Shown: piece after piece, positions 1-64,000 of the stretch
How the letters are laid out: every line of letters begins with the position of its first letter
How positions within the stretch are numbered: position 1 is the first letter of the stretch
Source of the DNA: Promethearchaeota archaeon
Lineage (GTDB): Archaea > Asgardarchaeota > Lokiarchaeia > Sigyniarchaeales > SOKP01
Direction: 5' to 3'
DNA: 64,000 bases
NCBI GenBank assembly: GCA_016839555.1
Contig: JAEOUA010000010.1
Coordinates: 384,001 to 448,000, forward strand
The notes under the pieces: model-generated
The model's database searches: none
What the model was told of the DNA's origin: nothing
Seen by the model: the letters and a program-made list of their open reading frames with translations, nothing else
Position numbers and translations under genes: made by a program

Positions 1-145
1 TCAATAACTAAAAACCTAACTATTTAAAGAAGTTCAGATTATTATAAAATTAGGAATTTTTTTGAGAAGTAGTTCGCTACTATTAATCAAGGAATAATTT
101 AAATTTATATTTATTACTCTTTAAAGAGGAAACAATTAATTAATA

Positions 146-760
146 ATGAGTGAAAAAGGTTTTCAACGGAATTTAAAAGATACTTTAGTAATTGTCAGTG
201 GAATACCCAGATCGGGAACTTCATTATTAATGCAGATGTTAAACAATGGTGGGATGGAGATATTAGCAGATGATATAAGAAAACCTGATGAAAGTAATCC
301 GAAGGGATATTTAGAACTTGAAGCGATAAAAAAATTAGCTCAAGACAATTCTTGCCTTAAAAATCAAACTGGGAAAGCAGTAAAAGTGATTTCTCATCTT
401 CTGAAATATTTACCGGAAGAACAAAAATATAAAATTATCTTTATGAATCGAGACATGAACGAGATTATTAAATCACAACAAAAAATGCTTAATAAAAATG
501 AAAAGAAATATTCTAAGGAATTAATTAAGGCTTTTCTCAAAGAACTTAAACATGTAAAACAATGGGTTAAAGAACAACCTCATAAAGAAATGATAAATCT
601 ACATTATAAGAAAATAATCAAGCACCCAATGAAAGCAATTGATAAAATCATCCAATTTCTAGGCATACCACTTGATAAGGAAGCAATGAGAGATTCCATT
701 GACCCACGTTTATATCGCAGTAAAATAGATGAATCTGAAAATGATTATATTAATAATTGA
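146..760 (+). CDS. Sulfotransferase family protein
   Basis: PAPS-binding P-loop-like motif SGIPRSGTSLLMQML near the N-terminus; 204 aa. Confidence 0.8.
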   Translation: MSEKGFQRNLKDTLVIVSGIPRSGTSLLMQMLNNGGMEILADDIRKPDESNPKGYLELEAIKKLAQDNSCLKNQTGKAVKVISHLLKYLPEEQKYKIIFMNRDMNEIIKSQQKMLNKNEKKYSKELIKAFLKELKHVKQWVKEQPHKEMINLHYKKIIKHPMKAIDKIIQFLGIPLDKEAMRDSIDPRLYRSKIDESENDYINN

Positions 761-838
761 ATTATAAAAAGATTCAGATTCATTTAACAGATTACATTAT
801 GGCTAAATCTCTAAAAAATGAAATATAAAAATAAGAAA

Positions 839-1624
839 TTAACTTCCTTCTTTACTTTCTACCTTTTCCTCTTCTTCCTTGCCCATTAATCTTATCACAG
901 CATCAGCAAGTTTGTTCTGACTTCTGCTGATAATACCTTTAAGTTTGCCCACTTTTCCAAGCACGCGCTCACTAATAGCGTTCCAAACAGAGCCGGGCTC
1001 GCCTTTTACTTCCATAAATCTGTCTCGAAATACCTTTACATCTATATTATCATACTTTTCTGCTGCGTCCGAACATTTAAAACATAAAATACAGAGATCT
1101 TCATCCACTACGATCTCATTATCCTTCACTGACAACGCTCCCGTCGCGCATTCATCGGCAAATTTTTCTAAAACTTTTTTATCTTTTTCGGTAGATGTTA
1201 TTTTTATGCTCCCCTCAACCACCTTCCGAATTTCTCTTCCATCTTCTAAAGTTCGGACTTGCTCTTTAAATTCGGGAAGAGAACCATTTTCTACAAGAGG
1301 AACCCTTTTTTCCCCATTAATAATGAGCTCTAAGGTGTAGCCAGGACAAATCCAAGTACATGAGCCACACCATATACATTTATCAGTATCAACAACAATT
1401 TTCTTATCAGAATCAATTCGCATATCTTTAGGAGTACCAATTGCGGTTTTCTTGATGGGTTCATCATAAATAGAAACGGTTACAGGGCAAACTCGGTGGC
1501 AAAACCCGCATTCTAAGCATTTACTCTCATCATATTGGAGGATCATTTCATGATTAAGCATTTTGTAAACATAATGAGTAATATTTTCGTCCACTTCTAT
1601 GGTCTTTTTAGCTGGTAATGAAAT
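839..1624 (-). CDS. 4Fe-4S dicluster / polyferredoxin (FwdF-like) protein
   Basis: CLECGFCHRVCP, CIWCGSCTWICP and CILCFKC ferredoxin motifs. The ORF track starts at GTG 1594; the frame stays open to an ATT at 1624 preceded by SD-like GGTGG. Confidence 0.75.
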   Translation of the reverse strand: MSLPAKKTIEVDENITHYVYKMLNHEMILQYDESKCLECGFCHRVCPVTVSIYDEPIKKTAIGTPKDMRIDSDKKIVVDTDKCIWCGSCTWICPGYTLELIINGEKRVPLVENGSLPEFKEQVRTLEDGREIRKVVEGSIKITSTEKDKKVLEKFADECATGALSVKDNEIVVDEDLCILCFKCSDAAEKYDNIDVKVFRDRFMEVKGEPGSVWNAISERVLGKVGKLKGIISRSQNKLADAVIRLMGKEEEEKVESKEGS

Positions 1625-1829
1625 CTTTAATCCACCTTTCTTATCGTAGTAATAGTTTTAATATGAATAATATAAATTTATTAATAAATAAAATTATTAT
1701 TTTTATTTCAATTCGAAGTTATTAATTTCCTAATTACTAATTTCAACAATAGATAATTTATATTTTTTTCTCTGATACTTATTTAAAAATATTTCAACTT
1801 CAATCTTTTCCAATTTAGAGATCTTCAAT

Positions 1830-2954
1830 TTATTTCTGAAAAATATCGTTTACTAAAATCTCGGTGGATTCAAATACAGAAATATCTCCACTAAATTCTT
1901 TCACTAATCTCCCAAAAATCGTTTCAAACTTGGTTATAAATTCTTTTAACAATACTTTTGTGTAATTTAATTCTTCAGAGGTGTATAACACTCCTGTACT
2001 CAAATTTCCAGAATACATGACTATGTTTTCATCCTTTTTCTTTACAACGGAAATTTCCATCCGAGATTGCGTCATTTGATCAATCAGCACATTTATTCCG
2101 GAAAAGGCTGCTGATATTAAATTTTGATCCATAAATTTCTTTCCTTCCTTAAATATTTTATAATAGAGACAGATTCCAGAAGAATTCATTAAAAATAAGG
2201 CCTCCAGCTTATCCATCCAATCAAACTCAGAAAAAGGGGGTAAAGTAAGGAAAAAAATGGAAAGCAAGAGGAGCCCTGCTAATTGGAGTATATCCCCTAT
2301 TAATCTTCCGGCTAATCCAAAAACATTTATCATTAAATCTGTAGAAAAAAGAAATCCTATAAGAGTTAAGCCAATTCCGGATAAATATTTGAAGAGCCCA
2401 ATATAGAGATTTTTTTTATTTTGTACTTTTTTTGTAAAATCAATTAAATATACCAACAAGAAAAAGATGAATATGGACCAGAAGAAATAAGTTAGGTTTT
2501 GGGTAATTCTTAAATCTATTATAAATAGAATAAAAAATGTAAAAGCATAAATCGAAAATAAAATGGTAAATAAATATCTCTTATATAGAAAGATTTTATA
2601 TTTTTCCACGCAGCGAAGGAAAAGAATTGAATTACAACTTATCGCAAAATATCCTAAATTTAGAAAGACATATCGAAAACTTCCTATGCTCCAGAAAAAG
2701 AAGGGAGATATTAATTCATCCTGGGCATAGAAATCCGAAAATAGATAAAAGAACCATGTTAAACCAAATCCCGTCAACAAGAAAAAATATCCTAACTCTT
2801 GCAAATTTCTTAAGCCTTTTTCTTGCTTTAGGAATCGGATTAAAAAGATTATACTAACCTCTAATAAAGTAATCACCAAGACAAATTCCATGATCAACAA
2901 TGGCAATCGAAAGTTCCCACTGATTGGAAATGTAAGATATAAAATATTAAGCAC
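1830..2954 (-). CDS. 7TM membrane protein with C-terminal longin-like domain (Lokiarchaeia-type)
   Basis: About 7 hydrophobic segments, then a soluble domain LEALFLMNSSGICLY...LKEFITKFETIF...GDISVF typical of longin folds. Confidence 0.6.
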   Translation of the reverse strand: MLNILYLTFPISGNFRLPLLIMEFVLVITLLEVSIIFLIRFLKQEKGLRNLQELGYFFLLTGFGLTWFFYLFSDFYAQDELISPFFFWSIGSFRYVFLNLGYFAISCNSILFLRCVEKYKIFLYKRYLFTILFSIYAFTFFILFIIDLRITQNLTYFFWSIFIFFLLVYLIDFTKKVQNKKNLYIGLFKYLSGIGLTLIGFLFSTDLMINVFGLAGRLIGDILQLAGLLLLSIFFLTLPPFSEFDWMDKLEALFLMNSSGICLYYKIFKEGKKFMDQNLISAAFSGINVLIDQMTQSRMEISVVKKKDENIVMYSGNLSTGVLYTSEELNYTKVLLKEFITKFETIFGRLVKEFSGDISVFESTEILVNDIFQK

Positions 2955-2963
2955 CTCTATTTT

Positions 2964-4124
2964 TTAAACAATTAATGTTTTTAGAATCATATCAAAACTC
3001 TTAAAGAGTAGTTTTTCTCTTTTTCGATCAAAGTCTTCCATTAATAATTCTTTATAGAAATTTTCAAATTGGTTTTTAATTTTAGTTAGAAAAACGCGAT
3101 AACTCTTTAAGGGATTATTAACAAGTAAGGCATATACAATATGAGAAAAGTTTTCTGTCCCATATTCTAATAAAACAACAACCTCTCCTTTTTTAATTTC
3201 TTGGAGATTTTTATCTCGAGAATAGGATATTTCAGCAAGGATTCTATCTATACCCTTTATTCCGCCCTTAATTAATTGCTCTAGTGCTGTAATATCGGAA
3301 ATAACCTTATCAACCCCTTTATTTTTTAGGGAGGTGGAAATATCAGTAAAATCCTTCTTATATAGAATAGAATTCTTTTTTTGATTAATAATAAACAATT
3401 TAATAAGGTTTTCTTTCCATTGGAACTCATAGAAAGTAGGAAAATTATAAATTCCAATTAGAACCATTCCAAACCCAGCAAATAAGATGAAAACCCCAAG
3501 ATATCTCAAAGTTACTAACAAATAGCTATTTAATAAGAAATTAAAAAAATTTAACACAAAAAATAGGGAGAAATAACTCATGATAGTCCCAAATATCACT
3601 TGATTTAATCTATATTTAATTTCTCCTGAAATTTCTCTATTTATGATGAATATAATAGAGAAGAAATAAGCAATAATTAAGGATATTGTAAGGATATATA
3701 TTAAAGTTTCTATAATTGGGATTAAAATAAGCATAATAGCGCTAAGAATGATTAAAATTATACCACAAATTAAATATATATAATTAATTTTTAAGCTTAT
3801 AATCTGGGAGAATTCTTTGATAATTACGAAAATAACTAAGGGCATAATATTAAGTTGGACAATAAAAATAGATAGCCAATATAATATGTCTCTAGTTCCA
3901 AAATTTACTACAAAAAACTGAGAAATGGTGAAGAAAAATAAACTGGAAATAAAGAGAAAGTATATAGTCCCAATAGCTAGTAAAATTTTATCTAAAGGAA
4001 GTTTTTTATAACTTAATTTATAAAATCTGTAAATTGAATAAAAAGCTAATTCAATACCTAGTATTATAATTAAGAGATATAAGAGAAACTGAAATTCTTC
4101 ATAATAATTTAACTGTAAAATCAT
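2964..4124 (-). CDS. 7TM membrane protein with C-terminal longin-like domain (paralogue of the adjacent gene)
   Basis: About 7 TM segments, shared FP.F.EF.W linker, LFIIN...KIKNQFENFY tail. Confidence 0.55.
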   Translation of the reverse strand: MILQLNYYEEFQFLLYLLIIILGIELAFYSIYRFYKLSYKKLPLDKILLAIGTIYFLFISSLFFFTISQFFVVNFGTRDILYWLSIFIVQLNIMPLVIFVIIKEFSQIISLKINYIYLICGIILIILSAIMLILIPIIETLIYILTISLIIAYFFSIIFIINREISGEIKYRLNQVIFGTIMSYFSLFFVLNFFNFLLNSYLLVTLRYLGVFILFAGFGMVLIGIYNFPTFYEFQWKENLIKLFIINQKKNSILYKKDFTDISTSLKNKGVDKVISDITALEQLIKGGIKGIDRILAEISYSRDKNLQEIKKGEVVVLLEYGTENFSHIVYALLVNNPLKSYRVFLTKIKNQFENFYKELLMEDFDRKREKLLFKSFDMILKTLIV

Positions 4125-4266
4125 CGTTATTAGAATGATTATTATTGTTAAAAATATTGCTTTTCAGATTTAAATAATTTTGTTTAATCTTTTCTTTAAT
4201 GAAAGAATAATTTAATTAACCTTATGAAAAACATAAACACTACTGTATAAGTTAGCTAATAAGAAT

Positions 4267-5229
4267 ATGAAAAATAAATCATTATCAGAGATAACTTTTT
4301 CAAAAATCTTTATGCTGCTTTCTGCTACATGTATGGGCTTTGTTGGAATTTTTGTTGATTTATTATCTGAGTTTCCAATTTATACCATCGCATTTTTCAG
4401 GGGTGTATTTGGAACATTATTGTTAACTATTCCGATGATTAAAACCAAATCATTTTCACTAGAATTTTTAAAAAAAGTATTTAAATATAATTGGAAACTA
4501 TTACTTGGATTATTAATTGTGAGTCCAATAACTATTTATTTATATTTTTTAAATATTTCTTTATCAGGTTATGCAGTTGCTGCCTTTCTTTTATATACAA
4601 ATGGGTTATTTCTTTTAATTTTTCTTTCTCTATCAAGCGAAAAACATTATATTACTAAAAAAAATATAATTGGATTTATATTAGCCTTAATTGGAGTATT
4701 ATTCATAATGGAAATTTGGAAGGGAGATTTATTGATAAATACCGTTTTAATTGGTTTAGCATCTGGGATAATATTAGCAATTCAAGTTTTTCTTAAAAAA
4801 AAAGTATATGAGAAAAAAGAGAAATATTCTTCTGAATTTACAGAAGAGCATATTATTGATACTTTTTTGGCGTGGTGGTATACTCTTACATTAATAATCT
4901 TTTTTTTACCCCTCGGAATTAAGGATATTATTCATCTAACTGGTTATAATTTATTATATTGTTTTTTATTAGGATTGATTCCAACCGCATTAGCCTTTAT
5001 CTTATATAATAAAGGAATTAAGAATGATAAGGGAGGTAATATCTTTATTCTTTCCTATTTTGAACCTGTAATTGCGACAATCAATACTGCCATTTTTCAG
5101 CTCCAAAATTTATCACTTTTTACCATTATAGGAGGCACTCTTATTTTAATTGCTAATATTATCATTTTAAAAAGTTCGAAAATAATTAATAATAATATTC
5201 TAAACAAAAGCAATCCTTTAGCTAATTGA
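4267..5229 (+). CDS. EamA/DMT family transporter
   Basis: About 10 TM segments, IAFFRG, LGLIPTALAFILY and SYFEPVIA motifs. Confidence 0.85.
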   Translation: MKNKSLSEITFSKIFMLLSATCMGFVGIFVDLLSEFPIYTIAFFRGVFGTLLLTIPMIKTKSFSLEFLKKVFKYNWKLLLGLLIVSPITIYLYFLNISLSGYAVAAFLLYTNGLFLLIFLSLSSEKHYITKKNIIGFILALIGVLFIMEIWKGDLLINTVLIGLASGIILAIQVFLKKKVYEKKEKYSSEFTEEHIIDTFLAWWYTLTLIIFFLPLGIKDIIHLTGYNLLYCFLLGLIPTALAFILYNKGIKNDKGGNIFILSYFEPVIATINTAIFQLQNLSLFTIIGGTLILIANIIILKSSKIINNNILNKSNPLAN

Positions 5230-5237
5230 GTTGATTA

Positions 5238-5798
5238 ATGCCATATATGGAAATTTCTTTTGATGATATAATTTTTGACAGAAAAATTCAAACATTATGT
5301 ATTACACCTCAATTTAAATGCCCTTATTACGGTCATTCATGGGCCTGTCCACCGGAAGCACCCTATATGGAACAAGAAATCTCAAAATATTCTAAATTCT
5401 TTTTAATATATCGCAAATTTAATTTGGCCGAATACGTTGCAATAAAAAAAAAACAACATCCTAAGCGAAGTGAACGATCAATTAGAAATCGATTTTATCT
5501 AAAAACTATTATGAGAAATGATTTGGAGAAAGAAGTTTCCCAATTTTTACAGCAGTACACAGAAAATTATAGGGAACGACTTATTCTATGGGGTGGACAT
5601 TGTAGAGTGTGTGAGCAAAAAGGATATAGGAAATGTTCTTATGACAAAAATGAACCTTGCAGGTTTCCAGATCAAATGCGATACTCAATGGAGGCGGTAG
5701 GCATAGATGTGACAAACACAGTGAAGAATTTAGATTTAGAAATTGAGTGGCCTCCGATAAAGTATTATTATCGCTTCGCCTTATTCTGTTTTAATTAA
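5238..5798 (+). CDS. DUF2284 family metal-binding protein
   Basis: CPYYGHSWACPP, GGHCRVC and CRFP...RYSMEAVGIDV motifs. Confidence 0.8.
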   Translation: MPYMEISFDDIIFDRKIQTLCITPQFKCPYYGHSWACPPEAPYMEQEISKYSKFFLIYRKFNLAEYVAIKKKQHPKRSERSIRNRFYLKTIMRNDLEKEVSQFLQQYTENYRERLILWGGHCRVCEQKGYRKCSYDKNEPCRFPDQMRYSMEAVGIDVTNTVKNLDLEIEWPPIKYYYRFALFCFN

Positions 5799-6022
5799 TT
5801 TTAAATCTTTAATTTATAATTTTAATAATATAGAGAAATTTTTTTAAGTAATAAAATTAGTTTTTTAATTAAAAATGGTCCATGGAAGACTTTTATAAGA
5901 ATATAATTTTTATTATTTTTATTGCGTCCTACTTTTTATGGATAATTAAAAAGTTATAAATAGATTTAAAATAATATAAAAAATAATATTTTAATAATAA
6001 TTGAATTCTAATAAAACCAAAA

Positions 6023-6577
6023 ATGGAAAATAATATGTCAGCAGAGGGACATTGGCTCCTAAAAATTGCGATTCTAGGAGATGATGCAGTTGGCAAAACG
6101 TCAATAGTTAGCCAATTCGTCGATAATACTTTTAGAGAGGATTATAAAGCAACAATCGGGACTAATATTTTGGATAAAGATTTAAAGTTCCCAGAATTAA
6201 ATGCAAGTGCTAAATTGGTGCTCTGGGATATTGCCGGGCAAACACAATACGAAAAGGTCCGGCCCGGATATTATGAAGGCTGTTCTGGAGCATTATTAGT
6301 GTATGACATCACTCGATCCACCTCTTTTGAAAATATCCCCACTAAATGGTTAATGGATTATAAGAATTTTGTAACTAAAGATCAAATCTATATCTTAATA
6401 GGAAATAAAAATGACTTAGACAATCAGAGGGAAGTAAATAAAGAAGATGGGGAAAAAATGGCAAAAGAGATAGAAGCAATCGAATTCTTAGAGACTAGTG
6501 CGAAATTTGGCGTGAATGTTGATAAAGCTTTTATAAAATTAGCTAAAGAGATTATTAAAGTAAAAATTTCAACCTAA
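6023..6577 (+). CDS. Rab-like small GTPase
   Basis: G1 GDDAVGKTS, G2 ATIG, G3 WDIAGQ, G4 NKND, G5 ETSAK. Confidence 0.92.
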   Translation: MENNMSAEGHWLLKIAILGDDAVGKTSIVSQFVDNTFREDYKATIGTNILDKDLKFPELNASAKLVLWDIAGQTQYEKVRPGYYEGCSGALLVYDITRSTSFENIPTKWLMDYKNFVTKDQIYILIGNKNDLDNQREVNKEDGEKMAKEIEAIEFLETSAKFGVNVDKAFIKLAKEIIKVKIST

Positions 6578-6820
6578 AAATGATTTGAATTCTTATTATT
6601 AAATTTAATTGCCATTTTCTTAATAAGCTATATTAATTGATTAATAATGTAAATATAAGGAGATCCTAGTTTTTATATCAATTCCTTCTTGGATGAAAAA
6701 TAATATTCTTTATCATATTTAGTAATAGTAATAAATGGACTCCATTTTATTCTTATTTCTAGTAAGCTATTAATTAAATAAGCAAATCAATACTAAGATA
6801 ATATAAAAAATTGGTGAATA

Positions 6821-7285
6821 ATTATTATAGAACAACAAGGAAGAGTATTTATCCAATTTTCTAATTGGTTTTTCCAACAACCCTTATTTGCTCAAATCTT
6901 AACTACAATAGGTATTTTTGCCCTCACACTATTGATTCTTATAGCAGTTTATTATATAATTAAAGGTATCTACTTATTAATAAAGAAGATAATTCATAAA
7001 ATAAAGAAAAGGGTTGAAAGACGTTCAAATCGTCCACTCCAGCTAGCAAGAAATCCTTATATTTCAGTTAATCAAAAGACCCCAGAAAGTAAGCAACTTC
7101 AAAGAATTGAAGAATCAAAAAAGAAGGAAATAATTGTTCATTATCCTAAGCGCGTTAAATATTGTTCTGAATGTGGAATGGAATTTTCCGATAAGGTCAG
7201 AAATATATTAAACTCGAGGGGGAGCGCATATTGTGAATATTGCGGTAAAATTCATAAAGTATTGGAACAATCAATAGAAAGTTAA
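6821..7285 (+). CDS. Membrane-anchored zinc-ribbon protein
   Basis: C-terminal CSECG...CEYCG. The frame is open upstream of TTG 6932 back to ATT 6821/6824 after SD GGTGA, completing the TM helix. Confidence 0.6.
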   Translation: MIIEQQGRVFIQFSNWFFQQPLFAQILTTIGIFALTLLILIAVYYIIKGIYLLIKKIIHKIKKRVERRSNRPLQLARNPYISVNQKTPESKQLQRIEESKKKEIIVHYPKRVKYCSECGMEFSDKVRNILNSRGSAYCEYCGKIHKVLEQSIES

Positions 7286-7529
7286 GTTCGAATTCTTTTT
7301 TTATTCTTTTTATCATTAAAATAGGAATTTTTGTGGTAAGAATTTAAGAATAATCTTATTTGCTTTATCTGATATTTTAACTCCACTTAAAAATACTTAA
7401 GCAATACTAAAAAATATACTGAAATTTTTTGGAAGATCACGAAGACTATCTTAATGATATACATTAAGATATAAATAGGACTTAAGTTCAAACATTATAT
7501 ACACATAAAATAAAAATTTTTTAACTAAA

Positions 7530-8924
7530 ATGTCAACTATGAGCAATAAAGAAGATCTCTCAAAAAAGAAATATTCTACATGGATTCATTTCTCTTTTAA
7601 TTTATCCATGGTAATGTTGCCTGCTACTTATGGCTTTTTTTCGACTCATTTCTTTTATTTCTATGAAAAAGTGGTGCTCTTACCGGTGTTGCTTGTTGGA
7701 TTGGCAAATGTAATTTTTGTTATTTGGGATTCTATTAATGATCCTCTTATTGGTTTTTTCTCAGACCGTCCCAATCGCTTCACTAAAAGATATGGGAGAC
7801 GCTTCCCATTTATAATGATCTTTGGCATTCCCACAGTTGTGTCCTTGGTATTACTTTTTACTCCACTTCCGATTGATGGGCAATCTATGCCATGGCTAAT
7901 TTTTATTTGGATGTTGATTTGGTTATTATTACATGAATTTGGATATACCGCAGTAAGTCTTGCGCGAGCATTATTTCCTGAAAAATTTCGATCAGATAAA
8001 GAGCGTAGAAAAAATGCGGGTATTGGAATTGTGACATACAACATTGGATTATTCTTAGGGCTTATTATTCCTTTTATTTTTGTGTGGAAGAGTGATGCGA
8101 TGTCCTACCTCATTGCAGTATTAATCTTAACCATTCCCTGTCTTATTAGTTTTTTTCTGGGTATTCCCGGAATTCGTGAAGACCCTGAAATGATAGAAAG
8201 GAGTCTCAGAGCAGAAACAGAACCCTTTCTCACAACAGTAAAAAAAGCATTAAAAAAAAGGAATTTTGTGGTGTTTACTTTTGTAAATATTTGTATACAA
8301 CTTTTTGCGGCTCTTATGTTAGCCTCAATTAATTATTGGGTAGAATCAGTCTTATTGCTTCCTGAAGGTTCTCAAGCAGACGTAATTTTAATGATTTTAT
8401 GGTTCTTAGCAGGTTTAGCTTCAGTAATTTTATGGATAAAATTTGCCGAAAAATTTGGTAATAAAAAAACACAATTAATCGGCTTAATCGCAACGATTAT
8501 CGTATTAATTCCCGTTCTTTTTATCAGATCTTTATTAGGTGCTTTTATAACTTTCGCAATTTTAGGAGTTGCAGTAGGTTCTAATACTTTCATAAAATAT
8601 CCTGTTTTTGGGGATATCATTGATGAAATCACTTTGGATGAAAAAAAGAGACAAGAAGGTATGTATCAAGGTGTGTTAGTCTTTTTTGACAGAATTGGAA
8701 TTCTACTCCAGCCAATCATCTTTACGGTAGTTCATATACTCACAGCGTACGATCCTACCACTGCAGTCCAATCTCCACTAGCACAACAGGGAATTCTAGC
8801 TGCAATGACATGGATACCCGCTATCTTTTTAATTTTTGCTGCATTGCTTTTCTGGAAATTTTATGATTTAACTCCTGAAAAAAGTGAAGAATTAAAGAGA
8901 AAAGTAGAAGAATTAAAACTTTAA
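7530..8924 (+). CDS. MFS/GPH family (MelB-like) transporter
   Basis: WDSINDPLIGFFSDR...GRRFPF motif, 12 TM segments, DIIDE...RQEG motif. Confidence 0.88.
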   Translation: MSTMSNKEDLSKKKYSTWIHFSFNLSMVMLPATYGFFSTHFFYFYEKVVLLPVLLVGLANVIFVIWDSINDPLIGFFSDRPNRFTKRYGRRFPFIMIFGIPTVVSLVLLFTPLPIDGQSMPWLIFIWMLIWLLLHEFGYTAVSLARALFPEKFRSDKERRKNAGIGIVTYNIGLFLGLIIPFIFVWKSDAMSYLIAVLILTIPCLISFFLGIPGIREDPEMIERSLRAETEPFLTTVKKALKKRNFVVFTFVNICIQLFAALMLASINYWVESVLLLPEGSQADVILMILWFLAGLASVILWIKFAEKFGNKKTQLIGLIATIIVLIPVLFIRSLLGAFITFAILGVAVGSNTFIKYPVFGDIIDEITLDEKKRQEGMYQGVLVFFDRIGILLQPIIFTVVHILTAYDPTTAVQSPLAQQGILAAMTWIPAIFLIFAALLFWKFYDLTPEKSEELKRKVEELKL

Positions 8925-8966
8925 TTTTTTTTATTTTTATATTCATTATATTATTAGGAAAACTAC

Positions 8967-10562
8967 GTGTCTAATTTGGATATTATTATAAAAAATGGAA
9001 AAATTGTAGATGGTTCGGGAAATTCTTGGAAGGTTGGCACTATTGGAATAAAAGGAGAGAAGATAGAAAAAATTAGCATGAAAATAGAGGATGACGCTGA
9101 AAAAATTATAGATGCCAAAGGATTAATAGTCTGTCCGGGATTTATAGATTCACATACCCACTCTGATTTAGCATCAATCACAGACAAACAAGCATTTAAT
9201 TATATAACACAAGGAGTTACTACAAATGTTATAGGAAATTGCGGTTGGAGTGCTGCTCCAATCAATAAAGCAACAGTAAAGGATTTATTATCATTAGTCG
9301 CTCCTGATTTAGATGTTGATTTAACAAAGCTTTGGGAAAGTTTTGGAGATTTTCTTAATTTTATTGAGGGATTAAAATTAACAATTAATTTAGTCCCCTT
9401 AATTGGGCATGGAACGCTCCGGATAGCAGTAATGGGGCTTGATAACAAAGAGCCTACTCCAGAAGAATTAAATGAAATGAAATTGCTTGTGGAAAATGCA
9501 ATGAAATCGGGGGCATTTGGTCTTTCCGCAGGATTAGAATATATCCCAGGTTTATTTGCCAAACCGAAGGAATTAATTGAATTATGTAAAGTAGTATCTA
9601 AATATAATGGTATTTTCACTATACATACTAGGAATGAAGGCGATTTAGGAGATAAAGCTATTGAAGAAGCAATTAATATAGCCGAACAATCTGGAGTTTC
9701 CCTTGAGATTTCGCACTTAAAATTAGATGGAAAACGAAATTGGGGTAAAGCAGATGAAAGATTAGCCCTATTAGAAAAAGCACGAGCAAAGGGTATAGAA
9801 GTGACCACAGATGTGTATCCTTATACCTTTTGTATGACAAGTCTCCATGCTCTTCTTCCAAATTGGTTATTCGACCAAGGATTAGAAGCAGTTTTACAAA
9901 AATTAGAGGACGAAGAAATTCAACATAAGCTAGAAGAATATTATCAAAATGGAACTTCAATGTTAGCGCCTTCTGAGGAAAAAGATTGGGATAGGGTTAT
10001 CTTAAAGAATTCAAAAAATCCCCAATTTAGAGGTAAATCTCTCTTAGAAATTTCGAAAAATATAGAAAAAAACATAATTGAAACCTTAAAAACTATTATT
10101 AAATCTGACGGTTTAGCGGGAATGGTAGTGCTTAAGGGAATGAATGAAAAGGATGTATTAAAAATCGCGGAGCATCCACTTTCCATGGTTGGATCAGACG
10201 GAGAAGTAAAAAAAAGAGAAGATGAAGATATTCATCCTCGTTATTATGGTACATTTCCTCGCTTTTTGAAAATGATGGTATATGATAATAACATATTGAC
10301 ACTTGAAGAAGCAATAAGAAAGATGACTTCCTTCCCAGCAAATAAATTTAACTTGAAAAATAGAGGGCTCTTAAAAGAGGGATATTTTGCGGATATTACT
10401 GTTTTCAATCCAAAAACCTTGAAAGATAATGCCACACTTGAAGAGCCAAATAGGATCTCTGAAGGTATCGAATATGTTATAATTAACGGGAAGGTTGTGT
10501 ATGAACAAGGAGAGGCTCGACGGAAATATCCAGGAAAGATAATCAGAAAGCAGTTAAAATAA
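8967..10562 (+). CDS. N-acyl-D-amino acid deacylase (amidohydrolase family)
   Basis: PGFIDSHTHSD, QGVTT..GNCG, SHLK, GSDG and HPRYYGTFPR motifs. Confidence 0.88.
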   Translation: MSNLDIIIKNGKIVDGSGNSWKVGTIGIKGEKIEKISMKIEDDAEKIIDAKGLIVCPGFIDSHTHSDLASITDKQAFNYITQGVTTNVIGNCGWSAAPINKATVKDLLSLVAPDLDVDLTKLWESFGDFLNFIEGLKLTINLVPLIGHGTLRIAVMGLDNKEPTPEELNEMKLLVENAMKSGAFGLSAGLEYIPGLFAKPKELIELCKVVSKYNGIFTIHTRNEGDLGDKAIEEAINIAEQSGVSLEISHLKLDGKRNWGKADERLALLEKARAKGIEVTTDVYPYTFCMTSLHALLPNWLFDQGLEAVLQKLEDEEIQHKLEEYYQNGTSMLAPSEEKDWDRVILKNSKNPQFRGKSLLEISKNIEKNIIETLKTIIKSDGLAGMVVLKGMNEKDVLKIAEHPLSMVGSDGEVKKREDEDIHPRYYGTFPRFLKMMVYDNNILTLEEAIRKMTSFPANKFNLKNRGLLKEGYFADITVFNPKTLKDNATLEEPNRISEGIEYVIINGKVVYEQGEARRKYPGKIIRKQLK

Positions 10563-10635
10563 TGAAAAATAGAGAGAAAAAAAGATAATTCCTAAATTAA
10601 AAAATTTTAAAATACTTTTTTTTTCAATTAATTTT

Positions 10636-11763
10636 TTACCAATCAATTGGTTTATATTCTTGTAAAGGCAAATCAATAACTTTATTTAAGCGCTGCGATT
10701 CATATGATGCCAAAACAATTTCTAACCCGGCCCTTCCGTCATAGATGGTTGGTACCCAATCTAATGGAAATCCAACATCCTCATTTGAACGCCCCAAAAC
10801 CCGATTTACAAAAGTACGAATTTCGCGGGCATAAGCTAGATCCCCGGCATCTTTAGAAAAAGATATCTTTTTTTTCGAAGGTTTAGCCAATTTGTTTTGC
10901 CTTGAAAACAATGTGATTTTTGAAGGTTTCCTTTTATATTCATTAGGAACGTCAAAATAATAAGTACCTTCAGTACCATGAACTCTTCCCATTTCTTCTC
11001 CATATACTCCACCAAAAAATGCTTCCGAGCGTTCAAATATTGCAGTTGCCTCATTTTCTTTAAATGATAATAAAACCATGGAATGATCTTCATTCACTCT
11101 ATTTTCATTGATTCGTCGTATTTTGGCGCTTACATCCTTTACATCTCCGAACCACCATCTAAATAAATCAAAGTAATGCGGACCATGATCCAGAAGATCA
11201 CCTCCTCCGCAGCGGTTGTCTGATAATCTCCACATTCCTATCTCTTGAATTAAATCTTTTCTTGGATTTCTCCCGAGATCCGGCATGGAATGATACCAAA
11301 ACACAGATGCGTGAAATACATCCCCTATTTCCTTTTCAACAATTTTTTCCTTGATATATTGGAAGCCTAAATCAAATCTCTTTTGCGTAGCTGTTTGAAA
11401 AACAATTTTATTTTTTTCTACTACATTAATCATCCTATCAACTTCTTTTAAGCTTGTACCAAGTGGTTTTTCACATATAATATTTAAACCATTATTGGCA
11501 GCTCTCATTGCTTGTTCAGCATGAGCCCAGTGTGGGGAGCATATACTAATCGCGTCTATATCCGGATCGTCAATTAAATCATTTGGATCTTCATAAGTTT
11601 TTGGTACATTATAAAGATTTTGAACCTTTTTAAGATGTGCCTTAAGTGGATCAGAGATGGCCCATATTTCTGCGTAAGGAGATTCGTGGTATGCTGGTAA
11701 ATGCCCGATATTTGCGACCATTCCACATCCTATTAAGCCAATTTTGAGTTTATTAGATGCCAT
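10636..11763 (-). CDS. Gfo/Idh/MocA family oxidoreductase
   Basis: IGCG Rossmann start, CEKP and GGGDLLDHGPH motifs. Confidence 0.88.
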   Translation of the reverse strand: MASNKLKIGLIGCGMVANIGHLPAYHESPYAEIWAISDPLKAHLKKVQNLYNVPKTYEDPNDLIDDPDIDAISICSPHWAHAEQAMRAANNGLNIICEKPLGTSLKEVDRMINVVEKNKIVFQTATQKRFDLGFQYIKEKIVEKEIGDVFHASVFWYHSMPDLGRNPRKDLIQEIGMWRLSDNRCGGGDLLDHGPHYFDLFRWWFGDVKDVSAKIRRINENRVNEDHSMVLLSFKENEATAIFERSEAFFGGVYGEEMGRVHGTEGTYYFDVPNEYKRKPSKITLFSRQNKLAKPSKKKISFSKDAGDLAYAREIRTFVNRVLGRSNEDVGFPLDWVPTIYDGRAGLEIVLASYESQRLNKVIDLPLQEYKPIDW

Positions 11764-11849
11764 TTTAAATTTTAATATTTTATTATCAAATTCTTATTTT
11801 AATTCGAAGAAAGAAAACAATCATGAAATAAATAATTTATCGAATCAGT

Positions 11850-12923
11850 TTATTCATTAACATATCTTTTTTCGATAAAGGGGCTGGTCATTGCTCTCAA
11901 GACCGATTCATAACTCATATTGAATTTAATTTTATCTCCAACCTTAAATTTATTATTTTTTACATCAATAATTAGATAATCACTTGAGGCACCTAATATT
12001 TGAATGTCTGCTATTGGAACCAATCCTGTTTCCAAAATATCTTGTCTTCCGATATTTAATAGTGCTTGCGTTCTAAAACCCTTTCCTCTGATTTTTTTAT
12101 TTTTAAAGATGGAAGGTTCACCGAAAGCATTTGTTTTAAATTTACCTTTAGGAGTTTTTGGTTTTTTATCTAATTGAATTATTTCTCCCACAAGTGTAAA
12201 TATATCTTGCTCTAATTCAGCAATTGGGCTATCTTTAATTGATTCCAGCCCCATTAAAATCGCTGTACCCAATCTTAGATTATTGATTATGCCAATGTTT
12301 TTGGAAGACATAACCCAATTATAATTTGCTGAATTTCCACCAGAAATGAATTTTAATTTAATCCCAAACTGATTTTGGATATTTTCAGCAATATTGGAGA
12401 ATTCCATCATATTAGTATCATCAGGAATTACTCCGGCAAAGCATTTTAAATTTGTTCCTATTCCAAGTAATTCAACTCCTTCTAATTTGAGCGTTTCCTT
12501 AAAAATGGAGTCTAATTTATCGGGCATAATGCCTTCCCTTAGATCTCCCATTTCTAGCATTAAAATGATGCAATGTTGTTTATTCTGCCTCTTTGCTTCT
12601 TCAGAAAGCATCCTTATTACTTTTAGTTCTGAATTTAAGCTCATATCCGTAAATTTAATCACCTGCTTAATTTCTGAAACGGCAGGATTTCTAATTAAAA
12701 TAAATTTTGCTTTAATTCCCGCCTCTCTCATTTTTATAATATTATTTATCCTGGAATCCCCAATATATTCAATATCTGCATCAACAATTGTTTTCGCTAT
12801 TCTAGGATCTCCTAAAACAAGTTTAGTTATCGCAAAAATAGAAATTCCTTTCTTTTCTAGTATTTTTTTTAAGAATTTCGCATTATTACGAATTTTTTCC
12901 AAATTAATTTCAATATAAGCCAG
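11850..12923 (-). CDS. Alanine/ornithine racemase family PLP enzyme
   Basis: AITK (PLP lysine), DSRI, EMGDLREG, GGNS and GASSD motifs. The ORF track starts at 12902; the likely start is CTG at 12923 (AYIEINLEKI). Confidence 0.82.
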   Translation of the reverse strand: MAYIEINLEKIRNNAKFLKKILEKKGISIFAITKLVLGDPRIAKTIVDADIEYIGDSRINNIIKMREAGIKAKFILIRNPAVSEIKQVIKFTDMSLNSELKVIRMLSEEAKRQNKQHCIILMLEMGDLREGIMPDKLDSIFKETLKLEGVELLGIGTNLKCFAGVIPDDTNMMEFSNIAENIQNQFGIKLKFISGGNSANYNWVMSSKNIGIINNLRLGTAILMGLESIKDSPIAELEQDIFTLVGEIIQLDKKPKTPKGKFKTNAFGEPSIFKNKKIRGKGFRTQALLNIGRQDILETGLVPIADIQILGASSDYLIIDVKNNKFKVGDKIKFNMSYESVLRAMTSPFIEKRYVNE

Positions 12924-13049
12924 TTGAAATCACTATAAATTATATTGCTTATTCTTTTAAATTAAGACTCTTACTTATAAATTTCATTTAATCAAAATCT
13001 AAAAGGTATAGGAATAAATTTATTTTTAGATTATCTATTTACATTAAGA

Positions 13050-14021
13050 ATGAAAATTAATGCAATTCTCTTAAATCCGACAATAGATATAATTTATGAA
13101 ATAGATGATTTTAAAGTCGGAGGAACTTTCAAAGTTAAAAAAAAGGAAATATTTCCAGTGGGCAAGGCCATATCATTCTCATTAGCAGCACGAGAATTGG
13201 ATAAAAAGATCAGATTAAATGTTATAGCATTTATTGGAAAAAATGAGATAAATCTCTATAGGCGATTTTTAAGTTCTAAAAATATAGCTATTAAATTAAT
13301 TAAAATTGATGGAGAAACGCGCTCTAACAAAACTATTAATGATCCATTAAATCACACAACAACCCATATTAGAGAACGTGGATTTCAATTAAAAAAAAAT
13401 AAGATTCAAGAAATGAAAAAGATATTAGAAAAGGAGATAGAAAACGATGATCTGTGTGTTTTTTCTGGCTCTATCCCCCCAAAAACGGATGACCATATTT
13501 ATTATGACTTAATCCAATTAAGTAAGAAAAAAGGAGCAAAATGTGCCTTGGATTCAAGTGGAAAAGAATTAACTAATGGGATAAAGGCACACCCTCATAT
13601 AATAAAACCAAATTTAATAGAACTATCGCAAATATTGGACTTAGAGGAGTTAAGATCTTTAGAGTTTAAAGAACCTGAACAAGATTGCCGTAAGATAATT
13701 AAACAAGCTAAAACATTATTGAAGGATGGAATAGAAATTATTTTAATTACTTTAGGTGCAAAAGGTGCGATAATATTGACATCTAATTATGCATATTATG
13801 GAAAAATTGAAATTAAAAATGTTATTGACACTGTAGGATCAGGAGATTCGTTCTTAGCAGGTTTTTTAGTAACTTATATTCATAATAAAAATTTGGAAGA
13901 TTGCTTTAAATATGCTTTAGCTGCGGGTGCAGCAAATACGATGAAATATGGACCCGGTATATTCAATTTTGATTTAGTGAATCAATTAATAAGGAGAATA
14001 GAATTAATTAAGATAAATTAA
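13050..14021 (+). CDS. 1-phosphofructokinase family hexose kinase (PfkB)
   Basis: LNPTID, SGSIPP, IKPNLIEL and DTVGSGDSF motifs. Confidence 0.88.
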   Translation: MKINAILLNPTIDIIYEIDDFKVGGTFKVKKKEIFPVGKAISFSLAARELDKKIRLNVIAFIGKNEINLYRRFLSSKNIAIKLIKIDGETRSNKTINDPLNHTTTHIRERGFQLKKNKIQEMKKILEKEIENDDLCVFSGSIPPKTDDHIYYDLIQLSKKKGAKCALDSSGKELTNGIKAHPHIIKPNLIELSQILDLEELRSLEFKEPEQDCRKIIKQAKTLLKDGIEIILITLGAKGAIILTSNYAYYGKIEIKNVIDTVGSGDSFLAGFLVTYIHNKNLEDCFKYALAAGAANTMKYGPGIFNFDLVNQLIRRIELIKIN

Positions 14022-14059
14022 CAAAATTTAAGAAAAAACAATAGATTAAAAATTATATT

Positions 14060-15367
14060 TTAAAAAAAATCCTTCAAAACAATGGTATCTTCTCTTTCAG
14101 GACCAATTGAAAGCATTGCGATTTCTGTTTGTAATTGTTCAGCGATAAAATTAACATAATTCTTTATTTCTTTTGGCAAGCTTTCAAAGCCACTATTTGC
14201 AATTTCTGTCCACTCCTCTCTTGATCTCTGCTTCCATCCATTGAATATTTTATAGATGGGGGTACATTTTTTCACTTTTTCTGGATGAATTGGCCAAGTA
14301 TCTAAAGCCTTTCCTTCCATCTCATAGCCTATACATATATTTAAAGGATCTATTCCTTCAAGTGCGTCTAATAACATGATTGCTATATAATCTACTCCAT
14401 TAAGCATTACGGAATATTTTATATTGAATAGATCTAGCCATCCTACTCTTCGAGGCCTTCCAGTAGTCGTACCATATTCATTTCCTTGTTGTCTTATTTT
14501 ATCACCTATCTCATCTTTTAATTCAGTTGGAACAAACCCTTTTCCCACACGGGAAGTGTAAGCTTTTATTACTCCCAATATGGTTCCAATTTTCTTTGGA
14601 GATACCCCAGCACCGCTACAAATTCCTAATGCATTTGAATTTGAAGAGGTAACAAATGGATAAAATCCATGATCTATTCCCAGGAGGGTTCCTTGAGCAC
14701 CTTCAAAGATAACTTTCTTACCTGAATCTATAGCTTGATTTAAATAATAGGCAGTGTCGATAACATATGGTTTTAATTTCTCGCCATATTCTTTAAACTC
14801 ATCATAAATATCATTAAAATTAATATCCCAATCGGGATCATAACAATTGATGATCCTCTTCTTTATAAGATATAAATTTTTAAGTTTTTTCTTAAGGATT
14901 TTCGGATGAGTTAAATCAAAGATTCTTAAACCATAACGAGAAGCTTTATCAGCATACGTTGGACCGATTCCTCTTTTCGTAGTACCCACCCGGTATTCTG
15001 TTTTAGATTCTTCTTCGAGTCCATCAAGAATTCGATGAAAAGGGCAAATTACATGCGCGGTAGAACTTAATTTTAAGTTTATTTCCTTGTTATTTTCTCT
15101 TAAATTGTCCATTTCATTCAATAAAACTTTTGGATCAACCACACAACCATTTGCTATCATTACTTCTTTTTCTAATACGGCTCCAGATGGCATGATGTGG
15201 AATTTAAACTTTTTATTATTATGTACAACTGTATGTCCCGCATTATTTCCTCCTTGAAACCTTACTACTAAATCCGCTTTTTGAGCAAGATAATCAGTTA
15301 TTTTTCCTTTCCCTTCGTCTCCGAAACTGAGCCCGATTACGGCTATTGTGTTTTTATTATTTTTCAT
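14060..15367 (-). CDS. purA: Adenylosuccinate synthetase
   Basis: GDEGKGK, GGNNAGHT, GTTKRGIGPTY, EGAQG and TTTGRPRRVGWLD motifs. Confidence 0.97.
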   Translation of the reverse strand: MKNNKNTIAVIGLSFGDEGKGKITDYLAQKADLVVRFQGGNNAGHTVVHNNKKFKFHIMPSGAVLEKEVMIANGCVVDPKVLLNEMDNLRENNKEINLKLSSTAHVICPFHRILDGLEEESKTEYRVGTTKRGIGPTYADKASRYGLRIFDLTHPKILKKKLKNLYLIKKRIINCYDPDWDINFNDIYDEFKEYGEKLKPYVIDTAYYLNQAIDSGKKVIFEGAQGTLLGIDHGFYPFVTSSNSNALGICSGAGVSPKKIGTILGVIKAYTSRVGKGFVPTELKDEIGDKIRQQGNEYGTTTGRPRRVGWLDLFNIKYSVMLNGVDYIAIMLLDALEGIDPLNICIGYEMEGKALDTWPIHPEKVKKCTPIYKIFNGWKQRSREEWTEIANSGFESLPKEIKNYVNFIAEQLQTEIAMLSIGPEREDTIVLKDFF

Positions 15368-15890
15368 AAAACTTTTTCTCGAAGCAAGTTTGCTTATAAG
15401 TTTTGATTTATTAATATTAATGCTTAGTAATTCTGCGATAAGAAATCTATTTTAATCCAAAATTGAATATTAAGGAAATCTAAAAAATGTTTGCTTCTTT
15501 TTATTGATTTATAAAATAAAAAATCAAATCAAAAATTAAATGAGTTTAAAAAAGATTTTAATAATTATTTAGGAAAATTCCATTGAATTTAAGAAGTAGA
15601 GCAAACAAAATTATAAAACTGTTAGTCAGAGTCGCCTTTTTATAAGATTAAAAAATATTATTATTAAATCATATTTAATATTAGATTCTCTTTAACGCTG
15701 TTCTAAGAAATTTGCCCAATTATAAAAATTAAATAAAATTTAAGCCTCTATGAAAATTTTGAAGAAATTCTAAAAAGAATTATGAGTTTAAAATGATTTA
15801 TATAATAGTTTAGTATAAATCATACAAAGAAAAATTTATATATATTTTCGTCTAATATTTAAATGGTTTTAAAAAACCAGTGAATTTAAG

Positions 15891-16763
15891 ATGAAGATAT
15901 TAAAATTTAAAAAATTAGATAAATTGTTAATTCTTTTTTTGGTTGGGGTTATTGGGGTGTTTTCAGGGCTATTTAGCTTATCAACTCCCAGCTTCGTGAA
16001 CGAAAATAATTATAACTTAGCTCTTATAAACCCAAACTTCAGTGTTATTCACACAGCGCAAGGATATTATAACGATTCCCAACATGATTTTTATGAAGCT
16101 ACTTATTGTTATCCTATACCTAGTAATATGGAACCTGATCAAATGTATGATTTAAAGAATGTTACTTGGGATGGTAATTATCAAATCAACCTGTCGGTTT
16201 ATGGAATATTAAAAGCATCTGATGGGAATATGACAGCTGATCCTTTTGAACTCCACTTTGGATTGATCATGGATATCACCTACACAATTGTCATAGGGAC
16301 GTATTATGATGATGATAATGATGAGATAAGAGCCTATATTGAAAAGATTAATTGGCAACCTTATGTAACATGGAGTTATTGGAATGGTTCAGGTTGGGTT
16401 GATTCCCGATCTAAGATGAATAATGCTGGGGACACTAATTGGGATGTCTGTGATAATAATCCTGATGATAGTTCAATGATCTCTATTAAAATCCCTGGTG
16501 GGACAGGTTTTAACACAAGTGTTTTTTTTTATGGGAAATCTAGGATACATCTTCAGAGTGGCTACGCAGAAGACTTTATCCCTATTGGTCCATGCGAACA
16601 ACAAATGGAATTAGAATCACTTCTAATTTTACAAGCACTAACCCAAGAACCTGAGTCTACCGCGATTCCAAGCTATCCCCCAATGATGATCTCAATAACT
16701 TTAATGATAATCATTAGTATTATATGGATCTCATTGAAGAAAAAGAGCATTGATTATAACTAA
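15891..16763 (+). CDS. Secreted/surface glycoprotein with C-terminal IP(S/G)Y-TM-basic anchor
   Basis: N-terminal signal-like segment, several NxS/T sequons, C-terminal AIPSYP + hydrophobic helix + KKK. Confidence 0.6.
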   Translation: MKILKFKKLDKLLILFLVGVIGVFSGLFSLSTPSFVNENNYNLALINPNFSVIHTAQGYYNDSQHDFYEATYCYPIPSNMEPDQMYDLKNVTWDGNYQINLSVYGILKASDGNMTADPFELHFGLIMDITYTIVIGTYYDDDNDEIRAYIEKINWQPYVTWSYWNGSGWVDSRSKMNNAGDTNWDVCDNNPDDSSMISIKIPGGTGFNTSVFFYGKSRIHLQSGYAEDFIPIGPCEQQMELESLLILQALTQEPESTAIPSYPPMMISITLMIIISIIWISLKKKSIDYN

Positions 16764-17028
16764 AGGAATGTATTCTAATTCTAATTAATTTTAAACTTTT
16801 TTTTCATTTTTGATTTTTTTTAGATTTTACGCAAATTATCTTATTAAATTTCATCATTTTTTTAAATTTTAAACTAAAATAACAATTTTAATTTCTTCTT
16901 TTTTTTCTTATAAAGATTCAAAATCTCTTATTTTTTTATAATTTGATTCATCCAAGAGGTACTATATATTTTTATAGGTGTTTTGTCTTAAAAGAGATAG
17001 AATAATTTAAAATTTCTTCTTTATTAAT

Positions 17029-17955
17029 ATGTCCTTTTCCAACAAGTCCACGATTCTTTTTGACTTGGCACACAACGAAATGCTCTCGCCTTCAAACTCC
17101 TCTGATAATGAGTATTATGATTTCATTAAATTACTGGAAAATTTAAATTTAGACTTAATTAAGAACGATAATTCCGAGTTAAATGAAGAATTATTACAAA
17201 ATGTAGATGTTCTCATTATAGGAAACCCATTAAATGATTTCTTCTCAAAAACGGAGATAGAAACGATTATTGATTTTATACGACAAGGAGGTGCTCTTTT
17301 GCTCATCAGTGAATATGGTGCGGATTACCTACAAAAAACAAATCTTAATGATATTTCAGCTAAGTATTTTGATATTCTCTTTGAAAAAAACATAATTAAG
17401 GAAAAAAACGACATTAATGAAAAAGGCTCCAGTATTCTTTCGATTCAGTCATTTCCAAAGCATATGATAACTATTCAAATGAGAGAAGTTATTGTTGGAG
17501 GAGCTTGTTCATTATTATTAAATAAAAATGCGTTTTCACTATTGGAATTAGATGAAAAAGCTTGGTCTGAAAAATATAATGAATCAAGAGATGAATGGGC
17601 CCGAGAAGAAAAGAAAAATAGATATGTTGTTGCTGCGTGTAACGAATTTGGGAGGGGAAAAGTTGCAGCAATAGGAGATATTGATATTTTCTCGAATGAC
17701 CCCAATTTTGGAATTAATAAATTAGATAATAGAAAATTCATTACAAACTTATTTAATTGGTTAACAAAACCAATTGAGGATAAAGATGCAATCCATTGGG
17801 CATTAAAAAAAATAGGGAACTTAGAATTTCAATTAAAAAACACTCATGATAAAATTAATAATATCATTGAGACCCTCTCTTTTTTAGAAAAACGTATCTC
17901 TCGAATTGAGAGCAATATAGCTCTTATTAGAAAAGACGAAAATATTCGCTTATAG
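17029..17955 (+). CDS. GATase-like GIFT (GldG/IFT52)/DUF4350-type domain protein with C-terminal coiled coil
   Basis: ILFDLAHNE, DVLIIGNP, FIRQGGALLLISE, GRGKVAAIGD..IFSN and DNRKF..NLFNWL, then a heptad-rich tail. Confidence 0.6.
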   Translation: MSFSNKSTILFDLAHNEMLSPSNSSDNEYYDFIKLLENLNLDLIKNDNSELNEELLQNVDVLIIGNPLNDFFSKTEIETIIDFIRQGGALLLISEYGADYLQKTNLNDISAKYFDILFEKNIIKEKNDINEKGSSILSIQSFPKHMITIQMREVIVGGACSLLLNKNAFSLLELDEKAWSEKYNESRDEWAREEKKNRYVVAACNEFGRGKVAAIGDIDIFSNDPNFGINKLDNRKFITNLFNWLTKPIEDKDAIHWALKKIGNLEFQLKNTHDKINNIIETLSFLEKRISRIESNIALIRKDENIRL

Positions 17956-18008
17956 AGATTTAAAAAATCGATTTGTTAATAATTTAAAATAAAATAATAC
18001 TTTCAAAC

Positions 18009-19223
18009 TCAATCTTCTTTTTCTATTTCGATTGGGATAAGATGATACTTTCTATTTCCAAGCTTCATATCCTCCGCTGCTTTTAGTTGCAGCTCCCAAT
18101 GATTTGATTTGACCCCCTCAATATTTAAGTTTAATTCATTTTTATCAAACCGTGGGATATAGGAAAACCAATCATCCTTTTCATTCAATGACAATCCTTT
18201 TATTTCTGTTAATATAGAATAAGGATTCATTAAAGAATCATGAACTAAATCAACACACGCTTGATCCAGAGCTACCGGATCATTAGAAGACAGAATGCCA
18301 ATATCATTTACAAAAGGAACATCAGAGCCTCCAGAGCAATCGCATTTCCATGTTATGTCAATAGCATAATTAATATATGAAATATTATCATTTCCATAAT
18401 AATCTACCACTCCTTTCGCATTATCTACCATCTGATAAATAAATTGCTCCCTTGGAACTGTTCCAATGTCGATAGCTCCTTCTGCATCACAAACAGAATT
18501 ACACATGTAACAATAACGGCATTTTTCCTCTAAAAATTCTAATTGATTATTCTTATCTCGAGTTAAAGCTCCAGTGGGACAAATTTCAATACATTTATTA
18601 CATTCTGGAGAACACTTTTCAAAATTAAATTTGAATGTTTTTCCGGTATGAGCTTCCGTTTTTCCTCCTTTAGAAACGCACCCAATTCCTAAGTTTTTAA
18701 TGGCACCACCGAAGCTCGCACTTGAATGCCCTTTAAAATGCGATGCCAAGATCATATGATCATATTCCTTCAATCTGCCTGCCACACGTACTTCCTCAAA
18801 GTATTTTCCATTTATTTTTTGGTTTATGTAATTAAGACCTTCAGGACCATCTAGCATAAGAAGGGGAGCTCCCATAGTTGTTTGAGTAAATCCATGCCTT
18901 AAGGCAACTTCTAGATATTCTTTCTCATTTGCACGCCCTCCATATTCTCCTTTTGCCCCGGGAACGCCCCAGCCGCAAGATTCAGCCACACTCGGATATG
19001 CTCCTAGACTTTTAATATAATCGCATAAAAATCTTATATAACTGGGGCGTAAATATCTGGTATTTTCAAGTGCCCCAAAATGAGTCTTTATAACAACTTT
19101 ATTATTTGGTTTTATTTTGTTTTCAAACCCAATTTTTTGCAACGCAAGAGGTCCTTTAAAGCGAGCCATACTTCCTTTTTTGCCGTATGTTCTCGCAGAA
19201 AGATAATATACATCTGATTTCAT
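18009..19223 (-). CDS. DUF362 domain Fe-S protein
   Basis: IKTHFG, SHFKGH, GGAIKNLGIG, ferredoxin Cys motifs, CDC and DPVALD. Confidence 0.85.
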   Translation of the reverse strand: MKSDVYYLSARTYGKKGSMARFKGPLALQKIGFENKIKPNNKVVIKTHFGALENTRYLRPSYIRFLCDYIKSLGAYPSVAESCGWGVPGAKGEYGGRANEKEYLEVALRHGFTQTTMGAPLLMLDGPEGLNYINQKINGKYFEEVRVAGRLKEYDHMILASHFKGHSSASFGGAIKNLGIGCVSKGGKTEAHTGKTFKFNFEKCSPECNKCIEICPTGALTRDKNNQLEFLEEKCRYCYMCNSVCDAEGAIDIGTVPREQFIYQMVDNAKGVVDYYGNDNISYINYAIDITWKCDCSGGSDVPFVNDIGILSSNDPVALDQACVDLVHDSLMNPYSILTEIKGLSLNEKDDWFSYIPRFDKNELNLNIEGVKSNHWELQLKAAEDMKLGNRKYHLIPIEIEKED

Positions 19224-19371
19224 AACTGCTTAAATCAATCCTTTAGCTTAAGTTAATCACATCTAGAAATTTTATACTCAAAATAAATTTTGTATTTATT
19301 AATTATACAAAAATTATTTTAGTTTTGCTTAATTCTCTTTCATGAAAGGATATTTGAAAGGATGATTATAA

Positions 19372-19602
19372 TTGGCCCGATGTCCCGAATGTGCTGGAAA
19401 AATGACTTATAATCCCGGCACAAAAAGCATGGTATGTAATTCTTGTGGATTATCTTTAAAGAGACATGAATTAGATAGTTATTGGAAAAAAATAAAAGAA
19501 GAAAATATTAAAGATCTAGACCAATCTGAGCAGAAAAAGCAGCGTAGGAAAGAATGGCTTGAGTGGTACTCCAAATCAAAAGAAGAAAAGGAGAGATATT
19601 AA
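19372..19602 (+). CDS. Small zinc-ribbon protein
   Basis: CPECAG...CNSCG followed by a charged helix; TTG start. Confidence 0.7.
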   Translation: MARCPECAGKMTYNPGTKSMVCNSCGLSLKRHELDSYWKKIKEENIKDLDQSEQKKQRRKEWLEWYSKSKEEKERY

Positions 19603-19743
19603 GCAAGAATTATAATGAAATAATAGAAAATTAAAGAAGAGATCATTCTAATTTAATTTACTTTTTGAACATAAATATATTTACTTAATTTTATTTTTTT
19701 TAATTGCGTTTGAAATTAATATATATTTTAATATTTATGGATA

Positions 19744-20514
19744 ATGAAAGCTCTCAAATTTAAGGTCCTTTTGTTGGGCGTTTCAATGGTCGGAAAGACC
19801 TCTTTAATGTATAGATTTTTAAATAATACTTTCAATGAGAACTATATTGCAACCCTTGGAGCGCAGTTTTTATCAAAAGAAATAATAATCTGTTCAGAAG
19901 AAGGTGAAGAAATTTGTATAAAATTAATTATTTGGGATATAATCGGACAATCAAATCCATATTTTGATGATTTAAGGACCACATTTTATAGAGGAGCAGA
20001 AGGAGCCTTTCTCATTTTTGATCTTACCAGGGAGGAAACCCTCGAAAAATTAAACTCATGGCATAAACAACTCAATTCTGTTTTAAATAAGAAGATACCC
20101 CTTATTTTGATTGGAAATAAACTAGATTTGATCGAGAATAAATTACCTTTCCCAATTCAAAAAAAAGCTGAAAATTTCGCCAATAACATAAAAAGCATGT
20201 ATATTAAAACATCTGCTAAAACTGGAAAAAATATAAATGATGCATTTTTGAAATTAGCATATATATTAGCCAGAAAAGCAGGATATGAGTTTGAAGATAA
20301 AAAAGTAATAAACCGAATTTCTGATAAGGAGAGTGAAAATGAATTATTTATTAAAAGCAGAGTGCAAGAGTATATTCAATCAAAAGGATATAGAGTTAGT
20401 GACTCATTGCTTAATGGTTTAGTTTTAAACAAACGAATCACAGAAATTCTCGACAAAGCTATAATAAGAGCAAAACATAATGGAAGAAAAACCGTAAAAT
20501 TAATAGATATATAG
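19744..20514 (+). CDS. Rab-like small GTPase fused to a C-terminal histone fold
   Basis: G1 GVSMVGKTS, G3 WDIIGQ, G4 NKLD, G5 TSAK; tail LFIKSRVQEYI...RVSD...AIIRAKHNGRKTVKLIDI is a short prokaryotic histone fold. Confidence 0.88.
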   Translation: MKALKFKVLLLGVSMVGKTSLMYRFLNNTFNENYIATLGAQFLSKEIIICSEEGEEICIKLIIWDIIGQSNPYFDDLRTTFYRGAEGAFLIFDLTREETLEKLNSWHKQLNSVLNKKIPLILIGNKLDLIENKLPFPIQKKAENFANNIKSMYIKTSAKTGKNINDAFLKLAYILARKAGYEFEDKKVINRISDKESENELFIKSRVQEYIQSKGYRVSDSLLNGLVLNKRITEILDKAIIRAKHNGRKTVKLIDI

Positions 20515-20568
20515 TAATTTTCATTTTGATTTTCTAAACTTTATCTGAATTGTCAAAAGAAGTAAAGA

Positions 20569-21759
20569 TTACTTAAATTTTATGAAAAAAAGATTGCCTA
20601 ATAGTTCAATAAGTTTTCCGGAGGGAATGTCGAGTAAAGTAATTTCTAAACGCCTCCCTCTTTTATCTTCACTGATTCTTACCGTTTTAGAAGCGATAAT
20701 TTTTAACTTATTTAATTGTCGTATATATTTGCGAAAACTCATTTTAACGTGAGGTGTAACATCATATGCTTCACATATAGCTTGATATTCCTTGTATGAA
20801 TCATCAACAATAGTATATGACTCATCAGTTATTTTTAATGACTGGCATATCCCATAAAGAGCCAATAATTCATGATCACTTAATTTATCTATAATGTCAT
20901 CCCGGAAAGTAGGATATACTTCGTTTGATGCTTCACGCACCATTTCGGCGGTAATATTATCAAAACTTTCTTTATCCGCATATAATCCACATTTTCTTAG
21001 AATTTCTATCCCGTGCCTCATGTTTCCATGTTCTACGACAATTTGGCTTATCATCTCCAAGATATTATCAGAAACCACTCCTTCTTTAAATGCGATATCG
21101 CTTCTATATTTAAGAATTTTCAGAGATTCTTCATAATTATATGGGGCTAACTTAATTTTTGAATTCAAGCGACTTAATATTCGTTCTGTTTCGATTCGAA
21201 TCCAATCTTTTGTCCTAGCAACAAGCAGGATTGATAATTTAGCATTTTGATGTCCAAAGGACTCTGAGATATCTAATAATGCCCAAACATCCTTTGGGTC
21301 GAGCAGATGGATCTCATCAATAATTAATAATATATATCCTTTTTCCCGAATTAGTTGGGAAAGAATTAATTTAATTGCTTCATCATCCGAATATCCGCGT
21401 CCAGAACCGTGGGTATATTTGGATAATAATTCCCTTAAAATCATACTTTTAGTGCGAAAATTAATGCAATTAAAGTATTCTATAAATAGATCAATACCCT
21501 CTTCTATAGCAATTTTTTTAAAATTTCTCCCAAAAAATCTGGCTGTCACTGTCTTTCCAACACCTCCTTTACCCGTAAGCAATGTGGTAATAGAAGGTTG
21601 TTGACTTTCATCTATGATTCTTCTAAAAGTATGAATTAATTCTCTAAGTTCATCATCACGGCAGTATAATTTATCTGGAACATAGCTTAAATCCAAAGAA
21701 CTTGCTTGGCGAAACACTGATTTTTTATTAAATTCTGCTCTAAATGCTTCTTCATCCAT
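20569..21759 (-). CDS. cdc6: Orc1/Cdc6 family replication initiator
   Basis: YVPDKLYCRD, Walker A GKGGVGKT, Walker B IIDEIH, sensor GNMRHGI, C-terminal winged helix. Confidence 0.92.
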   Translation of the reverse strand: MDEEAFRAEFNKKSVFRQASSLDLSYVPDKLYCRDDELRELIHTFRRIIDESQQPSITTLLTGKGGVGKTVTARFFGRNFKKIAIEEGIDLFIEYFNCINFRTKSMILRELLSKYTHGSGRGYSDDEAIKLILSQLIREKGYILLIIDEIHLLDPKDVWALLDISESFGHQNAKLSILLVARTKDWIRIETERILSRLNSKIKLAPYNYEESLKILKYRSDIAFKEGVVSDNILEMISQIVVEHGNMRHGIEILRKCGLYADKESFDNITAEMVREASNEVYPTFRDDIIDKLSDHELLALYGICQSLKITDESYTIVDDSYKEYQAICEAYDVTPHVKMSFRKYIRQLNKLKIIASKTVRISEDKRGRRLEITLLDIPSGKLIELLGNLFFIKFK

Positions 21760-22007
21760 CTTTAATAAATTTTCACTACTATTCTAGTTTCTTTCAAGTA
21801 TTTAATAATATAATATTTGAGAGGTAATTTTTCTTATGATATAATATGTTAATATAATATTAATTAATGATCTCTTTAGAATTCTAGAGGTTTCTCAATA
21901 TTTTTTATAATTAATATAATGCTATTTGAAAATAGAAAAATAGAATTATTAAATTCTTTTATGATTAATTAAATTGAAATAATTAATAAAAAGATTAAAA
22001 CTTAAAA

Positions 22008-22940
22008 CTAAAGATCTTCTAATTCTGAATTAGAAAGCGGATGCATTTTAGTATAACTCTGTTTAAGAGTAGTGATATCGTTTTTTGCATAGATTCTTGT
22101 CGTATTCGGACTTGAATGACCCAAAATATCTTGGAGTTCGCTAATATCCATTCCTGATCTCCTCAAATGAGTGGCACCTGTATGTCGAAATACATGAGGA
22201 GTGATTACCTTAGATTCTGCAAATCCACATTTCTCTTTAATGATTTGTATATCATTTTGAATAACTCGAGGACTTAATTGCTCATTTCGGGTATTTACCA
22301 ATAAATAGTCATCAGAATTATACTTAATTTTATTTTTTATATGTTCTTCAATTAAAGATAATGTTTTTTCATCAACAGGAACGATTCTTTCTTTATTTCC
22401 TTTGCCTCTTAAACGAATATACCCTTTCTCGAAATTAATATCTCTTATTCTAATATTACATAATTCACTGACTCTTGCCATTGTTGAGTAGAGCAATCTT
22501 ACCATTAGATAATATCTTTTGCTTTTTTTAGAATTAAAGGTAGTTCTCTCTTTTAAATTCATAAAAATTTTTTGTATATCTTTTAAATCCAAAAATTTCG
22601 GGAGACTTTCTTCTGCCCTGATTTTAGGGCTTCTAATTTTATTCATTGGGTTTTTAGAAAGAAATTCATTCAAAGTAAGAAACTTAAAATAAGATCTAAG
22701 ACATGCAATTTTTCGACTGATTGATTTTTTAGTATATCCTTTATCTTTTAATGCTTTTAAAAATAAGCGTATTTTTTGCCGCATTAATTTATGATCAATT
22801 TCGATGTCTCCAATAATTTTCATAAATTTTTCCAAATCGTATCTATAAGCTCTAATTGTTGACGGCTGGCAACCCTCCTCCACTTCCTTAGCAATTAAGA
22901 AGTCTTGAATAAAATCTGAAATTTTGTAATCATTTTCCAT
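22008..22940 (-). CDS. xerA: XerA/XerC-D type tyrosine recombinase
   Basis: SAM-like N-terminal domain; catalytic R (ARVSE), K (GKGNKER), HVFRH, LGH and Y (TTRIY). Confidence 0.8.
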   Translation of the reverse strand: MENDYKISDFIQDFLIAKEVEEGCQPSTIRAYRYDLEKFMKIIGDIEIDHKLMRQKIRLFLKALKDKGYTKKSISRKIACLRSYFKFLTLNEFLSKNPMNKIRSPKIRAEESLPKFLDLKDIQKIFMNLKERTTFNSKKSKRYYLMVRLLYSTMARVSELCNIRIRDINFEKGYIRLRGKGNKERIVPVDEKTLSLIEEHIKNKIKYNSDDYLLVNTRNEQLSPRVIQNDIQIIKEKCGFAESKVITPHVFRHTGATHLRRSGMDISELQDILGHSSPNTTRIYAKNDITTLKQSYTKMHPLSNSELEDL

Positions 22941-23041
22941 ATTAAATAATGTAATATGGAGATATTACTAAAGATCGTATAATATTTAGGTGATATGGTA
23001 AAAGTTACTAAATAAGTAATCTGAAATAAAAAGTTCATGAA

Positions 23042-23980
23042 TTAATCTTTTTCCATTTGGCGAATATACTTAGCAGCATTTATTCCCGCCCGAGCCCCTT
23101 CCGCAGCAGCAAATACAACTTGAAAAAGTCCCCCCGTCACATCTCCAGCGGCATAAACTCCTTTTAAATTTGTTCTTTGATTATCATCTACCCTAATGTT
23201 TCCTAGTTCATCAAGCTCAACTCCCGCTTTTTTGAAAACTGAATTTGAAGGAACATAAGAAAGGATAAATAACCCATCTAGCTCAATTTCTTTAATCTCA
23301 TTAGTATTTTTTGATCTACAATAAATTTTTTGTAATAAACCTCCGGAATTGGACTCAACCTTGGTTATTTCCATATTATCGATTATAGGAATATTCTTAG
23401 TTTTTACTTCTTCAACTTTACTTGGTAATTGATTTATGGATTTTTTTGTAATTATATTAACATGACATCCCATTTGATCAAGTGCTAATGCATCTTCAAA
23501 AACTTCCTCATCATCTCCATACAGAAAGACTTTTTTATCCTTATAGAGTGGACCATCACAAAGAGCACAATAAGATACTCCATATCCTATTAATTGTGAT
23601 TCTCCTTCAATCAATTCTTTTCTTAATCCTCTTCCGGTACAAATAATAACGGCTTCAGCAGTAATATTTGCAGATCTTGTGGAAATCATATTCTTCCCCA
23701 TCCCTAGCATTAGAGAAATAGCATCTCCTTTAATAATTCGCACATTAGTATTGTTTCTTGCATGGTCTTTGAACTTCTTGAGTAATTCTGTTCCTTCTAT
23801 ATTTTTTTCTCCGAGCCAATTTTGAATTTCTTTGGTCATTTCCAATGCACCTATTTCCTTTCCTTCTAAGACTATTGTATCCCTTTCTGCCCTTCCACAA
23901 TAGATAGCAGCATTTAACCCTGCTGGTCCTGCACCAATAATGCATATGTCACATGTATATTCTTTTAAATATTCTGACAT
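23042..23980 (-). CDS. trxB: Thioredoxin-disulfide reductase
   Basis: IGAGPAG, GVSYCALCDG and GVYAAGD motifs. Confidence 0.85.
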   Translation of the reverse strand: MSEYLKEYTCDICIIGAGPAGLNAAIYCGRAERDTIVLEGKEIGALEMTKEIQNWLGEKNIEGTELLKKFKDHARNNTNVRIIKGDAISLMLGMGKNMISTRSANITAEAVIICTGRGLRKELIEGESQLIGYGVSYCALCDGPLYKDKKVFLYGDDEEVFEDALALDQMGCHVNIITKKSINQLPSKVEEVKTKNIPIIDNMEITKVESNSGGLLQKIYCRSKNTNEIKEIELDGLFILSYVPSNSVFKKAGVELDELGNIRVDDNQRTNLKGVYAAGDVTGGLFQVVFAAAEGARAGINAAKYIRQMEKD

Positions 23981-24446
23981 GATGACTTAATAATCCTTTA
24001 GTTTTATATTGTATATATTGGATAGGTTTTTTTTGAAATTAATTTTTATTCTTTAAAATAATTTCTCCTAAATCTATGGTTATCTTCTTAATTTTAAATT
24101 CCAAATTTATGATATAATGTGCTGATAATATGTAGATGTATATAAAATTTCGCAGAACCTCCCTTTCACGAATATATTATTAGTAAAAAATATTTCAGCT
24201 TTATTTATTGAAAAATTTAATTTCATTAACATTAATTATTTTTATAATACTATATATCAATTATTTTAACCAAAATAATTGAGAAATCAAAGAAAAAGAA
24301 AAGATAATAATAACATTTCCTTTTTTAATATAATAGAGAATAAATATTAGAATTTTAACAATCTCTTTTCATAAAATATAATTTCACCTTTTTATATAAA
24401 ATCTATTTAAGCACTAAAATAAACCTAAAAAGGAAAATAAATAGAA

Positions 24447-24605
24447 ATGGATAAAAAAGAAGAGGAAGAAAAGAAAGAAGCTAAAAAAAATGATGAATCT
24501 GATTATTTGGATAAAATATGGGAAAATTGGTCTTCAAGACGACAATGCGAAAAAACTCACGTTCCAAAATTCATAAAAAAAAAGCAAGATAATTCACGTA
24601 ATTAA
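24447..24605 (+). CDS. Small hypothetical protein (52 aa), below the ORF-track cutoff
   Basis: MDKKEEEEKKEAKKNDESDYLDKIWENWSSRRQCEKTHVPKFIKKKQDNSRN in an otherwise empty intergenic region. Confidence 0.45.
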   Translation: MDKKEEEEKKEAKKNDESDYLDKIWENWSSRRQCEKTHVPKFIKKKQDNSRN

Positions 24606-24693
24606 GGTGAAGTTCCTCTTAATATATTTAATATAAATAAATGAAATCCATTGAAAAAATAAAAGAAAATAAAAAAATTAAATTAAACTTATA

Positions 24694-25431
24694 TTAGCTA
24701 ATTCTGTTTTTTAATTCTGAAAAGTATAATCCCACATCAAGTATTACTACTAATCCTAAACTTGTTAAAATAGATGTCCATTCAATAATAGCGGAAGAAT
24801 TGCCAGTAAAAACAACTAATATATCGAAAATAATGATTATCCATGAATATATTGAAATCAATCGATTCAAATTTAATTGCCAAGCCCAATAACCCGCTAA
24901 AACTTTAATTATAAGTAAAATTATGAAGAATATCATAGTCGCATAATGATGGACCGGATAACTTAACTCCGCATCAATGAGAATCAGAAAAATTCCATCT
25001 TCCGAGAAAACACCAATCAAGATTAATAATACTCCTCCAATAAAGCCTAATAACATTATTATATAGGTTATGATTGTGAAGATTTTATCTCCTTTTTCTT
25101 TATATTGTAAGAATCCCGTAAAAAACAAAAATATGGAAATCCCTGCTAAAATGCAACCAAGGTTGTACCATATAGCGCCTGGATTCGAGATTGAAGGAAT
25201 AAAGAGTTCTGTATATAATTTAAATTCTCCTTCTACTATTCTCCAAACTGGATCGCCATCTGCTGGGACTTCATATCTTCCAAGATCTGATAACCAATGA
25301 TCTAAAGGCGACGCAGGATTTGGAAAAAAACCCCATCCAAGGATTAAAAAGACAATATAAAAAACTATTGTGAGTATTCCCCCTAAATACATCAGATTTT
25401 TTAAATTAAGTATTTTTTTATATTCATTCAT
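24694..25431 (-). CDS. DUF998-like membrane protein
   Basis: SPLDHWLSDLG, YNLGCILAG, LIGVFSE, H and EW motifs in TM segments. Confidence 0.65.
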   Translation of the reverse strand: MNEYKKILNLKNLMYLGGILTIVFYIVFLILGWGFFPNPASPLDHWLSDLGRYEVPADGDPVWRIVEGEFKLYTELFIPSISNPGAIWYNLGCILAGISIFLFFTGFLQYKEKGDKIFTIITYIIMLLGFIGGVLLILIGVFSEDGIFLILIDAELSYPVHHYATMIFFIILLIIKVLAGYWAWQLNLNRLISIYSWIIIIFDILVVFTGNSSAIIEWTSILTSLGLVVILDVGLYFSELKNRIS

Positions 25432-25740
25432 AACAATACTTTTAGAGTGTAATTTATTGAAATAAAATTAATTATTTTTTAATTTAAATTTAAAAAAATA
25501 TTAGATGATTTAATTTAATATTATTTATATCTATTTCTTTCATTGAAAACTTAATAACACAATAATATGAAATTTTTTTTAAGCAAGAAAATTATTAATT
25601 GAAAAATCATGAGATTAATCTAATTTTTTAATGAAAACGAGAATTTAAATGACCTTAGAGCTTAAATATAAACAAATTTTTTGATATTTAGTTAATATAA
25701 TATAAAATATAAACTAATAAATTAAAAATGGAGTTATGAT

Positions 25741-26607
25741 ATGAATTCAAATTTTTTAGAAGATAAAGTAGCACTTATAACTGGAGCAGGAAGTCCTAAT
25801 GGGATGGGTCAGGCAATAGCATTACAACTTGCTGAACATGGAGCAAACATAGTGGTTTCTGATATTGAAAAAGGAACACCCGATCCATTCCAAAAAAATT
25901 ATGGATATGAATTTGGTGCATATAAAGGTCTTGATTTAGCCGTTTCAAAAATCGAAGATTTGGGAAGGAAAGCATTAGCAATTAGAGCTGATGTTAGAAA
26001 TTCAAAAGATGTTAAGTCGCTGATCAAATCCACAAGAAAAGAATTTGGAAGGATAGATATTTTAGTGAATGTTGCGGGGGGAGCATGGGGAACAGCATTA
26101 ATTAAAGACTATGAAGAAAGTGAATTTATAAAAACATTCGATGTGAATATGTTTGGTACCTTCAGAGTTTGCAAATATGCATTGCCCTATCTAATTAGAA
26201 AAAAAGGAGTCATTATTAATTTTTCTTCTGGTGCCGCAAAACGAACCAATATGTTTTATTCAGCATATGCTGCTTCAAAGGCAGCTATAATCTCATTTAC
26301 TGAAACCTTAGCTATTGAATACGGCCCTAGAGGGTTACGGACATTTGCCTTACTTCCAGGAATGATTGAAACTGACTTATCAAAATTCGAAATAGCAGCA
26401 ACTTCTGATATTTTAAATATGCCTATTGAAGAAGTAATAAGACATTATAAAGAGGCAACTCCACTCGGTATATTTGGAAAACCGATTGATGTGGCAAACC
26501 TTGTAACTTTTCTATGTTCTGATAACGCATCATTTCTAACGGGTCTTTCAATTCCTGTTACAGGAGGATTAGATATAGCAAATCCTGTTTCTGAAATAAA
26601 ATTATAA
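25741..26607 (+). CDS. Short-chain dehydrogenase/reductase
   Basis: TGAGSPNGMG, VNVAG and catalytic YAASK motifs. Confidence 0.9.
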   Translation: MNSNFLEDKVALITGAGSPNGMGQAIALQLAEHGANIVVSDIEKGTPDPFQKNYGYEFGAYKGLDLAVSKIEDLGRKALAIRADVRNSKDVKSLIKSTRKEFGRIDILVNVAGGAWGTALIKDYEESEFIKTFDVNMFGTFRVCKYALPYLIRKKGVIINFSSGAAKRTNMFYSAYAASKAAIISFTETLAIEYGPRGLRTFALLPGMIETDLSKFEIAATSDILNMPIEEVIRHYKEATPLGIFGKPIDVANLVTFLCSDNASFLTGLSIPVTGGLDIANPVSEIKL

Positions 26608-26696
26608 ATAAAATAGAGTATCAATGAAATAATCTTTCTTTTTTTTAGTTTACTATTTCAATAAACAATAAAAATAAAAAAAAAATAAAATAAAAT

Positions 26697-28916
26697 TTAG
26701 GGAAATCCAAGAAGACCTACGCCACCACCAACAGCAACAATGAAAATTAAAAATATCGACGCTGTTAATGACATCACTACTAGAAGTGTATTTATACTTG
26801 GTCCTGCTGTATCTTTAAATGGATCACCAACTGTGTCTCCTGTTATAGAAGCTTTATGAATATCAGTTCCTTTTCCACCGAGATTTCCGTTTTCGATCCA
26901 CTTTTTGGCGTTATCCCAAGCGCCACCCGCGTTTGCCATAAAAATCGCAAAGACAAAGCCAGAAAGTATTGCTCCTGCTAAGAAAGCTCCTAAAGCAGTA
27001 ATTCCAAATAAAATACCTACAGCTATTGGAATTAAAATCGATATGATACTGGGTAGAATAAGTTCTCTAAGAGAACCTCTTGTTGCGATATCTATACATT
27101 TATTAAAGTCTGCGGCTACTTCTCCTGTTAAAATTTTAGGGCTTTCTTCAAATTGACGCCTTATTTCATCAACCATTTTTGCTGCATTTCGCTGTACTGA
27201 CATAATAAGTAAAGCGGAAAACAATGCCGGTACTACAACTCCTATAAATGCTCCAATTAATACACTCGGATTTAATAAATCCATTATACCTTTTTGTATG
27301 AATTCTATTAAAGTAGTAGATGGATTAAGTAATGAAAAAATGTTCGGAAACTCTAATCCAAAGATCTCAATCTTAGCAGGGATAGGAATTAGACCTAGAT
27401 TATTAATGACGGATCTAGCTTCTTCTCTAAACGAAAATAGTAAAGCTAATACGGTTAAATTAGCTGCACCAATAGCAAATCCTTTTGTTATAGCTTTAGC
27501 AGTATTACCTGCTGAATCCAAACTATCGGCTATGCGGATAACATCTTCTCCTAATTCACCTTGTTCAGCAATTCCTCTTGCATTATCACAAATTGGACCA
27601 TATGCATCATTAGATACAATTGTTCCCACAATCGAGAGCATTCCTACCGCGGCCATACCAACTCCATAAACTCCAGAGCCGATAAGTACACTTCCTATAA
27701 AGAAGGAAAAGCCCATAGCAACAATTATTCCTAATGCTGGGGGAACAACACTGAGCAGTCCATAAGAAAAACCGCTTAAAACTACAACAGCATCGCCTTC
27801 TTGAGCAGCATGAGCCATATCTCTAGTTGGTTTTTTATCTTCCCTAGTAAAATAGTCGCTTGTCCAACCAATTACGATTCCACTAAGAAGCCCTATCGCA
27901 GCGCATAGCCAAGAACCCCATAAGGCATTGACATCATTCGCAGTTGATACAAAAGGACGTGCTATTAAAATAAAAACTAAAGCTAAACCTATAAAAACAA
28001 GAGTAGCCAGATATGTTCCTCCATTTAATAATTTTCCTGGATCATCGGTTTTCCATATCTTTATGATATAGATTCCAATTATAGAAGCAAATAAACCCGC
28101 TGTAGATAGAAGAATTGGGAGTATTATGAAGACCGCATTATTAGTAAATACCTGAGTCAATGCAGCTGCTAAAAGCATACCAGCAACTATAGAGGCGACA
28201 TAACTGTCAAATAAATCACTTCCCATTCCCGCAATATCGCCTACATTATCACCTACATTATCAGCGATAGAGGCAGGATTTCGTGGATCATCTTCGGGAA
28301 GTTTATATTCAGCTTTTCCTACTAAATCTGCTCCAACATCAGCAGTTTTAGTATATATTCCACCTCCACATTTCATAAAGAGGGCAATACTACTTGCTCC
28401 AAAACTGAATCCTAATACCACACTTACAGGTTTTTCGACTCCTATAGCAGCCATAATCCAATATATTGTGGACACACCGATTAACGCTACCGCAACCACC
28501 GCTAATCCCATAACGCACCCACCAAAAAAGCTTATATCAAAACCCTTTTTTACGCTTATACTGCATCCTTGAGCGGCTCTTGTATTAGCTTTCACACCAA
28601 CTATCATACCCATATAGCCTGCCCACATGGAACCTACAGATCCAATAAGGTAAGCAATCATCGTAAACCAAGAAAATTCTCCAGGATTTATTAAAAAGAG
28701 AAGTGCAATAGCTAGACCAACAACAAAAATTCCAAGAATTTTATATTGAACCTTAAGATATGTTTTTGCACCCTTCTCTATATATCCTGAAACTTCTTGC
28801 ATCCGTTCATTTCCAGGATCTTCTTTCATCACTAATTTACTGAAATACCACGCTAGTGCCAACGAAATAACTCCAGCTATTTCGGGGAAAATTAAAACCC
28901 ACGGTACATTCATCAT
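26697..28916 (-). CDS. hppA: Membrane-bound ion-translocating pyrophosphatase, K+-independent (H+) type signature
   Basis: DVGADLVGKAE, DNVGDNVGD, GGAWDNAKK and GDPFKD motifs; GNTAK (Lys) signature. Confidence 0.95.
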   Translation of the reverse strand: MMNVPWVLIFPEIAGVISLALAWYFSKLVMKEDPGNERMQEVSGYIEKGAKTYLKVQYKILGIFVVGLAIALLFLINPGEFSWFTMIAYLIGSVGSMWAGYMGMIVGVKANTRAAQGCSISVKKGFDISFFGGCVMGLAVVAVALIGVSTIYWIMAAIGVEKPVSVVLGFSFGASSIALFMKCGGGIYTKTADVGADLVGKAEYKLPEDDPRNPASIADNVGDNVGDIAGMGSDLFDSYVASIVAGMLLAAALTQVFTNNAVFIILPILLSTAGLFASIIGIYIIKIWKTDDPGKLLNGGTYLATLVFIGLALVFILIARPFVSTANDVNALWGSWLCAAIGLLSGIVIGWTSDYFTREDKKPTRDMAHAAQEGDAVVVLSGFSYGLLSVVPPALGIIVAMGFSFFIGSVLIGSGVYGVGMAAVGMLSIVGTIVSNDAYGPICDNARGIAEQGELGEDVIRIADSLDSAGNTAKAITKGFAIGAANLTVLALLFSFREEARSVINNLGLIPIPAKIEIFGLEFPNIFSLLNPSTTLIEFIQKGIMDLLNPSVLIGAFIGVVVPALFSALLIMSVQRNAAKMVDEIRRQFEESPKILTGEVAADFNKCIDIATRGSLRELILPSIISILIPIAVGILFGITALGAFLAGAILSGFVFAIFMANAGGAWDNAKKWIENGNLGGKGTDIHKASITGDTVGDPFKDTAGPSINTLLVVMSLTASIFLIFIVAVGGGVGLLGFP

Positions 28917-29157
28917 TTTTACATCAAATTATAATTTTTTTTCAAATATTTTTATTAAATTAGAAAGATATTTTTAATTATTGTAAATTTCCTTTAAATT
29001 TTTTGATCTTTCTAAATTTTTTATTTTCATACTCATAATTAGAGATTTCTTCTTTTCTATAATATTCCGACTCTAAGTTTATGAAGAAAAAGAATTAATA
29101 TAAATTCTTAAAATAGTGAAATATTTTTTAGAAGAAACTCATAAGATTTCCTTGAGG

Positions 29158-29170
29158 AAAAAAATATAAG
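29158..29170 (+). promoter_or_regulatory. Probable BRE/TATA box of the RNase P RNA gene
   Basis: Purine run plus AATATAAG about 22-29 nt upstream of the predicted RNA 5' end. Confidence 0.4.
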
Positions 29171-29191
29171 CTTCGAATCATATATAAATAT

Positions 29192-29524
29192 GGGACAGAT
29201 GAGGTTTGAGGCTGACGGTAAGCAATCACTTGCTGAGGAACCTCGCCTCATTCTCCAAGCAAGGCATAGGAAAACCTATGACGGTGAAAACCGTATTTTA
29301 GCAATAGAAACGGAACTGCCTTTATGGATATATTGATGATTTGGAATTAAGCCAAAGAAATTTCATAAGGGAATGGTTGAAACGAGCTAAAACCTTGGTG
29401 CAAGGCCAAATAAAAGCGATGAGCACTTGGAGGGAGCTTTAGGTAGGCCGCTTAGTTTAATGCCTCAACTAACTCTTGGCGACGAGAGTAGTACAGAAGG
29501 GCGGGTATAAGCCTCAGATGTCCT
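29192..29524 (+). ncRNA. rnpB: Archaeal RNase P RNA
   Basis: Terminal GGGACA/TGTCCT and TGAGGCT/AGCCTCA pairing; conserved GAGGAA, GCAATAGAAA, TTGAAACG, GTGCAAG and ACAGAA elements; P4 pseudoknot ACC(T)CGCC pairs with GGCGGGT; GC-richer non-coding island. Confidence 0.93.
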
Positions 29525-29670
29525 TAAAACTTTATTTTATTGTTTATTATTGAAACGTTCTAAATTTCCTATATTCTATAAATCTCTTTAATTCTTTTAT
29601 TGTAAATTTTTTAAGAATAGAATAAAAAAAGATAATGTTTTAAAGATTTATCTTTTCTTTTTAAGGAGGA

Positions 29671-29877
29671 TTATTTATTAAGAACAAGATGAGCGAAATA
29701 TTCAAAGTCTCTATTATAAGTTTTTTCTGCTTGTTTCGATATCTTTGCGAAGACACATCCAGGTAATTCGTTCATCGAAAGATGATATTTTATACACTCA
29801 CAGCATTTACCTCGCCGAGAACTATTATAAGTGCAAGGACATGTTTCTCTTAATTGATCTTGGTTGCATTCCGTCAT
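29671..29877 (-). CDS. Small Cys-rich protein (DUF6485-like)
   Basis: CPCTY...GKCCECIKYH...ELPGC...AEKTYNRDFEYF. Confidence 0.7.
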   Translation of the reverse strand: MTECNQDQLRETCPCTYNSSRRGKCCECIKYHLSMNELPGCVFAKISKQAEKTYNRDFEYFAHLVLNK

Positions 29878-30224
29878 AAAACCTAATGATTTTGTTTTTA
29901 TTATTTATTGTTTTGAAATTAAGAAAAGAATAAAAATTTAATATATTTAGAAGAATTTAGAAATCAATTTTGATACTTTTTAATTCTCCGTATTAAATTT
30001 AACTTAACTGAATGAATTAAATAAATTCTATATTTGTAATAAGAATCCTATTTTTCTTTTATTAGCTTTAATTTAAATTTAGTTAAAGAGAAAATTTTTC
30101 AATGTTTAATACAACAATTTTATATATGTAAATTCTCTATCAATTATTATTAATTTTATGAGAAATTAAGAAAGATATACATAATTATAATCCATATGAT
30201 AAAGAATGATTATATCTAATCTCA

Positions 30225-30764
30225 GTGAATAACTTGGAAAAGAGAAAATATTTTTTTAAGGTATTAGTAGCAGGACCACCAGGGGCAGGAAAAACATCTT
30301 TATTAAGGCGTTATATTAAGGGTAAATTTGACGAAAGTACACTCATGACTATTGGAGTGGATTTTTATTATAAAGTTTTAGAATTTAATGAAGATTTAAC
30401 TTGCTCTCTCCAACTCTGGGATTTTGGGGGACAAAAGCAGTTCGAAAAACTTCATGAGACCTATGTAAAGGGAGCTAGTGGCGCGCTTCTTTTGATCGAT
30501 TTAACTCGGATTCCAGATATGGATATAGTTATTAAATGGATGAATATTGTTCGATTAGAAAAAGAAAACCTTCCTGTAGTAATTCTTGGAAGTAAAGCCG
30601 ATCTAAAAGAGTTAATTATAGTGGACGAAGGTTTTATGAAAAAGATAATGGATATATTCAATATTAATCATTATCTTAAAACATCTGCAAAAACAGGCGT
30701 AAATGTTGATAAGGCATTTCGATTTATTGTGGAGGAAATACTAAAAAAGAAAAGGATTATCTGA
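30225..30764 (+). CDS. Rab-like small GTPase
   Basis: GPPGAGKTS, MTIGVDF, WDFGGQ, SKAD and TSAK motifs. Confidence 0.92.
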   Translation: MNNLEKRKYFFKVLVAGPPGAGKTSLLRRYIKGKFDESTLMTIGVDFYYKVLEFNEDLTCSLQLWDFGGQKQFEKLHETYVKGASGALLLIDLTRIPDMDIVIKWMNIVRLEKENLPVVILGSKADLKELIIVDEGFMKKIMDIFNINHYLKTSAKTGVNVDKAFRFIVEEILKKKRII

Positions 30765-30876
30765 AAATAAAAGAATTATTCTACTTTTTAGAATTATTTG
30801 TAATTATATGAACTAATGAAGTTTATGCTTATTATGTTAAATAATCCACCTATATAATAAATAAAAAAATTATGAA

Positions 30877-31680
30877 ATGAAAGATGAATTAATATTTCTT
30901 GGGACTGGAGGAGGAAGACATCATATTAGAACTCAATATCGAGCTACGGGAGGGTTTTTATATAAATTTAATGAAATTCAAGCCCATATTGATCCTGGTC
31001 CGGGAGCGATAGTAAGAATTAATCAGTTCGATGAAGATCCTGCTAAAACGGACTTATTCATTGTTACACATTTTCATTTAGACCATTATTCTGATCTAAG
31101 TGCTATTATTGAAAGCTCCCGCAAAATCTTACACGATAGGAATTATAATTACTTTAAAAAAGGCACCCTCATCACTACGAATCAGGTATTGAAATATATC
31201 TCGGAATATCATTTAAATATGGTGGAAAAGATAGTAATATTCCATGCTGGTGAGGTGATGATGTATAAGGGAGTAAATATAATAGGAACAAAAATAAAAC
31301 ATTCAGATATAGAAGGATTCGGACTTAAATTTAATCTTAGTGATTATACTTTAGGGTATACTAGTGATTCCACCGTGTTTGAAGGATTTGCAGAACAATT
31401 TAACAATACTGATGTTCTCATTTTAAATCTATTACGGCCTGATTCTATCGTGTGTAAAAAACATTTATGTACAGATCAAGTTATTCCTTATTTAAATAAA
31501 ATTAATCCTAAACCTGCCACAATTATTCTAACTCATTTTGGGGCTTATATGGACAGTCCTTTATCAAAAAAAAATTTTGTACCAAGTCAAGTTGAGAAAA
31601 TAAAAAAGCTTACTAATATTAAAAAAGTAATCGGGGCGTATGATGGGTTAAAACTTAAAATTGAGAAGTTATTGAAATAA
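30877..31680 (+). CDS. MBL-fold metallo-hydrolase (archaeal type)
   Basis: FLGTGGGR, DPGPGA, THFHLDH and THFG motifs. Confidence 0.85.
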   Translation: MKDELIFLGTGGGRHHIRTQYRATGGFLYKFNEIQAHIDPGPGAIVRINQFDEDPAKTDLFIVTHFHLDHYSDLSAIIESSRKILHDRNYNYFKKGTLITTNQVLKYISEYHLNMVEKIVIFHAGEVMMYKGVNIIGTKIKHSDIEGFGLKFNLSDYTLGYTSDSTVFEGFAEQFNNTDVLILNLLRPDSIVCKKHLCTDQVIPYLNKINPKPATIILTHFGAYMDSPLSKKNFVPSQVEKIKKLTNIKKVIGAYDGLKLKIEKLLK

Positions 31681-31683
31681 TTA

Positions 31684-32070
31684 TTAAGTAAGAAATTCTA
31701 ATTTATGACCATCCAATCCATAGGAATAATCTTTAATGGTCTTTAATACCGTGGGGGATTTTTCATGTTTCAGAGCCCATTTAATAATTTTCTCACACTT
31801 ATTTTGATAATCTAATAGAAGATATTTAGCTGAGAGCGCTCTAACGCGTGGACTTTCATCAGACAATAAGCAATTTTCAAGAATATTGAATATTAAGTCT
31901 TTTTTAATATTTAATTTCCTCAACAACTCTATAGAAATTATTCTAATTTTCTCATAACTACTCCCTTCAATTAAGTACTTTAACATTTTCAACGTATTTT
32001 TTTTATCATATTCTTTCCGATTTAAATTGTCAGAGATTTTATTTAAGATTTCTAATTGTTTTTCAAACAT
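31684..32070 (-). CDS. HEAT-repeat protein
   Basis: IRIISIELL, LENCLLSDESPRVRALSA and WALKHEKS helical repeats. Confidence 0.65.
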   Translation of the reverse strand: MFEKQLEILNKISDNLNRKEYDKKNTLKMLKYLIEGSSYEKIRIISIELLRKLNIKKDLIFNILENCLLSDESPRVRALSAKYLLLDYQNKCEKIIKWALKHEKSPTVLKTIKDYSYGLDGHKLEFLT

Positions 32071-32233
32071 GATATTAAAATTGGATGAGCGTGTTAAATT
32101 TATTATATGTGCCTTTTGTATATAAATTTTTTCAAATGCTCTTTATTAATCGCTTGTAAGAATTTTATAACAAGGAAGAGAATGAAAAAGAGAAGATAAG
32201 AAGGGTGAATGTCATCCCGTCTTATATAAAAGA

Positions 32234-32344
32234 ATGAGTGAGATAATTAAACTCGGTGAGAGTTTAATAGAGGGCGAAATCCAATGTTTTGACGAGGATA
32301 ACAAATTATTTTTTCCCTTCTATGATTTAGATTGGGTTTTCTAA
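32234..32344 (+). CDS. Possible small protein (36 aa)
   Basis: MSEIIKLGESLIEGEIQCFDEDNKLFFPFYDLDWVF; coding-like composition only. Confidence 0.25.
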   Translation: MSEIIKLGESLIEGEIQCFDEDNKLFFPFYDLDWVF

Positions 32345-32549
32345 AATATAAAATATGAGATTTCAAGATTTGTTCTTGTGGATAGTACGGAATTCTTTAT
32401 CTAATTTCGTTTAAATGTTTACTAACGTTTTTCACATAAGGTCATTCAAAACCCATTAAAAAGAAAAAAATGAAATTAAATTTTATAAAATTGTACATTA
32501 AAAATGAGAAATTAAAATAATTGATTAATTAATTGAATAAAAAACACTT

Positions 32550-33713
32550 TTAAGTCGATAATAAAGTATTGCTTTCTTTAAATTTAGGCATGATTCGCAA
32601 TATCTCAGTGGTGATGCCATCGGCCAGACGTGCTAATTGATATTTTAAGGAAAATTTGTTTCCTAAGGTATTATAGATTAATTTCAATAAAAGCCCCACG
32701 GAAACTATTGTTATAATTATTATGGGTGTGAAGGTTGGCCAAGTTAAGATATGGGTAAAAAAGAAATAAAAGCTGTAATGAATTAGAAAAATGGAAAACG
32801 AATAATACGAAAAATAGAAGAAGAAACGATATTTCTTATCAATATGAATGAAATCTAACTTTTCTATGTTAAAAAGTGTTGGATATAAGAATACTAACGC
32901 TCCTACGGCATAGATAACCCATGCAGTATTTCTTCGATGCCAGAGAAAATCTTCAACGACAAGTGGAAGGGGGATAATAAAAGAAGCAATTAACATTAAA
33001 ATTAAGCCCGATATTACTAAGGGGAGCGTAATTTCACTAAAATAATTAACATGAGACATTTCAGGTTCTCGATTAATGTAATTTTCGAATATAATATCTG
33101 CGATTACCGTTCCAATTAAGAAAAACGGAAAATTGGATAAAATTGGAGTTAATTGATATCCGTTATAGAGGAAATAAAAGATCACACTTAAGGGATGCCC
33201 TTGAAGATTTTTGAATTGAACTAAATAAGAATAAAGATAATGATCAATAATAATAATTGCAGCAGCGACCACAATTTTCACAATTTTCTTACATTTTAAT
33301 AAGGGCCATGCAAGTAAAATTGAAGTGGGTAAAGTGAATAAAATAAACCAATTCCAAATTAAACTGAGATTGTTAGAAAGAATCGCATCAACGGTATTAT
33401 AAATGAATCCTACGATAAGAAGGAAAATTGCTCTTAAGATGTAGTTAAGGCGGAGCTTTTCATATGAAAAAGCATCATCAGTTTTAATTCTTTCAATTTT
33501 ATTTCTATAAGATAAGGTAAGACTAATACCTGAGATAAATAAAAATCCGCTTCCACCGATTACGTCAACAAATACTACAATATCATTAAGTAAATAAAAT
33601 GACTCATGCGACATCCACCATTCTGCCAAATGACCAAAAATCATCCACGTTATACATACACCACGAAAGAAATCGAGGCTATTCAATCGCTTTTTCATGA
33701 TAAAAATCTCCAA
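32550..33713 (-). CDS. DUF1624 / heparan-alpha-glucosaminide N-acetyltransferase-like membrane protein
   Basis: RLNSLDFFRG..I.WMIFGH and FLFISGISL motifs; multiple TM segments. Confidence 0.78.
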   Translation of the reverse strand: MEIFIMKKRLNSLDFFRGVCITWMIFGHLAEWWMSHESFYLLNDIVVFVDVIGGSGFLFISGISLTLSYRNKIERIKTDDAFSYEKLRLNYILRAIFLLIVGFIYNTVDAILSNNLSLIWNWFILFTLPTSILLAWPLLKCKKIVKIVVAAAIIIIDHYLYSYLVQFKNLQGHPLSVIFYFLYNGYQLTPILSNFPFFLIGTVIADIIFENYINREPEMSHVNYFSEITLPLVISGLILMLIASFIIPLPLVVEDFLWHRRNTAWVIYAVGALVFLYPTLFNIEKLDFIHIDKKYRFFFYFSYYSFSIFLIHYSFYFFFTHILTWPTFTPIIIITIVSVGLLLKLIYNTLGNKFSLKYQLARLADGITTEILRIMPKFKESNTLLST

Positions 33714-33745
33714 TGACCAGTTTAATAAAAAAATAATGCAACCTA

Positions 33746-35155
33746 TTAATTTTTTATTTTTTTAATAATCCCCTTAGCTGCAATAATTCCAGACACAGCA
33801 GCAGCAACAATACCTCTTGAAAACCCAGCGCCATCTCCGGCAAAAAATATGTTTTGAACTTGTCTTGACTCTAAATACTCATTAACATCAACTTTTTTCG
33901 CACTACGTTTAAATTCGGGAGCATATATCAGAGTGCTATTATTATTAACTCCGGGGATCACTTTATCTAAATTCGCTAACCCTTCTAATATATCTGTTAC
34001 AAATCTATATGGATAGGCCATAGCAATATCCCCTGGGGTATAATCATTAAGAGTGGGTTGTACTGGATTTCTTTCAATTAACGATTGACGAGACCTATGA
34101 CCTTTTCGTAAATCACCTAATGTCTGTAATAATGGCTTATATCCACCTAAAATTGAAGTCTGTTTTGCTATGGAACGCCCATATTCAGTGGTATCTTCCA
34201 ACGGAGCTGTTAATGTCTGGCGGATTAAAAATGCAAAATTAGAGGTTTCAGACTCGCCATTTATAGAAATTTGATGTCCGTTTACACCAACGATGTGTTC
34301 TTCATAATTTTCTTTAACAACGTAGCCTTCATGATTGACACAAAAAGTTCGAATGAAATCATTATAAGTGGGGGTTATAATATGAAATTTGGGGTCTCTT
34401 TGAACATTTTCACATATATTTTCTAAAATTATTGAAGGAACCTCCACTCTCACTCCTATATCTAAAGGTTCATAAAAAGTATTAAGTCCTAATTGATCAC
34501 ACTGCTGAGCAAGCCATAACATTCCCCAACGTCCAGGTGCAATTAAGAGAAAATCAAATTGTTGCTTCCTATTTTGCTTAAAAATTAGATTTTTTTGCTT
34601 ATCAAATGCGAGAACTTTAGTATCTGGAATTATTTCAACATCAAAATTAGATTCAAGATAATTTACAATAGATTTAATTACTTTTGGCGTATTTTTAGAT
34701 CCTAAAAGGCGTTGTTTAATCGGGATGAATCGTATATCCACAGCTGCGCATTTTCGTTTCAATTCTATCAACTCCTCTCCATTGTTATAGGGATCAAAAA
34801 CATTATTTGGAGCACCATTAGCCACAAAAAAACTATCTATTTCATTAATAATTTGATTTACATCAAGATTCACCTTATTACATAAGGCTTCCAAGTCGCC
34901 CCCAATTTTCTTATGTAAATTAAGGATGCCAGAAGACCATACCCCCGCTCCTCCCACACCACTCATTATCCTACACGGGTCACATTGCGCACATTCATAT
35001 TCTGACTTTTGAGGACAATTTCTGTTTTCAATAGAAGGTCCGGCCTCAAACAATTTAATTTCTACTTTATTGCCTAAGTTCTTTCCAAGTTCATTGGCAG
35101 CAAATAATCCTGCGGATCCCGCACCCACTATACCAATCTTTAGATTCTTTGACAT
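33746..35155 (-). CDS. FAD-dependent oxidoreductase (uncharacterised NAD(FAD)-dehydrogenase family)
   Basis: VGAGSAG, CP..C..C.PC...GVGGAG, DIGVRVE, RTFC and GDGAG.SRG motifs. Confidence 0.85.
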   Translation of the reverse strand: MSKNLKIGIVGAGSAGLFAANELGKNLGNKVEIKLFEAGPSIENRNCPQKSEYECAQCDPCRIMSGVGGAGVWSSGILNLHKKIGGDLEALCNKVNLDVNQIINEIDSFFVANGAPNNVFDPYNNGEELIELKRKCAAVDIRFIPIKQRLLGSKNTPKVIKSIVNYLESNFDVEIIPDTKVLAFDKQKNLIFKQNRKQQFDFLLIAPGRWGMLWLAQQCDQLGLNTFYEPLDIGVRVEVPSIILENICENVQRDPKFHIITPTYNDFIRTFCVNHEGYVVKENYEEHIVGVNGHQISINGESETSNFAFLIRQTLTAPLEDTTEYGRSIAKQTSILGGYKPLLQTLGDLRKGHRSRQSLIERNPVQPTLNDYTPGDIAMAYPYRFVTDILEGLANLDKVIPGVNNNSTLIYAPEFKRSAKKVDVNEYLESRQVQNIFFAGDGAGFSRGIVAAAVSGIIAAKGIIKKIKN

Positions 35156-35218
35156 TTCAACTTTTTAAATATTCTTTTTCATAAATATTTTACATATAAA
35201 AGTATATCAATAAAAAAA

Positions 35219-36190
35219 CTATATTATATGTTTTAATATGTATTCATGAGAAAAGAAATCCTTTTTTTCTATTTTTTTAACTCGATTTTCATTAATTAAT
35301 TCGAGAAGATGCTGATGTATCATTCCTCCGTCCCAAAGATAATACAATTCTTTAATAGGCTCAAAAATTCGTTCCTGTGGAGTTATTATTCGTTGATCTA
35401 TTAATTCTCGAAGCGATTGGGGCTTTTCTTTACTTAAACTATTGATGACTTTTTCTTTATTTTTATCAATTTTTTCTCGTATCCTATTAAAAAAGTTCTC
35501 ATCCTTCTCATTATAGAAATTTCCATGAGCGGGGACTAAAATATAATCATCATTGAGATACAGTTTTTCCAATTTATCGATAGATTTTCTATATTGGAAT
35601 ATATCACTGTTTAAATCTCCATAATATGGATGGCTTCCAATATCTGCTACATATAATATTTTTCTTGCTTTATTATTTTTTGAAGAAATTTTAAATGCAG
35701 TATGACCGGGAGAATGTCCTGGAATATGAATAGATTCTATTAAAAAGGACGCACAATCAAAATTATCCTTTCCAGGAATAAAACTATTTACATATTTACA
35801 TTCTTGAAATTTAATATATTGCTTAATCATCATGCTATATTGTTCTTTTAAATTTAATTTATTAAAACCCACTCTTTCCATTAATTTATCCAAATTGGTT
35901 AAATAATCCATTTCTTGTATAGGACAAAACAACGGGGTGTAAAATTTTTCTTGGTGATAAAATGCATGGGCAGTATGATCTAGATGCCCGTGCGAAAATA
36001 TTAGCATTTTGGATGTTTTAATTCTGGAATAAAGCTCATCTATAGCATCAAAAGGATAATTCGCATCTATTAAAAGGGAGTTTGTTAATCCATTATTTTG
36101 AATCACCAAACTATTAAGTATATTGACTCGGTTTGATTTCTCCTTTACTAAATAAACTCCATTAATTAATTTTTTCCAATTTAATCTCAT
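35219..36190 (-). CDS. MBL-fold metallo-hydrolase
   Basis: SHGHLDH, PGHSPGH and PAHG motifs. Confidence 0.85.
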   Translation of the reverse strand: MRLNWKKLINGVYLVKEKSNRVNILNSLVIQNNGLTNSLLIDANYPFDAIDELYSRIKTSKMLIFSHGHLDHTAHAFYHQEKFYTPLFCPIQEMDYLTNLDKLMERVGFNKLNLKEQYSMMIKQYIKFQECKYVNSFIPGKDNFDCASFLIESIHIPGHSPGHTAFKISSKNNKARKILYVADIGSHPYYGDLNSDIFQYRKSIDKLEKLYLNDDYILVPAHGNFYNEKDENFFNRIREKIDKNKEKVINSLSKEKPQSLRELIDQRIITPQERIFEPIKELYYLWDGGMIHQHLLELINENRVKKIEKKDFFSHEYILKHII

Positions 36191-36289
36191 TATTTATAAA
36201 AATATATTATTAAGAATAAATTTAAATTAAAAAATAGTGTAAAAAACATTAATAAATGTCTAAAAAATAAGCTTTGAAACTTATTTTCA

Positions 36290-36448
36290 TTAATCTATAG
36301 GATACCAATGCTTACAATTTACACACTGTTTAATTCTTTGCCATTTTATTGAACCATTATCTTTAATTGCCATCTTCCGTTTCATCATTCGACCTGAACA
36401 TTTCTCACATATTCCAGAGAACTTTATATTACTTTTTTCAAGAGTCAT
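36290..36448 (-). CDS. Small zinc-ribbon protein (52 aa), missed by the ORF track
   Basis: MTLEKSNIKFSGICEKCSGRMMKRKMAIKDNGSIKWQRIKQCVNCKHWYPID; two CxxC pairs. Confidence 0.7.
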   Translation of the reverse strand: MTLEKSNIKFSGICEKCSGRMMKRKMAIKDNGSIKWQRIKQCVNCKHWYPID

Positions 36449-36803
36449 AATTGTTTTAGATATCCTATCTTATTTTAAGACTAAAAAAAACCCATATATT
36501 AGTAGAATAATAAAAAATATTTTATTTAAATATATGTTTGATAAAAAAAAGGGTGAGTAGTATATCGACATTATTATTAATTAATAGATCTCCCTTAAAG
36601 ATTATTTCTTAATTGAATTTCCTTTTAAAACTATAGTATTAATTAATTATCTTCTCTGAACAGGAAATAAGTAAGATAAAATATATTTATTAATAGTTAT
36701 CACTATTCCTTTACTATCAAATCAAGACATTTCTATTTTATTGATACATACCAAAAAACATTTCACATAAAACAAAAAAAGGTCACAAGAGGAATGCATT
36801 TAT

Positions 36804-37487
36804 ATGGATATAATGAATATTCTTAAAATTATTACAGCTATTATAACCGTTATTCTCGCTTTTATAGTAGGGATTATTGAATTAAAGAAAAATCCAGAAT
36901 ATTGGTTAAATAGATGGTTTGCATTATTTTTTTCAGCAATTTCCTTAGGATTCTTGTTTTATACTATATATCATTTCATATTATTTAATCCTGCCCCTAT
37001 TATTCCTTTAATGATAACTGCCCAAATACTTTATCATTTGGGTTTAGTAAGCGTTTTGATGACCGTTTTTGTGTTAGATTATTCTGAAACGGTAGCAATG
37101 AGTGTAAAATATTTACTCATTATCCTTGTAATTTTTATATTATCAATTTTTGGATATTTTATTTGGATCCCCACCCTGAATATGGAGCGATTCGAACAAG
37201 GAATTGTTGATACGGAAACTCCTTTGGCATGGTATATTTATGTAAGTATCTTTAGAATCGCAATTTTAATTTATATATTATATAAATTTTGGAGTATTTC
37301 AAAAAAATTTGAAGGTGAGGAAAAAACAAGAGTTTTATGGTTCTTTATTGGCTCCATTGTTAATGTTGCAGGCATATTTATGAATATGTTAGGGGGCATA
37401 ATTTCATCATTACTGCTGGAGATTATAGGATTAGCATTATTTAATGTTGGAGCTTTATTAACATTAAAAGGTTTTTTAGTGAAATAG
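36804..37487 (+). CDS. Stand-alone 7TM membrane protein (HisKA_7TM-like)
   Basis: About 7 TM segments, KNPEYWLNRWFALFF motif, no soluble output domain. Confidence 0.55.
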   Translation: MDIMNILKIITAIITVILAFIVGIIELKKNPEYWLNRWFALFFSAISLGFLFYTIYHFILFNPAPIIPLMITAQILYHLGLVSVLMTVFVLDYSETVAMSVKYLLIILVIFILSIFGYFIWIPTLNMERFEQGIVDTETPLAWYIYVSIFRIAILIYILYKFWSISKKFEGEEKTRVLWFFIGSIVNVAGIFMNMLGGIISSLLLEIIGLALFNVGALLTLKGFLVK

Positions 37488-37514
37488 AATATTATTCTTT
37501 CTTTTTTATTTCTT

Positions 37515-39455
37515 CTATTTATTTTTTTCAACCAGCCAAATGGGGCTTGCCCATGCCATCTGATCATTGCTCAAAAATATTCTGGGATAATAGAAGCAAA
37601 ATTGTTCATCATTTTTCAGTTTTACGTTATTTATAGTTATTAAATTAAAACTTTCAGTATCTATGTAATTGAGATTATAAATTTTTGAATCAACTACTAT
37701 TTCAGCTATAATATCATTATTTCTAATTATTTCTACCTTTTTAATCAACAATGGACTATAAATTTTAAGAGATAATTTTCTCTTATAATATAAATCGTTA
37801 TTTTCTTTTTGAAGTAAATCGATTATATCGCCCATAAAAAATTTATCAAGCCAAAATTCGAGAATTAATCTAGGACCAGTTGATCCATAACATTTTCGAT
37901 TATTTAGAGCCTTCCATAGTTCTTCTTTATTTAATTTATCTTTATAAGACCAAATTGCCATTATTCCTGAGGGATATAAACCATTATCTATATCAATGGG
38001 CCCTGAAGGATAATATCCAAAGTGATCATCTCCTCCTGCTATGAAACCCAGTTTATATCCATTCTGGAGAGCATCTTTTACATATGAACCTTCCTTTCCT
38101 AATACAGCTCCTCTTTTACGTGCATATTTCCCATATCCAAAAAACTTGTATCTGGGTGGAAGAGGATTTCCTTCTGAATAAGAGTATTCTTGATTTCCCC
38201 AAGTAGAATATATCTCCACTAATTTTTCAAGAGACTGATCGAAATAGTCCCAATTACGATATCCTGGTCTCAAAGCAGTATGATGTCCTATTAAAAGAAT
38301 TTGATCTTTGTAATTTTGAAGATTTTTAATTAGTTTTTGAGTGGAGTTATATTTATTTATATCAGATCGCAAAATTGGGAGCTTGTTATACTTATGATAA
38401 ATACAAATATCACCATAGCCCGAATACCATGTTCCATATTCATACCCAAAAATGGATACAAATGTATCATTTTCATTATATTTCTCGACAAGACTTTTGA
38501 TATCATTAAAATCTTCATTAGTAGTTTCCCAAGCATGGTCATGTTCCGTGGTTGTACCGAAATCCAATCCAGCATTAATTAGATTCTCAAAATATTCATT
38601 GACAGATCTCATCCCATCACTTTTATCAGTATGTGCATGTAGATAACCCCAATAAAGCTTTTGATGTTTATTTTTGTTAGATGAACAGACTATAATATTA
38701 GATTCATAAAGTTCTGAATGATATTCAATTTCTATATAATAAATACCTTCTTTGTCAAATTGAAGATATTTTATCCATTGTATACCTTCGTTACTTTTCA
38801 TAGAATCTAATTCTGTTAAGAAATGTTTTTCATTCGTTTCCGCATTTATTTGAAAAATTCTTATCATAGATGGTTGATGGGGCACCAAATTATAATATTT
38901 ATCTTCAAACCGTAATAAAATTTTAAAAGATTCTCCTAAGCTTACAATAGAAGGACCAATTATTGTAATATGATCAAATTTTTTACTAATTACATTAATA
39001 GTTGGGCTATTTTTAAGAAGTTTTGGTAATTTAGAAGGAGATTTGATCAAAATTTCAATTTTTTTATTTTTTTCAATGATGGACTGGGCTAATGTGTTTT
39101 TAATAGAAAAAGAAATTAATGTATTTCTTGGGATACCTATTGGATCTGTAATAAAATAAGAGATAGAGAGTTCTTTACCCGTTGTTATTATCGGAATCAT
39201 TTCAATTGGAGTCTTTAGGTTTAATTTCGCATACCCATTAGAATTTGGGTCTTCCGTTTGTAGAAAATACCAATCATTTTTATTATTTCTACCTCCTCGA
39301 AATCTAAAAATTAGAATACAATTTTTTGGAATTGAAATACCTAATTTAAAATTTAATTTAATGGAACATAATTCACGAACTTTAACGCTTTTCGGAAATA
39401 TTTGAATATTTTCGATATCATTACTGCTTTGGTTTAAAGATAATTTTTCAACCAT
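37515..39455 (-). CDS. DUF3604 / PHP-like domain protein
   Basis: YWGYLHAHTDKSDG, TEHD, GYE, VEIYSTWG, GGDDH and AWASPIW motifs. Confidence 0.8.
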   Translation of the reverse strand: MVEKLSLNQSSNDIENIQIFPKSVKVRELCSIKLNFKLGISIPKNCILIFRFRGGRNNKNDWYFLQTEDPNSNGYAKLNLKTPIEMIPIITTGKELSISYFITDPIGIPRNTLISFSIKNTLAQSIIEKNKKIEILIKSPSKLPKLLKNSPTINVISKKFDHITIIGPSIVSLGESFKILLRFEDKYYNLVPHQPSMIRIFQINAETNEKHFLTELDSMKSNEGIQWIKYLQFDKEGIYYIEIEYHSELYESNIIVCSSNKNKHQKLYWGYLHAHTDKSDGMRSVNEYFENLINAGLDFGTTTEHDHAWETTNEDFNDIKSLVEKYNENDTFVSIFGYEYGTWYSGYGDICIYHKYNKLPILRSDINKYNSTQKLIKNLQNYKDQILLIGHHTALRPGYRNWDYFDQSLEKLVEIYSTWGNQEYSYSEGNPLPPRYKFFGYGKYARKRGAVLGKEGSYVKDALQNGYKLGFIAGGDDHFGYYPSGPIDIDNGLYPSGIMAIWSYKDKLNKEELWKALNNRKCYGSTGPRLILEFWLDKFFMGDIIDLLQKENNDLYYKRKLSLKIYSPLLIKKVEIIRNNDIIAEIVVDSKIYNLNYIDTESFNLITINNVKLKNDEQFCFYYPRIFLSNDQMAWASPIWLVEKNK

Positions 39456-39533
39456 ACTAATAGGTTAATATTTCATTCGAATAAAAAGCCACTATAATCA
39501 AACTTTTATTAAATTCTAAAAAAAAAGAATAAT

Positions 39534-39600
39534 CCCATAACCTTTGCAAGGTAGTCTTCAAATGTCTCATATTTTTACATTTGAGTCATCCTAAATGGGT
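39534..39600 (-). promoter_or_regulatory. Eukaryote-like SECIS element
   Basis: Minus strand, right after the TAG stop: ATGAC-TCAAATGT-AAAAATATGAG-ACATTTGA-AGAC (AUGA/GA core, perfect 8-bp stem, A-rich apical loop); lower CCCAT/ATGGG pairing. Confidence 0.8.
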
Positions 39601-40118
39601 TTAATATTTTTTTCAATCGCATTTATAATTAATTTAATATCAGGTCTATCAGGTTTACTTTCTGGCATATAAATCCACACAATTTCACCAGATTTGTTGA
39701 TTAAAAATTTTGAGGGAATAGCTTGCTTAGATTTTATATTTTTTTCTCCAACTTTATCATAAACATCAACATTAAACATTTGAACAATTTGTGCCCCTTT
39801 GTCCGAAATCTGAGGAAATTGTAAACTATTTTCTTTTTGATACTGTTTTAATTGATTCAAATTATCGGTTGATATTGATATTAGCTTAATTTTATGTTTA
39901 TTAAATTCATCTAAATGATTATTTAAGAGGATTGAATGCTCTTTTCAAGCATGTCACCACACTCCGCGGAAAAAATCTATGAGTAATCCTTTATTATTTT
40001 GAAGAATCTCTGATAAATCTATTTTATTGCCATCACCGTCTGTGATTGAAAATTGAGGTACTTTTTCTCCTACAGAAAGACCTTTATCACCGGCATAATT
40101 GTTTTTATTACTCATCAT
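39591..40118 (-). CDS. Peroxiredoxin-like (AhpC/TSA, thioredoxin-fold) selenoprotein with UxxU motif, 175 aa
   Basis: Reading through two in-frame TGA codons (39956-39954 and 39947-39945) gives ...GLSVGEKVPQFSITDGDG...IDFFRGVW-U-HA-U-KEH...ISISTD...FPQISD...PSKFLINKSGEIVW; the TGAs sit exactly at the CxxC positions; SECIS downstream. Confidence 0.88.
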
Positions 40119-40243
40119 TCCATTATCATGTATTTTATTATTTAAATAATTATATAATAATCTAAAATAAATAAAGAATGCCTGATGTGGGCAAATATTG
40201 TGAACTTGGAAAATTATAAAAGTATAAATTTAAATAGAATTGT

Positions 40244-40279
40244 GATTATAGGGATCATAATGATCATAATGATCATAGG
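40244..40279 (+). repeat. Four tandem 9-bp repeats, probable operator
   Basis: GATTATAGG GATCATAAT GATCATAAT GATCATAGG, 12 nt upstream of the RHH gene start. Confidence 0.6.
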
Positions 40280-40291
40280 AAAGTAAAAGAA

Positions 40292-40654
40292 ATGAAGGAC
40301 GAGAAAAGAGATAGATTTATTAAGGTAATGTTAACTGAGGGAGAATATAAAGATATTGAGAGATTTTCTCATATTGAATTTATGAATAAGTCAGAATTCA
40401 TACGAGAATCAGTTAAAAAAAGTATATATCAAATTAAAGACGAAATCTTACCACATAAACAGGATAGAATAAAAGATGGGCGAATTAAAAAAGAAATCTT
40501 TAAAGAAGCAAAAATGGCAATTAGTGCTCATGCTAATAATAAATATTTAGAAAAATCGAATAAAGAAGACTTAAAGCTCCATCAAAAAATGATTTATAAG
40601 AGAAAGCAAGAAATAGAAAATGAATTGGAGGAAATTAGAAAATCATTAAAATAA
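40292..40654 (+). CDS. Ribbon-helix-helix (CopG-like) DNA-binding protein
   Basis: Beta strand FIKVML, helix TEGEYKDIERFS, MNKSEFIRESV; coiled-coil tail. Confidence 0.65.
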   Translation: MKDEKRDRFIKVMLTEGEYKDIERFSHIEFMNKSEFIRESVKKSIYQIKDEILPHKQDRIKDGRIKKEIFKEAKMAISAHANNKYLEKSNKEDLKLHQKMIYKRKQEIENELEEIRKSLK

Positions 40655-41575
40655 TCATTCTTTCTTATACTCCGATTTATTTTTAATTATCGTAATAAAG
40701 ATTGCGATTAAAATTAATCCTGAACCGAGTAAACCTAAGGGAGTCAATATCTCGTCTCCCAAAAAATATCCAAATATTGCAGCAAACACTGGCTCAAGTG
40801 CGAAAATTATTGCCGTTGTTACTGAATCTTGATGCTTTTGACTCCAATTCTGAAATAAGAATGTAAGGGTTGTAACAATTAGGCCCATATAAATCATAAT
40901 CAACCAAAAATCTGATGTAAATGTTATTTGAGAATATTGTTCTTGGAATAGCAATGAAGAGGAGATGCAACATAAAATTATAGTACTAAGCTGGATTATT
41001 GAATAAAGATAAATATTCACGATTTTTACTGCTTTTTCAGTGTAAATAATAAATAAAGCGCAAAATACTGCACATATTAAAACCCAAATATCTCCTAAAA
41101 TAATCCCTTTTTCTCCTTCTAAAAACAAAAATGCTAACCCGATTACAGAAATGAATGCCGCTAACCACACACGTTTCTTAAAGGATTTTTTAAAAAAAAT
41201 TCTTCCTAAAAAGGGGACCATTATCGTACTTAAACCCGTAATGAATCCTGCTTTTCCAGCAGTAGTAGTCTTTAAACCAATAGTTTGTGTCGCTATCGCA
41301 ACAAAATAAATCAATCCAGAAATTATTCCCATCATTATAATTTTTTTATTAAGCTTTTTTAGATAAATAAAATAAGGAGAGAATCCTATTAATGCAATTA
41401 TAAAACGGAGGCTAAGATAGAAAAAGAGCGGCACATCTTTAATCACAGTTTTGGTAATGATAAATGTTGAACCCCAAAACACCGTAGTTAAAATAAGCAA
41501 AAAGAGTGCAATTGGTTTTTTTTTATTTTTTAATAATTCTTTTTCTCTAATTGGTTTTCCTTGGTTAGTTTCCAT
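40655..41575 (-). CDS. EamA/DMT family transporter
   Basis: FWGSTF, LRF, QTIGL..TTAGKAGFITGL and FALEPVFA motifs. Confidence 0.9.
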   Translation of the reverse strand: METNQGKPIREKELLKNKKKPIALFLLILTTVFWGSTFIITKTVIKDVPLFFYLSLRFIIALIGFSPYFIYLKKLNKKIIMMGIISGLIYFVAIATQTIGLKTTTAGKAGFITGLSTIMVPFLGRIFFKKSFKKRVWLAAFISVIGLAFLFLEGEKGIILGDIWVLICAVFCALFIIYTEKAVKIVNIYLYSIIQLSTIILCCISSSLLFQEQYSQITFTSDFWLIMIYMGLIVTTLTFLFQNWSQKHQDSVTTAIIFALEPVFAAIFGYFLGDEILTPLGLLGSGLILIAIFITIIKNKSEYKKE

Positions 41576-41693
41576 TTATAAAACAAATAGCATTTTTACT
41601 ATTCAAAAAGTGAATTCTAATAAAAAATATTGCTTTTTATAGGGATAAAAAGAATAAAAAAAAGAGCTTTCTTTAATAATTTAAAAATCTCTT

Positions 41694-42254
41694 CTATTCA
41701 AGTGCTTTTTCTCTTTCAGCAACCCAATGTAATCCAAATCCTCCTGCCGTTAATCCAAGTATTACTTTTGAAGACAATGTAAAAGAAAAAACTAACCACA
41801 AATAGAAGGAGAAATCAAAATATTGGATTATAGTTCTTATGTTATTAAACGGGATAATAATAAAACCATCAATTAAATATCCCTTAACTAGATATGTTTC
41901 AATTAGGTAGATATATTCCCATTGAATAAAAGCAGATACAAGAATAATTATCCCCATTATAAACATATGTTTTGAATAATTATAATCATCCAATTCTTTA
42001 TTTGATGATAGAATAATCGAAAGAAACCCAAAAATCAAGAAACAAATAATTATTATCATAAAAGAAAGCCATAATACAAATAATGTAAGATTATTTAAAT
42101 TAAATACAAAAGTAAAGAATTTCATCGACATACCATTGATATTAACTTCCATGAATGATAACAATGTTAAACTAATCATTTCTATTATAGAAAGGACTAT
42201 TAAGAATATTCCGCCGAAGATTTTTATATATTTAGACACGCTTTCTCTTTTCAT
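41694..42254 (-). CDS. Hypothetical 4-TM membrane protein
   Basis: Four hydrophobic segments. Confidence 0.55.
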   Translation of the reverse strand: MKRESVSKYIKIFGGIFLIVLSIIEMISLTLLSFMEVNINGMSMKFFTFVFNLNNLTLFVLWLSFMIIIICFLIFGFLSIILSSNKELDDYNYSKHMFIMGIIILVSAFIQWEYIYLIETYLVKGYLIDGFIIIPFNNIRTIIQYFDFSFYLWLVFSFTLSSKVILGLTAGGFGLHWVAEREKALE

Positions 42255-42422
42255 TCGAATATATCACTTTATTTTTTTTATATTTTAATTTTAATTTATG
42301 TAATATAAAAACTTTTTGTGAATTTGAAAAAGTGGAAGAATTAATTTTAAAGAAACCTAAAGAATGAGCGAGATAAGGGAATTTAGATAATTTTAATAAA
42401 TATAATCCGTTAGTAAATTAAG

Positions 42423-45278
42423 ATGAATAAAAACGAAAATAAGAATATATTACAAAAAAACGATTTTTATTCTCTTCCAATAGAGGAACTATTGGTTTAT
42501 TTTCATACAGATCCAAACACGGGATTATCAAATGTTCTAGTATCAGCCCATTTTAAGAAATATGGATTTAATGAGCTACCAATAGTGAAGAAAGGGCTGT
42601 GGAGGATATACCTTGCCCCCATCTTTAACTTTTTGATTCTTATTCTTATCATATCTGGGATTGCCCTTATTCTATTAAATTCATTTGGTGAGACCATCAT
42701 AAATTGGGTTGTTGTAATCATTAATTCATTGACCGCTATAATTCAACAATATCGAGCCCAAAAGGCCTTAGATTCCTTAAGAAAAATCTCTGCATTGACA
42801 TCAATAGTAATAAGAAATGGGAAAGAACAAGAAATCCCCTCTAAAGAAATTGTTCCCGGCGATATTGTGTTATTATCTCAAGGATCTAAAATTCCGGCAG
42901 ATGGAAGAATATTAAATTCAACGGAACTTACAATTAATGAGGCACCATTGACGGGAGAAAGTCTTCCTGTCGAAAAAAAAGAATCCATATTAGAGGCCAA
43001 AGATCTGCCGATTCAAAAACAAGAGAATATGTTATTTATGGGAACCTATGTTGATACAGGAAAAGCTAAAATATTAATAGTTAAGACGGGTGAAGACACT
43101 GAGATTGGAAAAATATCAATTTCATTAAATAAAATGGGCTCTATTGAGGAAATACCACTTACTAAAAAGCTTAACAACCTTGCTTATCTTTTCGGATTAG
43201 TAATAATAATTAATATGGCAGTTTTAATTATTTATAAATTAGCCTTGCTAAATCAAGATATTACTAAAGCTTTTACAGATTCAATTATACGCGCTTTAAA
43301 TATCTTACCTATTAATCTCCCACTTCTAGTAACACTCGTTCTTATAACAGGCGTCTTAAATATGGCGCAAAGTGGTGTTATTATTAAAAATCTTTCTGCT
43401 ATTGAATCTTTAGGAAGAATTTCCGTAATATGCTCTGATAAAACGGGAACAATTACAAGAAATGAAATGACAGTCAAAAAATTTTGGGTGAATAATAAGG
43501 AATTTGAAGTTGCGGGCTCCGGGTATGATTCTGAAGGTGAGATTTTAAAAAATGGGATAAAATACACTTTTAATTCTCACACATTTAATATGTTTATTGA
43601 TTCTATGACATTAAATAATAATGCGAAATTAATTTTCGAAGATATAAAGATTCGAACAGATCAAATAAAAACTAAAGCTATTAGAAAAGTGCTTGGATCT
43701 CCTACCGAGGGAGCATTACTTGTATTGACGGAAAAGGCGGGCTTTATAATTTATGATGTCCGAAGAAAATATCAAATCGAGAGAGAATTTCCTTTTGATT
43801 CTGCTCTAAAAAGAATGACTACCATTTGTAGATCTAATGATAAAGAGCAAAAATTATATGCATTTACAAAAGGTGCGCCTGAAATAATATTAAATTTTTC
43901 AACTCATATCGAAATAAATGGACAAAAAGAAATATTAGATAACACATTGAAAAATAATTTGAGAACTATTGTTCAAGACCAAGCGAATAAAGGATATAGA
44001 ACTTTAGCGATAGCTTATCGGGAATTATCTTCCACTCAAAATATTAATAGAGAGATTATAGAAGATAACTTAACTTTTCTAGGATTTGTGTCACTCATCG
44101 ATCCCGCTCGTGTTGGTGTCAAGGAAGCTATTAAAGAATGTAAATCAGCAAGAATAAAAGTAACAATGATAACTGGAGATCATCCTGCAACTGCAAAAAC
44201 AATATCTTCACAATTACATATTTTTAATGAGGGAGATTTAATTGTTGAGGGTAATGAAATTAAAGAATTAAATGGAAATAAGTTAGATAAAGTCTCAGTG
44301 TTTGCTAGAGTACAGCCATCAGATAAAGAGATAATTGTAAGAAAGAATCAAGAACATAATAGAGTAGTCGCTATGACTGGAGATGGGGTAAATGATTCAT
44401 TAGCTTTAAAACTTGCTAATTGTGGGATAGCAATGGGGATAACTGGAACAGATATCGCAAAAGATACTGCTGATATGGTAATTTCGGATGATAACTTTAC
44501 TTCTATAAAGGAAGGAATAGAAATTGGGAGAGGTTTATTTTCAAAAATTAGAAGTATCATTTATTTTTTCATTTGCATTGATATTATGGAGGGATTTATT
44601 TTCTTAGGACTTGAATTCTTTCCTGCGATTGCACTTTTTAGTTCAAATTGGCAGCAACTTTATATCTATGGAATCACCCATTCTTTTCTTTCACTTGCAC
44701 TCGTTATTGATACTCTTCCGAAAGATATTATGAAAGAACCTCCGAGAGATGAGGAGGAACTTTTAAATAAAAATATGTGGAAAATGGTATTACTTCAAGC
44801 TTTTCTGATTGGTGTTTCATTAGTTATTGTTTTACTATTAACTATTACCGGGATTATCCCCTTAAATAAATGGAATTTGGATCCCAATTTAAGTTATATT
44901 AACCCTTTATCTTCAATAGATTCCTTAATTGCTCAAAAAACCAGAACGATGTTCATAACAACGCTTTTTATCGCGGAAATTATTTTTATTTGGAACTTTC
45001 GACGGCCAAATAAATCAATTATTAAAAGCTTAAAAGAAGAATTTTCTATTGTGCTATTTGTAGTATGTACGTTCACGTTTTTGTTCCACTTTTTAGTTAT
45101 TATGTGTTCTCTTAATTTTAATGCCTTTATCAATGAAAAAATAGGATGGAATTTACAACTTAATTTTATGTTTCTCTCATTTTCGGATTGGTTAATTTGC
45201 TTAGGATTTGGATTAGTTGGGGTTATAGGAATAGAATTCTTTAAATTAATCTATAGAAAAAAAGGATTGTTTTTTTGA
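42423..45278 (+). CDS. P-type ATPase, P2-like, atypical TM4 (PINLP)
   Basis: LTGES, DKTGT, KGAPE, TGD and GDGVND motifs. Confidence 0.93.
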   Translation: MNKNENKNILQKNDFYSLPIEELLVYFHTDPNTGLSNVLVSAHFKKYGFNELPIVKKGLWRIYLAPIFNFLILILIISGIALILLNSFGETIINWVVVIINSLTAIIQQYRAQKALDSLRKISALTSIVIRNGKEQEIPSKEIVPGDIVLLSQGSKIPADGRILNSTELTINEAPLTGESLPVEKKESILEAKDLPIQKQENMLFMGTYVDTGKAKILIVKTGEDTEIGKISISLNKMGSIEEIPLTKKLNNLAYLFGLVIIINMAVLIIYKLALLNQDITKAFTDSIIRALNILPINLPLLVTLVLITGVLNMAQSGVIIKNLSAIESLGRISVICSDKTGTITRNEMTVKKFWVNNKEFEVAGSGYDSEGEILKNGIKYTFNSHTFNMFIDSMTLNNNAKLIFEDIKIRTDQIKTKAIRKVLGSPTEGALLVLTEKAGFIIYDVRRKYQIEREFPFDSALKRMTTICRSNDKEQKLYAFTKGAPEIILNFSTHIEINGQKEILDNTLKNNLRTIVQDQANKGYRTLAIAYRELSSTQNINREIIEDNLTFLGFVSLIDPARVGVKEAIKECKSARIKVTMITGDHPATAKTISSQLHIFNEGDLIVEGNEIKELNGNKLDKVSVFARVQPSDKEIIVRKNQEHNRVVAMTGDGVNDSLALKLANCGIAMGITGTDIAKDTADMVISDDNFTSIKEGIEIGRGLFSKIRSIIYFFICIDIMEGFIFLGLEFFPAIALFSSNWQQLYIYGITHSFLSLALVIDTLPKDIMKEPPRDEEELLNKNMWKMVLLQAFLIGVSLVIVLLLTITGIIPLNKWNLDPNLSYINPLSSIDSLIAQKTRTMFITTLFIAEIIFIWNFRRPNKSIIKSLKEEFSIVLFVVCTFTFLFHFLVIMCSLNFNAFINEKIGWNLQLNFMFLSFSDWLICLGFGLVGVIGIEFFKLIYRKKGLFF

Positions 45279-45358
45279 TTTTTCTAAAATTTTTTAAAGA
45301 TCAATTTTATTGATCATTTATATAAATATGTTTAAAACAATTTTTTTTTTAAAACATT

Positions 45359-48295
45359 ATGATTGATCATTTGATGGAAAGGGATTTTTATAAATTAAAA
45401 CTATCCGAGGTCTATGACCTCCTTCAAACGGATCCTAACACGGGGTTAAGTGAAGAGGAAGCCAAAACCAGATTAGAAAAATATGGTCCCAATGAACTTC
45501 CGAAAGTAGCTCGAGGTTTTATTAAAATCTATTTATCTCCTCTTTTCAATTGGCTTATAGTTATTTATCTTATAGGAGCTTTAATTTTATTTTTAGCCAG
45601 TCTATTTGGGTATAAAAGTAATTTTGTAATAATTGCGTCAACTTTGGGAATAGTACTTCTGAATTGTCTTGTCGCGATAATTCAACAATACAGGGCAACA
45701 AAAAAGCTGGAGGCGTTAAAAGAATTATCGGCTCCAACTACTAAAGTTATTAGAAATGGAAACAAAAGAGAAATTCCTACTGTAGAAGTAGTTATTGGTG
45801 ATTTATTAGATATAGAACAAGGAGATAAGGTCCCTGCTGATGCAAGAATAGTTTCTGAAAAGAATTTAGAAATAAATGAAGCTTCACTAACAGGTGAGAG
45901 TGAGCCTGCACGAAAGGATGCGACGATTGGTCCTTTAGATAAGGATTTGGATGTTCAGGATCGCGATAATATGGTATTTTACGGAACATATGTCACCAGA
46001 GGAAAATCTAGAGCAGTTGTGGTAAAAATTGGAGCAGCAACCGAAATTGGAAAGATTTCTGAGGGTTTAAAAGCTGCTGGTACAAGTGCAATTCCTATTA
46101 GACAAAAAATGAACTTTTTTGGAAAATGGCTGGGTATCGCTGTGTTAATCTTCTGGTTTATAACCTTAATGATTGTCTGGATTGGAAGTGGCTTTACTCG
46201 TTTTGAAATAGTAAAAAGTCTCAATTCTGCTCTTGATATACTCCCCATTAATATTCCACTTCTTACAACAATAGTTCTATTAACTGGGGTATTGGCAATG
46301 GCGCATCAAGGAGTTATAATTAGAAATCTGGCTTCTGTGGACAGTTTAGGGCGAGTAAGCGTAGTTTGTTCGGATAAAACAGGAACTTTAACCAGAAATC
46401 AGATGGTCGTTCGATATATATGGTCAAATGGTTCCAATTATGAGGTAACAGGGAAGGGCTATAAACCTGACGGGGAGATTATATTAATGGATGATCCAAA
46501 GCATCCTAAGTTTATAAGTCATATTGAAGCATATCCTCATTTAAAATTATTATTGATTTCTGGTTTTTTAAACAATAATTCTGCCTTAATCAAATCGGAG
46601 GTTGAAACTGCCGGAAAGGATGTAAAAATAGTTGAAAAATGGAAAGTAGTCGGATCACCTACAGAAGGAGCGTTAGTAGTGTTATTTCAAAAAATAATGG
46701 GTAATTATCTCTTAGAAGACTATGAATTTATTGAGGAATTTCCTTTCGATTCAGATATAAAAAGAATGACAAAAATCTATAGGAATGGAGAAAAATATTA
46801 TTCGTTTACTAAAGGTGCGAGCGAAATCTTAATCCCTCGCTCCACTCAGATTTATTACAAAGGAAGAGAAACTGTATTTACAGATGAATTAAAAGAAATG
46901 GTTGAGAATAAGATACAAGATTATGCCTCAAAGGGGTATAGAATTTTAAGTCTATGCTATAAAGATTTCTATATGATGCCCTCGGTTTCACAAGAAAATA
47001 GAGATGCATTCGAATCTGATTTAGTATATTTGGGATTTGTAACAATTTCAGATCCTCCACGAGAAGGGGTAAATGAATCAGTAGAACAATGTAAAAATGC
47101 GGGGATTGATGTGGTAATGATTACTGGAGATTCAATAATTACTGGAAGAGCAATAGGAGAGCAAATTTCCATAATCAATGATGATAATGATACAGTCGTG
47201 GAAGGAAAGGATATATCGAATATAAATTCTAATGCGGAATTTAATAAAATCAAAGTATTTGCCCGGGTATCTCCGAAACATAAAGAAGATATCGTTAAAA
47301 AATATAAGGAGCAAAAGCGTGTGGTGGCCATGACTGGAGATGGAGTTAATGATTCGTTAGCACTTAATATGGCAGATAGTGGAATAGCAATGGGCATAAC
47401 CGGTACTGATGTAGCAAAAGAAGCTTCAGATATGGTAATATCAGATGATTCTTTTAATTCTATTGCTATAGGAATCCATCAGGGAAGGGGAATCTTTTCA
47501 AAAATTAGAGCTGTTGTATTTTTTTATATTTGTATTAATTTATTCGAAGGAATTGTCCAATTTATATTAGCAATTATTTTAGATTTACCATATTTTTTAT
47601 CAGATCAATTTTATTTCCAATGGATCTTTCTTTCATTAACTCTTCATGCTCTACTAGGCTTTATTCTGACGTTCGATACAATATCCGATGATGTTATGAA
47701 AGAAAAACCACGTAATTCAGAAGAAATAATTTCGAAAAATATATTATTCCTCTTACTTAGTTTTGGATTATTTCTTACCATTTCGATGCTATTTGTCTAT
47801 TTTCTCAGCTATATTGGAATTTATCCCGTGTTTCAGAGCAATTATGAACTTGGAAGTTTAAATACTTTTTATCTCTCTACTGAAGATTATGTAGCTATGA
47901 TACCGATTCAAGATATTCTTACTTTCCAATTTCCCAAAAGTTTTTCAATGATTTTAACACGTACAAAAACATTAACGATGCTTATGGTGACTTTATATTT
48001 CTGTGAGACTTTTCTTGTTTTTCAAATTCGTCGTCCTAATAAGTCTCTGATCAAAAGTATGAAGGAGGATAGAAATAAATTAATGTTTATCATAACTGGT
48101 TTGCTCTTTATTGTATTCCTCCTTTTAATGTATACTCCAGGAGTTCAAACTACCCTGGCAGCAATTGGAGCGAATTTTATGTTCATGTTTCTCCAACCGT
48201 TAGATTGGATTGTTTGCTTTTTAATCTCGCTTATTTGTATTTTTTTCTTTGAAGTAGTCAAATATATTGCTCGTAAAAAAAGTATTGTATTTTAA
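45359..48295 (+). CDS. P-type ATPase, P2-like, atypical TM4 (PINIP); tandem paralogue
   Basis: LTGES, DKTGT, KGASE, TGD and GDGVND motifs. Confidence 0.93.
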   Translation: MIDHLMERDFYKLKLSEVYDLLQTDPNTGLSEEEAKTRLEKYGPNELPKVARGFIKIYLSPLFNWLIVIYLIGALILFLASLFGYKSNFVIIASTLGIVLLNCLVAIIQQYRATKKLEALKELSAPTTKVIRNGNKREIPTVEVVIGDLLDIEQGDKVPADARIVSEKNLEINEASLTGESEPARKDATIGPLDKDLDVQDRDNMVFYGTYVTRGKSRAVVVKIGAATEIGKISEGLKAAGTSAIPIRQKMNFFGKWLGIAVLIFWFITLMIVWIGSGFTRFEIVKSLNSALDILPINIPLLTTIVLLTGVLAMAHQGVIIRNLASVDSLGRVSVVCSDKTGTLTRNQMVVRYIWSNGSNYEVTGKGYKPDGEIILMDDPKHPKFISHIEAYPHLKLLLISGFLNNNSALIKSEVETAGKDVKIVEKWKVVGSPTEGALVVLFQKIMGNYLLEDYEFIEEFPFDSDIKRMTKIYRNGEKYYSFTKGASEILIPRSTQIYYKGRETVFTDELKEMVENKIQDYASKGYRILSLCYKDFYMMPSVSQENRDAFESDLVYLGFVTISDPPREGVNESVEQCKNAGIDVVMITGDSIITGRAIGEQISIINDDNDTVVEGKDISNINSNAEFNKIKVFARVSPKHKEDIVKKYKEQKRVVAMTGDGVNDSLALNMADSGIAMGITGTDVAKEASDMVISDDSFNSIAIGIHQGRGIFSKIRAVVFFYICINLFEGIVQFILAIILDLPYFLSDQFYFQWIFLSLTLHALLGFILTFDTISDDVMKEKPRNSEEIISKNILFLLLSFGLFLTISMLFVYFLSYIGIYPVFQSNYELGSLNTFYLSTEDYVAMIPIQDILTFQFPKSFSMILTRTKTLTMLMVTLYFCETFLVFQIRRPNKSLIKSMKEDRNKLMFIITGLLFIVFLLLMYTPGVQTTLAAIGANFMFMFLQPLDWIVCFLISLICIFFFEVVKYIARKKSIVF

Positions 48296-48417
48296 TCTAA
48301 TTTTTAGCTTTATTATTATCTTTTTCAATAAATTTCTAATTGTAATTTATTTTTTAACAATAAACTCTTATTTGAATTAATAAAATACTATAAAAATCAG
48401 TATTATTTAGAATAATT

Positions 48418-49749
48418 ATGGCAAAATATAAAGTTTCATTGGTTAAATACGAAAAGCCAGAAGAATCTATCCGAAAAGTTGTTAAATTAATAAAAGGATT
48501 AGATGATGTACCTAAAGATTCTAAAGTATTTATTAAGCCCAATGTTGTATATTGGACTAAAGATTGTGACTTTCCCAAATGGGGAATGATTACCACATCC
48601 AGAGTTGTGAATGATGTGGTAGAATTGTTGAATGAGAAGGGATTTGATGATATCACAATTGCAGAGGGAATAATAAGTCAAGATCCAGATGATAAAGAAA
48701 CTGCGGATGACGCTTTTAAAAACTTGGGGTATTATAAACTGAGAGATGAGTATGGAATAAAAGTCTTTGACGCCTTTCAAAGGCCTTATGAAAAAGTGCA
48801 ATTAACTGAAGAAGTATCCGCGCGAATGAACTCCGATATGGTTAATTCCGATTTTCTTGTTAATTTACCTGTACTTAAAACACATGCGCAATGTAAAGTT
48901 AGCTTAGGAATTAAAAATCTTAAAGGATTAATCAGTATTCCTTCTCGAAAAAAATTTCATAGCAGTGATCCAAAATTCGACCTTCATTATAATGTAGCGC
49001 AATTAGCCAATAAGATACCCCCTTGTTTGACAATCTTAGATGGTATTTATACTATTGAGAGAGGGCCCGCAATGGATGGAAAAGCCCGTAGAAGCGATAT
49101 TTTAGTTGCATCGCGAGACATTTTATCTGTGGATATTGTCGGATCAAAATTACTTGGAATTGATCCCGCAGAAGTTCCATATATAGTTCAAGCAGCAAAA
49201 GATCGGGAGCGAACTCCAAATCTCTCAGATATAGAAGTTATAGGAGAAAAAATAGAGGATTTAGCATCTCATCATGAGTGGGATTATATCTATAAGAAAG
49301 ATGATACTCTTCCATTGCCCTATGAAAGACTGGGTATTTCGGGAATTAAATATCGTAAATATGATGAGTCAATGTGCACTTTCTGCTCATTTTACAATGG
49401 TTTCCTCTTAACAGCAATTATGACTGCTTGGAGGACTAGAGATGGAGAACCTTTTGATAATATTGAAGTATTAACGGGAAAAGAAATGGAACCGAGCAAA
49501 GGAATGAATAAAACAATTCTTTTTGGGCAATGCCAATATGCGAAAAATCGAGATCATCACAATATTAATGAACTTATAGCAATAAAAGGATGTCCACCCA
49601 ATCTGGACGACATCCAGGAAGGGTTAAAGAAAGCTGGCATTAGAGTTCCCTCCTATTTCTTCAAAAATATCGATAAGGCACCATTATTATTTATGCAAAA
49701 ATATCAAGGTAAGCCGGAATTTGAAGAAAAATTTTATCAAATCTCTTAA
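48418..49749 (+). CDS. DUF362 domain protein
   Basis: IKPN, AEG, LPVLKTH...SLGIKNLKG and DIVG motifs; C-terminal CTFC, GQC and GCPP. Confidence 0.85.
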   Translation: MAKYKVSLVKYEKPEESIRKVVKLIKGLDDVPKDSKVFIKPNVVYWTKDCDFPKWGMITTSRVVNDVVELLNEKGFDDITIAEGIISQDPDDKETADDAFKNLGYYKLRDEYGIKVFDAFQRPYEKVQLTEEVSARMNSDMVNSDFLVNLPVLKTHAQCKVSLGIKNLKGLISIPSRKKFHSSDPKFDLHYNVAQLANKIPPCLTILDGIYTIERGPAMDGKARRSDILVASRDILSVDIVGSKLLGIDPAEVPYIVQAAKDRERTPNLSDIEVIGEKIEDLASHHEWDYIYKKDDTLPLPYERLGISGIKYRKYDESMCTFCSFYNGFLLTAIMTAWRTRDGEPFDNIEVLTGKEMEPSKGMNKTILFGQCQYAKNRDHHNINELIAIKGCPPNLDDIQEGLKKAGIRVPSYFFKNIDKAPLLFMQKYQGKPEFEEKFYQIS

Positions 49750-49884
49750 ATTATTGTTTTCTCATGTATTTTTTATTATATTTAAATTATATTAAGTTTA
49801 GCGAAGGTTTTTTCTTAAAGCATTTTTATCTATTTAAATTAGCTAATATTCCTTTAGTAGAAATATAAAAAAAAAGAGTTATTT

Positions 49885-51468
49885 TTAATGGGTTAAAATT
49901 ATTTCTCTTTTTCTAAATGTTAAAATAATGATTATTCCGATTATCAAAGAAGCCATAAAGATATTAGGGAGAAATCCCGGTATTTCTGTTATTGGAGGTG
50001 GAAAATAAACTAATGGAATTAAGCCTTTTGGAAAATATGCTTTAAATATTGTTTTATGATTCAATTTGCCTCCTCCACTATCACCATATTCTGGAAAGCC
50101 CTCAATAAAGAATGCAGCATTAAGATCTCCATCTATCGGGTCTAATTCCTCAAATACATATTCTAATGGAACAGGTTCATTGAAATTATGAGTTTGATTA
50201 GCAACGTAGCTTAATACTAATCGAGTGAAATTTCCAAGAATATGGAGCACTCCTACAACAGAATCTATAAAATCTGCGTCAGATGAATTAAGTGTGGCAT
50301 AGGATACATTAGTATCAGGAAATGGATTATTATTAGAACTATTATAGAGATCATATGTGGGATTTTGATCATATAAAAATTCAAAAGCGGTATTATTTTT
50401 ACTTCCAACCTCTATATCCACTTCTGTTAAACCTGTCTTGTTAGTAGTGGCGCTTAACTCCCCCTCTTTCAAATCTCTAATGCCATAGTCATCTACCGCT
50501 GCGATTATAAATGCTGCTGTTCCTAAACAGAGCATCCAATTATCTAACATATCATATTTCTCTTCTTCTTGTAATTCTGTCCAATTACCTGAGTTATCAT
50601 CATGGAACATTAGTGTATCTACACTTCCTGATTCATATTCTTGGGTGAAAGTTAGGAAACTATTTTTAGTATTAATTTCCAATTTATATTCAAATGATAT
50701 ATAAGTTTGATTTCCAATAAGATCTGAACCGCTAATATAGGAATATGGGTCTGAATAATCCCAACCCTCATCAAATATGGGATCTTTAGAATAATTAATG
50801 CTAGGCACATAAAAAATAATATCTGTGTAATTATAACCCCAAGTATAAATAATAGTATTTTCGATACCCGTTCTATTTAAAGGTATTACAGTAACTTTAG
50901 GATTGGATTTAATTCCCACATCATTTGTCATATTTGGAGAATTTGAACCGAGATAAAAGAAGGGATTTATGTCTTCTCCCTCATCATATTGCCCATTTTC
51001 ATTGCTATCATTAATACCAAACCAAGCACATTGCATAGCCGCAACTGCTATTTCTATACCGTAAATGCTGAAATGCTGCCACCAAAGATGTGCTGGTGAG
51101 GTATAGGTTACATTTTTTCCATCATCATACCCAGTTTTATTCAAAAAAGAAACCATGCCCATCTCAAAACCTCCCTCTTTGATCCAAACTAAATTCCAGG
51201 TATTATTCTCCCAAGAGGTCCAATTTTCAACGTTTTCAGAGTACCATTTTGAGTTGTTAAAAACGGTTACATTCCAATAATTCTCATCAAAAGTGTGACC
51301 ATTAAATAATTCTGCTTGAGTGGGAAAATCATCACCTTGACTGGTTACTAATTCATTTGAATTAGGAAAAAATAAATTAAATCCATTTCCGCCAACAATT
51401 ATGCCATTTAGAAATAATATACTAAAGAAAAAGATTACAAAAAACCTTGATATTTTATAGCTCTTCAT
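49885..51468 (-). CDS. Secreted acidic surface glycoprotein with C-terminal IPGF-TM-basic anchor
   Basis: Signal peptide, many NxS/T sequons, DSNENGQYD Ca-binding-like loop, EIPGF + TM + RKR. Confidence 0.65.
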   Translation of the reverse strand: MKSYKISRFFVIFFFSILFLNGIIVGGNGFNLFFPNSNELVTSQGDDFPTQAELFNGHTFDENYWNVTVFNNSKWYSENVENWTSWENNTWNLVWIKEGGFEMGMVSFLNKTGYDDGKNVTYTSPAHLWWQHFSIYGIEIAVAAMQCAWFGINDSNENGQYDEGEDINPFFYLGSNSPNMTNDVGIKSNPKVTVIPLNRTGIENTIIYTWGYNYTDIIFYVPSINYSKDPIFDEGWDYSDPYSYISGSDLIGNQTYISFEYKLEINTKNSFLTFTQEYESGSVDTLMFHDDNSGNWTELQEEEKYDMLDNWMLCLGTAAFIIAAVDDYGIRDLKEGELSATTNKTGLTEVDIEVGSKNNTAFEFLYDQNPTYDLYNSSNNNPFPDTNVSYATLNSSDADFIDSVVGVLHILGNFTRLVLSYVANQTHNFNEPVPLEYVFEELDPIDGDLNAAFFIEGFPEYGDSGGGKLNHKTIFKAYFPKGLIPLVYFPPPITEIPGFLPNIFMASLIIGIIIILTFRKREIILTH

Positions 51469-51487
51469 ATTGACCTGTTATTTGTAA

Positions 51488-51550
51488 TTAATAGAGATAT
51501 CTTAAAATTTCAATATCTCTTATATTTATCAATTAGATATCTCTTATTAA
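51488..51550. promoter_or_regulatory. Inverted/direct repeat set (ATATCTC core, three copies) upstream of the surface-protein gene
   Basis: TTAATAGAGATATCT (51488-51502) is nearly the exact inverse of AGATATCTCTTATTAA (51535-51550); third copy AATATCTCTTAT (51512-51523). Confidence 0.45.
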
Positions 51551-51841
51551 ATATTTTATCTTCTATGCAAACTTCTAAAATTTAGAAATTAAATTGATAA
51601 AAATATTTTTATTCTATAAATCAAATTTATACAAAACCAGTTTGAATTCATAGTAAATATAGAAAAAAAATAATTTCATGATAAAGTACGGGAGAGAAAA
51701 AGATAAATAGAAAACACTTATAAACAATCATTTTTATTATCTGTCTTTACTTGTTATTTATCATTATCTTAATATAGGTTAATTTTTCTGAAATTTTTAA
51801 TAAATAAATTTTAATCAATTCTTAAATTATTTGATTTTATA

Positions 51842-53212
51842 TTGAAAATAACATTTATAGGCGCAGGTTCTCTAGTTTTTGGAAAAAACTTGCTTACAGA
51901 TCTCCTTTTATTTCCAGCACTCCAAGAAGACACTATATTATGTCTAGAAGATATTCATGCCGAGAGATTAGATTTAATGTTTCGGTACATAAAAAATTTC
52001 AAGGAAGATTATTTCGACGACAAAGATATAATAATTGAAAAAACTACAAATCAAAGGGAAGCTATTGAGGACGCGAAATATGTGATTAATTCTATACATG
52101 TTGGTGGACTTGAAGCGTTTAAATTAGATGTCGAAATTCCTTTTAAATACGGAGTTACTCAGACCGTAGGAGATACTATCGGTCCTGGTGGTGTTTTCCG
52201 CTTCCTACGCGCGACAAGCACCTTAAAATCAATTCTGCAAGACATGCAAGAAATCGGACACAATGCCAATAACAACGGGGTAAAACCTTTACTCTTAAAC
52301 TACGCCAATCCAATGGCCATGAACACTTGGTTTTGCAACTCGCTCGTTCCAGATTCTACGGTTGGTCTATGTCACGGAGTTCAAGGAACAGCGAGATTAC
52401 TACAGAATTGGTGTGGTTTAAAACATGAAGAATTTAGTTTTTTCTGCGCAGGTATTAATCACATGGCTTGGTTCCTTGAAGTATGGTATAAAGATTCAGG
52501 AGATCCGAATGCAAAATGGCAGGATGCCTACCCTTTGATTTATAAAACTCTTGAAGAAGATCCAAAGAGAGGGAAATCTGAAAAAGTACGCATAGATATG
52601 ATGAAAGCAGCCGGTGGATATTTCATGACAGAGTCATCCCGACATCTAAGCGAGTATGTACCTTATTATCGTAAAATTCCTGATTTTCTAGAAAAATTTC
52701 AAGGGGATATTTCGGGTTTACTAGGGCAAGCTGATGATTATTTAATGCAAGTTAAGTTGCAAGGCAGATTCGAGAAACGTTTAATAAGAGCAATGAAGCG
52801 CCCAAAACTTCCCTATAAGAAAGCACCTACAGGAGAATATGCTCCATTCATCATTAATGCCATGGAAACGAACGTACCGTTTCGATTTAATGGAAATGTA
52901 ATTAACAAAGAGAGAAGTTTAATTACTAATCTTCCTAATGGATGTTGCGTTGAAGTTCCTGTTTTTGCCGATAACCATGGATTACATCCTCAAGGAGGAA
53001 TTACCCTACCAACCATATGTCAAGCGTTGTGTACTTCAAATATCATGGTACAAAAAGCGGCAGTTGAAGGCGTCCTCGAAATGAATCGAGAGAAGATTTA
53101 TCACGCAATATTACTCGATCCTAATACAGCTAGTGTGTGTTCAACAACACAAATCAGTGAAATGGTTGAAGAAATGTTCGAAGCCGAAGCAAAATGGATT
53201 CCTAAATTCTAA
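51842..53212 (+). CDS. Glycoside hydrolase family 4 (alpha-galactosidase/glucosidase)
   Basis: IGAGS, GDTIGPGG, NYANP, GLCHG, AGINH and TESS.H.SEY motifs. Confidence 0.9.
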   Translation: MKITFIGAGSLVFGKNLLTDLLLFPALQEDTILCLEDIHAERLDLMFRYIKNFKEDYFDDKDIIIEKTTNQREAIEDAKYVINSIHVGGLEAFKLDVEIPFKYGVTQTVGDTIGPGGVFRFLRATSTLKSILQDMQEIGHNANNNGVKPLLLNYANPMAMNTWFCNSLVPDSTVGLCHGVQGTARLLQNWCGLKHEEFSFFCAGINHMAWFLEVWYKDSGDPNAKWQDAYPLIYKTLEEDPKRGKSEKVRIDMMKAAGGYFMTESSRHLSEYVPYYRKIPDFLEKFQGDISGLLGQADDYLMQVKLQGRFEKRLIRAMKRPKLPYKKAPTGEYAPFIINAMETNVPFRFNGNVINKERSLITNLPNGCCVEVPVFADNHGLHPQGGITLPTICQALCTSNIMVQKAAVEGVLEMNREKIYHAILLDPNTASVCSTTQISEMVEEMFEAEAKWIPKF

Positions 53213-53324
53213 ATAATAGAAAAATGTGGTTTTAATGTCTAAAAGAAAAATTTATCTTGAAGGGAAAGGAATAAATTTCTTCTGAAATTAAGGGCGAGAA
53301 GAAAAAAGAAGTGATAATAACAAT

Positions 53325-54878
53325 ATGGAAGAGAAAAACAAAAAGGACAATTTAAAGATATCAATATCACAAATTCTTGGAGATGGTATTTTAAATACTG
53401 ATGTAAGGAATAGGTTAGTAAAGCGAAATCAGTTTTTGAAAAGGGAACCTGAAAGCGAACCACTTCCTCAATTTTCTGAAATTGAAAATTTATTACCTCA
53501 ACCTATTTGGGACGGTCATCAAGATGTTTTAGATTGTTATTGGAAAACGTGGGAAATTGGTTTTTCAAATTTAAAGAAACCTCAACAAAATAGTGGTTTT
53601 ATTACAAATTTTATTGATACAGCGTTCAATACTGATATTTTCATGTGGGACTCTGTCTTTATTGTAATGTTTGGCCGTTATGGATCTCGAGTATTTAATT
53701 TTCAAAAGACTCTTGATAATTTTTACTCGCATCAACATCCTGACGGATATATCTGTCGACAAATCAGACGATCTGATGGAGCAGAACGCCACACAAAATT
53801 TGAAGTAAGCAGTACAGGACCTAATATCCTCCCATGGGCGGAATGGGAATATTATTTACATTCAGGTAATTTAGAACGTTTAACTGAAGTTTTTTATCCT
53901 CTTTTGGCATATTATCAATGGTTTCGAAGGTGGCGAAGTTGGCAAAATGGCACCTATTTCTCATCAGGATGGGGTTGTGGAATGGATAATCAACCTCGAC
54001 TTCCTGTGAATAATAGAGATAGATTTTGGTTGCATGGTCATATGTCTTGGATTGACACGACCTTACAGCAAATTTTTTCAGGTTCAATCTTAATCAAGAT
54101 GGCAGATATTATAGATGAGCGAAAAAAGGTTAAAGATATCGAGATTGAAATCAGGGAATTAAGCACCTTTGTAAATAATAATATGTGGGACGAAACGAGC
54201 TCCTATTATTTTGATCGCTTTAAGGATGGTTCTTTATCAGATGTTAAAACAATTGGTGCCTATTAGGCATTACTAGCAGACATTATTCCAAAAGAGAGAA
54301 TCTCTGCATTTATTGAACATCTCAAGAACCCAAATGAATTTAATCGCCCACACAGAATTCCATCATTATCTGCAGATCATAAATCATATTATCCTAAAGG
54401 TGCTTATTGGCTAGGTGGCGTATGGGCTCCTACAAACTACATGGTGTTGAAAGGTTTAAATTTGATTGGAGAGGATACATTGGCACATGAAATTGCTCTT
54501 AATCACTTAGAAAATGTCGTTCATGTCTATAAGGACACTCAGACTGTTTGGGAAAATTATGCCCCAGAAAGTAAAGAGCCCGGTAGTACTGCTAAAGATG
54601 ACTTTGTAGGTTGGACAGGGTTAGTGCCTATCAGTGTTTTATTCGAAAATGTATTTGGTATTCGCCCAAATGTACCTAAAAATCAATTAATTTGGGATGT
54701 CCGCCTTCTGGAAAGACATGGCATTAAACAATATCCTTTTGGCAGTGAAAATTTATTGGATTTAGAATGTAAAGCTCGAAAAGATCCATTTGAAGAAGTC
54801 GAGATCAACGCAACCTCTAATCAACCAGTTTCATTATTAGTTAGATGGGCGGGCGGAGAAAAGACAATAAATTTTTGA
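53325..54878 (+). pseudogene. GH63/trehalase-like (MGH1-like) glycoside hydrolase with one in-frame TAG at 54264-54266
   Basis: FMWDS and GMDNQPR motifs; KTIGAY*ALLADII continues in frame to YWLGGVWAPTNY...WENYAPE...DFVGWTG; 517 sense-position codons in total. Confidence 0.75.
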
Positions 54879-54954
54879 TTTAAATGATGGATTGGAAGTA
54901 TAAACTTTCTCAGTAAAAAAATTAAAAAGAATGAAATAAGAATTATCTTAATAA

Positions 54955-55815
54955 TTATTCAAATAATTCCTTAAATTTAGGCAAACATTCCCTATATCCA
55001 TCTTCATATGTACCATTTAATGGGTGGTAAACACTCTCCAAACTTACAACCCCTTGATAATTATCTCGTTTTAAAGCTTTTGCGATAGGCTCGAGATAAG
55101 GCGCAACATCGCCCATTCCAAGTGGGCAGAAATTAACTGTAGCTCTTGAAATATTCGCAACACAGTCTTTAAGATGAATATGTCCAATATAATCTTTTAT
55201 TTCTTCATATGCATCTGGATAAGGAATTTCTGTGCAATACATGGTATTTGGAATATCCCAAATAATTTTCATGTAGTCAGTTCCCAAATCATCAATCATT
55301 TTCTTTCCAAGCCAACCGGAAGTGATCATTGCATTATTCCCTGTTTCAACCGCTATAATAATATCCTCATCTTCTGCAAGCTTTGCAACCGGTTTCATAA
55401 GTTCAATGAATGAATCCCATGCTCCACTACTTACAACCCATTTTTCTGCACCATATCCACCAAAGATTATCATCTCTTTTCGACCACTCATGATTCTTAC
55501 AATTGGGCAATCTAAATCCTTAGCAATTTTAATATTTCGTTTTAATGAATCGAAATGTTTTTGATAAACTGGATCACCTACTTTTGTAGATTTGACAGGG
55601 ATACCACCAAATATATGCCTGCTAAGGCATGATAAATTTATGTTATATTGAAAAAGTAAATCCTCAACTTTCTTATATTCTTCATCAGTATGATCCCCAA
55701 TTTCCTTATCCCAAAAGAATTGAAGCTCAGCATATTCCATTCCAGTTTCATTCATTACTTTGAAAGCATATTCAAGATCTCTGCTAATTCCATCTGTAAT
55801 AACGCCATGTTTCAT
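54955..55815 (-). CDS. Sugar phosphate isomerase/epimerase (xylose isomerase-like TIM barrel)
   Basis: VET, WD..N, HIHLKD and SLE metal-ligand pattern. Confidence 0.82.
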   Translation of the reverse strand: MKHGVITDGISRDLEYAFKVMNETGMEYAELQFFWDKEIGDHTDEEYKKVEDLLFQYNINLSCLSRHIFGGIPVKSTKVGDPVYQKHFDSLKRNIKIAKDLDCPIVRIMSGRKEMIIFGGYGAEKWVVSSGAWDSFIELMKPVAKLAEDEDIIIAVETGNNAMITSGWLGKKMIDDLGTDYMKIIWDIPNTMYCTEIPYPDAYEEIKDYIGHIHLKDCVANISRATVNFCPLGMGDVAPYLEPIAKALKRDNYQGVVSLESVYHPLNGTYEDGYRECLPKFKELFE

Positions 55816-55821
55816 CTCTAT

Positions 55822-56724
55822 CTACTCCTCCACTTTTCCTTTGACTTCTATTCCCGCTATTTGTTCAAGAAGCTTCACAATTGACCAATTATCACCTTCT
55901 GGAAATAAAGAAAAACCCGCTCGGAACAATTCATAAGCAGCAGCAGTAGTGCTCATCATTACCCCATTATCTTTTGCCATTTTCATGGAAATACCTAAGT
56001 CTTTATACATGGTTCCGATATGACTACCTGTCTTCTCAAACTTTCTTTCCATGATTAATTTTGCACAATTTTTAAAAAGATTACTAGAAACACTGCTTGT
56101 ACTAAAGACTTTGTATAATACCTCAGCTGGTACACCCGATTTTACACCAAGAACTAGAGATTCAAATATTGCTGTAAAGCTTGAACCGATTAATGCTTGA
56201 AGTGAAGCTTTTGCGGTTTGCCCCATTCCAATTTTATCCCCAATATAGTGGATGTCTTTAGCCACAGCTTCAAAAACTGGTTTACAATCCTCAAAAACTT
56301 CTTTTTTAGCTACTGTCATGAAGGTTAAAGTCCCATTCTCAGCACCGGATTTACCGCCACTGACAGGCGTATCAACAAGATTAATACCCTTACTAAGGAT
56401 TGGTTCTTCAAGCTCAATCACTTCAGGTGGATTAATTGTTGCGGATACAACAATAGTAGATCCTTCCTTCATGCCCACAAGCAATCCATCTTTTCCAAAG
56501 ACCACTTCTTTCACTTGGGCGCCATTAAGAACCATAATAAATACGATGTTTGATTTTTCACCAACTTCTCTGCAACTTGCAGCAGGTTTACCTCCTAATT
56601 TAGATAACATCTCAAGACGATCTGCTTTAAGATCATATCCTGTGAGTTCAAATCCGTTTTTAATGAGATTTTTGGCCATTCCGATACCCATATTGCCAAG
56701 ACCAATTATACCAACTTTTTTCAT
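55822..56724 (-). CDS. NAD(P)-dependent beta-hydroxyacid dehydrogenase (3-hydroxyisobutyrate/L-threonate DH family)
   Basis: GIIGLGNMG, DTPVSGG..GA..GTL, catalytic K and KDL motifs. Confidence 0.88.
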   Translation of the reverse strand: MKKVGIIGLGNMGIGMAKNLIKNGFELTGYDLKADRLEMLSKLGGKPAASCREVGEKSNIVFIMVLNGAQVKEVVFGKDGLLVGMKEGSTIVVSATINPPEVIELEEPILSKGINLVDTPVSGGKSGAENGTLTFMTVAKKEVFEDCKPVFEAVAKDIHYIGDKIGMGQTAKASLQALIGSSFTAIFESLVLGVKSGVPAEVLYKVFSTSSVSSNLFKNCAKLIMERKFEKTGSHIGTMYKDLGISMKMAKDNGVMMSTTAAAYELFRAGFSLFPEGDNWSIVKLLEQIAGIEVKGKVEE

Positions 56725-56851
56725 AAAATCACGCTAAAATTGTTATTGAGATATAAATTTTTCAGTTGAATTAAATTTAAGCATTTTGAAGTCAGTTAAG
56801 AAGTTAAAAATATAAATTTTTTATTGATAAAAAATTACATCTGAAATAATA

Positions 56852-58012
56852 ATGAATAAGTTTAAAAGGAAATTAATGAACCTCGGTCTTAAATATGTAA
56901 AACCAAGGATCCATGATAAAAAGGTTCAACACATAATTAAGGACTACAATCTGCCAGATCCTCTAATTTTCCAAAATGGAGAGAAAGTCATTGATAAAAA
57001 ACAATGGATCGAGAAGAGAAGGGCAGAAATCTTACACTTATTTAAAGAAAATGTATATGGAAAAATCCCAACTGAAGCGGTTGAAACCAATTATAATATT
57101 ATAAATGAAGATAAAAAAGCACTAAATGGATTTGCTACAAGAAAGGCAATCAAAATAACTTTTAGGCGTGGTAGACGACAGATTGATGCCAAATTGCAAA
57201 TATATGTACCAAATAATGTAGATAGGCCTGTCCCTGCTTTTGTAGGCCTACCAAATTGGTGGCTTGGTTACAAGAGAAGTCTTTGGCCATTCAAGCATGT
57301 TATCCAAAGGGGATATGCACTCGCAACAGCAAGATTTGGGGATTTTGATCCTAATAGTGATAATTTTAAAAATGGTGTTCATCCTTTGTTTTACAAAGAA
57401 GGACAAACTCGACCATTAGAAAATGAATGGGGTACTATTGGAGCATGGTCTTGGGGGCTAATAGAACTCATGAATTATTTTGAATCGGATTCTGATATTG
57501 ATCAGAACCGTATAGCCGTGTTAGGGCACTCTCGAATGGGAAAGGCCGCTTTATGGGCTGGTGTTAATGATGAACGTTTCTCAATTGTCATATCAAATAA
57601 TTCGGGCTGTTGTGGAGCTGCGTTATTTCGTAGAAAAATTGGAGAGACGATTAAAATGATTAATGAATGTTTTCCACATTGGTTATGTTTTAATTTTAAG
57701 AAATATAATAATAGAGAATTTAATCTTCCTGTAGATCAGCACATACTTATAGCTTTGGTTGCACCTCGACCCGTTTATATTGCTAGCGGACAAGACGACA
57801 TTTGGGCTGATCCTATAGGGGAATTTCTTTCTGCAAAGCATGCAGATCCTGTATATAAATTGCTCGGAACTACAGGATTGGGTACTGATAAAATGCCTAA
57901 AATTAATGAGCCTATAATGAGTACGATTGGTTATCATATTCGGCAAGGAGGACATAAATTATCCTTATATGATTGGCATAGATATATGGATTTTGCTGAT
58001 TTGTATCTTTAA
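56852..58012 (+). CDS. Carbohydrate esterase family 15 (glucuronoyl esterase-like)
   Basis: LPDPL, GTIGAWSWG, GHSRMGKAAL, SGCCG, LPVDQH..IAL.APRP and WADP.GE motifs. Confidence 0.85.
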   Translation: MNKFKRKLMNLGLKYVKPRIHDKKVQHIIKDYNLPDPLIFQNGEKVIDKKQWIEKRRAEILHLFKENVYGKIPTEAVETNYNIINEDKKALNGFATRKAIKITFRRGRRQIDAKLQIYVPNNVDRPVPAFVGLPNWWLGYKRSLWPFKHVIQRGYALATARFGDFDPNSDNFKNGVHPLFYKEGQTRPLENEWGTIGAWSWGLIELMNYFESDSDIDQNRIAVLGHSRMGKAALWAGVNDERFSIVISNNSGCCGAALFRRKIGETIKMINECFPHWLCFNFKKYNNREFNLPVDQHILIALVAPRPVYIASGQDDIWADPIGEFLSAKHADPVYKLLGTTGLGTDKMPKINEPIMSTIGYHIRQGGHKLSLYDWHRYMDFADLYL

Positions 58013-58604
58013 TGCGCATCTAATTGGAAAAAGATTTTCTGGGAATTTTACGTCCTACCTTCTGGGTGTCAATTTTTTCATTCATTTTATTTTTATTTCA
58101 CCTGTTTACCGCATTTTACCATAAATTTACTCTATTTTCTTATTTTTCTTTGCCCTACTATTTTTTCGGTTTTCATCTATAAAAATATTAAATTTTAGTT
58201 TGATTTTTTCTTATATTTTCGTATTTTACTCAAAATCAAAATCTACATTTGAAGAATAAAGGTATAATTCCGATAAGCTTCAATAATAAATTCAACTACA
58301 GTATCATTAATTCTTTTGAATTATAAATTATAATTTTAAGTTAACTTTCTCTCCTTGATATTCTATCGTAGCCCCAATTCTACCTGATGGTGAAATTCCA
58401 AAACCATTCTGTTCATTCACCAAAATTATATTTGATAGTTTTGACATCTTAAATCAGAACTCTTTTCTTTTTTTCTAAACTAATAGTCTTAAATAATACT
58501 CTTAAAATATTATTAAATTTTTGGTTATATAATCATAGATCTAATTAGAAATAATTTTTTATTAAAAAAAGGAAAAAGAATAAAATAACATAAATATTTA
58601 AGAA

Positions 58605-59419
58605 TTGATTACAATGTCTAAAAGAAAGAATAACAGTAGGCAAGAAAGAGATAGTACAATCCATAAAGTTCCATTTAGTCAAAAGGCTTATTATGGAATT
58701 TCAATGGCAGGATTTACATTTATAGGGAGTATGATTGATGGGGCAATGTTAAAATTATATACCGATTTTATATTATTTCCCGCTCTTTTGTTTGGAATCG
58801 TGCAATTATTATTTTCAATTATAAATGCCATTAATGATCCGATAATAGGATATTTTTCAGATCGAACTACACCTGTTGAAGGGAAAGGAAAACGAAAGAT
58901 ATGGTTATTTAGAGCCATTCCTCTAGTGGCTATTGGATATTTTTTAATGATTTTCATGAATCCCGACGTTCCTCACATGGCAATCTTTATTTTTTTACTT
59001 ATTGGCCTAGTTCTTCATGACACTGGACATGCCATGAATAGTATTAATAGAGGAGCCCTTATGATTACGGTCACGGATGATGATATTGAGAGAGCTTCAT
59101 TTGCAACAATAAGCTTAGTATTCCAAACAATTTTAGGTATTATTTCTTACCTGTTAATATTGCTATTTGTTATAGGAACTACTCCTTTATGGGTTCTCTA
59201 TATCTTGTTTACTATTGTGGGAGTTATTGGTATGGGAGTTGCATTTTTAGGTGTGAGTGGGATAAAAGAACCTTCCAAATTATACTACGGACAAACATTT
59301 CCTAAATTTAAACAATTAATAAAGGAAGTTTTTAAATCGAAATCATTTATTTTTTCATCATTCTTCAATTTGTAGTGGGTGCCGTTACCTCGACAGTTAT
59401 AACCTTTCAGGTTTTTTAA
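58605..59419 (+). pseudogene. Truncated MFS/GPH transporter (N-terminal half; frameshift in T-run 59350-59355)
   Basis: NAINDPIIGYFSDR motif; only about 6-7 TM segments; adding one T continues FIILQFVVGAVTSTVITFQVF until a stop at 59417-59419. Confidence 0.7.
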
Positions 59420-59426
59420 CGCTCAG

Positions 59427-60476
59427 ATGATTAGCATGTTTCAAAAAAATCCTTCTTTTTTCATAAAAATCCTTCAAGATCCTCGTATTCTTGAAAAAAT
59501 TGTGGGAGGATCGTTTAAAAAAGCTACTAGCCTTCATAAAAAATTTAATTATGATATGTTTATGGCTCTTCCTGGTGTTCCAATGATTTGTTCATTCGAA
59601 AAAATAATGCAAGATTTCACTATTGAAGAAAATAATAAAGTGATAAGAGGACCAGATGGGAGACTTGTATGGCGTACCAGCCCTGATGGAGCACATACAA
59701 GACATGGATTTATGCAATCTCCTGAAGATTGGGAGAAATATATGGAATTTGATGCTGATCATCGTGGAAATTATGCCTTAGTAAAAAGCACAGTTAAAGC
59801 GTGTAAGGAAATGTCAATTTGTCCTTTTTTTTTCCTATTTGGATCTGGCTTCTTTGAAGAATTATGTGGCATGTTTGGATTTGAAACATTATTCAAGCTA
59901 TTAATAAAGGATAAGAACTTCATTAAAAAAGCTGTTAAAGAAATGAGCGAATATACCATCTCAGTAGGAGAGAAAATTATTGAAGAAGGGGGCGAATATG
60001 TATATATGAGCAATGATTTAGGACTTAAAGGAACAAGTATCATTTCACCTCGCATGTTCAGAGAACTCTTCAAACCAAGTATCAAGAAGTTCTGCAATAA
60101 AATACATAACTGTGGGGGCAAGGTATTGATGCATTCTTGTGGGTATGTGATGAACCTGCTTCCAGATTTTGTTGAGATGGGAATTGATGCCCTCCATCCA
60201 ATAGAAAAGGCTGCGGGAAATGATATAGTAGATATAAAGAAAAAATATGGAAAAGACTTAACATTAATAGGAAATGTTCCCATTCCTCTATTAAGTCATG
60301 GAACTCCAGAAGAAGTCACTGAATACGTGAAATATCTGTTAGAAAATGTGTCTAAAGAGGGGGGGCATATTTTTTCTTCATCACATTCCATAACCAAATG
60401 GTGCAAGTTAGAAAACTTTTTAGCCTACAGCAAGGCAGTTAATGATTTTGGAACATATCCCATCAAAATTAGTTAA
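59427..60476 (+). CDS. Uroporphyrinogen decarboxylase / MtaA-CmuA-like family protein, possibly N-terminally truncated
   Basis: NDLG...ISPRMFRE, HSCG, LHPIE, GNV and SSSHSI motifs; lacks the usual N-terminal xDRVP segment. Confidence 0.75.
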   Translation: MISMFQKNPSFFIKILQDPRILEKIVGGSFKKATSLHKKFNYDMFMALPGVPMICSFEKIMQDFTIEENNKVIRGPDGRLVWRTSPDGAHTRHGFMQSPEDWEKYMEFDADHRGNYALVKSTVKACKEMSICPFFFLFGSGFFEELCGMFGFETLFKLLIKDKNFIKKAVKEMSEYTISVGEKIIEEGGEYVYMSNDLGLKGTSIISPRMFRELFKPSIKKFCNKIHNCGGKVLMHSCGYVMNLLPDFVEMGIDALHPIEKAAGNDIVDIKKKYGKDLTLIGNVPIPLLSHGTPEEVTEYVKYLLENVSKEGGHIFSSSHSITKWCKLENFLAYSKAVNDFGTYPIKIS

Positions 60477-60821
60477 AAAAAAGGATAAATATTTCCCATA
60501 AAACAAATTATTTTTTATCATTCATTTTCTTGATTTTATAAGATAATTTTAGAAATTCATTAAAAAATCATTAACTTCTGGTTTTTTCTTTAGGAATGCA
60601 AAAAGACTCGATCTTTTCTAATTAAAGGAGTTAAATGAAAATTATACTAAATACATAAATCCAATCCCCGCCTAATTATTACTTTAAATGATTTTTAAAT
60701 GAAAAACCCTTACTTAACAAAATAGTTATAATTAACAAGATGTCTGGTTAATTGGACAAAAATTAGACAATCACGAAAGATAGCTTCGTCAGTTTTGAAT
60801 TAGTAAGGTAAAATAAAAACA

Positions 60822-62147
60822 TTATTTAAAATTAGGTAAATATTTTTTTTGTACTCCCTTCATCTCATTAAATATTGCTTCAGCCATTTCAAAACTGCCA
60901 CAATTCACATCAATTGCTAAACAATCAATTGCTAGTTGCTTCGATTCTTGCAATATAGCCTCAACACATAAATCTTGAATAGAAGCTTCTATACGTAAGA
61001 TTGCCGCAATATTTTTAGGAATGTTCCCCAATTTTACTCCATGAACCCCCTCCTTATTTACAGTTCCGGAACATTCGATTACAAGATCTTGAGGAAGGTT
61101 GTCGATAATCCCATTATTGGGTATATTAACAGCAATTTCATAAGAATTACTATCTTTTATTATAGCTTCGATTATGGGGATTGCTCTCTCTCCAGATGGT
61201 TCTTTCAATAACATACCTTTTTTAGGATATCTTCCTTTCTTTAATCTTTTATGATACCTCTTGAATCGATCAGTACCCCCTTTATTGGCTTGTTCCATCA
61301 TTGTAATCCAGTCTGTTAAATCTTGTTGTGTAGTATATTGAGATCCTATCTGTAAATATTCACAAATATGATTATCGCCGACATAAGGAAACCATCCAAA
61401 CATTTTATATATCTCAAATGTAAGATCAGCAAAATGAAATCTATCCCACTTATCTTTAAAATACTCCATACATTTTATATTAAATTCAGGGATTAAATCA
61501 ACACCGGATTTTAAATCTTTTAATCCAAGTAAAAAGGCAAAATGATTAAGTCCTCCAGTAATTAGCTGCATCTCATTTAAATCTCTATTCAACATAGCTT
61601 GTATGTGATGCGAAGTTAAAAGTCCTATTTGGTGGCAAAGGCCAAGCATTTTCAATTTAGGAACCTCTCTTTTCAACGCAAGACATATACGTGATACAGG
61701 ATTTGAATAATTTATAAAGAAAGCATCAGGACATATTCTTTGAACATCTTTAGCTATCTTGACAATTTCTGGAATTTGACGGGCACTATGGAAGAATCCT
61801 CCCGCACCACCATTTTCACCCATTCTTTCAGTAGTCCCATGTTTTCTTGGGATTGTATTATCTTGCCAACGTAATTCAAATCGATCTCCATGTTCTGTAG
61901 AATTAATAATAAAATCTGCTCCTTTTAAAGCTTTTTCTCTATTTGTTGTAGATTCTATCGTAAATTTATTTCCAATTTTCTTATTATCTTCTGATACAAC
62001 CTCGTACACCATCTGTAATTTATTTTCGTCTGTATCGACGAGCGTAATTGTAGAACCATCCAAAATCTCACTTCGGTTCAAGTCAATGAAGGTGGGTGGG
62101 CCAAAAGCAGGGCTCCCTGCTCCAATTAAAACAATTTTTATATCCAT
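60822..62147 (-). CDS. Glycoside hydrolase family 4
   Basis: IGAGS, GENGGAGG, NYSNP, GLCH, GLNH and GD.HICEY motifs. Confidence 0.9.
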   Translation of the reverse strand: MDIKIVLIGAGSPAFGPPTFIDLNRSEILDGSTITLVDTDENKLQMVYEVVSEDNKKIGNKFTIESTTNREKALKGADFIINSTEHGDRFELRWQDNTIPRKHGTTERMGENGGAGGFFHSARQIPEIVKIAKDVQRICPDAFFINYSNPVSRICLALKREVPKLKMLGLCHQIGLLTSHHIQAMLNRDLNEMQLITGGLNHFAFLLGLKDLKSGVDLIPEFNIKCMEYFKDKWDRFHFADLTFEIYKMFGWFPYVGDNHICEYLQIGSQYTTQQDLTDWITMMEQANKGGTDRFKRYHKRLKKGRYPKKGMLLKEPSGERAIPIIEAIIKDSNSYEIAVNIPNNGIIDNLPQDLVIECSGTVNKEGVHGVKLGNIPKNIAAILRIEASIQDLCVEAILQESKQLAIDCLAIDVNCGSFEMAEAIFNEMKGVQKKYLPNFK

Positions 62148-62348
62148 TATATATCTTCAAATGAGAATAGAAAAATAAAATTCCTTAATTCTATTAAAAT
62201 GAAAAAAATAGTATCTAAAAACCTCTAAAAAATATAATTTATTTAATCTAATAACTCTCATAAATGTATCTTTATTTTATAACCGATTGATAAATAAGCA
62301 ATCAAATTATGATGAAAATGAATAATAGAAAGAGATAAGGTTAAAATT

Positions 62349-62864
62349 ATGTCGATAAAGAAAGGAGATGTGATAAAAGTAGCATATACCTTATGGGATG
62401 GAGAAGGGAGATTACTTAGCTCTAGCGATGAGAGAGAAGAAAAACAGATAAAAATCCACATAGGAAGAGGTCAAGTTATACCAGAATTTGAACAAGCTCT
62501 CATTGGCATGGAAAAGGGAGAAGAAAAAGAATTTGTTTTACAACCAAACGAAGCTTACGGAGAATTTAATCCATTATTAGTTGAAAAAATTCCCAGAGAT
62601 AAATTATCAAATAAAGATGATGTGGATATGAAAATAGGAAACAAAGTGGAAGTGATCGCTCCTAATGGAATGTCCTCTATGGGCTGGATAAGATTAATTG
62701 AGGATGATTTTATTATTGTCGATATGAATCCACCTTTAGCGGGAAGGATTCTAAAATTTAAAGTAAGAATAATTGATACTAATTTGGAGCCAGAACCGAC
62801 CATCAATCCTTTTCTTTTTGGCATGAGCTGTGGAGATTCATGCGATCATGACCAAAATCATTAA
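62349..62864 (+). CDS. slyD: FKBP-type peptidyl-prolyl isomerase (SlyD-like)
   Basis: GRGQVIPEFEQALIGM, AYGE and DMNPPLAGRILKF motifs; short Cys/His tail. Confidence 0.85.
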   Translation: MSIKKGDVIKVAYTLWDGEGRLLSSSDEREEKQIKIHIGRGQVIPEFEQALIGMEKGEEKEFVLQPNEAYGEFNPLLVEKIPRDKLSNKDDVDMKIGNKVEVIAPNGMSSMGWIRLIEDDFIIVDMNPPLAGRILKFKVRIIDTNLEPEPTINPFLFGMSCGDSCDHDQNH

Positions 62865-62925
62865 ATTAAAGAAAAAGACTAATTAAATATTAATAAGATT
62901 TATAATATTAAAAATTTCAATTTAT

Positions 62926-63726
62926 TCATTTAAATCCTTGTAAAAACGAATCAACATTCTTACCCAGCACATCATGGTTATATCCGCCTTCCATTAGAGC
63001 AAATCTCCGTCCCTTACATAATTTTTCTGAATATTTCTTCATCAATTCTCCTAAATGAGTGTAGTCCTCCGGATATAATAAACCACCCCAATCATCTATT
63101 CCCTGATCGAATCCCGCTGATGCGGCGAAAATATCAATATCTTTAAGATTATTCATATAAGTTTCTACTTCTTCAATATATTGTTGATTAGTAGAGGCAT
63201 CAGGATTCAATATCTCAACTTTAAACCTATCTTTTCGATTTGCAAGAATGTTAATATTTCCATTTCAAGAGATTATATGAAAGATATAATCTTCCCCTGT
63301 GTGCAAATCGAAATCCAATATGAACGCAGATTTGATCTTATTTTCAGAAAATAGTCTTAAGAGACTGATACTCATATTGTTAAAGAAGCAAAACCCCCAA
63401 CAAGAATTGGCAGAGGCATGGTGTCCTGGAGGTCTTATTAAAGCAAATGTTGGATTTCCTTCATATGCCTCTTCAGCAGCCAAGATGGCACCTCCAGCAG
63501 CTAAAGAAGCCATTTCAAATAAGAGATCTCTTCTTTTTATATAATTATAATGACTTTCTGTATGCGCTCTGAGAATATTTTCTTTTGAAGCGGGTTCTGG
63601 AGTAATTATTTCATATTCGGGGTTTTTAGAGAGTACATTCATTATGCTTTGAATCCTTCCGCTTGATGCGGCAGGGTCCATTGCATAGTCAGAAGTATAA
63701 AATTTTTCATGAAAAACAATTTTCAT
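62926..63726 (-). CDS. Histone deacetylase family protein, two exons (63726-63294 and 63263-62926), 256 aa if spliced
   Basis: Exon 1 has RPPGHHA, GFCFFNN and LDFDLHTG; exon 2 has SAGFD and MEGGY; removing 30 nt restores DFDLHTGDGN. Confidence 0.85.
63264..63293 (-). other. Candidate 30-nt bulge-helix-bulge mRNA intron
   Basis: AAGATTATATCTTTCATATAATCTCTTGAA; central helix CAGG/CTTG, bulges GG^A and AA^A, 9-bp inner stem; contains an in-frame TGA. Confidence 0.75.
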
Positions 63727-63815
63727 CTATAGTCACTAATTTCTTTTATATATGGGTTCTAAAAATATTTTAGGAATTTTCTAATTATTTTTATGGTTAA
63801 TTATAATTTTAAATT

Positions 63816-64000
63816 TTAAAATTTCATGACTTCAATGGGAAAATGTTCCTTTAATTTTTTCAATATCTCATTTATATGGTGTTGGTTTCGAGTTTCAATC
63901 TCTAAAATTACTTCTGCTTGTTTATACTCTAATTCTAATTTTTCTCGTTCATGAATAATTGAAATAATATTTCCTTTTTCTTCCGCAATCACTCTTAAAA
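63816..64000 (-). CDS. 3' end of a threonine ammonia-lyase (C-terminal ACT domain), partial at the window edge
   Basis: LRVIAEEKGNIISIIHEREKLELEYKQAEVILEIETRNQHHINEILKKL matches the NI..I.H.R...LETR...H ACT pattern. Confidence 0.7.
   Translation of the reverse strand, partial: LRVIAEEKGNIISIIHEREKLELEYKQAEVILEIETRNQHHINEILKKLKEHFPIEVMKF

What the first reader, a model, noticed from the sequence alone, without database searches (positions are those of the whole stretch)
63240..63320. Candidate bulge-helix-bulge (tRNA-endonuclease-type) intron inside a protein-coding HDAC gene of an Asgard archaeon
Seen in sequence: the minus strand reads GAT TTG CAC ACA GGG G|AAGATTATATCTTTCATATAATCTCTTGAA|AT GGA AAT ATT. 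The 30-nt insert (63293-63264) splits the Asp codon of the conserved HDAC D-x-H-x-G-D-G motif and carries an in-frame TGA, which is why the ORF track shows two pieces. The pre-mRNA folds into a textbook BHB. The outer helix is CA/TG with an imperfect ATTT/AAAT extension. The 4-bp central helix is CAGG/CTTG (C-G, A-U, G.U, G-C). The 3-nt bulges GGA and AAA lie on opposite strands. The inner stem is a perfect 9-bp AGATTATAT/ATATAATCT with a CTTTC loop. Established knowledge: archaeal splicing endonuclease EndA cuts after the second nt of each bulge. Applying that rule gives GG^A and AA^A, which joins ACA GGG GAT GGA AAT (T-G-D-G-N) and yields an intact 256-aa enzyme. To my knowledge the main well-characterised archaeal mRNA intron of this type is in crenarchaeal cbf5. 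Inference: this lineage splices a protein-coding mRNA with EndA/RtcB, analogous to the non-spliceosomal HAC1/XBP1 splicing in eukaryotes. Unspliced mRNA would give an inactive truncated deacetylase, so splicing could act as an on/off switch.
Basis: partly seen in the sequence, partly recalled or inferred. Interest (0 to 1): 0.95.

Follow-up and report, generated by a model that had tools for sequence, protein, structure and literature searches.

The report
tRNA-type mini-intron in Asgard deacetylase gene
A 30-base hairpin that breaks the active-site codons of a deacetylase gene in a Loki-type Asgard archaeon has the RNA shape cut by the tRNA-splicing enzyme, so its messenger RNA is very probably spliced, which published work shows for only one archaeal coding sequence (cbf5).

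Summary
On the minus strand, a 30-nt insert (63264-63293) splits the Asp codon of D-F-D-L-H-T-G-D-G in a PF00850 (HDAC-family) gene and carries an in-frame TGA.

Read from structure alone, the insert has:
- a 9-bp hairpin;
- a 4-bp helix, exon CAGG with intron CUUG;
- two 3-nt bulges, GGA and AAA;
- a 2-bp exon-exon helix.

Cutting after the second base of each bulge rebuilds GAT and gives an intact 256-aa ORF.

Comparative evidence carries the case.
- I found 12 distinct insert alleles of 28-33 nt, in six genera plus metagenomes. All sit at exactly this nucleotide.
- All keep the geometry while the stem sequences differ. One central pair covaries with the synonymous third base of the Thr codon.
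- Every one restores G-D-G, although most lengths are not multiples of three.
- Host genes are otherwise intact and under purifying selection (dN/dS 0.03-0.16). Five genomes have no insert-free copy.
- Only a dead duplicate has lost the motif.

The insert is identical in contigs from an independent study, so it is not an assembly artefact. The genome encodes two EndA paralogues and RtcB.

No RNA data exist for this gene, so splicing itself is inferred. The proposed on/off switch is speculation. This scan has noted the same class of insert on other Asgard DNA before.

The parts
63294..63726 (-). Exon 1 of the HDAC-family gene (ATG at 63726; ends with the G of the split Asp codon)
   Evidence: ORF list and translation. 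Pfam PF00850, E 1e-33. Orthologues align from residue 1.
63264..63293 (-). 30-nt BHB-type intron (63263-63292 is equivalent); in-frame TGA at 63265-63267
   Evidence: Sequence. Absent from about 110 orthologues, which have only GAT/GAC here. Single copy in the genome. Identical in independent contigs.
62926..63263 (-). Exon 2 (begins with AT of the Asp codon; stop TGA at 62926-62928)
63300..63301 (-). Outer (exon-exon) helix, 5' strand CA; pairs with UG at 63261-63262
   Evidence: Both pairs are kept in 10 of 10 distinct alleles. In most relatives a longer interrupted exon-exon helix follows.
63296..63299 (-). Central 4-bp helix, exon strand CAGG (Thr codon bases 2-3 plus Gly codon bases 1-2)
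   Evidence: Pairs C-G, A-U, G.U and G-C with 63266-63269. Pair 2 covaries across alleles.
63293..63295 (-). 5' bulge GGA; predicted cut GG^A
   Evidence: Left unpaired in both the free and the constrained folds.
63284..63292 (-). Inner helix h', 5' arm AGAUUAUAU
   Evidence: Perfect 9 bp with 63270-63278.
63279..63283 (-). Hairpin loop CUUUC
   Evidence: Most alleles show a similar 5-nt loop (CUUUC, AUUUC, AGUUC, AGAUC, AUAUC, AUCUC and the like).
63270..63278 (-). Inner helix h', 3' arm AUAUAAUCU
63266..63269 (-). Central helix, intron strand CUUG
63263..63265 (-). 3' bulge AAA; predicted cut AA^A
   Evidence: Sequence. Left unpaired only in the BHB-constrained fold, which lies 1.3 kcal/mol above the free fold.
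63261..63262 (-). Outer helix, 3' strand UG

Best explanation

Shown:
- The transcript can form the sequence: exon-exon helix, 4-bp helix (exon CAGG with intron CUUG), 3-nt bulge on each strand, 9-bp intron hairpin.
- Cutting after base 2 of each bulge rebuilds the Asp codon and a 256-aa ORF.
- The same architecture recurs at the same nucleotide in 12 distinct alleles, with covariation.
- The host genes are under purifying selection.
- The genome encodes two EndA paralogues and RtcB.

Inferred:
- The splicing endonuclease, probably an alpha-beta heteromer of the two paralogues, cuts both bulges.
- RtcB joins the exons and circularises the 30-mer.
- Only spliced mRNA yields active enzyme. Unspliced mRNA ends at the TGA, three codons after the metal-binding His.
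For: Anatomy and statistics:
- Searches give the structure and show that no shuffle of the insert matches both the helix and the hairpin.

Same-site inserts:
- Inserts of 28-33 nt sit at this nucleotide in G009, G036, G067, G116 (two copies) and G153, in 8 metagenome contigs, and in 2 database genes read through as 266-aa proteins.
- All of them restore G-D-G and a 255-257-aa ORF by the same cut rule, although lengths of 28, 29, 31 and 32 nt would otherwise shift the frame.

Conservation of structure (the first three figures are for the ten alleles):
- In-register pairing is 106/120 cells (88%), against 23-50% when the 3' partner is slid.
- Central pair 2 takes the forms A-U, U-A, C-G and U.G, following the synonymous third base of the Thr codon.
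- The 18 chance matches to the same exon pattern in unrelated DNA include none with 4/4 central pairs.

Selection:
- dN/dS is 0.03-0.16, including 0.08 for G153/G116a, which share the identical intron.
- G000, G009, G067, G116 and G153 have no insert-free copy.
- The one decayed duplicate (G150b, 9 stops) has lost both the helix and the hairpin.

Not an artefact:
- Contigs from another study (X3) and another sample (X4) bridge the insert with 0 differences.

Machinery and context:
- Two EndA paralogues are present, each with N-terminal and catalytic domains, plus one RtcB.
- 17 of 28 ARAGORN tRNA genes carry introns of 8-43 nt.
- The moxR Walker A motif in the same genome is split by a 31-nt insert of the same layout.

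Precedent:
- The cbf5 intron follows the same cut rule and also lies between letters 1 and 2 of a catalytic Asp codon (PMC2738675).
Against: - No transcript, circular intron or peptide has been seen for this gene.
- The free-energy minimum does not leave the 3' bulge open, and for G009 the BHB fold is 6.4 kcal/mol above the minimum.
- The exon-exon helix in G000 is only 2 bp before a mismatch.
- Five of the 12 alleles have 3 of 4 central pairs.
- Two alleles have a stop-free 30-nt insert, so they could in principle be translated as a 10-residue loop insertion.
- My two crude genome-wide ORF-joining scans gave no enrichment over a mirror-image decoy. They therefore add no support, though they also do not bear on this site.
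Confidence: 0.85

Rival explanations
1. The insert is a lesion, a small palindromic insertion, and the gene is a pseudogene or is newly inactivated. The resemblance to a BHB is incidental.
For: The gene is broken by an in-frame TGA. Only about 5% of genomes with an orthologue carry an insert. One insert-bearing copy (G150b) really is decayed.
Against: - Seven interrupted genome copies have no other defect.
- dN/dS is 0.03-0.16, even between two copies that both carry the insert.
- Five genomes have no other copy.
- Twelve alleles keep the BHB geometry, with covariation.
- The dead copy is the only one that lost it.
- The element is single-copy in the genome, unlike a MITE-type repeat.
Confidence: 0.05
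2. The insert is bypassed or removed by a route other than EndA/RtcB. Candidates are ribosome hopping over a hairpin gap (as in phage T4 gene 60), another RNA-processing nuclease, or excision from the DNA.
For: A hairpin with a stop codon just after a Gly codon, and a Gly codon just after the gap, loosely resembles a take-off and landing arrangement.
Against: - Hopping from Gly codon to Gly codon would delete the conserved D-G, whereas the BHB rule restores it exactly in all 12 alleles.
- Hopping or a generic nuclease does not predict the conserved 4-bp exon-intron helix or its covariation.
- No DNA contig lacks the insert.
- The insert is far too small for a self-splicing group I or II intron.
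Confidence: 0.05
3. The insert is an assembly or sequencing artefact.
For: None beyond the fact that the genome is a metagenome-assembled genome in 12 contigs.
Against: Contigs from a different study (X3, record 14) and a different sample (X4, record 17) span it with no differences. A metagenome contig (L141) from a close relative carries the identical 30 nt.
Confidence: 0.01

Closest known systems
BHB intron in the cbf5 (pseudouridine synthase) pre-mRNA of Crenarchaeota (Watanabe 2002; Yokobori 2009, PMC2738675)
   Same: - It is a protein-coding gene interrupted by a short intron whose exon-intron borders form a BHB.
- Cuts fall between bulge residues 2 and 3.
- The intron lies between letters 1 and 2 of an active-site Asp codon.
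- Its distribution among relatives is patchy, described as gain and loss.
- The endonuclease is hetero-oligomeric.
   Different: - The host gene is an HDAC-family deacetylase and the phylum is Asgard/Promethearchaeota.
- The introns are very small, 28-33 nt.
- At least four sequence families of intron occupy the same nucleotide.
- The intron is rare, found in about 5% of orthologue-bearing genomes.
- Splicing has not yet been shown by cDNA here.
Archaeal tRNA and rRNA BHB introns cut by EndA and joined by RtcB
   Same: They share the same motif and presumably the same enzymes. This genome's tRNA introns are 8-43 nt, the same size range.
   Different: Here the exon half of the motif is made of codons, so synonymous positions carry the structural covariation. 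The product is an mRNA.
46-nt BHB intron in the 5' UTR of Haloferax volcanii HVO_1309 (Schwarz 2020, PMC7714728)
   Same: It is an mRNA substrate of the archaeal splicing endonuclease.
   Different: It lies in the untranslated leader, so the reading frame does not depend on it.
HAC1/XBP1 unconventional mRNA splicing in eukaryotes (Ire1 plus a tRNA ligase; RtcB in metazoa)
   Same: Both are non-spliceosomal: endonuclease cuts at paired stem-loop sites in an mRNA are followed by tRNA-ligase joining, and the reading frame changes on splicing (established knowledge).
   Different: The endonuclease (Ire1) and motif differ, and that system is stress-regulated. No regulation is shown here.

Membership tests
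BHB (EndA-type) intron | [quoted passage not shown] | tested here: met
   In G000: CAGG/CUUG with bulges GGA and AAA. Across 12 alleles, 7 have 4/4 central pairs and 5 have 3/4.
BHB (EndA-type) intron | Flanking helices: intron hairpin h' and exon-exon helix h (strict hBHBh' form) | tested here: inconclusive
   h' is a perfect 9 bp. In G000, h is 2 bp followed by a mismatch, though it is longer but interrupted in relatives. This fits a relaxed motif of the kind cut by broad-specificity EndA.
BHB (EndA-type) intron | Cuts between bulge residues 2 and 3 give the correct exon junction | tested here: met
   The rule restores the GAT/GAC (Asp) codon and a 255-257-aa ORF in all 12 alleles, including the 28-, 29-, 31- and 32-nt ones. 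The rule itself is as stated in PMC2738675.
BHB (EndA-type) intron | Structure conserved with compensatory change | tested here: met
   For the ten alleles: 88% of cells pair in register, against 23-50% when slid. There are four pair types at central pair 2, and the hairpin arms differ in sequence between allele families.
BHB (EndA-type) intron | Host encodes the splicing endonuclease and the RtcB ligase | tested here: met
   Two PF01974+PF02778 proteins of 198 and 208 aa, and one PF01139 protein.
BHB (EndA-type) intron | Spliced RNA, circular intron, or in vitro cleavage observed | not testable with these tools
   No RNA run holds this stretch. The protein collection has no insert-free near-identical product.
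Histone deacetylase / acetylpolyamine amidohydrolase superfamily (PF00850) | Profile match and the metal-site motif D-x-H followed by G-(D/N/Q)-G | tested here: met
   PF00850, E 1e-33 to 1e-35. DFDLHTGDG aligns with DWDVHHG(N/Q)G of HDAC6. The substrate is unknown. At 256 aa the protein is shorter than the solved relatives (307-380 aa).
Pseudogene | Further lesions and relaxed selection | tested here: not met
   There is no other stop or frameshift in the 7 interrupted genome copies, and dN/dS is 0.03-0.16.
Miniature repeat / transposable element | Multiple copies in the genome | tested here: not met
   The 30-mer has one copy with up to 5 mismatches allowed, and the 23-nt core has no relative within 2 mismatches, in 3.74 Mb.

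The most novel reading that the evidence does not exclude
These mini-introns are a mobile or turning-over population in Asgard coding genes. The same nucleotide of this gene is occupied by at least four sequence families of intron. On the gene tree the carriers need 6-7 changes of state.

Introns are far better conserved than their hosts:
- G153 and G116a have the identical 33 nt plus an 86-nt identical exon tract, in genes that differ at 8.8% of sites.
- G000 and G009 match at 29 of 31 intron positions, in genes that are 69% identical.

This would mean site-specific gain or lateral spread of BHB introns into mRNAs. A possible route is reverse splicing or recombination targeted to exon sequences that can form half a BHB (C-N-G-G-R-G here, C-U-G-G-A-A in moxR). 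It would be taking place in the closest archaeal relatives of eukaryotes.
Probability: 0.35. Interest if true: 0.9.

Novelty: new member of a known kind. Interest (0 to 1): 0.75.

Why it matters
In the papers I could search, only cbf5 is reported as an archaeal coding sequence spliced by the tRNA machinery; the only other mRNA case is a 5' UTR intron in Haloferax.

This case puts such an intron in an unrelated enzyme gene of an Asgard archaeon. Comparative evidence (covariation, purifying selection, sole gene copies) indicates that the cell depends on removing it.

Together with the moxR inserts in the same genome, it suggests that endonuclease-mediated mRNA splicing is a regular part of gene expression in this lineage. 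That bears on three things:
- how interrupted genes were tolerated before the spliceosome existed;
- how Asgard genomes are annotated, since this gene is called as two fragments and two relatives are deposited as 266-aa read-through proteins;
- how BHB introns are gained and lost.

Tried and rejected
- RNA evidence: no RNA holder is listed for this stretch. The only runs I could lay were DNA contigs.
- Spliced product in the 5.8-billion-protein collection: none. The best insert-free hit is 85% identical, which is a different species.
- Genome-wide test: the first script timed out. A loose BHB-plus-ORF-joining scan gave 406 hits against 423 for a mirror-image decoy. A stricter hairpin version gave 36 against 31. 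Junctions between adjacent genes swamp the signal, so the scans say nothing about how many such introns the genome has. A homology-aware census is needed.
- Repeat element: the insert is single-copy.
- Curated RNA families and terminator-like sites across 62900-63800: nothing relevant.
- Exon co-conversion around the intron between G000 and G009: identity is 84% within +-12 codons against 69% overall, and higher than G000 against its own sister over the same stretch (76%). The stretch is only about 75 nt and lies in a conserved motif, so this is suggestive only.
- Alternative register for the stop-free alleles (L162): a perfect UGGU/ACCA helix one base over would remove 29 nt and wreck the frame, so I rejected it as the productive fold.
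- Class-wide pattern search found no carriers outside family f1. The pattern is narrow (it misses G067), so absence elsewhere is not shown.

Full report
**What is in the sequence.**
- The minus strand of 62926-63726 encodes a PF00850 (histone-deacetylase family) protein.
- The reading frame is interrupted after ...D-F-D-L-H-T-G by 30 nt (63293..63264). These are in frame and contain a TGA, and the frame then continues ...G-N-I-N-I-L.
- Removing the 30 nt joins G to AT, giving GAT (Asp), and yields a 256-aa ORF.
- An intact orthologue aligns to the catalytic domains of HDAC6 and bacterial HDAH. Its DFDLHTGDG lies over their DWDVHHG(N/Q)G motif, so the break is three codons after the metal-binding His.

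**The RNA shape.**
- Read 5' to 3', the transcript offers: CA, then CAGG, then the bulge GGA, then AGAUUAUAU-CUUUC-AUAUAAUCU, then CUUG, then the bulge AAA, then UG.
- The 9-bp hairpin fixes where the intron strand CUUG begins. CUUG pairs with the CAGG that lies exactly three bases upstream of the hairpin. The next three bases are followed by UG, which pairs with the CA just before CAGG.
- The two bulges, and therefore the cut sites, follow from structure alone. They give exactly the codon that every intact orthologue has.
- RNAfold's free minimum keeps everything except the 3' bulge. The BHB-constrained fold costs 1.3 kcal/mol more.
- No shuffle of the insert reproduces both the helix and the hairpin, out of 5000.
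- The exon-exon helix is weak in this genome, so this is a good but not strict hBHBh' motif.

**Artefact and repeat element excluded.**
- Contigs from an independent study (X3) and from another sample (X4) span the insert without a single difference. No contig lacks it.
- The element occurs once in the 3.74-Mb, 29.6% GC genome.
- No Rfam family or terminator-like site overlaps it.

**Relatives.**
- Named close relatives are Promethearchaeota/Promethearchaeia MAGs.
- In the order, 120 of 154 genomes have the orthologue. About 110 have an uninterrupted gene of about 768 nt with GAT or GAC at the junction.
- Six genomes from six genera carry an insert at exactly this nucleotide:

| Genome | Insert length (nt) |
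|---|---|
| G000 | 30 |
| G009 | 31 |
| G036, contig 413 | 29 |
| G067 | 28 |
| G116, two copies | 33 and 32 |
| G153 | 33 |

- An exon-anchored pattern search of metagenomes added eight more carriers. It also returned 18 chance matches in unrelated DNA, which serve as a control.
- Two database proteins of 266 aa are read-throughs of a stop-free 30-nt insert at the same place.
- In total there are 12 distinct alleles in at least four sequence families.

**Conservation of the motif.**
- After excision by the same rule, every interrupted gene gives an intact 255-257-aa ORF with G-D-G. This holds although 28, 29, 31 and 32 nt are not multiples of three.
- For the ten alleles tabulated, 106 of 120 cells pair in register (outer 2, central 4 and first 6 inner pairs). 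Sliding the 3' partner by 1-3 positions gives 23-50%.
- Central pair 2 is A-U, U-A, C-G or U.G. It tracks the synonymous third base of the Thr codon.
- The central helix has 4/4 pairs in 7 alleles and 3/4 in 5. None of the 18 chance matches has 4/4.
- The hairpin arms have different sequences in different families but still pair.
- The second copy in G150 (9 stops) is the only insert-bearing copy that is clearly a pseudogene. It is also the only one that has lost both the central helix and the hairpin.

**Selection.**
- dN/dS is 0.03-0.16 for all informative pairs.
- It is 0.08 (dS 0.40) for G153 against G116a, which carry the identical intron. It is 0.08-0.09 for G036b against its insert-free relatives, the same as between two insert-free genes.
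- G000, G009, G067, G116 and G153 have no insert-free copy. In G000 the other three PF00850 genes are distant paralogues.
- A gene kept under this constraint while carrying a frame-breaking insert must have the insert removed before translation.

**Machinery and context.**
- The genome encodes two splicing-endonuclease paralogues, each with N-terminal and catalytic domains (198 and 208 aa). This is the arrangement described for alpha-beta heteromeric enzymes with broad substrate range. It also encodes one RtcB.
- A 2026 preprint reports this two-paralogue pattern in most Asgard genomes.
- ARAGORN finds only 28 tRNA genes, and 17 of them have introns of 8-43 nt.
- Following a lead from earlier notes of this scan, I read the moxR gene on the same contig.
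  - Its Walker A motif GEPG|TGKT is split by a 31-nt insert with exon CUGG, bulge AA^A, a hairpin, intron CCAG and bulge AA^C.
  - A second 31-nt insert with a perfect 9-bp hairpin follows Walker B.
- The notes also list rnhB, dnaG and porB in this genome. They report the same class in at least 31 other genomes, some with RNA-derived contigs. I did not check those, and they are not used as evidence.

**History of the intron.**
- On the gene tree the carriers are scattered. Seven changes of state are needed, and well-supported branches force at least six.
- G000 is sister to insert-free G005. G009, with almost the same intron, groups elsewhere.
- Introns are much better conserved than their hosts:
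  - G000 and G009 match at 29 of 31 positions, in genes that are 69% identical.
  - G153 and G116a have the identical 33 nt inside a 119-nt identical tract, in genes that differ at 8.8% of sites.
- Either an old intron has been precisely lost many times, or introns are gained or spread laterally at this one site. I cannot decide between these.

**Comparison with what is known.**
- The closest case is the cbf5 intron of Crenarchaeota. It has the same cut rule, the same position within an active-site Asp codon, a patchy distribution and a hetero-oligomeric endonuclease.
- A 2020 study states that cbf5 was the only BHB intron reported in an archaeal mRNA besides the 5' UTR intron it describes.
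- My literature searches found no report of such introns in Asgard protein genes.
- I therefore file this as a new member of a known kind. The cbf5 authors proposed something similar for their intron.

**What is missing.** There is no RNA-level observation for this gene, and my genome-wide scans were uninformative.

Noticed in passing
G000:C10:139518-139869 (same contig, about 244 kb before the window): A moxR-type AAA+ ATPase gene is broken into pieces. A 31-nt BHB-type insert splits Walker A (GEPG|TGKT), another 31-nt insert with a perfect 9-bp hairpin follows Walker B, and there is probably a third insert between them.
   Followed up: partly
L162:1501-2301 and L163:1501-2301 (proteins P0009, P0026): Public gene calls of 266 aa read straight through a stop-free 30-nt insert at the same codon (HTG-DFISSRNET[I/E]N-GN). 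These are likely mis-annotated introns. Their central helix has 3 of 4 pairs, and a competing perfect helix one base out of register would break the frame.
   Followed up: partly
L095, L099-L104, L108, L111-L128: Proteins 60-68% identical to this Asgard deacetylase occur in Spirochaetota, Leptospirales and Desulfobacterota MAGs. All are uninterrupted 768-nt genes. This suggests transfer between Asgard archaea and bacteria, or mis-binned contigs.
   Followed up: no
L035 about 1729-1760 (G027:C266): The orthologue has a 19-nt deletion between direct repeats (TTCATTTTG) that removes the D-x-H metal-site codons and shifts the frame. This is a true lesion or an assembly slip, not an intron.
   Followed up: partly
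L048 2830-3100 (G150:C65); L049 1758-1892 (G072:C34); L045 1500-1604 (G116:C15): Extra partial or decayed copies of the gene lie a few kb from the main copy. The G150 one keeps a degenerate remnant of the type-C insert. The others begin near the intron site.
   Followed up: partly
G036:C413 versus G036:C10 (L036, L029): One MAG holds both an insert-bearing and an insert-free copy that differ at dS 0.67. These are probably two related populations binned together. G116:C155 likewise looks like a contig from a G153-like organism.
   Followed up: partly
Whole genome G000: ARAGORN calls only 28 tRNA genes in a 92%-complete genome, and 61% of them have introns. Many tRNA genes are probably missed because of multiple or non-canonical introns.
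   Followed up: no
L047 1690 region (G105:C191): The orthologue shows a frame change near residue 100, close to a contig end. The cause was not examined.
   Followed up: no
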